Source: Octopus vulgaris (taxonomy: Eukaryota). Taken from it: 64,000 bases of DNA. The notes beneath the pieces are model-generated. The model was given only the letters and a program-made list of their open reading frames with translations, had not been told where the DNA came from and did not search any database. This document shows, in pieces, positions 1 through 64,000 of this stretch; within the stretch, counting starts at the first letter, position 1; each line of letters opens with the position of its first letter. Both the position numbers and the translations under genes were made by a program. The stretch covers positions 18,848,001-18,912,000 of the forward strand of contig OX597832.1 in NCBI GenBank assembly GCA_951406725.2, read 5' to 3'.

Positions 1-9
1 TTTACATAT

Positions 10-65
<56 letters not shown>

Positions 66-920
66 GTGTGTGTATGTGTGTGTGTGTGTAAAATTCAGTG
101 GTGATTATGTAACATTCATGCAGTGCTACAAGGCGTTGCTGAGGTGAAACGAAATAGTTATTTCGACTCAAACGTCTCGGTAGTGCACGGCATACATTTA
201 AATGAACTGTCAGATGCAGAATGTACTTGAACTAGGTTCCCGATAGCGTGAAGGCCAAGGTTTTAGCCACTGGGCCACATACAATGTAAATAAGGTGAAT
301 CACTTCACAGATGTCTCGGAAAAAGCAGAATTATTTTTAGTTTTGTTGGAAAGCAAGCGGCGCTCATGTAAGATTAATTAAATAGACTTAACCAATCCCG
401 TGCACCTGTTATTGTTTAATTGCTTCACGACAAAACGGCCGGTAGTGTATATACCAACCTGTATATGCATATATATATATATATACGTATGCGTGCATGT
501 ATGTATGTTTGTATATATGTATATTCATGCATGAATGTAGGTTTGTGTGTGTATGTGTGCGTGCGCGTGTGCTTGTACGTATGTCTGCATGTGCAGATGA
601 ATATGAATAACAATATTCATATATATATATGTATACGTGTGTGTGTCTATACCCGTGGATTATATATAAATATATATATATATATATATAGAAAGAGAGA
701 GAGAGAGAAATATATACATATACATATACATATATATGTGTATATATATTTGTATACATACGCACAAACCCATAGACACACAAACTCTAACACATGCATA
801 GTAATATGCATATATATATGTGTGTGTGTGTGAGTGTGTGTGTCTGTATGCGTGTATGTATATATATATATATATATCCATATCTCTCTCAATATATATA
901 TATATATATTTATACATATG

Positions 921-953
<33 letters not shown>

Positions 954-971
954 ATACATGCATATATACAT

Positions 972-1079
<108 letters not shown>

Positions 1080-1373
1080 GTATGTATGTATATGCAATGG
1101 GTAAATGTGCACATCATCTTGTGTTCATATGTATTTCGTTTTCCTTTGCTCGACGTATATTCCTTCAGTGCGTGCGGAATACGATTAATGTATCTCCCTT
1201 CTCTTGACAATTTTCGCTATTATAGACGGTACGCATTTTCTAATTTACACACAGAAATATGTGATAAAAGAAATATATAAATATCATAAACAAGGAAGTA
1301 AAATGAAATTGCTCCAGAACAATGTATTTCACTAACAATATGACACAAAAATGTATGTCCAACATAAGTATAC

Positions 1374-1554
<181 letters not shown>

Positions 1555-1555
1555 G

Positions 1556-1622
<67 letters not shown>

Positions 1623-1861
1623 TGTATTTGTGTGTTTCATATATAGTAAGACATTTTTTTCATTTTTCACGCGTGCACGTTATTTATTTTGTATTTTGTC
1701 GACTGAACAGTATACTAGGGTCTGTTGGGCACCGTCTGTGAGAAAATCAGCATCTTGACGCAATTCACCCGGACTGAAATTTGGAAATGATATGTTGTAC
1801 TGTTTCGCATTCGGCCGGCAAGTTCCAATAAGAACATTTCAGAGTGGTTAGATGTCAATCT

Positions 1862-2072
1862 GAGGACATGTACCGAGAGTGATAGAAATCAAACATCCTT
1901 TCGACATCATGGTGTTTAAAGTGATAACTTGTGATGGCGACATTATGCCTCCATTCATCTGCCTACAAGACCCCAGACTCAAAGCGGAGGCCTACATCGA
2001 GTGTCTGGAGTTTGTAGTACTAATCTGTATCAAGAAGGTATCTAATGGAAGAAACTATGTCTAGCAACAGGA
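1862..2072 (+). pseudogene. Tc1/mariner-superfamily (maT/DD37D-like) transposase fragment
   Basis: ORF 1879-2064 KHPFDIMVFKVITCDGDIMPPF...EAYIECLE...GRNYV*QQ resembles the KHPxxVMVxGxxxxxG...Y...L...WQQD catalytic-domain segment of Tc1-like transposases; a stop replaces the W. Confidence 0.75.
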
Positions 2073-2210
2073 AAGTTAAATATACACCATTCTCCTTAAA
2101 TAATGGAACTGCAAATACAATGTCCTTATGTATTACACGTCTGTTTTCATTCCTTCAATTTACTCTGTATTTCATATCTTCTGTATAATACATATTAATT
2201 AAAGAAGTTC

Positions 2211-2309
2211 TCACACCGTCTCTGATGAAGGGATATATGAAATATCCGGGACCTGTTTATAAATGCTCTGAAAGCTATTCACAGCCTTGGATTTTTTCAA
2301 TCTCATTCT

Positions 2310-2312
<3 letters not shown>
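2211..2312 (+). mobile_element. Penelope-like element terminal-repeat remnant with partly deleted hammerhead motif
   Basis: gtct-CTGATGA-ag-ggatat/atatcc hairpin; downstream text (tttataaatg...cacagccttgg...tctcatt) matches 36490-36545; the GAAAC/stem III part is deleted. Confidence 0.6.
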
Positions 2313-2356
<44 letters not shown>

Positions 2357-2365
2357 GATACAAAC

Positions 2366-2414
<49 letters not shown>

Positions 2415-2489
2415 GATACAAACATACATACATATATATATATATTTGCACACGCACATGTGTGTATATACAAATATGTGTGTGTGTGT

Positions 2490-2685
2490 GTGTTTGTCCC
2501 ATCGCATGACAATCGTTGCTGGTTTGTTTACATACCCGTCATTAGCGATTCGGCAAATGGAGATCCGATACGATAAATACTAGGCTTAGAATGAATGAGA
2601 ACTGGGGTCGATTTGTTCCACTAAAGGCGGTGCACCAGCATGTCCGCTGTCAAATGACTGAAATAATTTAAAAAGCAAAAGAGTA
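2490..2685 (+). mobile_element. SINE family A, 3' half
   Basis: tttgtccc...ggcggtgcaccagcatgtccgctgtcaaatgactgaaa matches the 3' half of the full copy at 53548-54028. Confidence 0.85.
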
Positions 2686-2830
2686 ACGTGTATACATATG
2701 TGTGTATATGTATGTATATATATATATATATATAGATAGATAGATATATGCATACACATATATACACATATGTATGCACAAACACACATACATATATATA
2801 TACGTAGACACACAAGCGCACACGCCCAAA

Positions 2831-2864
<34 letters not shown>

Positions 2865-3284
2865 GCACAGGCGAGCACTCACGTATGGTGAAACCGAAAC
2901 AGCTGTGAATTGGCAACGTAATCTAAATCAGCAGCGAGTGCCCAATCAAGGCTTATATGAAACCAACGATGATATCATGGATCAAACGGTATAGAACAGC
3001 TTCTATAGAAAACCATCTGATAGTATTGATATCCCTTAAGATCTGCATAAATGAGGGAGCAGATTAGTCATCTTTCCACTAAGACAATAATTAATCCGCC
3101 AGCTTGACATTTAATTCTTGTACAGCAGATGAGATTCTTTGTTTCTTACTGGAATATTTCAAAGGTTTTCTCTGACATTTTGGTCTTGGTTTTTCGGTAG
3201 TGTTAAGGGTAGAATGTTTCTGGAGATAATTAATGTATTCTTTTGTGGGTTCTTTGTATTGTTTTCTGGGGTTTTTTTTTCAAA

Positions 3285-4352
<1,068 letters not shown>

Positions 4353-4509
4353 ATACAATGGTTTCAAATTTTTCAACAAGGGCAGCAACTTGGGCGGCGG
4401 CGATGAGTGATTACATTGACTGTTACTAACTTAACCACCCCGAAAAGCAAAGTCGACTTAAGCGGAAGCAGAACTCAGAACATAAAGAGTAACTGTCATC
4501 TCAATAGTT

Positions 4510-4825
4510 ACAATGTCCCTCGGAGTTCTAGTAACCAAGTCGAGAAATGCATCAGAGAAATTGGTATTGACATGAAGGTAAAGTATGCAAAAAAACAAAC
4601 AAACAAAACCACGTCTATTGTGGTAACAAGATCTGAGTTTGGTGCCTGGGTGTTAAATATCTTCCACAATACTTAACAGCTAATCACCTAGTATTATAAG
4701 TCGTGAGAAGAGACCCTCAGAGATCCCGTAAGACATTTGACAACAAGTTGATGTCCGCTCTCATAGAATTAACCACAGCAGGTAAGAGCGAGACTTCTGA
4801 GAAATTAAATAAAATAAATAATAAA
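4510..4825 (+). mobile_element. R4/Dong-like non-LTR retrotransposon 3' end (decayed)
   Basis: EKCIREIGIDMKVKYAKK, then a frameshifted LLGTARILRLVLGC*-like end, 3' UTR and A/TAA-rich tail. Confidence 0.5.
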
Positions 4826-5077
4826 TATTTTCCCTGTTGGCACAAAGCATGAGATTTCGGTAGTGGGAGCGTAGTCGAGTACATCACCCCCTACTCCAAT
4901 GCTTTATTTTTACTTATTTTATAGACCCCGAAATAATAAGGTGCAATGTTTTCCTTGAACTCCATGTAAAGACAGTCGAACTGTTGCTTTCATAATCACC
5001 TTTGTTTGGATAAAATGCATGGAATGAAATGACACCTGTTGTTTATTCTCCTTTCATCTACTCCGATATCAGTATTT

Positions 5078-5255
5078 ATTTTTTTATTGCCCACAAGTGG
5101 CTAAACATAGAGGGAACAAGCAAGTTCAAACAAAAGGATTAAGTCGGTTATATCGACCCCCCCGTGCGTAACTGGTACTTATTTAATCGATCCCGAAAGG
5201 ATGAAAGGTAAAATCGACCTCGGCGGAATATGAATTCAGAACGTAACGGCAGATG
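5078..5255 (-). mobile_element. SINE family B, 5'-truncated
   Basis: Reverse complement of gttctgaattcatattccgccgaggtcga...tcatcctttcgggatcgattaaataagtaccagttacgc...cccctctatgtttagcc, as in 24979-25208. Confidence 0.85.
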
Positions 5256-5262
5256 TAATTCT

Positions 5263-5470
5263 TTTCTATTCTTTTAATTGTTTCAGTCATTTGACTGCGG
5301 CCATGCTGGAGCACCGCCTTTTTTTCGAGCAAATCGACCCCAGGACTTTTCTTTTTGAAAGCCTAGTACTTATTCTATCGGTCTTTCTTGCCGAACCGCT
5401 AAGTGACGGGGACGTAAAAACAGCATCGGTTGTCAAGCGATGTTGGTGGGACAAACATAGACACACAAAC

Positions 5471-5565
<95 letters not shown>

Positions 5566-5700
5566 CGACGAGCTTCTTTCAGTTTCCGTCTACCAAATCC
5601 ACTCACGGCCGGAAGCTATAGTAGAAGACACTTGTGCAAGGTTCTATGCAGTGGGACTGAATGGTTGGTAAGCAAGCTACTTACCACACAGCCACTCCTG
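5263..5700 (-). mobile_element. SINE family A (tRNA-derived head, internal microsatellite)
   Basis: Near-full reverse copy of 53548-54028 with internal (CA)n(TA)n. Confidence 0.9.
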
Positions 5701-6409
5701 TTAGAAAACACCGCCTCAATGAAGATCTATTTCTATCTCCGCTGCCACCACTCACCACGTGGTCTGCTTCTAAATAATTCAATAATACATAAGGCTTTCA
5801 TAGCAAAGCGATGATCTGACCGGATATTTAGATAGTCTTGTAAATACCTGAAGTTATATGTTATGGCTCTTTCGTTTCTGAACTCAATTTTCTCCAAGAT
5901 CAGCTTTGGATTTTACCTCTACTGATGCGGAAAAAAATGTACCAGTCACGTTTTGAGGTCGATGGTGTCAACTAGTACCCTGCTTTCAATTTTTTTGGCT
6001 TTGTTTTTAAATCATGAACAATGATTTTTATTTTGCTATTACACGATATTCTAACAGTCGTAATTGTGCTTTTTTTCGGTCTAATTTGGGTGCAATTTTT
6101 CTACACTGATCCTATAAATACCTGCATTCGTATCTGTTTATTTGTGAAGTCTATAACTCCAACTAAACAACTGTCTTGCATTTCTATCACTCCCATATTA
6201 AGGTTTAGCTTTCCAAAATTTGACCCCATTTAGTCGTCAGTTGTTCTCAACCCCTCTAAAGTAACTGATACGATGAAATACTTGTAAACTTCTTGGTTAA
6301 AAAATATTCATTTTTTACACTACCATCAATAAAGTTGGGCCATATCTGTAAAATCAAGAATATAGAAACGAAAGTAGAATGCTTCCATAACTTACGTGGA
6401 AACCATGAG

Positions 6410-6690
6410 CGTTTTTTCAGGGGAGATAATTAGAGAAAGACTTGAAAGTCAACGTATGTTCTTAATACTTCATGTAAAATGTAGTAAATATAACAAATAA
6501 TCCATAATCCTTATCCAAACCGGATCCAGCCCAAACTTTAATCAGTTCGTGTCAGTCACGAGGCTAAAAATGCCTGAAAGTTTCATCCGAATCTATACAG
6601 TGATTCTTTAGATATCTTGTCCACGGACAAGCAAACTAGCAGACATGACTGAAAAAAATAGCTCCGCATTCGCGAAGGAAGAGTTAGTAA
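6410..6690 (+). mobile_element. Non-autonomous Helitron/Helentron-like repeat (tentative)
   Basis: aaagtttcatccgaatc...gatatcttgtccacggacaagcaaac...gaaaaaaatagctccgc...gagttagtaa resembles the 3' architecture of HINE/DINE-type elements; recalled resemblance only. Confidence 0.4.
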
Positions 6691-8812
6691 TAATAATAAG
6701 AGCAAGTTACCTTTTCGACTCATGCCGAGTCACGAGGGCCGGTTTCTCGTCGTATATATTTCGCATTGGTGGGTCACCGGTTTATCAAGTGACTTGCATT
6801 TCTATCACTCCCATATTAAGGTTTAGCTTTCCAAAATTTGCCCCCTTTTAGTCGTCAGTTGTTCTCAACCCCTCTAAAGTAACTGATACGATGAAACACT
6901 TGTAAACATATTGGATAAAAAAAATTCATTTTTTACACTACCATAAAGAAAGTTGGGCCATATCTGTAAAATCAAGAATATAGAAACGAAAGTAGAATGC
7001 TTCCATAACTTACGTGAAAACCATGAGCGTTTTTTCAGGGGAGATAATTAGAGAAAGACTTTATGTAAAGTGTAGTAAATATAACAAATAATCCATAATC
7101 CTTATCCAATACTGGATCCATCGTTTTCGGCAGCTGAGTGACCTGGAGAGACGTTAAATGAAGTGTTTAGCTCAAGAACACAACGCGTCGACCGATCCTG
7201 AAATAAAAACTACTATCTTACGAACATGAGTCCAATACCCGTAACCACTAAGGCACGAGCCTCCCATCTCTCCTCATTAGGTTTCCAAGTGCATTTCATA
7301 ATTATCGATCACGGAATTATTGCCCTTCACTATGATATAGATGCAAAAGTCCTCCAGTATCGAGATTTAGTATATTGAAGGCTCCCCCGAAGTCATATTC
7401 TTAATCTAATGTGTAAATATGTAGCAAGAAATAAATGTGATAAATTCTCATTCTGATATTCCATGATGATATTTCGGTTGGAAAGCCTAAAATTGCGATG
7501 TACTTCGAATAGAAAATTAGTGACGAATACTCGCATACAGTTTATATATGGATGTATATGTATGTATACACCTTTGTACATATGTGCGTATCTATTATAT
7601 ATATATATGTATAAATGTATCTGTATGTACACATGCACTTATTTCTGCATATACATATGTATAGTGGACGACCGACGAAATCATTAGGAGATTATTGGCA
7701 AATTCTTTAGATATCTTGTCCACGGACAAGCAAACTATCAGACGATGACTGAAACAAATATCCGCATTCGCGAAGTGAAGTGTTAGTAATAATAATAAGT
7801 GTGTGTGTTTCGACTCATGCCGAGTCACGAGGGCCGGTTTCTCGTCGTATATATTTCGCATTGGTGGGTCACCGGTTTATCAAGTGACTTGCATTTCTAT
7901 CACTCCCATATTAAGGTTTAGCTTTCCAAAATTTGCCCCCTTTTAGTCGTCAGTTGTTCTCAACCCCTCTAAAGTAACTGATACGATGAAACACTTGTAA
8001 ACTTATTGGATAAAAAAAATTCATTTTTTACACTACCATAAAGAAAGTTGGGCCATATCTGTAAAATCAAGAATATAGAAACGAAAGTAGAATGCTTCCA
8101 TAACTTACGTGAAAACCATGAGCGTTTTTTCAGGGGAGATAATTAGAGAAAGACTTTATGTAAAGTGTAGTAAATATAACAAATAATCCATAATCCTTAT
8201 CCAATACTGGATCCATCGTTTTCGGCAGCTGAGTGACCTGGAGAGACGTTAAATGAAGTGTTTAGCTCAAGAACACAACGCGTCGACCGATCCTGAAATA
8301 AAAACTACTATCTTACGAACATGAGTCCAATACCCGTAACCACTAAGGCACGAGCCTCCCCATCTCTCCTCATTAGGTTTCCAAGTGCATTTCATAATTA
8401 TCGATCACGGAATTATTGCCCTTCACTATGATATAGATGCAAAAGTCCTCCAGTATCGAGATTTAGTATATTGAAGGCTCCCCCGAAGTCATATTCTTAA
8501 TCTAATGTGTAAATATGTAGCAAGAAATAAATGTGATAAATTCTCATTCTGATATTCCATGATGATATTTCGGTTGGAAAGCCTAATTGCGATGTACTTC
8601 GAATAGAAAATTAGTGACGAATACTCGCATACAGTTTATATATGGATGTATATGTATGTATACACCTTTGTACATATGTGCGTATCTATTATATATATAT
8701 ATGTATAAATGTATGTATCTTAGCATATATGTATGTACACATGCACTTATCTCTGCATATACATATGTATAGTGGACGACCGACGAAATCATTAGGAGAT
8801 TATTGGCAAATT
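6603..8812. repeat. Tandem duplication, ~1.1 kb unit x2, plus older partial copy at 6175-6520
   Basis: attctttagatatcttgtccacggacaagc at 6603 and 7702; gattattggcaaatt at 7690 and 8798; interiors nearly identical. Confidence 0.95.
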
Positions 8813-9028
8813 GAGCTTCCATTACTTACATGTAATTGGGTAATATATCCGAGTCTGTACATATATGTTAGTGTGTGTATGTATGTATATATGTGTGTGT
8901 GTGCGTGTGTGTGTTTATGTAAATATATATATGTGTGTGTGTGAGTATACAGATCCATTTGCATAAAATATATATCCACCAACACACTCGCACACATACG
9001 CACAAACACAGCCACACACACATATATT

Positions 9029-9094
<66 letters not shown>

Positions 9095-9342
9095 TGTGCG
9101 TGTGTGTGCATGTATGTATGTATGTATCTATATATGGCCACACATCTGTCTAGATTTATATATGGTTATACGCAATATTCATATATATATAGAGAGAGAA
9201 GATATGACAAAAACTGACATGGAAGCATGGATGCGTACGCGCGAGCGTGGGTGCTATGACATATGTGTGCCTGAATATATATGTAGGGACCTGTATACAG
9301 TAACACACTCACACGCAAGCACATGCAACACACATGCATATA

Positions 9343-9378
<36 letters not shown>

Positions 9379-9379
9379 T

Positions 9380-9461
<82 letters not shown>

Positions 9462-9675
9462 CATACATACACACACATCTGAAATGTACGTGATATTAAA
9501 GATACAATCTATATTTCATTTAATAGGTAAAAGCACCCACATATTCATAAATGTACACATGCAAACACACACTCAAACACACACACACAAAGTCACTCAC
9601 ACACGTACATACACATATTTATAAATACATACCTATAGTTATCTATATGTGTGTATTAATCTCTATATCACTTTA

Positions 9676-9720
<45 letters not shown>

Positions 9721-9964
9721 ATAAATATAGAAATGTGCATATATATATATATATGTAACTGCACACTCACACACACACATACACACATACACACATACAC
9801 ACACACGCACACATATATGCATATAGTTATTCAGTTTTAAATATTACACGTTTATATATGTAAATATCTTACACATAAGCATATTTAGATATATATGTGT
9901 GTATACATATTCTCATACGTAGATATGTGTGTATTTATATATATATATATATATACATTTATAT

Positions 9965-10117
<153 letters not shown>

Positions 10118-10807
10118 GCATATATCGATACATATATATATATAGAGAGAGAGAGAGGGAGACAGACAGATAGACAGACAGACAGATAGACAGACAGACA
10201 GACAGAGACACACAAACACACACACGCACACTCACATATATGTATGTTATACGTGCATACACATGCATCTACTCGCACGCACACACTTTCACATTAGTAT
10301 CAGAAAACATCAGCCACAGTAATATAGATTCCCCTCGTCAAAGGACCCCTCTCAGTCATGCTGTTTAATATAGATACGTAAATGTTAGCACTTAGTTAAT
10401 AAATGATTGCTTCTTGGGCAGCGTCTCGAGAACCCTGTAGCGCTATTTCAATGGATCTAATTACTATTTTGCCATGGCGTCTTGCGATGGTAATAATATA
10501 TAATAAGAAAAAGGAAAAATAATGACAACAAAAATGAAATGATAAAATCCTCAGGAATCAACTTCTGTTGTACAAGGATGTTAAATGTGAGTCACGTGTT
10601 ATGTATGAATTTTTCTGATTATCTAGCGATTACTAGATTCTGGGATATTACGATGGTGATGGTATAAAAAGTGTGTTGTTATGATGGTGGTATGGTCACC
10701 GGTTTTTGTGAGACGTAATTCATCGTCGATAATTTTTTTTTTTTTACCTCGTCATTCTTCGAGATGTGTTCATTAGTCTGCGTCGTAATCACTTGCGACA
10801 ACTACGG

Positions 10808-11421
10808 ATGACGCCATGGTGATGATGGTGATGATGGTGAGGATGGTGAGGATGCGGTGGTGGGGGTGGGGTGGGGTTGATGGGAATTATGGATGACGAA
10901 GGTGACGTGGGTGATGATGAGCGAATATGATGAAATCGACACTGGCGATATCGACGAAATTGGTGGTGACGGCGACGAAAGGTGATAGTGAGAGTGATGA
11001 TGTTGAGGATGATGATAATGATGATGATGATGAATTTGAAAAAAAAATTTTTTAAACAGCACAATTACCACCACCATCGCCACTACTAAAGTCATAAAGA
11101 TCACCATCATCATCATCATCAGCAGCAGCAGCAGCAGCATCATGACCACCATCATCATAACTACCATAATCATCATTATCAACACAATCACCATCTACAG
11201 CAGCATATTCACCACCATCACCACCGTAATCATTAGCAGAAGCTCCACCACAGTCATCATCAACGTCATCATGATCATTCATCATCATCATCATCATTAT
11301 CATCATTATCTTTAGCACCACCGCAATAACTACTGACTCCATATCACTACCGCCAACATCGTCATCATCATCCTCATCATCACCACCACCAGTACCATCA
11401 TCATCATCATCATCATCATCA
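10808..11421. repeat. Degenerate (GAT/GGT)n then (CAT/CAC)n low-complexity tracts
   Basis: Direct reading; polarity switches around the A-run/T-run at 11039-11053. Confidence 0.85.
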
Positions 11422-11879
11422 TATTTTCTTCTCGTATCGCCGTACTTATTCCACTCAGATACCTTCGCACAGAGGCATCCACAGATTTAGAATTACTATG
11501 GCTATCTTAAGCATCAAGTCACAAATCTGTTGATGGCATGATTAAAAGACAAAAAAAATGCACTTAAAAATTCCGTCGGATAACGTAAATCATATAAAAT
11601 GCAGAAACAATTGCGTGATACGTTTTAGGCTTTATCATATATAACACAATATATATATATATATATATATTCTTTTCTACTCTATTGCGCAGCAATGGCT
11701 GCGTGGTAAGTAGCTTGCTTTCCAACCATATGGTTATGGGTTCAATCCCACTGTGTAGCACCTTGGGCAGGTGTCTTCTACTATAGCCTCAGGCCGACCA
11801 AAGCCTTGTGAGTAGATTTAGTAGACGGAAACTGAAAGAACCCCGTCGTACATATGTATATATATATATATATATATGT

Positions 11880-12035
11880 ACCCGAGTAAACACGTAAATT
11901 TGAAACAAGGTGGAAAAAAGAGTTCTCAAATAACAGGGGTAGAGTAATATGCTTTATTTCAAAGCAGCAGAAATTCAACAAAACTTGTTACTCTGAATTT
12001 CCCGTTCCCGTTCGTCGGACAGTTTTTGAAATAAA

Positions 12036-12036
<1 letters not shown>
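11880..12036 (-). mobile_element. Penelope-like terminal fragment with minimal hammerhead motif (11983-12023)
   Basis: Minus strand actgt-CCGACGA-acg ggaa cgg-GAAA-ttcaga-GTA-acaagt followed by AATAAA; same family as 24440-24520. Confidence 0.6.
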
Positions 12037-12073
<37 letters not shown>

Positions 12074-12075
<2 letters not shown>

Positions 12076-12146
12076 CGTAAAGTGTACTAGCCATCTGAAT
12101 GTGGCTAGCCACTGGGGGTGGGGTGATGGCTAGTACACTTTACGTT
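12074..12146. repeat. 73-bp hairpin / MITE-like element with 22-bp perfect inverted repeats
   Basis: aacgtaaagtgtactagccatc (12074-12095) and gatggctagtacactttacgtt (12125-12146); inner palindrome gtggctagccac. Confidence 0.9.
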
Positions 12147-12190
12147 GTCGAGCTGTTACGGTTTATATCTCGTTCGGAGATTTATTAATG

Positions 12191-12250
<60 letters not shown>

Positions 12251-12579
12251 GTGTGTGTGTGTGTATGTGTGTTTAAGTTTGCATGTTCGTGTTTGTTCAC
12301 CATCATTGCTTGACAACCGCTGCTGGTGTGTTTACGTCCTCGTAACTTAGCGTTTCGGCAAAAGCGACCGAGAGACTATGTATACTAGGCTTACAAAGAA
12401 TAAGTCCTGGGATTAATTTGCTCGAATAAAGCGGTGCTCTAGCATGGACACAATCAAATGACTGAAACAGATACAAAAATAAAAGAATATTCTTTAGAAT
12501 ATACTCATATGTATGTGAGTATATATGTACACACATGTATATATATATATATCCCATACATGCATTAGTGTGTGTGTGT

Positions 12580-13205
12580 ATGTGGTCTGATCAATAAGTA
12601 TCGGACTGTTGCTACAGTAACGAAGTTAAAGCATGAACAGTGAAGCTGCTTGATACAGATTAACCTTGATCTTATTTGCACATGGTCACTAAATATTAAC
12701 GTTCGAGCTTACATCCACTGTTTACAGCAGTGTGTGGAAGGAAGATGTGTAGCGTGAGATCGTCGTATTGAATATAACATTGGAAGTTAGACAGAGCATC
12801 TGCTACAAATTTGCTCAGAGGTCTACGCAATGTTTTCAAAAAGTTTCCATCGTTCTTTACATATTCAAGGAAATCTTGTGCAACTGAAACCCGAGGGCTT
12901 TTTGGGTTAGCTGAAAGCAGTTTTGGCGCATACTTGAAAGACACGCGTCTCATACCCAAATCGTCAGTGTAATGAATTCAACTGATTCGTAATTTATCTT
13001 TACACCCTCTGTTAACTCACAGAAGTTTATTTGTTGATTTCACTTCAAAGCTGCTCGCTCATCTGCGATGCTTCTCTCACTTCTACTGGTTACAAGTCTC
13101 CCAAAACTTTCGTCAATAGCCACATTTTTCGGCCATCTTGAAAACGCCTGAAACTCTCGTAAACTTCTGCGAGGCTCGTACACTCCTCTTCATACATGAC
13201 CTGCA
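12580..13205. mobile_element. Rearranged mariner transposon remnant
   Basis: TIR-like tgtggtctgatcaataagtatcggact at ~12581; minus-strand peptides LQVMYEEECTSLAEVYESFRRFQDGR and GMRRVSFKYAPKLLS...DGNFLKT match the mariner HTH and WVP-linker regions. Confidence 0.8.
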
Positions 13206-13330
13206 AATATGTATATATATTTATATGAATAACTGAAAGAATGGAGTCGAACGAAGATGTTTCCATGCTGACGTTAAACATAGGATAATTCATTCACCTA
13301 CTTATATATATTTATATATACATACATACA

Positions 13331-13494
13331 CGCGTAGGAGTGGCTGTGGGGTAAGTAGCTTGCTTACCAACCACATGCTTCCGGGCAAAGTCCCACTGCG
13401 TGGCACCTTGGGCAAGTGTCTTCTACTATAGCCTCGGGTTGACCAAGGCCTTATAAATGGCTTTGGTAAACGGAAACTGAAAGAAGCCTGTCGT
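13331..13494 (+). mobile_element. SINE family A, 5' half
   Basis: gcgtaggagtggctgtggggtaagtagc...ggaaactgaaagaagcctgtcg then (TA)n. Confidence 0.9.
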
Positions 13495-13495
13495 A

Positions 13496-13550
<55 letters not shown>

Positions 13551-14014
13551 ACATGAACCCGTAACCATGTGGTTGGTAAACGAGCTATTTACCACACACC
13601 CACTTCTTACGACGAGATTATTTCAGTTTCCATCTTCCAAATCCACTCACAAATATTTGGTTGGCCAGGGGCTGTAGCAGAAAACATTTCTCCGAGGTGG
13701 CGCATAGTGAGTCTGAACCCGGACACACTACGTTAGGATGCACGTTGCTCGCAACACAACCATCATAAACACCTCCAACCGGATATTTAGCAAATCTAAC
13801 ATTCACCATAATTTACGTTATTATAAAGAAAACTGAAATATTAGCAAATTATTTGCAAAGCTAATGTAAAACAGAAAATGTGAAACTGTTCTGCTCGTAA
13901 AGATAACTGAAGAATTCAACCAAGGACATTTGTAACATCGTGGAGACGTACATTAATTCACCTATATGTGCGTCTCTCGTGGTATGTAGATATATATAAC
14001 GAAACAGAATATGT

Positions 14015-14079
<65 letters not shown>

Positions 14080-14223
14080 TAAGGCAATGATACATGTAAG
14101 CATTTATTCGTAGACCCACGCATATATATGATATACCTATATACATGTAAACACGCATATATATATGTATATATATATGTATATATATATACATATGTGT
14201 GTGTATATATATATATATATATA

Positions 14224-14323
<100 letters not shown>

Positions 14324-15302
14324 CATATTGGTCTATCACTCTTTGAGTTGCCTAATAGTGGTTTTATCTCTAATTCATATTATATATATATATAGAGAGA
14401 GAGAGAATGAGAGATACACACAGACATATGTATTATACATACACATGTTTATCTATAAATGCATGCATTTATGTATGTATGTATATGTATATGTATGTAT
14501 GAATCAGTGTGCATAAGAATGTATATAATGCCAGACTATATACACAAACGTTAATGTATTTGTCATGATATATGAAACATAACATATTTATCGACATATT
14601 TATGTCATTATCAATGCATCAGACACACGTGTTTGTCTGTGAGTATGTGTTTCTCTCACCGTGTGTCCGTGTGTCTGTGTCTGGGCGTATGTGACCATCT
14701 GTGAAAAACTAAGCGTGTGTCTATACCTACTTGAATCGATTGACATCTTAGGCGAAACTGGACCAATTAATCTTTGATATTATATTTGTTATTACTTTTC
14801 ATAATGTTGCCATTTTTCTAGTTACATCTCTTTTTCCTTCTTTCTCTCCTTCTCCTTTCGTTCGTTCTTTTTTACTTCTTTTTTTCTTTTTTTTTTTTTT
14901 TCATTTCCGAACATCATTTGTGCTTTACATTATGTGACCATTATCCTCTGATCGTGTTCTCTTTGGTTGATATATCAGGGGACATTTCTTAATATTAAGA
15001 TAAACAGACCTATGTGACTCATCAATACCTCTTTTCAATGTCTATTTTGCCTTGAAATCAAAAGGAAATTCGTATACACATTCATACACATCAGTGTATG
15101 TTCATATGTATGCATGTGTATACACACACACTCATGCGCGCACACACAAACACATACCAACACACACGTATGTATGTATGCAAATGTATGTAGGTATGTA
15201 TGTGTATATATATATATATATACGTGCATGTATGTATACGTAGACATGTAAACATATATATATGCATATATATGTACATATATATTTCTATGTCTGCGTA
15301 TG

Positions 15303-15413
<111 letters not shown>

Positions 15414-16023
15414 TGTAAGTATTTTTACTTCAGTTTCTCAATTTCTTAAATTCGGCATGCGTGTTGCAGCGTCATATATTTATATAAATATATATAGATT
15501 TATATGTATGAATATGTGTGTGTACGTGTATGAGTATTTGTGCGTATACGTGACCGCACACACATGCAGGCGCGCAGACACACACACATGAGGATGTACG
15601 TGCATGCAAGCGAATACGTATCTGTGGTTGACGGGGTCTCACTTTGATGAATGATATGTGTCCTACTCATATTTTATTGACTCATACGCGATTAAACAAC
15701 GTTCGTTCCGTATATCTACAAGTTATTTTTTATGGCAACTATCGTACGGGCAATGAACTTTATATCTTACATACTAAAACGTGATTTATGTACAGATTTA
15801 AGATGACCTTGAATGCGTATGTGTTTGCAGCTCTGATTCTTGTGTATCATGTGTCATGTTCTAGGCTACTAAATGTATCGGACACGGAATATCATGATCT
15901 CCAAAAGCGTTTCATACGAAAATTTGTGTAGGATTCATAAGGGGCAGAGGTGTGAAATATGTTACACTCACATATTCATGCGTATACGTTTAATTTTTCT
16001 CCTATCAGTATATATATCTACTG

Positions 16024-16341
16024 AGAGTCCCTTCGGTCATGACTGACCATGTAATTGCAGCTAGGAAGTTACCCTCCAAGGCACAAGTCCGGGCAAGGTT
16101 GTTCATGGAAGACCAGCAGTCGTCAATGAATACCGGCCTCCCCTTTCCAGGCCACCAATGTTATCCAAGGGAAAGGCAAATGTCGATACAGCTTGGCACC
16201 ATTTCCACAGCTGAGTGTACTGCAGCAACGTGAAATAAAGTGTCTTGCTCAAGAACACAACACGCAGCCCGTTCCGGGATTAGAACTCACTACCACGTTA
16301 TCGTAAGCTCGACGCTCTAACCACTAAGCCATGCGCCTTCA
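16024..16341 (-). mobile_element. tRNA-derived SINE (group C)
   Basis: Minus-strand head gaaggcgcatggcttagtggttagagc...gagttctaatccc (A/B boxes), then gtgttcttgagcaagacactttatttcacgttgc. Confidence 0.85.
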
Positions 16342-16347
16342 CATGTA

Positions 16348-16440
<93 letters not shown>

Positions 16441-16939
16441 TAGATAGATAGATAGATAAAGATATATATATATATATATATGATATTAATAAAGAGTATG
16501 GTGACTTATACATCCACGAAATAATTTTTACAATTATATTCAGCATATTACAATGACCTACACGTGTTTCATTTTAAAATTAAATTTGGGTTGAATTATG
16601 CGAGTATTATTCAATTTATTTTTCATATTTTTGTGTATGGTGGTTGTGGACGGAGACTGTCTGATGTTGGTTTGAAACGTAATATGGCGAGAGTGTTTAC
16701 ACCCGTTGAGCGAGAGATGGAGATGATACGCACTTAAAATACAAGATTGCATTTGGAAAGTAGAAATAAATTTTAATGAGTATTACTTACTCGGATATAA
16801 CACTTTATCAGTTATTTTAGGTAGCATTTGTATTTATTTCCGATGTTATGTTAAACTTATACGTTAAACTTCCCCGGTTGTTATTATTATTATTATTGTT
16901 GTTGTTGTTGTTGTTATTTGCAGAAGAATAGATGCAAAT

Positions 16940-18070
16940 ATTTTGGCAGAAACGTCAATCAGACTGATGCCGCGGTAGTTGCAGCAGCAGCGTTTATCGT
17001 CTTTATTAAAGAAAGATACCAGTGTTGCGTCGCTCCAGTCTTGGGGGAGGGTTTTCGTATCCCAAACCCGAGTGATAACTTGATAAATCGCGACCTCAGT
17101 ATTTTTGCACCATGCTTGAGGATCTCAACAGGAATGTTATCTTCGCCAGGCAGCTTTGTTATTTTTGAGCTTTCTGATAAGAGCAAGGACCTCTTCAAGC
17201 GTGGGGACAGCTGTTTGTCAGTCATACAAGGTTGGGATCGCGTCGATCGCAGGATCAGATAAGGGGTGGGGCTGGTGGGCGTGGTTCAGCATATTGGCGA
17301 AATGGTCTCTCCAGCAGATGATGCGCTCAGTGAGATTGTGGATGGGATCGCCATTCTGGTCCAAGATGGTTTCGTTACCACTCCAGCCTGTCTTTGTGCT
17401 CGATCGAAGGAGACCGTAGAGCTTACGGGGGTCAGCAGATGCGGGGGTCATCAAAGGCGGCGCGTTCCATGTCTTCAGCCAAAATCCTCCAGAATTTATT
17501 TCGATCAGCCCGGGCAGAATGGGTAGCTTCACGGCGCAGTTGTCTGAACGTTGCATCGATCTTGTTTCGCTTTTTCAACAATTTTGATTGTTCGGCACGA
17601 GATCCAATCTTAGTTTTTTCGCTTAGTAGTGCCGAGTGTTGTGGACATCACAGATTGAAGATTGTGTTTGACCGCTAGCCAGACTTCATCTGAGGAAGCA
17701 GATTGAAGGACTTCGAGCCCGTTAAACCGATTTGTATATCCGTTACGGAATAAATGTTCGGTCTGCTGGTTAGATTATTCCGATAATTAGAAGAGGATAA
17801 ATTTTTAAAACTTCATAAAGATAGGTATATGAGGGTTTTTTATTATAATATCTACACAATTTCGCTGCTGCAAATCATCTTACTGTTTCCAGCTCGCTCT
17901 TTCAACATCCACGGCGCCATCTTCTTACCTGGTACTCCAATGACGGTGTCTCAGCAAACCAGATTGACCATTTTCTCGTTAGAAGCCGCTGGTCATCGAG
18001 CGTCCTTGATTGTCGAATGTTCGGAGGCGCATAAACCGGCAGCGAACATGGTTCCAATCATATATTAGGA
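16940..18070 (-). pseudogene. RTE-like LINE fragments (linker and RT N-terminus)
   Basis: ILDQNGDPIHNLTERIICWRDHFANMLN and PGEDNIPVEILKHG match the RWxEHFxxLLN and PGxDxIPxExLK motifs; frameshifted. Confidence 0.75.
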
Positions 18071-18084
18071 CGGGCAAAACTACG

Positions 18085-18560
18085 TCTTCATTTCTGAGAT
18101 ACCAATTACTATTGGTAACATATCTACTCTCTCCATTGACCACAGCCTTCGTATTTCCCCAATTCAGATCGTCATAGCTGCTTATTTTTTCTTCTTTCAC
18201 ACTGATCTTCTTGTCACCAGGACATGCTATGTCGATTATCATGCATGTCCTTTGTCTTCTACTACCACAACAGTCTCTGGTTTCCATGTCTGGTCGGGTG
18301 ATCGGATTTTTGATTTTCCTTTTCAGTGATTCCTTCTGGTCTTGGCTCATTCCATGTCTTTGCCCTTTGTAGCCCGTGATTTCCAAAGAGCTCCCAATGG
18401 ATCATTCTTGTCACATTGACATAGCGTCTCTTGTATTCGCGTTGTGCCAATTTCGGGCATTCGCTAACGTTGCGCCATACAGTTTCAACCTTCTCGCCAC
18501 TAATGATAAATTTGTCTCTATCGGTAGTGTTTGCTAATTTGCAATTTATGCATTTGGTCC
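18085..18560 (-). pseudogene. R4/Dong-clade retrotransposon CCHC plus restriction-like endonuclease fragment
   Basis: LAQREYKRR...IHWEL...RPD...CMIIDIACPGDKKISVKEEKISSYDDL (PD..D..K..Y motif). Confidence 0.85.
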
Positions 18561-18561
18561 A

Positions 18562-18570
18562 TTATTATTA

Positions 18571-18641
<71 letters not shown>

Positions 18642-19007
18642 GCTGTTGTTGTTGTTGTTGTTGTAGTTGTTGTTGTTATTGTTATTATTATTATTATTAT
18701 TATTCAGTAGTTTTATTTTTATAGCGTGCTTTCAAATTACTACCGTGCACAGCTCTGTGTGCCTTGGGTATGTGCTATGGTTTGCTGTGATGCTGTTACG
18801 GTTACTGTATTGAGAGTGTTTTGTGTAGGATGTGTGCAGTGCCCAGTAGTGCAATTTTCTCTATATTATATATATTTGTAAGTCCTGCTGTTTTTATTAT
18901 GTATTTGTCTGAATATTTTTTTATCATACCTATTGCGCCTAATATGGGATGAATTATTTCTGTTTTTAGACTCCATATTCGAGTTACCTCTATTTTATTA
19001 TTATTAC

Positions 19008-19064
<57 letters not shown>

Positions 19065-19108
19065 CATCATCATCATCATCATCATCATTAATATTATCAT
19101 TAATATTA

Positions 19109-19175
<67 letters not shown>

Positions 19176-19220
19176 CATCATTATTATTATCATCATTATT
19201 ATTTTTATTATCATTATCAC

Positions 19221-19290
<70 letters not shown>

Positions 19291-19370
19291 AAAACTTATA
19301 ATGATCATGATCATCATCATCATCATCATCATTATCATCATCATCGTCTTATAATCATTATCATCATCAG
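18562..19370. repeat. (TTA)n/(TCA)n/(TTG)n microsatellites flanking a Dong 3' end
   Basis: Direct reading. Confidence 0.9.
18705..18992 (-). mobile_element. R4/Dong-clade 3' end
   Basis: IEVTRIWSLKTEIIHPILGAIGMIKK...IEKIALLGTAHILHKTLSIQ* plus short 3' UTR running into (TAA)n. Confidence 0.85.
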
Positions 19371-19696
19371 CCAGAGCAGAAGCAGCATTAACTCTAGCAG
19401 CAGCAGCAGGATTATCATCACCATGGTTATTACTATAAATGATTCTTAATACGAATGACTAACCATAACATAGTCTAGACCTACGTTGTATCGTTGACAT
19501 GAAAGTCGAGGTCGATATCATCGTCGGCTTCTTTCAAAGCCTAAGCTTGATATATATTACAGATATCACGTGACTCATTTTCCCGACATATTCGTCATCT
19601 GTTATAGATAAATTGTTTCAGAAAATTCATTTAAGCCAGGAAATTGCAACACAGAATTGCGGCTATTTATGCGTATGCATATCTGACCATATGGTT

Positions 19697-19769
<73 letters not shown>

Positions 19770-19796
19770 GATATATATATATATATTTATAAATAT

Positions 19797-19844
<48 letters not shown>

Positions 19845-19884
19845 TATATATATGTATGTATGAATATATTCATATATATATATA

Positions 19885-19968
19885 TGTATATGAATAAATG
19901 AAAGAATGGAGTCGAGGAATTTTGTTAACATCTTCGTTCGACTCCATTCTTTCATTTATTCATATACA
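19885..19968. repeat. 31-bp perfect inverted repeat with 22-bp spacer
   Basis: tgtatatgaataaatgaaagaatggagtcga (19885-19915) and its reverse complement (19938-19968); related sequence at 13223-13305. Confidence 0.9.
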
Positions 19969-20130
19969 GCACACAAATTTCTGCACATGAACCCGGAGTC
20001 TCTACCCTTGACAGGTCGCTTCAACCGTGTTTCTGACGTGAATTTGCTCCCCAGGTTTCGGTTAAACGAATTTTCCATGCTGACGATAAACATAGAATAA
20101 TTAATTCACCTACTTATATATATATATGTA

Positions 20131-20190
<60 letters not shown>

Positions 20191-20259
20191 TTCTTTCTCA
20201 GAATATATATATTAATGGAGCATTCAGTTTTTTTAAAAAATCAATTTTAACAATACACA

Positions 20260-20293
<34 letters not shown>

Positions 20294-20509
20294 TTGAAAT
20301 TATTATTAATATTTCCGAAAATATATATTACCGGAACGTTATGAAGGCGATCTAAAATTGACGAAATTCAAAGTGAACGTATGAAATATTCCAGCACACG
20401 ACGGCTTACATAATGAACACTTACAAAGAACTCTATGTAGGACATTGCTGCATTGCACACATGGAGATGATAGTGGATAACGAAAAAAAAAAATATATAT
20501 ATAATATTA

Positions 20510-21620
20510 ACACGCAAATAGTGAGCGGTGTTCCGCAAGGCACTGTTTTGGGACCAGTACTGTTCATAATGACCCTCTCAGACATACCCTCAGCCACGCA
20601 GAGAGCCACGATCACAAGTTATTCAGATGATACAAAAGTTTCACAGGCAATAGAGAACCCTGAAGACACTAAGCACCTGCAATGTGAGCTGGACAAAATA
20701 TACAAGTGGGCTGAAAAGAATAGCATGCAGTTCAATGCTGAAAAGTTTCAAGCTTTATGCTATCAGCATGCAAAACTAAATGCAATAACCAATAAATACA
20801 CTGGACCTGGAGGGATTGCAATCCCAGAGGCACAATCAGTGCGAGACCTGGGTATTTACATGAGTGATGATGCAACCTTTCATGTGCATGTTGCTAAATT
20901 GGCAATGAAATGTAGGCGGCTGACAGGATGGATTCTTAGAACCTTTAGAACAAGAGACCAGGAAACCATGATGGTCCTCTGGAGGACACTTGTCCTAAGC
21001 CACTTTGACTATTGCTCTCAGCTATGGTCACCATCCAGTGTCAAGTTAATCACAGAACTTGAGGTGATCCAACGAAGCTACACGAAGAAGATAGCCTCTG
21101 TGCAGCATATAAGCTGTTGGTAAAGACTCAAGAGATTGGGACTCTATTCCTTAGAGCGTATTCCTTAGATATGCCATAATATACATCTGGAAGATCCTAG
21201 AAGGACTTGTCCCAAACTTTGGCATCGAGAGTTACACAAATGCCAGAACTGGGCGCCACTGCATAGTGCCAAGGACTCCAAATTTGCCATCAAGATGTAG
21301 GACAAGATACTGTGATAGCCTGGGCTTCCGAGGCCCACAGCTCTTCAATATCCTCCCGAAGAAACTAAGAGACCTGCACGGGGTGGATGCAGATGTCTTT
21401 AAAATAAAACTGGATCTCTTCTTGTCAGGTGTCCCAGATGAACCAACTTCACGGCAGGAGGTGCAGATGAGGGCAGCTGTATCGAACTCTCTCATGCACC
21501 AAATGGCAATTGCTAAAAAGCATTCGTGAAGTAAAATCATGTAGCAACACCAAATGGCGGTGCCCCAGCATGGCCACAGCTTGTGTGCTGAAACTAGATA
21601 AAAATAAAATTAAAAAATAA
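20510..21620 (+). mobile_element. 5'-truncated CR1/L2-group LINE (RT pseudogene plus 3' UTR)
   Basis: SGVPQGTVLGPVLF, YSDDTK, MQFNAEKFQ, VRDLGI, DYCSQLWSP, GPQLFNILPKKLR; stop at 21121-21123 and a frameshift; A-rich tail. Confidence 0.92.
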
Positions 21621-22706
21621 TATCAATTAACATATTTACGAAAGTCTATTTTTCTTTTCAGCTATATTTTACATCACTGAATAACGAAAGAACAAATAAC
21701 AGGCATATGCATTTTATATTACGACAATCAGAAAGATAGAGACATAGATTCTAAAAAAACAGAAATGCAATCTAATAAACGGTTATTTTTTTATTCAACT
21801 ATTGGTGACGTCACTGGATAAATAAATAACAGAAAATGAACATAAGGATTCCGTATTATAATAATTAGAAGTATAACGAAATGTAGTAAATCTTTAGAAG
21901 TCTTAAATTTATTATATAATATATGAAAAGCTATTATAATTAAGTATTGAAATATGTGCATCTATGGCTACATGTTATTGTAAACCTCCCCAAAAAATTC
22001 AGAAAAATAATTCAGAAGTAATTATATAATACATTTCTTCAAAGCAAAGATTACATGTCGAATTACCAATATTGCACAATGGTGCATAATTAAAAATGCG
22101 ACACTTTAAGTCACACTTAATTTTCCTGTCATTTAATTCCCAAACGCATCTACTCAGTTTTGTAGAATTAATTTTTATATATTGTGAAAATGATTATGAA
22201 CTCTAGACTTCCATATTGTAGTAGATGAACAACTGTGGTAATCCTTACCAATGTGGTAATCCCTGCTTTTAGCTTACATTGTTACACTATATTTTTCCTT
22301 AAACACTGATTTACGAAAGGTTATACATATTTATATTTACAATTACACAGATATTTATTCACTTGTATTTGGTACTCGTAATCAAAAAGAAAGTCTACTA
22401 GTATTCCTTTCAGAATTAGGGGATAAGGTGGGATTATTATTATTACAATTACTGTTAAAGCTAGGTGATAACACAACAGTAGTAAGTACTTAAAGAATCG
22501 AAACCCAGTTTAGGAAGATTATCATTAGAATTAATTTCACAATATACATAAATTATTCTACACTTGTGTATAGATTTAGAATAGATATATTCCCTAATTT
22601 TCTGTTTATTGTATGCTGGTATAATCTCAGCTAAATTTATAGTAGTTGTATACGAAACTTTATATTGTGGCGATTAAATAATTTCCCATATTTACTTGTA
22701 TCTATG

Positions 22707-22796
<90 letters not shown>

Positions 22797-22797
<1 letters not shown>

Positions 22798-23150
22798 CCA
22801 TTTGATTGATATGAAAGGTAAACAGTTTATGTTTGTAGTAGGATGTTTGTGTAACAAAGAATATGGGCGGTATATGGAGATTTCTGCAATTGGAAGTGGT
22901 AGTATAACTAAGAATGAATTAATCACTTGAGATTGTTAGACCGACATCATATGTGTTCAAAAGGAGTTCCAAGTATATTAAAATGAAAAAAACAAGAAAA
23001 ATAATACTCCAATAGATGAATGAAGCATTAGTAAGTCCACGGTGTTTCAGACAAAAAACATCTATTTTGCAGTGATAAATACATGTCAGAAACCTATGAA
23101 ATGTAAGGAAGGCACAGATTTGGAAAGATAAATTGATGAGAGACAAACAT
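22797..23150 (-). pseudogene. Possible highly decayed Penelope-type RT fragment
   Basis: IDVFCL..., YDVGLTIS and [11 protein letters not shown] loosely follow the order of YIDDIF / FLDV / HP...LP motifs. Confidence 0.3.
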
Positions 23151-23248
23151 CAGTAAAGAGAAGGTGAATGATTCATGAATTAATGAGAGGTACAGACGTT
23201 CAGGCATATACACAATCAAAAGGTAAGCGCATATTAGATAGGGACATA

Positions 23249-23366
<118 letters not shown>

Positions 23367-23731
23367 GCCCTAATAAACAGCAAGGAAATAGGCAAGGGAC
23401 AGATTTAGGTAGGCTATAAAGGTGACGTAAATAGCAGAACAGGTGGTAAGAGCAAATGACAGAGTATTTAAATTAAAATAAAATAAAAATAAAACAAAGA
23501 TTCAGTCTAATCATTTAATCTTTTATAAAATGTCAGATTTAGCGAAAAATGAAACACTGTCAACCCCTGTAGCAAAGGTAATCCTGTGTGTATGTAAGTG
23601 CCTAACTTATGAATATATATCTGTGTGTACGTATCTGTGTGTGTACTAATGTTTCATTGTTAGTCTTTGAGTGTATGTGTATGTATATATGTATGTATCT
23701 ATTTATCTATCCATCAACCCATATGTCTGTC

Positions 23732-23774
<43 letters not shown>

Positions 23775-24114
23775 ATATGTATATATTATGTGTTTATATA
23801 TGTGTGTATATTCCTCTGTGAGTATACATTTACATGTATGCGCAAGTATATGTCGAGGGTTTTCCCTAATCTTCTTAGGAGCATATGAAGTCTTAAATCT
23901 TTAAACCAGATTCTAATTTATTTTAAGACGATATTAACACTTTAGGAGCCTTTAATTTATACCGACACACTTTTTTTTGTTTTAGTTAAAATTTACATGT
24001 AACATTTACTTTTAAATATATTATAGCATGTGGTGTGCCAAGTTTGCCTTGGGGTAAAAATCCATGCTGTTTCAGGGTTTTCGTAGCATCGAAAAACTGC
24101 TATGTGCATGTATG

Positions 24115-24180
<66 letters not shown>

Positions 24181-24299
24181 TGCATTTTACTATTTTAATT
24201 TCAATTTCTATGTATTAATTATATTTTCATTATTAATGACAATATGTATTTTAACCAAAGATTGGATGTAAGTTTTTTTCCTCGACTTTTATAATTTTA

Positions 24300-24520
24300 T
24301 ATTTTTTATATTATATATTGAGCTCATTTTTGTTTATCGCTCGAATAAGACCGTTATTTGAAAGGACCAATCAAACAAGTCCTTTTTTAAAGGTGTAACG
24401 TTTCTACTGTCTTTATAGAATTGGCATATCGGTTCTATTTTAACAAAAACTGTCCGACGAACGGGAACGTCAAACTTCGAGTAACAGGTTTTGTTGAATT
24501 TCTGCTGCTTTTAAATAAAG
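24300..24520 (+). mobile_element. Penelope-like terminal fragment with minimal hammerhead motif (24450-24487)
   Basis: ctgt-CCGACGA-acg ggaa cgt-cAAAC-ttcga-GTA-acag, then AATAAA and (TA)n; homologous to 11880-12036. Confidence 0.6.
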
Positions 24521-24978
24521 TATATATATATATATATAATAAATAATGCTCTGTACTTATTATTTTTCATAACTCTCAAGGACGATAATGGTTTATAAAG
24601 ACGGAAGGGTGTGGATATTTTGTCTTGTCGAAATGCTATATATGTTGCTATTAATTACAGACCATCACACATGTTTCATTTCCTTACAGTGTTACAAAAT
24701 TTAACGTGTAAAAACATACACCATTGTAGGAAAATGCTCAATGTATATGTAACATAAATCAATCAAATCTCTGTTAGATAGTCACTGTTTCTTTGTGGGA
24801 ATCATCCAATTTGCAGTGAGATCGTATTAGCATATCATTGGGTGACGAACCCACAGTTATACCCGCAACGTAATTCTGGAAAGGAAACACTATAACACGA
24901 AGGAAATGCTGCTTCTTCAAATTAAATATTTTCAGTATTTGTGGAGCGATTTCAGGTCATAGAAAATGAAATGAAATA

Positions 24979-25580
24979 AGGCGGCGAGCGCAGAAACGTT
25001 AGCACGTCAGGCGAAAGGCGTAGTCGGAATTTCGTCTGCCGCTACGTTCTGAGTTTAAATTCCACCGAGGTCGACTTTGCCGTTCATCCTTTAGGGGTCG
25101 ATTAAATAAGCGCCAGTTATGCACTGGGGTCAATGTAATCGATTTAATCTGTGTGTCTGTCCTTGCTTGTCCCCTCTGAGTTTAGCCCCTTGTGGGTAGT
25201 AAAAAACTAGGTATTTCGTCTGCCGCTACGTTCTGAGTTCAAATTCCGCCGAGGTCGACTTTGCCTTTTATCCTTTCGGGTTCGATTAAATAAGTACCTG
25301 TTACGCACTTGGGTCGATATAATCGACATAATCCGTTTGTCTGTCCTTGACTGTCTCCCTCTGTTTATCCCCTTGTGGGTTGTAAAGAAATAGGTATTTC
25401 GTCTGCCGTTGTGTTCTGCGTTCAAATTGCGCCGAGGTCGACTTTGCCTTTCAATCTTTCGGGGTCGATAAATTAACTACCAGTTACGCACTGGTGTCAA
25501 TGTAATCGACTTAATCTCTTTGTCTGTCTTTGCTTGTCCCCTCTATGTTTAGCCCCTCGTGGGTAAAAAAGAAATAAGTA
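24979..25580 (+). mobile_element. SINE family B, one headed copy plus two headless ~183-bp tandem units
   Basis: g(a/t)atttcgtctgccg recurs at 25027, 25211 and 25394; central gaggtcgactttgcctttcatcctttcggggtcgat box resembles a MetaSINE-type domain (recalled, unverified). Confidence 0.9.
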
Positions 25581-26149
25581 AATGAAACTTGCCGAAAGTG
25601 CTAGAGGGATTTATCACGATCATATTATTGTAAAGGGAATTTAAAGTGATGATAATTCGGCCATACTTTGACCGTATGAATATGTATATATGCTCCTTCT
25701 TTGGATGCAAAATTACGTAGCCATCTTTCAATAAATTTCCACAGTGCTTAATAAATTTCCACTATACTTAATAAATAGATTTACTATAGAGATTTCGTAA
25801 ATATTCACTTCTTCGGTGGATCATATTACAAATACCTCCATTCTTTGAAAGACGATTTAGCTGGTAGAATTGCATACGGCAAAATATTCTATCGAAGATC
25901 TTTGCTTGTAATCCTGTAAGTACATTTATATACACACTATATGTATGAGATATTGTGTACTGGTGTGGACGTGACTGGATAGGTTCTTGCATGTGTGGGG
26001 GTTGTATATGCATGCAAATGTATAAATATGCATATAGAAATTTTACATACCTCATACACATATAAGTATGCAAATATATGTATATCTATACATACACAGG
26101 TACATACGTAAATATATGTATATATATATATACGTATACATACATATAG

Positions 26150-26247
<98 letters not shown>

Positions 26248-26321
26248 ATATAGATATACACACATATATATGCATATACAAATGCAAATATATACATATA
26301 TATATATATGTATATATATAC

Positions 26322-26360
<39 letters not shown>

Positions 26361-26664
26361 TGAGGGTGTATGTATGAACATATATGAAAGTGTGTGTGAG
26401 TATGACTGTGTGTGCGTCTGTGTGTATTTTATATGTACGTAATTTTGAGTGCTTCTATGTTTGTGAAGGAATTTAACATTATATATTCATAAATAACGCT
26501 GTATTTTCTTGCTTTAATCATTATTATTACTATTATTACTTCTAGTATAGCTATCTTTTATTTTTGATATTTTCATTCATTTTAAAATTTCTAATTTTTC
26601 TTTATCCTGTTATTATTACTAGTATCACCATTATTGTTATAAATATATTAATATTGGGATCCTT

Positions 26665-26798
26665 TTTCTTCTTCTTCTTCTTCTTCTTCTTCTTCTTCTT
26701 CTTCTTCTTCTTCTTCTTCTTCTTCTTCTTCTTCTTCTTCTTCTACGTATTACTTTCATTATTATTTTTGGTATTATCATTATTATTGTTATTCTTGC

Positions 26799-26865
<67 letters not shown>

Positions 26866-26970
26866 ATTATTATTATTAATAATAATATTATTATTAATAT
26901 TACTATTATTATCATTATTATTATTATTATCATTATTATTATTATCATTATTATTATTATTATCATTATT
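26665..26970. repeat. (CTT)n and (TTA)n microsatellites
   Basis: Direct reading. Confidence 0.95.
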
Positions 26971-27323
26971 ATTAGCCGCATCAACATCAGCATCATAGGT
27001 ATTTTTTCTTCTTATTAATATTAATATAATTATTAGTATTATCGTTGACGCTTTCTTTTCTGTTCTATTCTTTTCGTTTTTTTGGTGTTCATTCTTATCA
27101 ATACATTTCACTTTTTTCCTTGTTTTGTTCTATGAATTTTGTTGTATACAACTTTTCTGTATATTTTTCTTTTCCTGTTGCAGAACTGAATATTTTCTAA
27201 GAAGAACACGAAACCCTTAAGGCCTTAAGTCTTTTGATATCTATACATACACAGGTACATACGTAAATATATGTATATATATATATACGTATACATACAT
27301 ATAGATACATATATATATATACA

Positions 27324-27395
<72 letters not shown>

Positions 27396-27424
27396 GTTTG
27401 ATACACATACACGCACACAAGTAC

Positions 27425-27459
<35 letters not shown>

Positions 27460-27800
27460 TATATGCATACATAAACATATGTATATATGCTTAAAAAGTC
27501 ATTGAATGGTTAGAAAGACAGGAGTGAAAAGAAGGTAGATTGGAGTGGCGGGTGGGGAAAAAGATGAGGGAGAATGGCGTATATATGAATATGAATATAA
27601 ATATGAACGAGATGAAAGATGAAAATTAAGGTTTGAAAGATGAAAAGGAGCATGAAGAAAGAAAAGAAGAAATTAACAACAAAAAGATACGTAAATAAAA
27701 GAAAATACAGAACAATACGTACGTAAGAAAATATGCCTGTATCTATATATCGATGTATTTATATGCGTGTATGTGTGTCTATATGAGTGAGCATGCATCT

Positions 27801-27849
<49 letters not shown>

Positions 27850-27850
27850 A

Positions 27851-27916
<66 letters not shown>

Positions 27917-27928
27917 TATATATATACA

Positions 27929-27971
<43 letters not shown>

Positions 27972-27997
27972 TACATATATATATATATATATAATAT

Positions 27998-28203
27998 AGT
28001 ATGTATATATGCACAGACACACATCTGTAGAGAAAGTAAAATTTCTGGCTGGATTCACAGGAGGAAGAGCGGATGGATAAATTCAGATATTATTATAGAT
28101 GTGTATAAATACTTACACATATATATATACACACTTGTAAAACCCAGGAAAGCTAAAGAAACACACACATTTACATACATACGTAAAATACGTACATACA
28201 TAC

Positions 28204-28255
<52 letters not shown>

Positions 28256-28673
28256 GACATTCAGCACTATATTAACAGTCTATAAAATAGCGAGTTCAAT
28301 ATTTTTTTTAGTTATCCTATTAGCCTGAAAAAATACGGAAACTGACAACAGATGCAACTTCAGCATTAACAGGAAGACTAATAAGACGAGAAACATTTAT
28401 CTTCTCGATATTTTTTTTAAATAACCATAAAATATATTTTAGCTAAAAGACATTACTGAGGTCGAACAAAGCTCCATGCGAGTGAATAATGATGATTCCT
28501 CTACAGAAATATGCAACATCTGATACGTATGTGATCGTGTGGGAATATGTATAGTAAATAAGTTTATCTATCTATCTATCTATCCATCTATCTATTTATC
28601 AACCTATATATATATATATACAGAGAGAGAGAGACAGAGACAGAGAGAAATAGAAAGACATATAGACAGATAG

Positions 28674-28719
<46 letters not shown>

Positions 28720-28807
28720 ATGTGTGTGTATGTGTGTGTAAGATATTATATATATGGTATTCTGTGTGAATGTGTATAGTAAATTATATAAATGTAGAAC
28801 TGTAGAC

Positions 28808-28848
<41 letters not shown>

Positions 28849-28874
28849 GTACATACGTACGTATATATATGTAA

Positions 28875-28909
<35 letters not shown>

Positions 28910-29026
28910 AGTGAGTATGCATGTATGAATATATATATATATATATATATGTTTATATATGTATATATATATATACATACATATATATACATGTATATAT
29001 ATATGTATATAAATGTATATATATAT

Positions 29027-29099
<73 letters not shown>

Positions 29100-29318
29100 T
29101 ATATACATATATATATAAAAGTATGTATATATGCACAGACACACATCTGTAGAGAAAGTAAAATTTCTGGCTGGATTCACAGGAGGAAGAGCGGATGGAT
29201 AAATTCAGATATTATTATAGATGTGTATAAATACTTACACATATATATATACACACTTGTAAAACCCAGGAAAGCTAAAGAAACACACACATTTACATAC
29301 ATACGTAAAATACATACA

Positions 29319-29357
<39 letters not shown>

Positions 29358-29775
29358 CATTCAGCACTATATTAACAGTCTATAAAATAGCGAGTTCAAT
29401 TTTTTTTTTAGTTATCCTATTAGCCTGAAAAAATACGGAAACTGACAACAGATGCAACTTCAGCATTAACAGGAAGACTAATAAGACGAGAAACATTTAT
29501 CTTCTCGATATTTTTTTTAAATAACCATAAAATATATTTTAGCTAAAAGACATTACTGAGGTCGAACAAAGCTCCATGCGAGTGAATAATGATGATTCCT
29601 CTACAGAAATATGCAACATCTGATACGTATGTGATCGTGTGGGAATATGTATAGTAAATAAGTTTATCTATCTATCTATCTATCCATCTATCTATCTATT
29701 TATCAACCTATATATATATATACAGAGAGAGAGAGACAGAGACAGAGAGAAATAGAAAGACATATAGACAGATAG

Positions 29776-29825
<50 letters not shown>

Positions 29826-29913
29826 ATGTGTGTGTATGTGTGTGTAAGATATTATATATATGGTATTCTGTGTGAATGTGTATAGTAAATTATATAAATG
29901 TAGAACTGTAGAC

Positions 29914-29954
<41 letters not shown>

Positions 29955-29980
29955 GTACATACGTACGTATATATATGTAA

Positions 29981-30024
<44 letters not shown>
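27998..30024. repeat. Tandem duplication, ~1.12 kb period
   Basis: gcacagacacacatctgtagagaaag at 28011 and 29133; unique interiors almost identical, differing mainly in microsatellite length. Confidence 0.95.
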
Positions 30025-30028
<4 letters not shown>

Positions 30029-30327
30029 GGACGTATGTACGTATGTATATACAGGCATGCACAGATGCACCGAAACACCCACACACAATTATCTCTTATA
30101 ACTTGCAATATATTATGTTTTCGGAACAGAAATTCCTCCTTACTTAACGTTGACCATAAAATACGTAACATTATCTTATTATTCTGGTCAAATTCATATG
30201 AAAATGAATAATAGGGAAATAAATATTCGGTTTCGTACTCGTTCGGTTTTGTATAATCCTCAGAGAGAGAAAATTTTTGAAAAGTAAGCTGTGGAAGAAA
30301 TGTGTCTGAGTGTGTGTTTCTATGTAA

Positions 30328-30402
<75 letters not shown>

Positions 30403-30647
30403 ATAAGTGGGCAGTTGCAACTGGGAGTGGGATTATTGGTGGTGTTTACGAGTAACTATGTCTCTCGTATTGGGACACCATCTCTATTATGATTTATTTG
30501 AAACGCCTGTTAAAGATCTTTCTGTATTGTTTTTATTTTCTGAGAGAGTCTAGAATCTACGTTAGACTTATCATTGATGGAAACGATGTTGCAAACCAAA
30601 TTAATTTACTTGGTCTATACTTAGGTGTTTGTTTTTGCTTTGTTTCT

Positions 30648-30932
30648 TCCTTCTCAAGACATGCCTGGCTCATAAAGAGCGGTTTCCCGGGTTCTTGGTG
30701 TATAGATTCCCCACCTGGACGGGACACCGTTTCGTCGCAGGTGAGTTGCAGGATGCAGGAGGAAAGAATGAGAGAAAGTTATGGCGAAAGAGTCAGCAGA
30801 AGTTCGCCAGTACGTTCTGCCGGAGCCGCGTGGAACTTAGGTGTTTCGCTCATAAACACATACATCGCCCGGTCTGAGATTCGAACCCGACTGCGAGTCC
30901 GCTGCTTTAACCATTAAGTCATGTGCCTCCAC
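30648..30932 (-). mobile_element. tRNA-derived SINE (group C, mosaic)
   Basis: Minus head ggaggcacatgacttaatggttaaagcagcggactcgc...gggttcgaatctc like 45818; tail cctgcgacg...cccgtccaggtgggg like 39365. Confidence 0.85.
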
Positions 30933-31076
30933 ATACTTAGGTGTAATTTTATTATTTTTATTATATTTAGGACGGTTATAATATATATTATATTTAAAGA
31001 CACTGTTTCCTTGAAGTTTTTTAGATTTAAGGTAACATCTATATGATCGACTTTTACCAGATAAGTATTATCAAGG

Positions 31077-31500
31077 ATGTGAGGTATATTTGCGACCTCA
31101 ATATGCCTAACCACTAAGGGTGGATGTTACTGTAGCTTGTAGCCCCAGGAGAACATCTTCTCCAGCTGGCTATTGACACACTTTTTGTGCCCTAATGGTA
31201 TTTGCAAAGGGAAGTCATCCTTCCCTCGTCGATCTAAGTGATACACACGGACTGCAGTTTATGGGTATTGACCCGTCATCAGCGCACGAGAATCACCGGT
31301 TTTCGATGAAAGGAGTCCCAATGCAAATATTTATATCGTTTTTTTTCCAGGAAATTTTCGTCACTGATCTTGAAAAAGTGTATACAAGCTATAATAAATC
31401 TCTGAACGAGGTATAGACAGTAACTGCACGACTATGTGAAGTATATTTGCCATCCCAATATGGCTAACCACTAAGGGTGGATGCTACTGTAGCTTGTAGC
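31077..31500 (-). mobile_element. Retrozyme-like / solo pLTR unit (357 bp) with 67-bp direct terminal repeats
   Basis: 31077-31143 matches 31434-31500 (6 mismatches by eye); hammerhead motif inside. Confidence 0.7.
31245..31287 (-). ncRNA. Type I hammerhead ribozyme motif (G12U mutated)
   Basis: GUGCG-CUGAUGA-c GGGU caau ACCC a-UAAAC-UGCA-GUC-CGUGU. Confidence 0.75.
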
Positions 31501-31649
31501 AGAGATTTTTTTTTGTTTATTATCTAGAGTTGAAATATTTTCACTAAATTTTTTAAATCGAGACAATGTGATGTAAGCATTTTGGAGTGGTTATCTCCCC
31601 TTCATACATATACGCGTGAGTGTATATATTGCTCTCTTTTTTTCTCTCT

Positions 31650-31843
31650 TTTACTTATTTGACTGCGGCCATCCTGGAGCACCGCCTTTAGTCGAGCAAA
31701 TGGACCCCAGGAATTCTCTGTAAGCCTAGTACTTATCCTATCGGTTTCTTTTGCCAAACCGCTAAGTAATCACAGTAGCATCGGTTGTGAAGCGATGTTG
31801 ATGAACAAACACAGACACAGAAACTTATATACACATATGTATT

Positions 31844-31875
<32 letters not shown>

Positions 31876-32063
31876 CACAATATATATATATGCATATATA
31901 CGACATGTTTCTTTTAGTTTCCGTCCACGAATTCCACTCACAAGGCTTTGGTTGGCCCGAAGCTATAGTAAAAGACACTTGCCCAAGGTGCCACACAATG
32001 GGAATGAACCTAGAACCATGTTGTTCGTAATCAAGCTACTTACCACACAGTCACTCCTGCGCC
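31650..32063 (-). mobile_element. SINE family A
   Basis: Reverse copy with tail, internal (TA)n and tRNA-like head. Confidence 0.9.
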
Positions 32064-32076
32064 TATATATATATAT

Positions 32077-32129
<53 letters not shown>

Positions 32130-32269
32130 TGTAAGTTTATGTCTGTATGTGTGTGTATTTATATATATATATATATGTATGTATATATGTATGTATGTAC
32201 GTATGTATGTATGTATTTAGGAATGTATGTATATATTGCAAGAAATCGCTCCGGGGGCAATGCTTCATC

Positions 32270-32520
32270 AAGTCACAACAACAACAATACCACTTGCTCT
32301 CTCGACTCTTTCGTGATAACATTGCCATAATGTATTTGAAATTATACATAATTACATTTGATGCTATTGATGTCGTGTTCAACCCGGGACCTGCCCTGAT
32401 CGATAGTCTTCTGAACTGGGGCGTTCTTGTCGTGACCATCTTTTTTAATCAGAACAAATCTGCGTACAACATTATCCATTGTCTCTTTTCCTTTGTAAGT
32501 CTTTAAGCTGATACCTCCTA
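32270..32520 (-). pseudogene. Possible decayed LINE RT fragment
   Basis: LQRKETMDNVVRRFVLI... and NFKYI resemble LQ...GLxIN...FKYLG. Confidence 0.35.
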
Positions 32521-32569
32521 TAGCAAGCAGACACGATTAAGGATCGATTGTTGATTTGTAGGACCAGCA

Positions 32570-32862
<293 letters not shown>

Positions 32863-32939
32863 TATTGTACTTTAGCCTCCTGAGATTAGCACTTATTGGT
32901 CAAAAGTATGACCACTTATCTTGCGAAGACATGGCATAC

Positions 32940-33350
32940 CAATGACTAAATTATTGAATGCGCCATTTTCATAATTCAAACTCTTATTTTAAAAATATGT
33001 TTAAAAAAATCAAAGCAATGTCAACCTGATTACGGTTGGCAGGTGACAGTTTACTGAAAGTAGCTGCCCTCATCTTCCACCACAATCACAAGACGGTCCC
33101 AGAACCTAACGCATACATCCCTCACTATGTCCTTGCTAAGAGTCATCTAACACTTCTTTTATCTTGTCCACCAGCTCAGCCATGGTGCTGCAGGTAGGTA
33201 TGTTGGTAATCTTTGCTACTGAGCCCCACGCTTAATGATCCGTGCGACTAATAATGATCCAGGAGTATTTTGGAGACCAGAAATTAGTGCTGGTGAAGTC
33301 GTAGAAACTATCTGACAATCAATGCTCGCTCTTTCTGTTATTGAACGTTG
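32940..33350 (-). pseudogene. Tc1/maT-like transposase C-terminal remnant
   Basis: Minus-strand LSDSFYDFTSTNFWSP...AWGSVAKITNIPTCSTMAELVDKIKEVLDD resembles WPPNSPDxNPxDYxVWG...L...I. Confidence 0.7.
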
Positions 33351-35236
33351 ATATGTTCGCATCTTTTTTTCCAGATATTTATTTTATCAGTACTATAACG
33401 TACGTGGATTTACGCATAAGTACTTATGGACGTATTTCTAGAAGATCGGAAAGTTGAACTGTGAAATTTTATGCTTCTTTTATCTTCACTTTCTTCATCT
33501 CCTTATGCTCTTTCTTCATTTCCTTATGCCAAGGAGCCGAATAGTTTGGTTACACATGAATTTTCCAGCCACAGTCCTCACCAGCCATTTTTTGTCTGCA
33601 ATCTCCAATTGTTTCACTTAGCAGTCTGAATCGTTGAGGTAACTATTTCCTGTATGTATTTTCGTAACAATCCGATGTGGAGTACTATCCCCATGTGAAT
33701 CATTAAAATAATTAATATGCCAGATTAGATACCTTGCGTTATATGTACCGGTTCTTCGCCTTCTGGATTCAAATTCTGCCTATTTTTTATTTGCAAAATT
33801 TAATTCCAAAACCACTCAAGCACTCCAGTCAAGTTGCAACTTGCTAGGGAATGTTGAAATGACTTCAATTAGTATAGATATATTGGTTTCGTGAATAACG
33901 GAATGGAAAAATTAGTAAATCATATGGGATTATTGTCTATTATTTCTAATTATCAGCCACTCTGATCGTTCTTTTATTATTGTGTCAGGAAAAGAAACGA
34001 GTATCTATAATGTATCCGGTAGCTGTTGACACTCCAAGTACTGCGAAATCAAGAAGTTCAATTTTAGGTTTGAACTAAAATTCAGTAAGTCTCAACGAAG
34101 AAGAAAACTCCTGCTCAATGGGGAAGGCATGGCCGAAGAAATCCAAAAATTTCAATTAATGCAGAGGAGTGCTCAAGGACATTGTGTAGTTACAGTAGTA
34201 ACCCACACTACATATAGAGAATGGCATAGAAACAAGATAGTCGGGTGAAACTTCAATATAATCTAATCATAGTATGAGCGTCTAAGTTATCCAATGACAC
34301 ACATACCCTTAACTCAAATTCAGTCAAGCTACGTGACAAAATAAGTACAAGGCTTCGAATTTGACCTTTAGGCAAGGTTTATTCACCGTGCTTTTACAGT
34401 TACAATATATCCCGTTTCACTCTCAAGGCATGAAATACTCTCAATAAATAATAAAGCGACACATACATAAAATGCTATAAGACCTCTTGATTGCGATCCT
34501 GTGAATCATCCAGCCCCGTTGTTCTCAATGCAGTTTTTGTAGCCTTGTATCCTAGATTGATCATTGAGATCTACAACAAGATTAGACGATATGGACCAAG
34601 GTATGCATTTAATAGTTTGCTTTGATCTTGTAATAAAATACGGCAATGGGTTTCAAAATGAGTGAGGTGCTACGCGAAATGCTTTACGGCTATTAGATTT
34701 GTTCATTTATGTTCACTGGGTAATTACCATTTTCTCTAGGAACGAGTATTTTCCATTTACAAATTATGGGTCTTACACTAAAATGTACAAAATCGTTAAT
34801 ATTATTATAAATATTAACAGGCGGAAGGCTTCAAAATGCATATGTTGCAATAATTACTTGCATGTCATTGAAACATAAATATGTCAATTACGAATATCAA
34901 CACCAGCTATGTAGTTGAATTACAGCAACAATTGTTGTGATTCTGCTAAATATAATCAGTTTAATTCCGGTTGTTGTTTACCTAGCTCTCTTATAGAAAC
35001 AGTATAGGATATCTTTTTCCATATATCCTTTTGTATACTTACGCGAAATCACGAGATATTTAATTATATATGTTACATATACAAACTAATAAACAGATGC
35101 ACACACAAACACATACCCTCATATATATATTTATGTATATTAGGGTACATATATATATACATACATACTTACATACATACATACATACATACATACACAT
35201 ACATACATACATACACACACATACATACACACCCAC

Positions 35237-36112
35237 ACAGATCCAGCCAAACCTCTGTCAAGTCACCTGTACTTCTCTTAGCCTCACGAATCAACTGACT
35301 GGGAATTCCAGTGTGTTCCAGACATCCTGCGAAAGCTGGATATATGTTTTTCATATAACCATTCTCAGTTATGTGTGATGTTATCCTTTTGGCCATTACG
35401 GAAAAAAAAGATTTCCCCCTCAACACTCAGGAGAGAAATGGCCCTGAAATAATTAAAATCTGTAGAGTTTTCTTCTTTTGGCGCAAAACGTTCTTTCCAC
35501 CTTCTTCCAGCATGGTGAGTTTATACCCTTTGTCTATATCTTTCGGCACAGCGTCCTCAGCCTCCGAAGTAGCCACTGGCATTTCTAGTTTACATTATAA
35601 GGTATACCACTTGGGCAAGGAGCTGATCCTGATCTGGCCTTTTTCATTACTTGTTCCACTTCTTTCCAGGATGGACGGCTGAGGTTGAATTTATTTAGTG
35701 GTACTTCAGCTATATCGACATTTGGGCTAAAATCAAGGGCTGCGTTTCTTAGGCTATCATTGTCATGACCTTAGAAATGCTCCTTAGAAATGCTTCTAGA
35801 AGTGCTTCTACTTCTTCTTTGAAGCTGGTCAGTTTCCCTGGTTTGGTTTCACCTAACAGCGTTCGGGTGAACCCAAAAGAGTGCTTGACAAATTCCGCTC
35901 GTTTGGTCTTCTTCCCTTCCCTCCGCTTCCAGGTGCTTTCTACCCTTCTACGCATTCTCACACACGGTCAGCTCGTGGTAAACGGTCTGTCCGTTGTTCT
36001 TAATCGATCTTTTGCCAAATTGAATGCAATAGTTACAAGCGCATTCACTTTCTGTTCAACTGTTCCTGCTAGTGTGCAATCCCATTTCGTATCGAGGTCT
36101 TGGTCCACTTAG
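35237..36112 (-). pseudogene. Hero-like (R2 group) non-LTR retrotransposon RT fragments
   Basis: GKSFFSVMAKRITSHITENGY...FAGCLEHTG...LIREAK...VWLDL and KRAEFVKHSFGFTRTLLG...GKLTSFKEEVE. Confidence 0.85.
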
Positions 36113-36119
36113 GTTTTTT

Positions 36120-36560
36120 ATTTAGAACTTTGACTCTGCAACACTGTATATAAATTCTCTACATGGAATGACCAAGTTTAAAAACTGCTGGATTTCACTC
36201 ATAAGGGAATCTTACATTATGTATAAACTCTATATTTGGAAGGACCCCATTTTAAATTCTGTTGGACTTTTGGACTTTAATCATAGGGTATCGGAATACT
36301 ACATTTATACCATTGTGCCTAAAAAAATGGATTTACAACTTCAATATCCATATATAGTTTGCATCTATTGTCCTTCCTCCACTTCACTATCTATTTTGTA
36401 TCACATCTAAACTAACTATGACTTAACCATCCTCTCGCACTGTCTTCGATGAATGGATATAATTAATAAATATCCTGGAAACAGCGGTAAGATCTATTTA
36501 TAAATGTTCTAATATCTACACAGCCTTGGTTTTTTTATCTCATTACGCAAAAAATTCTTA
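36120..36560 (+). mobile_element. Penelope-like 3' end with hammerhead motif (36442-36493)
   Basis: IRESYIMYKL...PILN weakly resembles a GIY-YIG C-terminus; gtct-tcGATGA-at ggatat/atatcc tg-GAAAC-agcg-GTA-agat. Confidence 0.6.
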
Positions 36561-36700
36561 TATACACACATTGACATAGAACCAACGTTGAACCCCTTAT
36601 TCGCTAAATTACCGAATCTGGAACTTAACTATGGTGTGTCTATAGCACTTATTCAGCATTATCTGACACCTTTGGGTCTCAATGACACCATTATATATAT

Positions 36701-36949
36701 ATAGGGAGAGTTTACGAAAAAAACAAAAGACGAAGACAGGTGGTGTACAAAACAATCAGATGTATTAGTGTAACGCTCAGGAATAGAAAAAGTCATTTAC
36801 GTTTCGAGCCTACGCTCTTCTATAGAAAGGGACACATAAAAAAAACAAGGAGAGAAACAAGGCGGGAATAAATGTGTGTAGTGGCTAACTATCTACCATG
36901 GCGACTGACTCGAACAGAAGGGTCACGCACGAGGAGTAAAGTAGGGGAG

Positions 36950-36955
<6 letters not shown>
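36701..36955 (-). mobile_element. Penelope-like terminal fragment with minimal hammerhead motif (36795-36828)
   Basis: Minus ttt-CTATAGA-a-GAGC gtag GCTC-GAAAC-GTA; homologous to 38249-38440; flanked by (TA)n. Confidence 0.55.
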
Positions 36956-36986
<31 letters not shown>

Positions 36987-37401
36987 GAATTGCACTGCCC
37001 ATCTTCGGGGAAAAAACTGAAAATTATATGCAGAATGTGTGACCCACTTCAGGATATATTAAGATATTTATATTAATGTCATTCCGTCGAGGTCGACTTT
37101 GCCTTTCATCTTCGTGATCGATAAAATAAATACCTGTTTAGTTTTGAACTTGACGTAATTTTTTTCTCCCTCCTCCCAAATTACTGGGTCTTTACCAAAA
37201 TTTGAGAGCAATATTAATTTTGATGTTGTTATTGTTTGTATCAAATACACACCACTCGATCGTGTATTAGATTTTCTTTTTTACTGTCTATATTTAACTT
37301 TAAATACTGAACGCATCATAAATCATTATTTCTAAAAAAAGGCAGTGAATAGGAAAACACTCTCGATGCCAGAGAAGCTGAGAATCTGTAGATTTATTTC
37401 C

Positions 37402-37437
<36 letters not shown>

Positions 37438-37877
37438 TTACAGCTCGAGTTCAAACCCCAGAGTAATTGGAATTTACTTTGGCCAATCCCTAAAGAAAAA
37501 TATGAGAAAAAGAATGAGAAAATATCAATTTATTACTCTTGTCAGTTTGATCGTGTTCCCACCTACAAAAATATAGTCATGAGCGGATGTTAGCAATCAT
37601 TATTACTAAAATTTATTGCTCAGAGTATATATATTTTATTGTGACACGCGGTTGCCATGGAGATATCACACGGTGAAGATATCAAGTGACTTTACGCTAG
37701 TTTGGATATTTGAACATGCTGTGAAATAATCAGGGCATCACCTGTTGCTACCAAAGTGCATTTCCTGCGACTCCATTAATACTGTAATGTTGCCGTTGGA
37801 TACGAAATTTCATTTTCTTAAATAACAATTTATATGTTAAGAGTTGAGAGTAGGTGTTGTGAGCAACGCATAGGCAA

Positions 37878-37988
<111 letters not shown>

Positions 37989-38010
37989 TTATATATATGT
38001 ATTTATATAT

Positions 38011-38070
<60 letters not shown>

Positions 38071-38248
38071 GCAAACACACGTATACATATATGTACATAA
38101 TAGACACTTTCAACCACATGGTTCTGGGTTCTGTCCCACTGAGTGGCAACTCGAACAAATTTCTTCTACTATAGCTACGCGCCGACCAAATTCTTGTAAA
38201 TATATTTGGCAGGCGGAAACTGAAAGAAGCTAGTCCTATATACATATA

Positions 38249-38440
38249 TAGTTGAAATTTACAGAGAAAGAAAATACGAAGACAGGTGTGTAAACAACCA
38301 GCAGGTGAATGAGTTTGACCCTCGGGAAGGTGAGAAAGTCTCTTACGTATCGAGCCTACGCTCTTCAACAGAAACGAACACAAGGAAATAAACAACGAGA
38401 GAATAAAATAATTGTGAAGCTAGCGGTCAACCAATCAATA
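38249..38440 (-). mobile_element. Penelope-like terminal fragment with minimal hammerhead motif (38341-38374)
   Basis: Minus ttt-CTGTTGA-a-GAGC gtag GCTC-GAtAC-GTA-aga. Confidence 0.55.
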
Positions 38441-38450
38441 TATACGTATA

Positions 38451-38702
38451 TATTGGGTCGGTGCAGAAAGTATTGCGGCTTTTATTCAACAAATTTTATT
38501 CAAGAAAAAGAAAATATTTAACAAAAACATCTTTAAATGACGGTCTTACCGTCTGCCAAGCAAATTCGAAGCAGTAATTGGAGTAAATAGTGAATATGCT
38601 CCAGAATAATCATTTAAAGATGTTTTTGTTATACGTTGTTAGTGCTTTTTGTTGAATATAGTTTGCTGAAAAAGCCCACAATAATTATGACCCAAGCTAA
38701 TA
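38451..38702. mobile_element. Mariner-derived foldback MITE
   Basis: Starts TA-ttgggtcggtgca; internal 22-bp perfect inverted repeat taacaaaaacatctttaaatga (38519-38540 / 38610-38631) within longer imperfect arms. Confidence 0.75.
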
Positions 38703-39364
38703 TACATAAATATATATATATATGTGTGTGTGTGTATGAGTTTCTGTATTTGTGTCTGCGTTTACGTCCTCGTAAATCAATGGTTCAACAAAATAGACCG
38801 ATAGAATAAATTCTAGGCCTACAAAAAATAAGTGGATCTGCTCGACTAAAGCCGGTGCTCTAGCATGGTCGCACCCAAATTCAGGTAACAAGAAAAATTA
38901 TATATATATATACGCACACACCGACACATACTAAGTGTCTATTTATTTGTTTCTTTATCTATGTATGTTGTGAAAATGTAAAAAATATATCTACGTTCAT
39001 CGTTTCTCGGGTAATGATTAATTATCTTATTGACCTCGATATGATAAGAGCGAAACGTTGCGTCGATTTTCGCCCGAAGTTTTACCTTATTTGCCACTAA
39101 TTACATTCAATCTATCAAAAAAGAATTTCCATTTGACGCAGGTAAAACGAACCAGAATCACTTTTAAAGATCGTAGGTCTAAATCGTTTGTAATGTACAC
39201 AGGACTTGATTGATATAAATATATTGATTTCGAAATATTGAAAGGCAATATTGAATCCAGATTGGACCTATATTGCCTTAATAGCTGTAAATAAATATCA
39301 TCCTATCTTATGTATAGCAATGATCCACTATACTGACCTAAAATAAAAAATAATAAATAAATAT

Positions 39365-39609
39365 TCCTTCTCGAGCCATGCCAGGCTCATAAGGTCCTGT
39401 TTCCCGGTTTCAGTGGCGTAGAAATTCCCCACCTGGACGGGACGCCGGTCCGTCGCAGGATTTCTCATTTTTGCCAGCTGAGTGGACTGGAGCAACGTGA
39501 AATGAAGTATTTTGCTCAAGAACACAACGCATCGTCCGATCTGGGAATCGAAACCACAACCTTACGATCATGATTTCAACACCCTAACCACTAAACCACG
39601 CGCCTCCAC
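39365..39609 (-). mobile_element. tRNA-derived SINE (group C)
   Basis: Minus head ggaggcgcgtggtttagtggttagggtg...ggtttcgattccc; body ttcttgagc...cagtccactcagctgg; cctgcgacggaccggcgtcccgtccagg box. Confidence 0.88.
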
Positions 39610-40264
39610 ACTATACTGACCTATCGTTATATAATGTACGGTAACGTCTTTACTAGGAATAATAATGTGCATAGTTGTGTGATATATATATTGCATGAAA
39701 ATGGAAATATATTTGTTTCCGTTCAAAGCTCTTACAACGATTGAAGTATTGAATTAAAGTGTAGACATAATTACATAGTAGCAACTATAATGATTTAAAG
39801 CGTAAACCCACGATCGCATATATTGAAGGGATAGAATTACCAGTACTAGCGCAACTACTGTACGTGTCTATCCTCACAAATGTTCACACGTGTTGAGTAA
39901 TGAAAGAAATACCGTGAATATAAGCGTCCGAAAAGTGATTCTTCCGTAGGAATTCTACAGTAACGTTGCTCGACAAGACGCGCAACTCGACGGTGAAGGT
40001 GTTTTTTGGATCAATTCCTGACTGCCTACCATCGTTAGGTTTCGGTTGTTTTTCTGCAGACAAGTGGTTGGAATTGTGTAGGAAACGACTGCAATCCAGA
40101 GACTTCATATCCAGCCAATCTGCTGAACTAATTGTCCATTATCCATGAACGAGATGTTTATTGTAATAACTACTGTCTCAGATGGTCACGCTTGCGAAGC
40201 AGTAGGAAAGTTTCATGATGGGTATTTTTAACAGGATCCTACAGAAGTGGTACCTAGAATAGCG

Positions 40265-40633
40265 GATAGATGGAATGATGGATGGATGGATGGATGGATA
40301 GATAGATAGATAGATGGATGGATGGGTGGATGGATGGATGGATGGGTGGATGGATGGATGGATGGATGGATGGATGGATGGATGGATTGTTGGATGGATT
40401 GATGGATGGATAGATAGATAGATATATGGATGGATTGTTGGATGTATAGATGGATGGATGGATGAACGGATGGATGGATGGTTGGATGGATTGTTAGATG
40501 GATGGGTAGATGGATGGATGGATGAATGGATGTATTTATGTATGTATGTATGTATGTAAGTATGCAGATATTTTATATATATATAGGCAGACAGCTAGAC
40601 AGACAAATAGATAGATGGATAAACAGATAGATG

Positions 40634-40695
<62 letters not shown>

Positions 40696-40892
40696 CACAC
40701 AGACTGATAGATAATTAGATAGATAGATAAATTGATAGATAGATAGATAGAAAGAGAGAGAGACACACACATACACACAGATAGAAAAATAGATAGGTAG
40801 ATAAATTGATAGATAAATAAATAGATAGATAGATAAATACACAGACAGGTAGATAAATAGATATGTACATAAATAGATGGATAGATAAATAA

Positions 40893-40990
<98 letters not shown>

Positions 40991-41030
40991 GATAGATAGA
41001 TAGATAGATAGACAGATAGATAGATAGATA
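40265..41030. repeat. (GGAT)n then (GATA)n tetranucleotide array
   Basis: Direct reading. Confidence 0.95.
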
Positions 41031-42053
41031 TTTTGTCAACGTCAATTTTCTCATATCAAAGACACGTGTGATTTCCATCGAATGTCCATAAGCCAGTAAG
41101 CTAAGACCTATTACATCGTCCAACATTATCAGTAAAATGCAACTCAATTAATTAGGAAATGTTCTGTACCAGTATATGAGCAATAAACAGCCTGCTCTAC
41201 ATATATGTAATTCCTGCTATGATGCTACATGAATACAGAGACCTAATTAAAGTATAAGTTCAACGAAGACGCTGAATAGAGAAAAAGTGAAGAAAGAAGA
41301 AGAAAGAAAATTGATGGAATATATAAATAAATGTCTCACAAGACTTGTGTACCGGCATTACTGTTATGACTCTGCTGGTATAAATTCAGGTAATTATGGT
41401 TTTCTTTGGTCTTCTCTTTCTCTCGTATCATTGCTAGAGAAACAGTGTTGGCTGTGGAGTCAATTAAATATCGGATTACAAGCTACTTTCCAGGCTTCTA
41501 ATCACTTTACTAATACACTATAGTGCAAGGTGCATTAAGCTTATGAACGTATATTCAGTATTTTCTCTCCATCTCAATCATTCGTTGAAATCACATGGTG
41601 CTTAATGCTCTCATGTTGAACTGATTTAGAGTACAGTTTAGATTTTTGAGGTGTGTTAAGTTTAGCTTGCAGCAGGTATCTTCTTCGAATTTCCTTATTA
41701 GTTCGAATAACTAGAATGACATCAGTTCCATTAGATTCTACACTTCAGATATTGTCGTTGATTTAGCTAATGTTGTTTAGTTCCTGTTCTGTCCTCATAC
41801 AGCACAACTATTTTCAAATATGATATAGATGAGAGGTCGCCATTTTGTTAGATAAATATGTGTATATATATACATATATACATACATATGAGTGTGTGTG
41901 TGTGTGTGTGTATATATACATATATATACATACGTATATTATATATGTATAAATATATATGTATATAAAATATTATTTTAGTATATGTATGTTTATATTA
42001 TATATATATAATTTGTATAAAATATATAACGTAATATATTATATAAATATGTT

Positions 42054-42088
<35 letters not shown>

Positions 42089-42978
42089 ATGTATAATCTC
42101 TATCTATCTCTCTGTCTATATATATAAAATGACATTAACTAATGTGACCTTCCATATTTTAAGGGAGCCAGTTGTAATTTGCGGACAATTTTCTGCTAAT
42201 TCTTGATGATCAAGCATATACCTGGAATTGGTTTCGATATAATCGAATGCTGCTTCTCACAGAATTAAATACAGATTGGCTACTTTAAAAATCAAATATA
42301 AAATATAAAACATACTGAGAAATGACTAAATATATCAAATCAAAAATATCAAATGTGTGTGATATCATTCAGATAATATATCACATGCAGATATAACTAG
42401 GTATAACTTACGTAGTTATATCTGCATATATAGATATCGCAGATTATTGCAATCTGAATTATTGCAGATTTGCTGTACATTGATGCACGGCAAGTATATT
42501 GGTGTGCGAAACAAAATCAGATCAAAATATGCAAGCAAAAACAATGTGCTAGGATGGGTGGTAACGCGCTCAATATTGTGCAAATGCTTTCTTTATGGTA
42601 TGCTAAATTGCCACATCATACATACGTTACGTTCCATATTGAACAACCGCACGCACGTAGACACACATGCAAGCACTTTTGTGTGTACGTACAAAGGCAG
42701 ACCCATAAACCAAAACAGATACGGGCATCCACTTATATAATTTTCTAGTTCTGTGAATAAGGATAAGGTATAAATTTAGGCTTTAATAGATCATATGATT
42801 CGTTCATTGATCCACTGATTAGCTATTTCAACTATATGTTTTATTCAGTTATATTCTACTTACCGTCATGCTTGTGTGTTCAAAGCAACTGTATATTTCT
42901 CATTATTTAACTAACCCACCTTATGCAAATATGCGTATCTTTGTGTTATATATACGTGCATGAAAATTTCTACAGACT

Positions 42979-43050
<72 letters not shown>

Positions 43051-43073
43051 TATATATATTGTTCATATATATA

Positions 43074-43156
<83 letters not shown>

Positions 43157-43184
43157 CTAGTAAAATTTACAGATAACGCACAAT

Positions 43185-43235
<51 letters not shown>

Positions 43236-43255
43236 TATATATACACATATATATC

Positions 43256-43335
<80 letters not shown>

Positions 43336-44414
43336 GGGAGACAGATATGGATGTCTGCATGCAATTGCGCATACTTAAATACATGAGTGATAGTAAATGG
43401 GTATGTATATGAGCATTTATCGATAATTTACCAATCACAGCTCCAAAGAAGATTCGCTCCTTCAGATGGATCAATAATGATGCACAAAAGCATTAGGACT
43501 TTGCAAAACAATAATTGAAGAAAAGAACCATTACAAAAATCTAATAAAAATAATTATATGAAATATATATACGAGAGATACGAAAGTGACATCGCTAGAA
43601 ACATACTTGAGAAGATGGTCGAAATATATGGCCGATAAATAAGACGTACAGTGAAGACGTTACTATATAATCCCTTTTATCGTCTGCGTGTGTTTTTCTT
43701 AAGGGACAACAAAAACGAAAGTAAATATAGTTATTAGAGTCCTCGCTCCGTATATATTCCTCACAACAATGTCTTGTGTTGTGTGATTAGAGCACAGCAA
43801 CACGTTTGAATGTGAGTTACTTTCAGAAAGATGATAGTAATATTGAATAATATATTTGTTATGGAAAATATTTCTTCTGAATTCTTCTGAAGTATTTTTT
43901 TTTTTCAAAATAGGCTACAGAAAAGTACATATTTCCTCTCTATATTTCTGTGTTTTGTTTGTACATATACATATAACTCTGTGTGTGTGTGTGTAATATG
44001 TGTATTATATCTGTATTCTTGGTGTCAGTTACTATGTATTTACCGGCATGCGTTTGCAATAATGTGTGGTTAAATAAAATATTATTATTATTGTATTGAA
44101 GAATCTGCTTACTGGGTAATTTTGTGTGATTACAGGTATGTGTTTAATAGCCATATATCTAAACAGTTATATACATAAATGTATATGTCCGTATATATAT
44201 TGTATATACATACATTCATACATATATATACGAATATATATATGTGTGTGTGTTTGTGTGTGTGTGTGTATTTATGTATGTATATGTATAAATACATATA
44301 TATATATATATACATGTATAACTATATGTGTATATATATATATAATTCTTATATATGTGTATATCTACATGTATATATGTGTATATATATATGTATATAT
44401 ATATATAGAGAGAG

Positions 44415-44479
44415 AGAGATAGATAGATATATATATAGATAGAATGATAGATAGATAGATAGATAAATAGGTAGATAGG

Positions 44480-44521
<42 letters not shown>

Positions 44522-44550
44522 TATAGATATATATATAGATAGATAGATAA

Positions 44551-44598
<48 letters not shown>

Positions 44599-44600
44599 TT
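44415..44600. repeat. (GATA)n
   Basis: Direct reading. Confidence 0.95.
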
Positions 44601-45654
44601 AACAGATAAATAGATACGCATATAGAAAATACAGGAATACATACGTACATACATTCTTGCCTACCCAGGTAACAACATACATGCATAAATACATATTTGC
44701 ATACATACATAGACACATACACACGAACACAGACACACACATACATACATACACATACGCATATAAACAAACATACAGGCATACATACATTCATACATAC
44801 ATACATTCATACATTCATATATGCATACATGCTGAAACGAGTCAAACTGCCAAAATATTATGTATTAAGTAAATCCTCGAATATGAACGCACACAAACAT
44901 GAACTCACTACTGAAGGACATATTTGCATAAATCTTTACTCATATGTTTTGTCAATACCGTCATTTTAGGTATGATATACAAGTTTAGTGAATCGTTTCT
45001 TTGACAACATAAGTATAAGTTTGTGGTGGACTTGGGTTGTAAGCAGTTCAAGATATACAATATATATATATATATATATTATCATGATTACATATATGTC
45101 TCATATATATGAAAATATACTTACAATATATATATATATATATATGGGAGGGGGTGTATGTATGCACGTCTGTGTGTCTTTTCTATTTATATATAAGGAA
45201 CTATATATTATCTTATTCTTTTATTCTTTCAATTTTTCAGTCACTTGACTGCAGCCATGCTGGAGCACCGCCTTCATTATATACATATATATATGAAAGG
45301 AGGTTTGAAAATGCAATTTTAAAGATGTTTATTTACTTGACCGGTTTCACTTTTTTAGGAAAAGATTGTCAAAATTAAAGTGTAATTGTATAAGCATTGT
45401 TGTGTTAAGTACTTGTTGTCACAAAAGTATTATACTACATATATACATTCTTTGATAATAAAAAGAAAATGTTAAAAACAGTTTACAAGAAAGTATGTAA
45501 GAAAATATTCAACAAAAAGTGTTAGGAGTTCAATAAAAATCATGTTTGTTTGGTAGTATATATATATATACACACACAGAAGGGGATATACTAAAGAGTT
45601 TACAAAGAATTTGAGAGGAACCAAGCCAAAGCTGTCTTCCTATCATTTAGCTTT

Positions 45655-45715
<61 letters not shown>

Positions 45716-45776
45716 AGGTGGTGCTATTAAGTTAGACATGGCCTGGGCCAATAATGGCCGAAACCTATCAAAGTAT

Positions 45777-45815
<39 letters not shown>

Positions 45816-45817
45816 AT

Positions 45818-46112
45818 GGGAGGCGCAATGGCCCAGTGGTTAGAGCAGCGGACTCGCGGTCATAGGATTGCGGTTTCGATTCCCAGACCGGGCGTTGTGA
45901 GTGTTTATTGAACAAAAATACCTAAAACCTCCAGGACGCTCCGGCAGGGGGTGGTGATCCCTGCTGTACTCTTTCATCACTCTTTCTCCCAATATTTCTT
46001 CTGTTGGCCTGCTCGCTTAGCCAGCGGGGTGGCGTCATTCAAAGGCTAAAACAATGCGAACGCATTGAGACCAGTGATGTGTTACAACATCTGATGATCT
46101 GGTCGGTCACAT
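45818..46112 (+). mobile_element. tRNA-derived SINE (group C)
   Basis: ggaggcgcaaTGGCCCAGTGGttagagc...GGTTTCGATTCCc A and B boxes followed by a non-tRNA body. Confidence 0.88.
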
Positions 46113-47566
46113 GGTGGTGGTGTTGGTGGATATATATATATATATATATATATACACATTTACACACACACCCATATATATATATATATATATGCATATA
46201 TATATATATATATATATATATACTGTAAACAATTTTCACTGAAGGCCTGGTATGTTGGAGGATGGGTTCATCGATTACATGGACTGGTAGTGCTCAACTG
46301 CTACTTATTGTATCGGCCTTCTACGGATTTGGACCTCAGAATGTAAAGGCGGATGAAATGCAGTTAAGTGATTTGTCCGGCACCCTAACGATTCTGATAA
46401 CTTTCCACATTTTCGTATGTGCATACCTATGTGTGTGTGTGTATGTTCGTGTGCATATTTGTATATATGTTCATATCTTCATAGTTACATATCTTCGTAT
46501 CGATTTATTGATACGTAGCGAATGTAATAACATTATTCCTTCACCCAAACAAGAGCGACCTTTGTACTTATGCAGAAAACGTAATAGTCGTTTTTCTTCT
46601 GTCAACATTTTACAAGGTTTGTATGGCACTAATAATAAAAATACGTCTCAGCTTAGCCAAAATGAAATCAATTGACAGCTAGAACGTCATCTTGAGCTGA
46701 GACTGTACTATAATATAGCCGTGGTAATTCTAGAAATGAAATACTTGACAGAGCGCAGTGGAAAAGGAATGCAAATTTAGTTTTACATACATTTATTTCA
46801 CAGCTTAAACTGTTACATGGAAACAATAAAACTAAAAATATTAGCAACAACGTCATATGCAAAACGAGAAACAGTGTCATACGTAAAAATAATTGCCACA
46901 AATTAACCGTAGCTGTGCAGTATATATCTTAGAATATTTTAATCAGCTATACGTTTTCCTAGAAATGAGGCACTTGATGTCGTTCCAAGTTCAAAATAAG
47001 CAATGTGCCGTGTATATATTTTCTGTTGTAATGAATCAGAAGGCAATTCAGATCGTCCAGAAAAATGACAATTTTCATAACTCTACAGGTTAGTTACGTA
47101 AATAAAGATTCCGTGGGAGGGCGTCAGCCAATTACATCGGCTTAACAGGGTATAATAGTAGTTTTAAATTTTGAAACGAGCCCAGCAAGTTTGGGTGAGA
47201 GGTTTAGTCGATTACAGCAATCTCAGTAATCGATAATTATTATATTCGACACCGAAAGGAAGTCAAAGTCGGCCTCGGCGTCATTTGAACTCAGGACGTA
47301 AAGAACCGAAATACAGTGTATATTATTAATTCCAAATTTCGGCACAGGCGCAGCAGGTTTAGACGAAGTGGTAAATCGATTACATCGACTCCAATGTTCA
47401 ACTTGTACATACTTTATTATTGAATGTCTTACACTGGTCATTTATTTCTCTTCGGGTGTTTGAATACAATGAATTTTATTCACCACACATGGTAAGATGA
47501 GATTTGGTTTTATAAAATGGAAAAGGAAACAAAACATATCAAATTATGATCTAATTCTTCAAAGTA

Positions 47567-48126
47567 TTGGGTTGTCCGGAAAGTTCGTACCGATTTATAG
47601 TAGCTTACATTCCGACTTATTTTAGAACATGGTTGAGTTCATAAAATTGAATTTCACTACACCTCCATTTAGGGCACAGTTTAAGCAATCTTTTCGTAGA
47701 TTTATGTTCCTATAACCTGTGTTAATTCTGAAACCCTTTAAAATGGAAGATAAGAAAGTTCATTTTCGGCACTTGATGCATTGGGAACCAGACAAAAATT
47801 GCTGCTGCTCAGCTGGGATGTGTTACTCCACCCTGCATATTAACCAGATATTGCGCCTTCGGATTTCCACTTATTCAGGACTCGGCAGAATAATCTTAAT
47901 GGTAAAAATTTCAATTCCTTGGATGACGTAAAAAGATACCTTGATTAATCTTTAGCCACGAAACCACCTCAATTCTGGGAAGAGGGTATTTTCAAGTTAG
48001 AGAAGAGAAGGAGACGCATTGTACAACAAAATGGTTCATATTTGGTTGATTAAAAATGTAATGGCAAGTATTTATTGACCTTTTTCTTTCCTTTAAAAAT
48101 AAGCACTAACTTTCCGGACAACCCAA
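47567..48126 (+). mobile_element. Internally deleted mariner element with TIRs and TA target duplication
   Basis: TA-ttgggttgtccggaaagtt ... aactttccggacaacccaa-TA; MEDKKVHFRHLM and HPAY*PDIAPSDFHLFR...FWEEGIFKL (YSPDLAPSD motif). Confidence 0.93.
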
Positions 48127-48718
48127 TATATAATCTGGCGATACATTCATTCGTTCATATTATAATTGACACGTTCTCTTCAAATCAAACTAAACTACGT
48201 TCAACGCTTTAACAGGTCTTTCTGAAAATTTTTAAACTATGGATCTCTTTGATTCCTATTTTACTTATCTGAAACTCAACAACCATTCGATGTATATAAC
48301 ACCCAATATACTAGAGTACCCCGCACCGAGGGCCATAATGACTCCAGTTGAGTACCAATGCTTCAAACTATTTAGGATTCGTCTTTTCAATTGCTGAAAT
48401 AATAGACAGCAATTAAAAGGCATCTTACTGTCTATAAGAACGTATAGTCAGACATATTTGCTACGAGTGGAAATTGGTTCGATATATTTCTTCTCATTCA
48501 GGGTTGAACAGTGGCTAAAGAATGACCACACTTATATGATATATACTTTGTGATACGTCTGCATTCCCAATAATACTCTCGTGTCTATATTTCTACAGTT
48601 AACTATTTTTTATTCTTTTACAAGTTTCCATCTTATATTTAGTCATGAAAATCAAGCTAAAAAATTACACAGCATACACAGAAACACATTGTAGACAGAA
48701 CAATTGAGAGCATATATC

Positions 48719-48773
<55 letters not shown>

Positions 48774-48923
48774 ATACACATACATATATATAATATACAT
48801 ATATATATATATATGTATACACATACATACATATATATGTTAATATATATATACATATCTAAATCTATACATATATGTATATATACATAAGTATATATTA
48901 ACATATATATGCATATTTATATG

Positions 48924-49016
<93 letters not shown>

Positions 49017-49477
49017 GCGTGTGTACGTATGTGTGTGTGCGGGCACATTTATGTATTACTATATTACAGAAATACATACCTTCATGCAAAAACACCCACA
49101 AATGCATATAATATATATGCATGTATATATATATATGTGTGTGTGTGTGTGTATACATAAAATACATGGAGTGCACGCCTGCATGCAGTTATTTGGGCAT
49201 AGAACTTATTCACATGCTCGTAAAGATACGTGTTTCTGACACGTAAGGTAATGCAGAACATTGACTGCCGGGCACACATGCATATATGTACAATGAACCT
49301 TCCTGCCACTTGTACGTGGATGTGTGCATGTATACATGCATACTTACGTACCTGCATAGCTTGACACACAAAAGCAAATATATATTATCATTTATATATA
49401 CAGATATGAACTGCATGAACGTGCACGCATACGCATATAGACATATCTATAAACATACTTACTTCCTACGTACAGAC

Positions 49478-49835
<358 letters not shown>

Positions 49836-49942
49836 CAGAGAGCGAGAGAGAGACAGAGAGAATGGTCTCAGTCAAATGACTGAAACAAGTAAAAGAGTAA
49901 AGAGTATATATAATCAAAATAAGAAAATAGGATACGATGTAG

Positions 49943-49997
<55 letters not shown>

Positions 49998-50056
49998 AGA
50001 GAGAGATATATATATATATAGAGAGAGAGATAAGTATATATATATATATATAGATG

Positions 50057-50090
<34 letters not shown>

Positions 50091-50264
50091 AAGAAACATT
50101 AAGAGATAGATTGAGAGATAGATAGATACATACATATATACATTAATAAATAGATAGATTGATGGATAGATCGGTAGACAGATGTACAAATATGTTCAAG
50201 AATACAGACACATAGCTTATACTACACATAGATCCAGCATAGCCCACAAGCGCCAGTACGAACG

Positions 50265-50301
<37 letters not shown>

Positions 50302-51237
50302 TCACACACACACACGCACTCACACGCAAGCAGTTAAGCACAAATGTGGTTTTTCTCTGTACTTATTCTTCGTGTTGTGTTTCTCTTTTATTTTAGGCTC
50401 AATCTTTGTGTCTCTTAAATCTGAAGTTTATGTCTCTGCTACCGGCTAGAATTGGCTCGGTGAACAAGTACGCTTACTTAACAACGATCTTATGTCACAA
50501 GCCAGCTACCTTAGCGTTGTTTGACGATTAAATACACCAACAGACAGGTGACAATACGAAGAGACAAGTAGATATGTTTTAAAGATATCACGGACTTCTC
50601 AGTGCGCGTGATGGATGTATAACTAAAAGTGTGTTGAGGTTCATTTGCTTTGTTTTCTATATATTTCTTGTTTTTCTAATGTTTTTTTTTTTGTGCTGTA
50701 GTTATCCTTCCTTTCCGCCAGTTCATTTAGTTATTTATTTTTAATTTATTTATCAGTTTGTTTATTTGTTTTTTTCTTATTTATTTGCCTTTTATTCTAG
50801 GTCGATTAGTAAAGAGAAATATTTCACAACACGCAGTTAGAGAGAGACACATGTAAGTACACTATTGTAGGTGCCCACACACATACACAAACACACACAC
50901 ATACACACACATTCACACATATGTATACATACACACATAAACGCACACGCAGAAACACACCTATATGCAAATGAATATATATGTGTGTATGTGTGTTTGT
51001 GTTTAGATACGTACGCATATATGTATATACAGATATATATATATATATATATATGCATACATATATATATACACGGATACATATATACCTATATATATAT
51101 ATGTATTTATACGTATGTATGTGTACACACACACACACACTCACACATATATATATAAATATATATATATACCCATATCTTTACATACAGACAGACACAT
51201 AGACAGACAGATATATAGGTAGACAGATAGATAAATT

Positions 51238-51298
<61 letters not shown>

Positions 51299-52714
51299 GA
51301 ATGTATTCATATAACGTAAGTATGCTATGTAAATACTCAGTACGATATTCTAAAGTGGCAAATAGAACTATATACGAAACAAGAAAGATGGGATATTAAT
51401 CCTAACAGGTGCTTAAAATGGCTGGGACGTATATTTAGTAGGAAATAAGGATACATAATTTGAAACGAAATAATAATGCGTACGTACGTAAATTTTCACA
51501 CACGTACGTACATATATATTTATCTAATTTCTGTTCTATGTCTAAGTATCTAAATTTTTTGTTTAAAGAATAAGTTGCTTTCTGAAACAGATGAATATTT
51601 TCATCGCTCGATCGTGCATAACACAATTTTTAATGTTCAACTTACGGATAGTAATTTATAATGTGGGTGTAATGTAGTTGGTTTCTTCCTCTGAAAACCC
51701 ACGTATACACAATTGTCACTTACGAAATTTCTCATAAAATTATGTGTGCTAATCATGGTCTTTTAATGTGTGCTTAAATGTGCATTCCTAATTTTGGTAT
51801 AGAACCTTAATGCTTCAAGCGTATACTTGTGTATGTTCAGGGATCGGAATGTCGATGGAGGCCTAGGATCGTGTTTAACTTGATTCAATTATAAGTGGTA
51901 TGGTTGCTCCACAATTGGTTAGTACGTTCAACCCATGCAGGACTAACTTTGCACATACGGAACACGAACGTATGGTACCTTATATCTGGTACTTGTAGCT
52001 CCACTTTTGTGGAGGGTACGGTCTCTCAGTAGCACATTCGTTTTGATTTCAGTAGCCTGTAAAACACAGGGAATCAATGACGGCTCATATTGAGGGGTTG
52101 TAGAGACTGGTTGTAGAGACTGTTTGAAAAATTAGTGTTTGAAAAATTTCCTCTTTTTTTAAAAGTGCACTCTCACTGTTAGAATGTAATGTATACTTGC
52201 TGATGTAGTAACCAAAATGTGGTATATAGTAATTTTTTAAAAACTTGTATCAATCAATTATGCGAAACTTCACTGGCAGCAAATTTGAACTACCGATTCA
52301 TATTAATTGAATACATATTCAAATGCTTATCTAGCCTCTATAGACACGCATTGCTTTATTGGACACAAAATTGCGAATTAAATTACGTCTAAATAAAGCT
52401 GAATAAAAATATAATTAACTTAATCGAAGAAATATTTTATGGGATAATAATGAACAGGACCATTTGAATTTCTGAATCTAATTAACATAAATGACTTTAA
52501 TGAACTTTAATGAACTTTAATGAACTTTCATGGCGCTTCATTTCAAATAAAACACATGAAATCATATTAAAATTTATCAATAATTTAGTCTGTATATCCT
52601 AAATACAGAGAGCAAGACTTAGTCTCTTGAAGCAAACCGTTAGCGAAATATAGTATATAATCATTTCACATCATTTATTTCACAGCCAGTGCTATTCATA
52701 ACGAAACGATTCAA

Positions 52715-52716
52715 AG

Positions 52717-52751
<35 letters not shown>

Positions 52752-52754
52752 AAA

Positions 52755-52794
<40 letters not shown>

Positions 52795-52795
52795 C
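52715..52795. repeat. (GAAA)n
   Basis: Direct reading. Confidence 0.95.
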
Positions 52796-53157
52796 GGAAG
52801 GAAAGGAAGAAAAAATCAGAGAGGGACAGGCGGATATAGACAGACAGATAGGAAGCTGACTATAATTTAGTGTCTTGGAAGAGTAAAGAAAAATAGTATG
52901 GCAAAACGAAGGAAACTGGTGTGCTGTTGTGAATTCGATGAATTAGACGGCATATCTAACTGAAAGAGTATGTTACGGTGTTGGGAAAAAGAGTGACATA
53001 CTGACTAACACACCGATTCGCATCACTCTCTAGAATAGGATAGGCGGTGGGACAGTGGGATATGTTTTCGGTGACGTGTTCAGTCAGGGGTTAATTGGAA
53101 TTTAAACTACTAGCTTTTAAGCAAGTTATTCCATCGACACATTTCAATCGAACAAAT

Positions 53158-53400
53158 ATTCTTTTATTCTTTTATTTGTTTCAGTCATTTGAATGCGCCA
53201 ATGCTGGAGCACCGCCTTTAGTCGGGTAAACTGACCCCAGGACTTATACTTTTTAAGCCTAGTACTTATTCTATTGGTTACGTTTCGTCGTACTGATAGT
53301 TTATGGTGACGTAAACACACTATCATCTGTTGCCAAGCGATGTCGGTGGTGGGGCAAACAGAGATACACAAACATATACACACACATACGTGCATACACA
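53158..53400 (-). mobile_element. SINE family A, 3' half
   Basis: gtttcagtcatttgaatgcgccaatgctggagcaccgcc... is the reverse of the family tail. Confidence 0.88.
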
Positions 53401-53402
53401 CA

Positions 53403-53456
<54 letters not shown>

Positions 53457-53547
53457 TATACGTAAACACACATATAGCAGACAAACTGAAACTCTGAGAG
53501 ACATGCCATGAAATGGATATAGATAAATAGAAAGAATTCTGAGTATA

Positions 53548-53710
53548 GGCATAGGAGTGGCTGTGTGGTAAGTAGCTTGCTTACGAACCACATGGTTCCG
53601 GGTTCAGTCCCACTGCGTGGCACCTTGGGCAAGTGTCTTCTACTATAGCCTCGGGCCGACCAATGCCTTCTGAGTGTATTTGATGGACGGAAACTGAAAG
53701 AAGCTCGCGG

Positions 53711-53780
<70 letters not shown>

Positions 53781-54028
53781 TAAATGTATGTATGTCTGTG
53801 TGTATATGTTTGTGTGTATGTGTTTGTCCCCACAATCGCTTGACGACCGATGCTGGTGTGTTTACGTCCCCGTAACTTAGCAGTTCCGCGAAAGAGACCG
53901 ATAGAATATGTACTAGGCTTAGAAAGAATAAGTCCTGGGTTCAATTTGTTCGACTAAAAAGCGGCGCTCCAGCATGGCCGCAGTCAAATGACTGGAACAA
54001 GTAAAAGAGTAAAGGAGAGTAAAGAGAG
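53548..54028 (+). mobile_element. SINE family A, full length (tRNA-like head, CORE-like segment, internal microsatellite, LINE-like tail)
   Basis: tggctgtgtgg (A box), gggttcagtccc (B box), ccttgggcaagt, (TA/TG)n, ggcgctccagcatggccgcagtcaaatgactgg, A-rich tail. Confidence 0.92.
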
Positions 54029-54757
54029 CGTCTACGTGGGTTTTATATCTGTTTGGGGCAGAGTTAAGTAAACCATCAACTAAGACACACTGTGATCTGA
54101 TTGGGATCTCTCTGCACCATGAATTCGCCTACAAATTTAACTCTCAGCAGTCATTTTTACTATCAATCTGCCCTAAATTTCTGCACAATGATAGTGAGTG
54201 ATTTGAGGGAGATTTTGTTCCTTGAGTAGAAGTGTAGTTACTCTCGTTAAGCATATATTTATACTTTATTTATTTTAATAATTTTCATGCATTGAAACAT
54301 TTAAATTTATATATAACTGCATGTGAATCTAATATGGCAGTTTTGATAGACAGATCTTTTGTAGACAATTGAGAAGCTCCAATCAATCATGTGTGTGTCA
54401 GATGTCATTTTGTAATATTGTATATGGATGTCATTATTTTTCATTTCCCGGTAGGATGCCTTAATAATATATCCTCTCGCTTGTATCATAACTTAAGTCA
54501 AAAGTTCGTTGGAAGATTTCTCGAACTTTCCAAATGCATTCATTGTGATATTGAAACACAAGATCACATCATATGAGCACTCGATCAATTATAAACTCAG
54601 ATTTTACGAAGAGGTCAGGTATCGTTTCTTCTGTGGCAAAACCTGCGGTAGACACGAAAGTATCGGGTGTTTCATGCTAATATAATAACTATAAATGCTT
54701 TACTCCCAATTTTGTGCTAATTTCTCTGAGCAATATAATCTTATCTTTCGTTATATA

Positions 54758-54988
54758 TTTCTTTACTACCCACCAGGGGCTAAACACAGAGGAGACAAAC
54801 AGGGACAGACAAATGGATTAAGTCGATTACATCGACCTCAGTGCGTAACTGGTACTTAATTTATCGACTCCGAAAGGATGAAAGGAACAGTCGACCTCGG
54901 CGGAATTTGAACTCAGAACGTAACGGCAGACGAAATACGGCTACGCATTTCGCCCGGCGTGCTAACGTTTCTGCCAGTTCGCCGCCTT
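54758..54988 (-). mobile_element. SINE family B, full length
   Basis: Reverse of ggcggcgaactggcagaaacgttagcacgccgggcgaaatgcg...; flanked by the direct repeat aatataatcttatctttcgttata at 54732 and 54989 (probable target-site duplication). Confidence 0.92.
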
Positions 54989-56007
54989 AATATAATCTTA
55001 TCTTTCGTTATAATCTTAGGAATGATAAGTTTCAGACATACTTTGAATATTTCTTTCAGTCTGTCATCACCACAAGGAGTTGCAGCGCTTTCACTCATAA
55101 CAGCCAAACATTTTTTGAAGAGAATAAAGAACTCGATATATCTGTAGGAAAGATGTTCATCAATGGAAATCTTAAAGTAGGAATTCGTGTTTCAGTAGGG
55201 GGACGACATTTCCAGAGAAAAAAAAACACGTCTTCCGTTAGCTGGCCTTCTGTTTTTCAGCTCCCTTTGAAATTTTGATGCAATGCGAACATAATCTTTA
55301 CAAAAACTACAACACACAGAATCTCAAATAAAGATACTCGTAGATATAGTTATTGCATACTTTAGCAATAGCATTTAATTAGCTTAAATATTTGATATTT
55401 CAAAATATTTCATCTAATTTATTTGCGTTTTTCCTCTCTCCGTACGTTTGCTATATATCATAACATGAAAAATAGTGGCAATCGAACAGGATCGGTAGTG
55501 TCACCGACAAAATAATTTCCGGTATTTAGTTACTATTCTTTACTTTTTCACTTCTAATCCGGCCGAGATCTTTTTGACCTTGTCATTGATATGTGGTCCA
55601 TTTTATAATTAGCAGTGAAATATTAACATTGATTACGACTTCTGAGTTGTCTCCATAAATTTATGTATAGGAATATGCAATTGTAGATGAATATTAAAAT
55701 TATAGTATGAAAAATTTATTGTTGGAATCAAGGTATGCTGTCAAAAGTTAAGAAATGTAGCCATCACATTTGAATATAGAATCAAGTAGTTTGTTTTATT
55801 TTCTTAGAGGTGGAGACGAAATAAAAAATATATATATATTTAAAAAACAGAGGAAATTCATGCCACAGATTGTGACAGAGATCGCAAGAGAGAAACGCAG
55901 AGAGGAAAGAAAGGGATAAAAAAAAATGAAGAAATAGAAAATGATAAAGGAGAGCAACAAACAAACAAAAAACAAGAAGTAATGGTAGAAATAAAGAAAA
56001 AAAATAG

Positions 56008-56132
56008 GAAGAAGTAGAAGAGGTAGAAGAAGAAGAAGAAGAAGAAGAAGAAGAAGAAGAAGAAGAAGAAGAAGAAGAAGAAGAAGAAGAAGAAGAAGAA
56101 GAAGAAGAAGAGGGAAAAGAAGAAGTAGAAGA
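56008..56132. repeat. (GAA)n
   Basis: Direct reading. Confidence 0.95.
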
Positions 56133-56403
56133 AATTGTACGAGAGTAGGGAGCTAGGTACGTTTGCTTTTAAACTATCAGTGATAGGAAGAAAATTATAT
56201 TATTCAGAGTACTAAATCCAGTGTGATGAAGGAGAAGACGAATGTCTTACAGCTCATGTGACCGGCTTCTGCGTATGACAATGCGCCGTTGGACATCCGG
56301 TGTCAGTAAGCCAGTTACCCGACAAGGCATCAATAATTACTTGAACTCTGAGGGAGGTAAATATTTTATGTATTTGTAGGAAATATACTCTACAAAAAAA
56401 AAC

Positions 56404-56483
<80 letters not shown>

Positions 56484-56798
56484 CTATATATATATATATA
56501 TGTATGTATGTATATAAACACAAAATCACATACGTGTTGATGTGGGTGTATATGTGGATATATACAAATATATATGTATGGTTCAATATGTACATAGGAT
56601 AATTGCATCTGTGCGGTAAAAAACATTGCTATCCAACTACATTGTTCCAGGTTCAGTCCCGACTCCCGACTCTTTTATTTTCCTCAGCCAAGCCGAATAA
56701 AGCACTGTGAGTTGATTTATTAGAGGGAAAACTTTTAAAAAATCCATTATACATATACACACACACACACATACATACATACATACATATATACATAC

Positions 56799-56867
<69 letters not shown>

Positions 56868-56868
<1 letters not shown>

Positions 56869-57083
56869 TCTTTTACTTGTTTCAGTCATTTGACTGTGGC
56901 CATGCTGGAGCACCGCCTTTTTAGTCGAGTAAATCGACCCCAGGACCTATTTTTTGTAAGTCTAGTACTTATTCTCTCGGACACTTTTGCCGAACCGCTA
57001 AGTTACTGGGACGTAAACACACCAGCATCGGTTGTCAAGCGATGTTGGGGAGACAAACACAGACAAACATACACACACACATG

Positions 57084-57133
<50 letters not shown>

Positions 57134-57293
57134 ACGGGCATCTTTCAGTTTCTGTCTACCAAATCCACTCACAAGGCATTGGTCAGCCCGAGGCTATAGT
57201 AGAAGACACTTGCCCAAGTTGCCACGCAGTGGGACTGAACCCGGAACCATGTGGTTAGCAAGCAAACTTCTTACCACACAGCCACACCTACAC
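56868..57293 (-). mobile_element. SINE family A, full length
   Basis: Reverse copy of 53548-54028. Confidence 0.92.
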
Positions 57294-57310
57294 CTATATA
57301 TATATATATA

Positions 57311-57763
57311 TAAATTAGTAATGCAATACTACAGTATTGCTTTCCAGTAAAGAATAGCCCGTGAGGGAAAAATACACAAAGTAGTAAATATATGGCACAA
57401 CGAAGTACCGATATTTACTGGAAATAGCGAACGTAATAATACGACGCTAATGTATAGCTTCACCGCGTATGTATTAGCAAAAATGCGTGTGTGCAACAAA
57501 CTAGAAAAGATTGTCTTACCTCCAGGGAGAACATCTGAAAGATGAAATACCTGGAAAAGGATAATGTGGGACCTGCAGGTTTCAGATTTTACAAGATATG
57601 TCTGCCACCCATAATCTTGTTCTATCTTCATCAGCCAAGCATATACCATGACAAATCTACGATGTTACCACATTAAAGCCATTACAATCGACTGAAACGC
57701 CGAAACGCCAACAGCACGAAAACGGTGAAGAAGCTTCAATAAATTAGTAATGCAATACTACAG
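57311..57763 (-). mobile_element. Retrozyme-like / solo pLTR unit (429 bp) with 24-bp direct terminal repeats
   Basis: taaattagtaatgcaatactacag at 57311-57334 and 57740-57763; canonical hammerhead inside; abuts (TA)n. Confidence 0.7.
57564..57642 (-). ncRNA. Type I hammerhead ribozyme with intact catalytic core
   Basis: AUG-cu-UGG CUGAUGA AGAU aga ACAAGAU [16 nt] AUCUUGU aaa AUCU GAA ACC-UGCA-GGU C^ CCA-CAU; predicted cleavage between plus-strand 57570 and 57569. Confidence 0.88.
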
Positions 57764-57911
57764 AAACCAAAGATAAAACTTAGTACATACATATATACAT
57801 AAATGCATGTGTGTGTATATATAGATAAACAGACAGATGCATGTGCATGTATTTCTGTGTGTGTGTGAGAGAGAGGGGGCAGTGTGTATAAATATTTACC
57901 TATGTACACAT

Positions 57912-58278
57912 CTTTTACTTGTTTCAGTCATTGGACTGCGGTCATGCTGTTGCACCGTCTTGAAGAATTTTTACTCGAACGGATCGACACCTGTACATAA
58001 TTTTTCAAACCTGGTACTTATTCTATCAATTTCTTTTGCCGAACTACTAGGTTACGGGGAAGTAAACACACCAACACCGGTTGTCAAGCGGTGGTGGGGG
58101 AACGAAACAGACAATATTGCAATATCTATACATACATGAGAGGGTCTTCTTTCAGTTTCCGTCTACCAAATTCACTCACAAAGCTTTAGTCGGCCCTGCG
58201 CTATATTTGAAGACACTCCCCCAAGGTGTTACGCAGTGGCAAGGATCCTGGAACGATATGGTTGGGAAGCAAGCTTCT
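57912..58278 (-). mobile_element. SINE family A (diverged)
   Basis: cttttacttgtttcagtcattggactgcgg... through ggttgggaagcaagctt. Confidence 0.85.
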
Positions 58279-58459
58279 TTTATTCATCAAATTGGCCATA
58301 TATTCATTCATTCATTCATTGTTCGACCGTGGTCGAGACAATTGAATTTACCATGCTACGCCAGACTTCACGGTCCATCATAGCATTATGCAGGTCCTGT
58401 TGCTGGATGCCTGTATCCCTGGAGATTACATCTGGGTTGGAGAGTGTGCGCCCTCTGGT

Positions 58460-60500
58460 ATTGCGAGTAAGGCCATAAAGGCCTTACAAAGACAGGAAGC
58501 TGTGAGCTGGACAAGGACACACTGAGATGAAATGATAAACGATTGGATAATAATGAAGGTAACAGCAACGCCCGTCGATTGCTGTTTACCCGAGCACATT
58601 GATCTTTATAAATACCACATTTGAGGCAACAAACTTCTTACACAGTTCAAAGTAAAACATCGATGAGCCAATAAACCTCTTGGATTTACAATACAAAAGC
58701 CATTGTGAGGCAATAAACCTCTTACACAAGTCAATCATAAAATCAATGAAACAATACAAATGAGGCACCAAGCCTCTTACTTTAATTAATTACAAATCTT
58801 CCTGTCCGACTTCTCGCCTTGGTCAAACATCTGGACGGTGTCAAGTCGGGCCGCTTGAATACGAAATTGAAAGTGTCCTCTGGAAGGAGTTGATTATCCT
58901 GCACAGATCCGTTTCCTGTATGACCTCCGCAGCCACCTGCGTTGGCAAGTCAGGGTCCTCCGTGCAGGACAGAATCCATTCCCTTCGACCCTTCTTTTTA
59001 AACTTCTTAATGATGTTTCCTATTGCCCTTCTCCTTTTGGAAGAGGACCACAAACTCCTCCTCCACAGCATGGAAGGGATCTATAGTTTCCGCCTTCGGT
59101 GGCACAACTTCCACCGAAGGTACTTCAGGACACGCCGGCAGTGTATCACAAACCGCCCGCAATGTCCCGTGTTTCATTGTTTTCCTTTTTTATCTGAGCC
59201 ACGCCAGGGTGGCGTTCCTCCGATTTGTCCAGCAGATCTTCCCCTCCTCCCACAGCCTTTGGATCCTTATGATCCTTCAGTAGGCAACCATTGTTGCCCA
59301 CCTTTCATTTTTTCCTTTTTTCCAGTAGCTTTCCACCTCCTCGACTTCCTCCTTCTATCCCTCCAATGACGGAGCAGGGAGCGGTATATTTATCAACTGC
59401 TCAAGGATCTTATTTTGGTCCTGGGGGCAATTATTTTGATGAGACCCTGTTCTAGGCACAGGTGACACTTAGGGGGGCCTCCCTCAAGCGTCACCGGATA
59501 CCTAGACCCGGCCGTTCTTAAAAACTGGAGATACCATATTTTCGGCTCTTGAGTCCATAGGATCAAAACAGCTTTTGACCCCTCCCAATCAGCCGCAGGC
59601 AGAATGTTCCCCCTTAGAAGCTTGGTACTGCTGCCACCCAGACCCCGGTGGATAGCATCTTATATCCACTCGGGCTCAATTCCGCGTAGCAAACCGCAGA
59701 CCCAAGCCCTCGTCAACTTCTTCCCACAATATGTAGGAAGAAACAAAATTTCATTTCCCTCCAAGGGCTGGCTTGCAAATTCGCAAGACTCTTCGGGGGT
59801 GGCAAACAGTAACCACACCGTTGCATATTTGACACCCCGGGAGATCAACTTAATAGAAGGCATATATTCTGCCAACTCCCTCTCAATCATGTTTTTCTCA
59901 AAGACGACAATAGTGTCGAGCGACTTTGAGTAAGTACTCAACACCATCATCTTCTTTTCAAATTCCTCCAACCATTTTTTGGCTGGTGTTATTTCCCATT
60001 CCATAAGTTTATCTTTGTTCTTTGCCATGTGAAAATAATAAGCAGTTCAAAACACAGTTCACAAAAATTCAAATAATAAAAGAGAAAAACAAAAAGAAAG
60101 TCTTAACAAAAGAAAGCAAAAAATGAACAGCTCAATGCAAAGTTTCAAAAATAAATGACAAAAAAAGAGAGGAAGCGAGAGTTCAAGACACAGCGAAAAA
60201 ATGTTTGGCCACACAGTTCTGCCGGCATTCAACTGGAACACAGTTTCTCACAATAATTCCTCGAAATTATTTTTTAAAAATCTCACGAAATTACAAAGGA
60301 ACAGTTCTCACAATTAATTGAGAATAACACAATTCTCAAATGAAATTATGTTTGGAGGCGGGATACGCCCCAAAAACCAATTCTCAGAATTAAGCGAGAA
60401 ACACAAAATGCTCTACTGCAGGCAGACCAAAGCCCATAGACCAGTGAGAACTCGTTGCTTGTACAAAAATAAAATATCACAAACAACGAATCACCACTAG
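58460..60500 (-). mobile_element. Tx1/L1-like element with decayed ORF1 (zinc knuckle) and no ORF2
   Basis: ORF 59660-60028 continues through stops and frameshifts to GRPPKCHLCLEQG...CP near 59420-59490 (CCHC-like), then a basic low-complexity region to 58841; ~470-bp T-rich leader; clade assignment is by recalled resemblance. Confidence 0.6.
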
Positions 60501-61317
60501 ACTCGAAAAGCGAAACGTCTTACCTTACAGTAGAGCAACTTTCAGTAACAACTTTCGTCCACTGTAAACCAGCGTGACGACTTCGATAACTCGATTGAGC
60601 GCAATCGGATGGGGGATGCTCGAGATCGTAGAAGACACACACACAGACAGACAGAACGGATTTTGTATAATAGATAAACTATTTATGTATGTATGTGTCT
60701 TTATGTTTGTTTGCTTTTCTTTTGTCTTGCCGGAACATCAGTATAAGTTATGTCATACATAAATTATTCTCATATCTCGACTTAATGAAACAGACATAAG
60801 CAGGCTTGCAATTTATTTCACTGTTTCTTTCTTTATTTATTTATTATTTGTCGTGTGATGCGACTGTTTGTTATTTATCTGATATGGAATATACTTTCGT
60901 TCTAAAACATTCTTATTTGAGTTTTTTCTGAGAGATTAATATCTCAAAAATATGTGTTTTTTAGGGTAGTGGTTTTGTGAGGCAATCGAATGCCTCTTTG
61001 GATGTAAACTGCAGTTGTTTATTAGTTAGATCTAAATCTTTAGTCAAGCACTTTCGGTGTTTCCCAAGTATCAATGAAACAGAACGTTCGTTACATTCGC
61101 GATTATTTTCATTCCTTCAACAAAGTTCTTTCCTTGGGTTTTATATTTCGCGATTATGTTAAAAATTTAGCTAGCAAAATTGATGCCGTGTCGAGTAAAA
61201 ACCGCTTAGTAGCGTTTGCGTTCATCTGACATCTCCTATGCATCTCAACCTTTCGATAAAAATATGTACTCAGCTTCTCCTGAACATGATGGTCTTGCGC
61301 CCAAATTTAAAAGCTTT

Positions 61318-61337
61318 ATGATTATAATAATAATAAC

Positions 61338-61384
<47 letters not shown>

Positions 61385-61458
61385 TAATAATAATAATAAT
61401 AATAATGATGATATTAATAATGATAATAATAATAATATTTATTATTATTATTATTATT

Positions 61459-61528
<70 letters not shown>

Positions 61529-61530
61529 AC
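61318..61530. repeat. (ATA)n/(ATT)n/(AGC)n/(AGT)n microsatellite
   Basis: Direct reading. Confidence 0.95.
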
Positions 61531-61531
61531 C

Positions 61532-62005
61532 ATAAGAAAATAGTGTTTGTTTTAACATTTGCGCTTACATACACAATATTTTACGTAGGATATGGGCAGT
61601 TCCCATGAGCACTATCTTTTGAATTTCTGCCATTTTGGGGTTTCCTGGTATCTGAGCTAGGTAGCAATTATCCCCTTTTGCTATCATTCCTATGGTACCT
61701 ATAACAATAGGTATTGATTCAGTCTTCAGGTTCCACATTTTGCTAATTTCTATTTCAAGATATTTATACCTGCTCAGTTTTTGGTAGGTCTTAACAGATA
61801 CTTTTATATCGATTTGGACAGTCATATCAATGAGGAGGCATGGTTATTTGTCTGAAGACTTTCAATATAATATCTGACCTATTTGCAGCTCTCTTTCTGT
61901 CAGTTTGAATGGTGAAGTTCCAGAGGAGTGAGATGTAATTTTTTTCAAGCACCATGGTTGGTTTGTGTTCCCACCAGATTTTATCATGGGACAAGTCCAG
62001 GTTTT
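61532..62005 (-). pseudogene. R4/Dong-clade endonuclease domain and 3' end
   Basis: LLWNFTIQTDR...RSDIIL...LLIDMTV...KLSRYKYLEIEISKMWNLKTESIPIVIGTIG...IQKIVLMGTAHILRKILCM*. Confidence 0.88.
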
Positions 62006-62011
62006 TGCTAA

Positions 62012-62200
62012 TTACTCAGTGGCACATCCATTAATGATGGTAGCTTCTATCACAGTAGGTAGTAATGTCTTCACAATCAACCATGTGTCATTGCATAATT
62101 TAGGAGGATGTAAATTTCTTAGAAGCATTATTGGGACTCCAGCCTTCATAAAAATGATTATGTGGTGGAGTTCCAGGCGGCTTAAGAGAAGTAAGGAACT
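62012..62200 (-). pseudogene. Helitron-type Pif1 helicase fragment
   Basis: [40 protein letters not shown] matches the [24 protein letters not shown] motif. Confidence 0.85.
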
Positions 62201-62439
62201 CTTTTTGGTAATGGACAGCTTGATTTTCATCAAGGACTGAATCAACTGATTTTGTGCTTCTTAACGGCTGTTGAAATCTTCTGCAGCAACTCTGCTTCAG
62301 TCGTTCTTTGTCTTTGCTGTTGTTTGCAGGGTTTTTACTCTGGCCACCTGTATTCGTCTTTGCTTCATTGTAGAATGCTAATAATCTATAAGTACCCCTA
62401 CCCCGTTTTTACCTGTAGAGAATGAGATCATTTTTCTTG

Positions 62440-62850
62440 GAAACATTTTTGAAAATTAAAATGGGGATTAAAGGAAAAAACGAAAGTTACGTGAATATCC
62501 TCGAGGAATGTGAAGACGCAGTCTGGAAAATGTAGCATTTTCCAATCGAAGTGGGGTGTAGAGGGTTTGTTGAACACAGTGTGAGACGACTGTTGTTATC
62601 TTTAGGCTTAACTCATCGTAAGGTAAATACCACCATGACCGATATCCAAACTACAGTGGAGAAGGCTTGCCACTGGATTTGGTTCAAAAGAGACGATGAG
62701 CAATGGTTACAGAAATAGTGAGCTTTATTTAATAACCTGTTAATCTAGTAAGCGGAGCCTCATATCAGCGAGGGAGGCCAGTGCGCATTGATGTCGTTGA
62801 GAGGTAGGCCCCAAAATGGCGCGCATTCTCTCCTGATGACACCATACACT
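62440..62850 (+). pseudogene. Hero-like retrotransposon C-terminus and 3' UTR
   Basis: Frame ending 62718 reads YVNILEECEDAVWKM*HFPIEVGCRGFV...VEKACHWIWFKRDDEQW (PIEVGCRGF motif). Confidence 0.85.
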
Positions 62851-63424
62851 GGCTGGCTACCTGTATGCGGAGTTCTCGACTGGTAGCACTTGCATGTGCA
62901 AGTTTTTGGCAAGATATCTATTGAAATAAATGGTGAAGAACACCGCACGCTCACACATACATATACACATGCAGTATCAAACATCAGCGTCCTTTTCCCT
63001 CCTGTTTTCCCCCTCCCTTTGTGCCAGGTTTCTTTCACCTTCACCTATAGAACATACATACAGTATCAAACATCAGCGTCTCTCCTTCTCCCTTTCAACT
63101 TCTGCTATAGAAATTTGTTTTCACTCTTTGTTTCTTTCTAGCTTCTCTCTGTTTTTTTCTCATTCTCCCTTTCTCTCGCTTACACATAATCTCTCTCACC
63201 CTCTTTAATAGTTACACTCTTCTAGTCTATGTCTGATTCTTTCTCTCTCCCACTCTCTCTTTCCCTCTTTCTTCCTAACTCACTCACACGCACTTTTAAC
63301 ATTTCTCTTTCTACCAAAAAACGAGGTGGGGAATGAGGAGATGGAGTAGGAGAAGTAAACAGCCACTTCCTTACTTTGCTTCTTTGTTTTTTCTCTATCT
63401 TTTCACTCCCACATTGGCATTAGG

Positions 63425-63577
63425 CACCGCCGAGGTCGACTTTGCCTTCTATCTTTTGAGGATCGATTAAATAAGTACCAGTTACGCACTGGGGTCGATG
63501 TAATCAACTTAATCCCTTTCGCTGTCATTGCTTGTCCCCTCTATGTTTAACCCCTTGTGGGCAATAAAGAAATAAAC
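63425..63577 (+). mobile_element. SINE family B, 5'-truncated
   Basis: ccgccgaggtcgactttgcc...ccccttgtgggcaataaagaaataa. Confidence 0.88.
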
Positions 63578-63904
63578 ATATATAGATATAGACGTAATAT
63601 ATTTTAGGCCAGCATAGATATAGATATCATATATTTTCGGTCAGCACAATATATTTTGTTAGTACTGCCCGCCATGTCTAAATCGACTGTATTCAGCAAT
63701 ACCTCCAGCTCTAAGTTACGTTAGTGAATCATTTTGCTAATCAAAACTGTGCAATATCGTAACATGGTGAAGAAATGCCTGCTTGCTGATATTAGGAATC
63801 TTCTGTAAAAAAAAGGTTAGTCTAGTACAGAGATGTAAGAATAAGATAAGATGGTAAAGGAATCAAGGGTTATATAATTTATTCCTTCATTTATTCCTAC
63901 CCTG

Positions 63905-64000
63905 AATACTCACTCTGCTCCTGCAGCGTCGTCTGAGCTGGTTTGCTCATGTAAACCACATACCGGACGGGAGGTTTCCAAAAGACCTCCTGTATGAAGA
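63905..64000 (+). pseudogene. RTE-like RT C-terminal fragment, runs off the window
   Basis: LLQRRLSWFAHVNHIPDGRFPKDLLYE matches RRLRWxGHVxRMxDxRxPKxxLY. Confidence 0.8.

What the first reader, a model, noticed from the sequence alone, without database searches (positions are those of the whole stretch)
57311..57763. Canonical hammerhead ribozyme inside a 429-bp terminally redundant non-coding unit (candidate retrozyme / circRNA element)
Seen: the minus strand 57564-57642 carries every conserved hammerhead nucleotide (CUGAUGA, GAAA, GUC). It has a bulged stem I, an unusually long interrupted stem II (AGAU/AUCU plus ACAAGAU/AUCUUGU) and a short stem III within the palindrome ACCUGCAGGU. The surrounding unit starts and ends with the same 24 bp, has no credible ORF and abuts (TA)n. 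Known: minimal type I HHRs with palindromic stem III occur in Penelope-like element pLTRs and in metazoan non-LTR retrozymes, which self-process into small circular RNAs. Inference: a monomer-plus-overlap insert is what reverse transcription of a ~429-nt circle or tandem transcript would leave, so this may be an undescribed cephalopod retrozyme family.
Basis: partly seen in the sequence, partly recalled or inferred. Interest (0 to 1): 0.88.

Follow-up and report, generated by a model that had tools for sequence, protein, structure and literature searches.

The report
Penelope-mobilised hammerhead retrozyme family
This is one copy of a family of several hundred short, protein-free repeats that carry a conserved, likely self-cutting RNA motif and land in TA runs with the footprints of Penelope-type jumping genes, which likely copy them from an RNA that may be a small circle.

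Summary
The hammerhead is real: the full type I core lies on the minus strand (57642-57564), with covarying stems and a core free of shared variants across 129 copies. The 429-bp unit is a dispersed family (724 exact hits to one 19-mer, 0 control) with no ORF between units. The 24/25-bp overlap is neither a target-site duplication nor a fixed circle junction: it is where this copy's reverse transcription stopped, and other copies run from under 0.1 to 2.66 units. Copies are not circularly permuted. They start at two fixed sites 62 nt apart against (TA)n; 29 of 31 inverted insertions use one of each site. That is the Penelope-like (PLE) signature of internal initiation plus tail. Verdict: a non-autonomous PLE of the metazoan retrozyme kind. 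A circular template is favoured, since 63 of 66 arms read through the cleavage site, stem III is palindromic and there are no long arrays, but it is not shown. RNA data were inconclusive and the partner PLE was not found. New member of a known kind, useful as a test case for how retrozymes move.

The parts
57295..57309 (.). (TA)n target run at the fixed end of the insertion
   Evidence: 115 of 119 arm starts in the 87-locus sample have (TA)4 within 24 nt
57310..57738 (-). One full 429-bp ORF-less repeat unit; RNA sense inferred to be the minus strand
   Evidence: ribozyme orientation and fixed 3' end agree
57739..57763 (-). First 25 bp of a second unit: the 5'-truncation point of this copy, not a TSD
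   Evidence: D16; other copies end at many other positions
57310..57371 (-). 62-nt 'tail' between the two inferred reverse-transcription start sites (unit positions 1 and 63); this copy started at position 1
   Evidence: arm starts: 81 at unit 57-78, 38 at 1-10, 2 other, of 121; 29 of 31 inverted loci use one of each
57372..57372 (-). Major inferred start site (unit position 63), internal in this copy
   Evidence: 48 of 56 single-strand loci start here, 7 at position 1
57564..57642 (-). Type I hammerhead ribozyme with bulged stem I, long interrupted stem II and short stem III
57571..57580 (-). Palindromic stem III, predicted to be stable only between two ribozymes
   Evidence: hairpin -0.4 vs self-duplex -17.7 kcal/mol; four different palindromes across subfamilies
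57569..57570 (-). Predicted cleavage site after GUC (unit positions 261/260)
   Evidence: core geometry; N17 is C in 87 and A in 42 of 129 copies; cleavage untested

Best explanation
This is a dispersed copy of a 429-bp, ORF-less repeat family with a conserved type I hammerhead motif, likely a non-autonomous Penelope-like element (metazoan non-LTR retrozyme) that is copied into (TA)n runs by the reverse transcriptase-endonuclease of an autonomous PLE. Inferred cycle: a rare locus with two full ribozymes is transcribed on the minus strand; the two ribozymes pair through the palindromic stem III and cut; the monomer is ligated to a ~429-nt circle that cannot easily cut again. A PLE protein nicks (TA)n and starts reverse transcription inside the RNA at unit position 63 or 1, runs past the cleavage site and round the unit junction, and falls off at a variable point. 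Priming of both target strands, one at each site, gives the inverted copies with a tail at one end. The window copy began at position 1, copied one unit plus 25 nt, has one ribozyme, and would not release a monomer by itself. Shown: anatomy, family, conservation. Inferred: PLE mobilisation (about 0.85), ribozyme activity (about 0.8), circular template (about 0.55).
For: Family: 1481 candidates, 40 scored; 724 exact 19-mer hits, 0 control. Fixed starts and variable ends: 81 + 38 of 121 arms in 87 loci. 31 of 87 loci are inverted, 29 of 31 with one arm per site; 115 of 119 starts lie at (TA)4. This matches PLE anatomy (PMC8557442 passages) and two-site internal initiation on AT-rich DNA shown in vitro (PMC11167929 main text). 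Three autonomous RT + GIY-YIG PLE families with open frames of 753-775 aa exist in G000; two end at (TA)n at two alternative sites about 40-45 nt apart. Ribozyme under selection: 0 of 11 core columns against 96 of 305 other columns carry a variant shared by 4 or more of 129 copies (p = 0.038 by columns); N7 and N17 vary; 103 of 129 copies have one of four palindromic stems III. 96.5% of cells pair and 6 of 17 pairs change on both sides in 15 distinct sequences; slid controls pair 33-42%. For a circle: 63 of 66 arms reaching unit 250 pass 275, and 37 of 120 arms cross the unit junction. No array longer than 2.66 units among 40 scored of 1558. No sign of a heterogeneous linear master: in 55 tandem loci, recurrent unit1/unit2 differences were 18 pairs in the same direction and 20 opposite, and no two loci share two. 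Circular fold z = -4.7.
Against: No cleavage, expression or circle was shown. No autonomous partner was found: the unit aligns to the 3' regions of PLE families A, B and C no better than shuffles and tblastn gave nothing below E 0.16. In the anole PLE, ribozyme mutants insert normally and uncleaved RNA is the main template, so read-through does not require a circle. Only 4 of 87 loci hold two complete same-strand ribozymes. The active fold has low predicted occupancy in the window's unit (stem I about 0, stems II and III 0.1-0.2), although stems I and II form in the predicted folds of other subfamilies. The number of pairs with double changes alone is not above shuffles (124 of 500), and copies are related, so counts are not independent. 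Long arrays could be collapsed in the assembly.
Confidence: 0.7

Rival explanations
1. Same non-autonomous PLE, but the template is an uncleaved linear tandem transcript, or monomers joined by template jumps; no circle is needed and the ribozyme only trims precursors.
For: Uncleaved RNA is the main substrate for the anole PLE in vitro. 20 of 120 arms keep an internal start site with its tail. Unit-to-unit differences within loci (2.1%) are compatible with young homogeneous masters.
Against: Internal initiation loses the RNA 3' of the start site each round, so linear-only copying shortens arrays (inference). Yet units of 419-447 bp persist in subfamilies down to 69-80% identity, and no long master array was seen. 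Palindromic stems III, including one with a 2-nt loop that cannot close alone, are kept through four sequence changes.
Confidence: 0.3
2. The unit is the pLTR of an autonomous PLE, and these copies are ordinary 5'-truncated insertions.
For: Insertion anatomy is the same as for PLEs. Three events have the unit next to PLE sequence across a TA run: L032/L050 (one duplicated event), L033 and L100.
Against: Unit joins unit directly, with no ORF in between. No shared non-unit sequence follows the distal ends in 87 loci. The adjacent PLEs have their own unrelated ends and share the TA target. No linked ORF in 10 older-subfamily loci.
Confidence: 0.05
3. The 24-mer is a target-site duplication around a 405-bp insert, or the ribozyme is a chance match.
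For: The single window copy, taken alone, looks like this.
Against: The same 25 bases open or sit inside copies at unrelated sites. Core pattern 64 hits against 0 control; covariation.
Confidence: 0.01

Closest known systems
Metazoan non-LTR retrozymes (PMC7229834: coral, mussel, axolotl; parts 2-4 of 6 read)
   Same: Type I hammerhead in an ORF-less 150-450 bp head-to-tail repeat; weak palindromic stem III; well-paired predicted circle; PLEs in the same genome.
   Different: Here copies are dispersed partial tandems of at most 2.66 units with fixed PLE-type starts and inversions, not arrays up to 62-mers. Stem II is long and interrupted. No circle is shown here.
Retrozymes as non-autonomous PLE derivatives (bioRxiv 10.64898/2026.07.22.740005; parts 1-3 of 5 read)
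   Same: Same overall reading: an HHR repeat that borrows PLE enzymes.
   Different: That work rests on co-occurrence and pLTR homology in 35 genomes (vertebrates, three insects, one coral) and leaves the mechanism open. Here the evidence is insertion anatomy, and no pLTR homology to a partner was found.
Poseidon PLE of the green anole, PAc (PMC11167929; main text read)
   Same: Two internal start sites, tail between them, AT-rich target, both strands extended, ribozyme read through.
   Different: PAc is autonomous, and PLE tails are given as 30-40 nt there; this element has no ORF and a 62-nt tail.
Non-autonomous Chlamys PLEs such as MRC1 (PMC8557442 passages)
   Same: ORF-less PLE passengers with pLTRs and head-to-tail copies.
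   Different: They generally resemble their partner's 3' end, and most Chlamys lack canonical hammerheads.
Minimal PLE hammerheads (PMC4209133; parts 1-2 of 4 read)
   Same: Palindromic stem III, dimer-type architecture, no obvious loop-loop contacts; that paper already proposes circles as templates for more-than-unit copies.
   Different: Those have 7-8 bp stems II and sit in pLTRs; here stem II has about 11 bp or more with an internal loop.

Membership tests
Type I hammerhead ribozyme | Core CUGANGA, GAAA and NUH in order with open stem I | tested here: met
Type I hammerhead ribozyme | Three helices supported by compensatory changes | tested here: met
   6 of 17 pairs change on both sides, in stems I and II; stem III changes between palindromes
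Type I hammerhead ribozyme | Match to an Rfam hammerhead model | tested here: not met
   no hit at E 1 or E 10; the long stem II is the likely reason (inference)
Type I hammerhead ribozyme | Self-cleavage after N17 | not testable with these tools
   needs in vitro transcription
Type I hammerhead ribozyme | Loop 1-loop 2 tertiary contact of canonical motifs | not tested
   not modelled
Metazoan non-LTR retrozyme | Short (150-450 bp) head-to-tail repeat with a type I HHR per unit | tested here: met
   429-bp unit, tandems up to 2.66 units
Metazoan non-LTR retrozyme | No coding capacity | tested here: met
Metazoan non-LTR retrozyme | At least two consecutive complete ribozymes (criterion for an active copy) | tested here: met
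   met by the family, 4 of 87 loci; not met by the window copy
Metazoan non-LTR retrozyme | Highly self-paired predicted RNA | tested here: met
   z -4.3 linear, -4.7 circular
Metazoan non-LTR retrozyme | Accumulates as monomeric circular RNA | not testable with these tools
   only contigs of runs guessed to be RNA were available
Metazoan non-LTR retrozyme | No PBS or PPT | not tested
   not searched
Non-autonomous Penelope-like element | Partial tandem with 5' truncation and inverted truncated copy | tested here: met
Non-autonomous Penelope-like element | Tail at one end, reflecting two internal start sites | tested here: met
   29 of 31 inverted loci
Non-autonomous Penelope-like element | Microsatellite target | tested here: met
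   115 of 119 starts at (TA)4
Non-autonomous Penelope-like element | Sequence similarity to an autonomous partner | tested here: inconclusive
   none to three families; G000 holds more PLE families that were not examined
Autonomous PLE (pLTR) | RT + GIY-YIG ORF between the repeats | tested here: not met

The most novel reading that the evidence does not exclude
This family and several sister families in the same genome are RNA minicircle parasites of Penelope-like elements. The circle is the obligatory template; a dimer-only ribozyme restores the unit length that internal initiation loses each round; and one PLE complex primes both target strands at two sites on the circle. That would give a genomic readout of rolling-circle target-primed reverse transcription and a reason why PLE-type elements keep their hammerheads.
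Probability: 0.45. Interest if true: 0.72.

Novelty: new member of a known kind. Interest (0 to 1): 0.5.

Why it matters
Retrozyme papers name PLEs as the likely carrier but leave the mechanism open, and the role of PLE hammerheads is unclear because the anole element does not need its ribozyme in vitro. This family shows PLE integration marks on an ORF-less hammerhead repeat, with mapped start sites, many subfamilies and young autonomous PLEs in the same genome. That makes both questions testable with a 429-nt RNA. I found no paper describing it in four targeted searches. Repeat libraries such as Repbase and Dfam could not be searched, and the supplement of PMC7229834 and the supplements of the bioRxiv preprint could not be read; any of these may already list it.

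Tried and rejected
Rfam: no hammerhead hit; only TA-repeat matches to microRNA models. Unconstrained folding of the 101-nt ribozyme region is not better than shuffles (z +1.1). RNA: no RNA holder listed. Runs guessed to be RNA hold the unit as contigs, but contigs give no strand, start or level, and tandem DNA looks like a circle there, so this is no evidence either way; a 450-nt contig in X6 covering 445 bases of a tandem is uninformative for the same reason. No silent single-copy stretch was laid as control. Partner search: three PLE families, 20 short-stem-II hammerhead loci (L114-L133) and 20 long-stem-II loci (L272-L291) gave no ORF-linked unit. A first count of recurrent unit1/unit2 differences was discarded because gap placement against the reference created false recurrences; it was redone by direct alignment, which also dropped duplicate loci and overlaps under 40 nt. 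Run-off at the cleavage site was rejected as the main source of ends: 2 of 66 arms end at 254-266; 4 of the 100 listed of 161 matches end at 260-266, one possibly at the site itself. A recalled Pfam accession was not in the library and a recalled DOI was not held; nothing is taken from either. Three look-ups of earlier findings returned nothing.

Full report
Observation. The minus strand carries the whole type I hammerhead core at the stated place: CUGAUGA at 57634-57628, GAAA at 57583-57580, GUC with C17 at 57570, a bulged stem I, a two-part stem II and a palindromic stem III. A 25-base direct repeat of period 429 bounds the unit and a TA run abuts its left end. Rfam does not recognise the motif. 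The only long frame (111 aa) has no Pfam match and stays open in 9 of 118 copies.

Family. A search of G000 (2.8 Gb) gave 1481 candidates, 40 scored. An exact 19-mer at unit positions 74-92 has 724 hits and 0 control hits; tandem and inverted loci count more than once and diverged copies are missed, so several hundred loci is the safe figure. Among 129 near-full units, identity runs down to 76% in nine clusters, and older relatives at 69-80% keep periods of 419-447 bp. The nearest copy is 99.4% identical to the window's over unit 80-395. The stretch is also held by runs under four organism codes.

Anatomy. To avoid choosing only full-length copies I took the first 100 of the 724 hits (contigs C1-C3). 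They gave 87 loci after dropping two duplicates (L154, L155) and leaving out five places already held (L035-L039). Of 121 arms, 81 start at unit 57-78, 38 at 1-10 and 2 elsewhere, while the other ends run from 29 to 827. 115 of 119 starts have (TA)4 within 24 bases, as do 30 of 56 distal ends of single-strand loci. 31 of 87 loci hold an inverted second arm; in 29 of these, one arm starts at position 63 and the other at position 1. The same picture held in the earlier loci chosen for length or for an intact core. So the fixed end is the 3' end of a minus-strand RNA and the variable end is a 5' truncation. The window copy started at position 1 and stopped 25 bases into the second unit. The overlap is not a target-site duplication and copies are not circularly permuted.

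Match to PLE biology. Partial tandems, an inverted truncated copy, a tail at one end and (TA)n targets are described for PLEs (PMC8557442, passages). The anole PLE protein cuts AT-rich DNA on both strands and starts inside its RNA at two sites; the tail is the sequence between them (PMC11167929). G000 holds at least three young autonomous families with RT and GIY-YIG domains. Families A and B end at (TA)n at two sites about 40-45 nt apart; the end of family C was not located. None resembles the unit in DNA or protein. In three events the unit sits beside PLE sequence across a TA run, which a shared target explains as well as co-insertion does. No examined locus has an ORF between units or shared foreign sequence past the distal end. 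The partner is unidentified.

Ribozyme under selection. In 129 units no core column (0 of 11) has a variant shared by four or more copies, against 96 of 305 other columns (p = 0.038); the free positions N7 (U or A) and N17 (C or A) vary. Stem III is one of four different palindromes in 103 of 129 copies; 11 had no readable core and 15 had rarer forms, some of them probably misread by my pattern. One palindrome leaves a 2-base loop and cannot close alone. The window's form is predicted at -0.4 kcal/mol as a hairpin and -17.7 as a duplex of two copies. On 15 distinct subfamily representatives, 96.5% of cells pair and 6 of 17 pairs change on both sides; cells with double changes (27) and the covariation score exceed all 500 shuffles, but the number of such pairs does not (124 of 500), and relatedness inflates these counts. 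Activity is inferred, not shown.

Circle or line. 63 of 66 arms that reach unit 250 pass 275, and 37 of 120 cross the unit junction; 96 of 100 listed matches next to the cleavage site continue into the core. Templates were therefore uncut or rejoined there. The longest array among 40 scored of 1558 candidates is 2.66 units, and only 4 of 87 loci have two complete ribozymes in one direction. Internal initiation discards the RNA 3' of the start site, so purely linear copying should shorten arrays each round (inference); a circle restores length, as PMC4209133 already proposed for PLEs. In 55 tandem loci the units differ at 195 of 9472 sites, with no directional recurrence (18 same, 20 opposite) and no two loci sharing two differences: no trace of a heterogeneous linear master, though a young uniform master would look the same. 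Against: the anole ribozyme is dispensable in vitro and uncut RNA is the main template; template jumping is not excluded; long arrays may be collapsed. Unexplained: 4 of 9 arms that reach the second cleavage site end within 6 bases of it, none exactly; this may be stalling at structure, and the number is small. I put the circle at about 0.55.

Comparison and novelty. It works like a non-autonomous PLE and meets every testable feature of the metazoan non-LTR retrozymes (PMC7229834); circle accumulation could not be tested. That such repeats are PLE passengers is already argued (bioRxiv 10.64898/2026.07.22.740005). What is added is the insertion anatomy on an ORF-less hammerhead repeat, a long-stem-II ribozyme form, and the scale: a looser pattern finds 1600 such ribozymes (control 2) in several families, some in short tandems of 431-546 bp. 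Four searches found no description for cephalopods; the giant squid genome paper only counts 235 Rfam hammerheads (PMC6962438, passages). Repeat libraries and two sets of supplements were not seen. Verdict: new member of a known kind, interest 0.5.

Noticed in passing
G000, genome-wide; L282-L291: 1600 long-stem-II type I hammerheads (control 2) in several unrelated-looking families. Some form short or inverted tandems with periods of about 431-445, 474, 507 and 545 bp; no linked PLE ORF in the 10 loci checked, apart from one weak, distant hit in L289. Likely sister retrozyme families.
   Followed up: partly
L085-L113, L248-L259, L260-L271: Three young autonomous PLE families with many open frames of 753-775 aa. 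Family A has a hammerhead-like core with C in place of U4; family B has a U3-A8-like core with a short palindrome.
   Followed up: partly
L032 and L050 (G000:C1:85.25 Mb and C6:32.21 Mb): A 5.8-kb duplicate, 99.6% identical, in which the unit is joined by a short TA run to a 5'-truncated family A PLE in the same orientation: either a template switch or two insertions in one TA run.
   Followed up: partly
L068:5343 and L076:3861/4282: Another long-stem-II hammerhead family, with an inverted pair ending at (TA)n.
   Followed up: no
window 56869-57290 and 57911-58279: Two copies of a SINE-like repeat, 78-88% alike, flank the element (D7, D9, D11); the element sits in the TA run just after the first. 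The label SINE-like is recalled, not tested.
   Followed up: no
window 6210-6240, 6828-6858, 7923-7953 (minus): Three near-identical matches to the loose hammerhead core pattern; stems not checked.
   Followed up: no
window 25029-25580: Three tandem copies of a 184-bp unit, 84% matches.
   Followed up: no
window 59393-60046 and 61565-61843 (minus): Open frames that look like fragments of decayed retroelement proteins; resemblance recalled, not tested.
   Followed up: no
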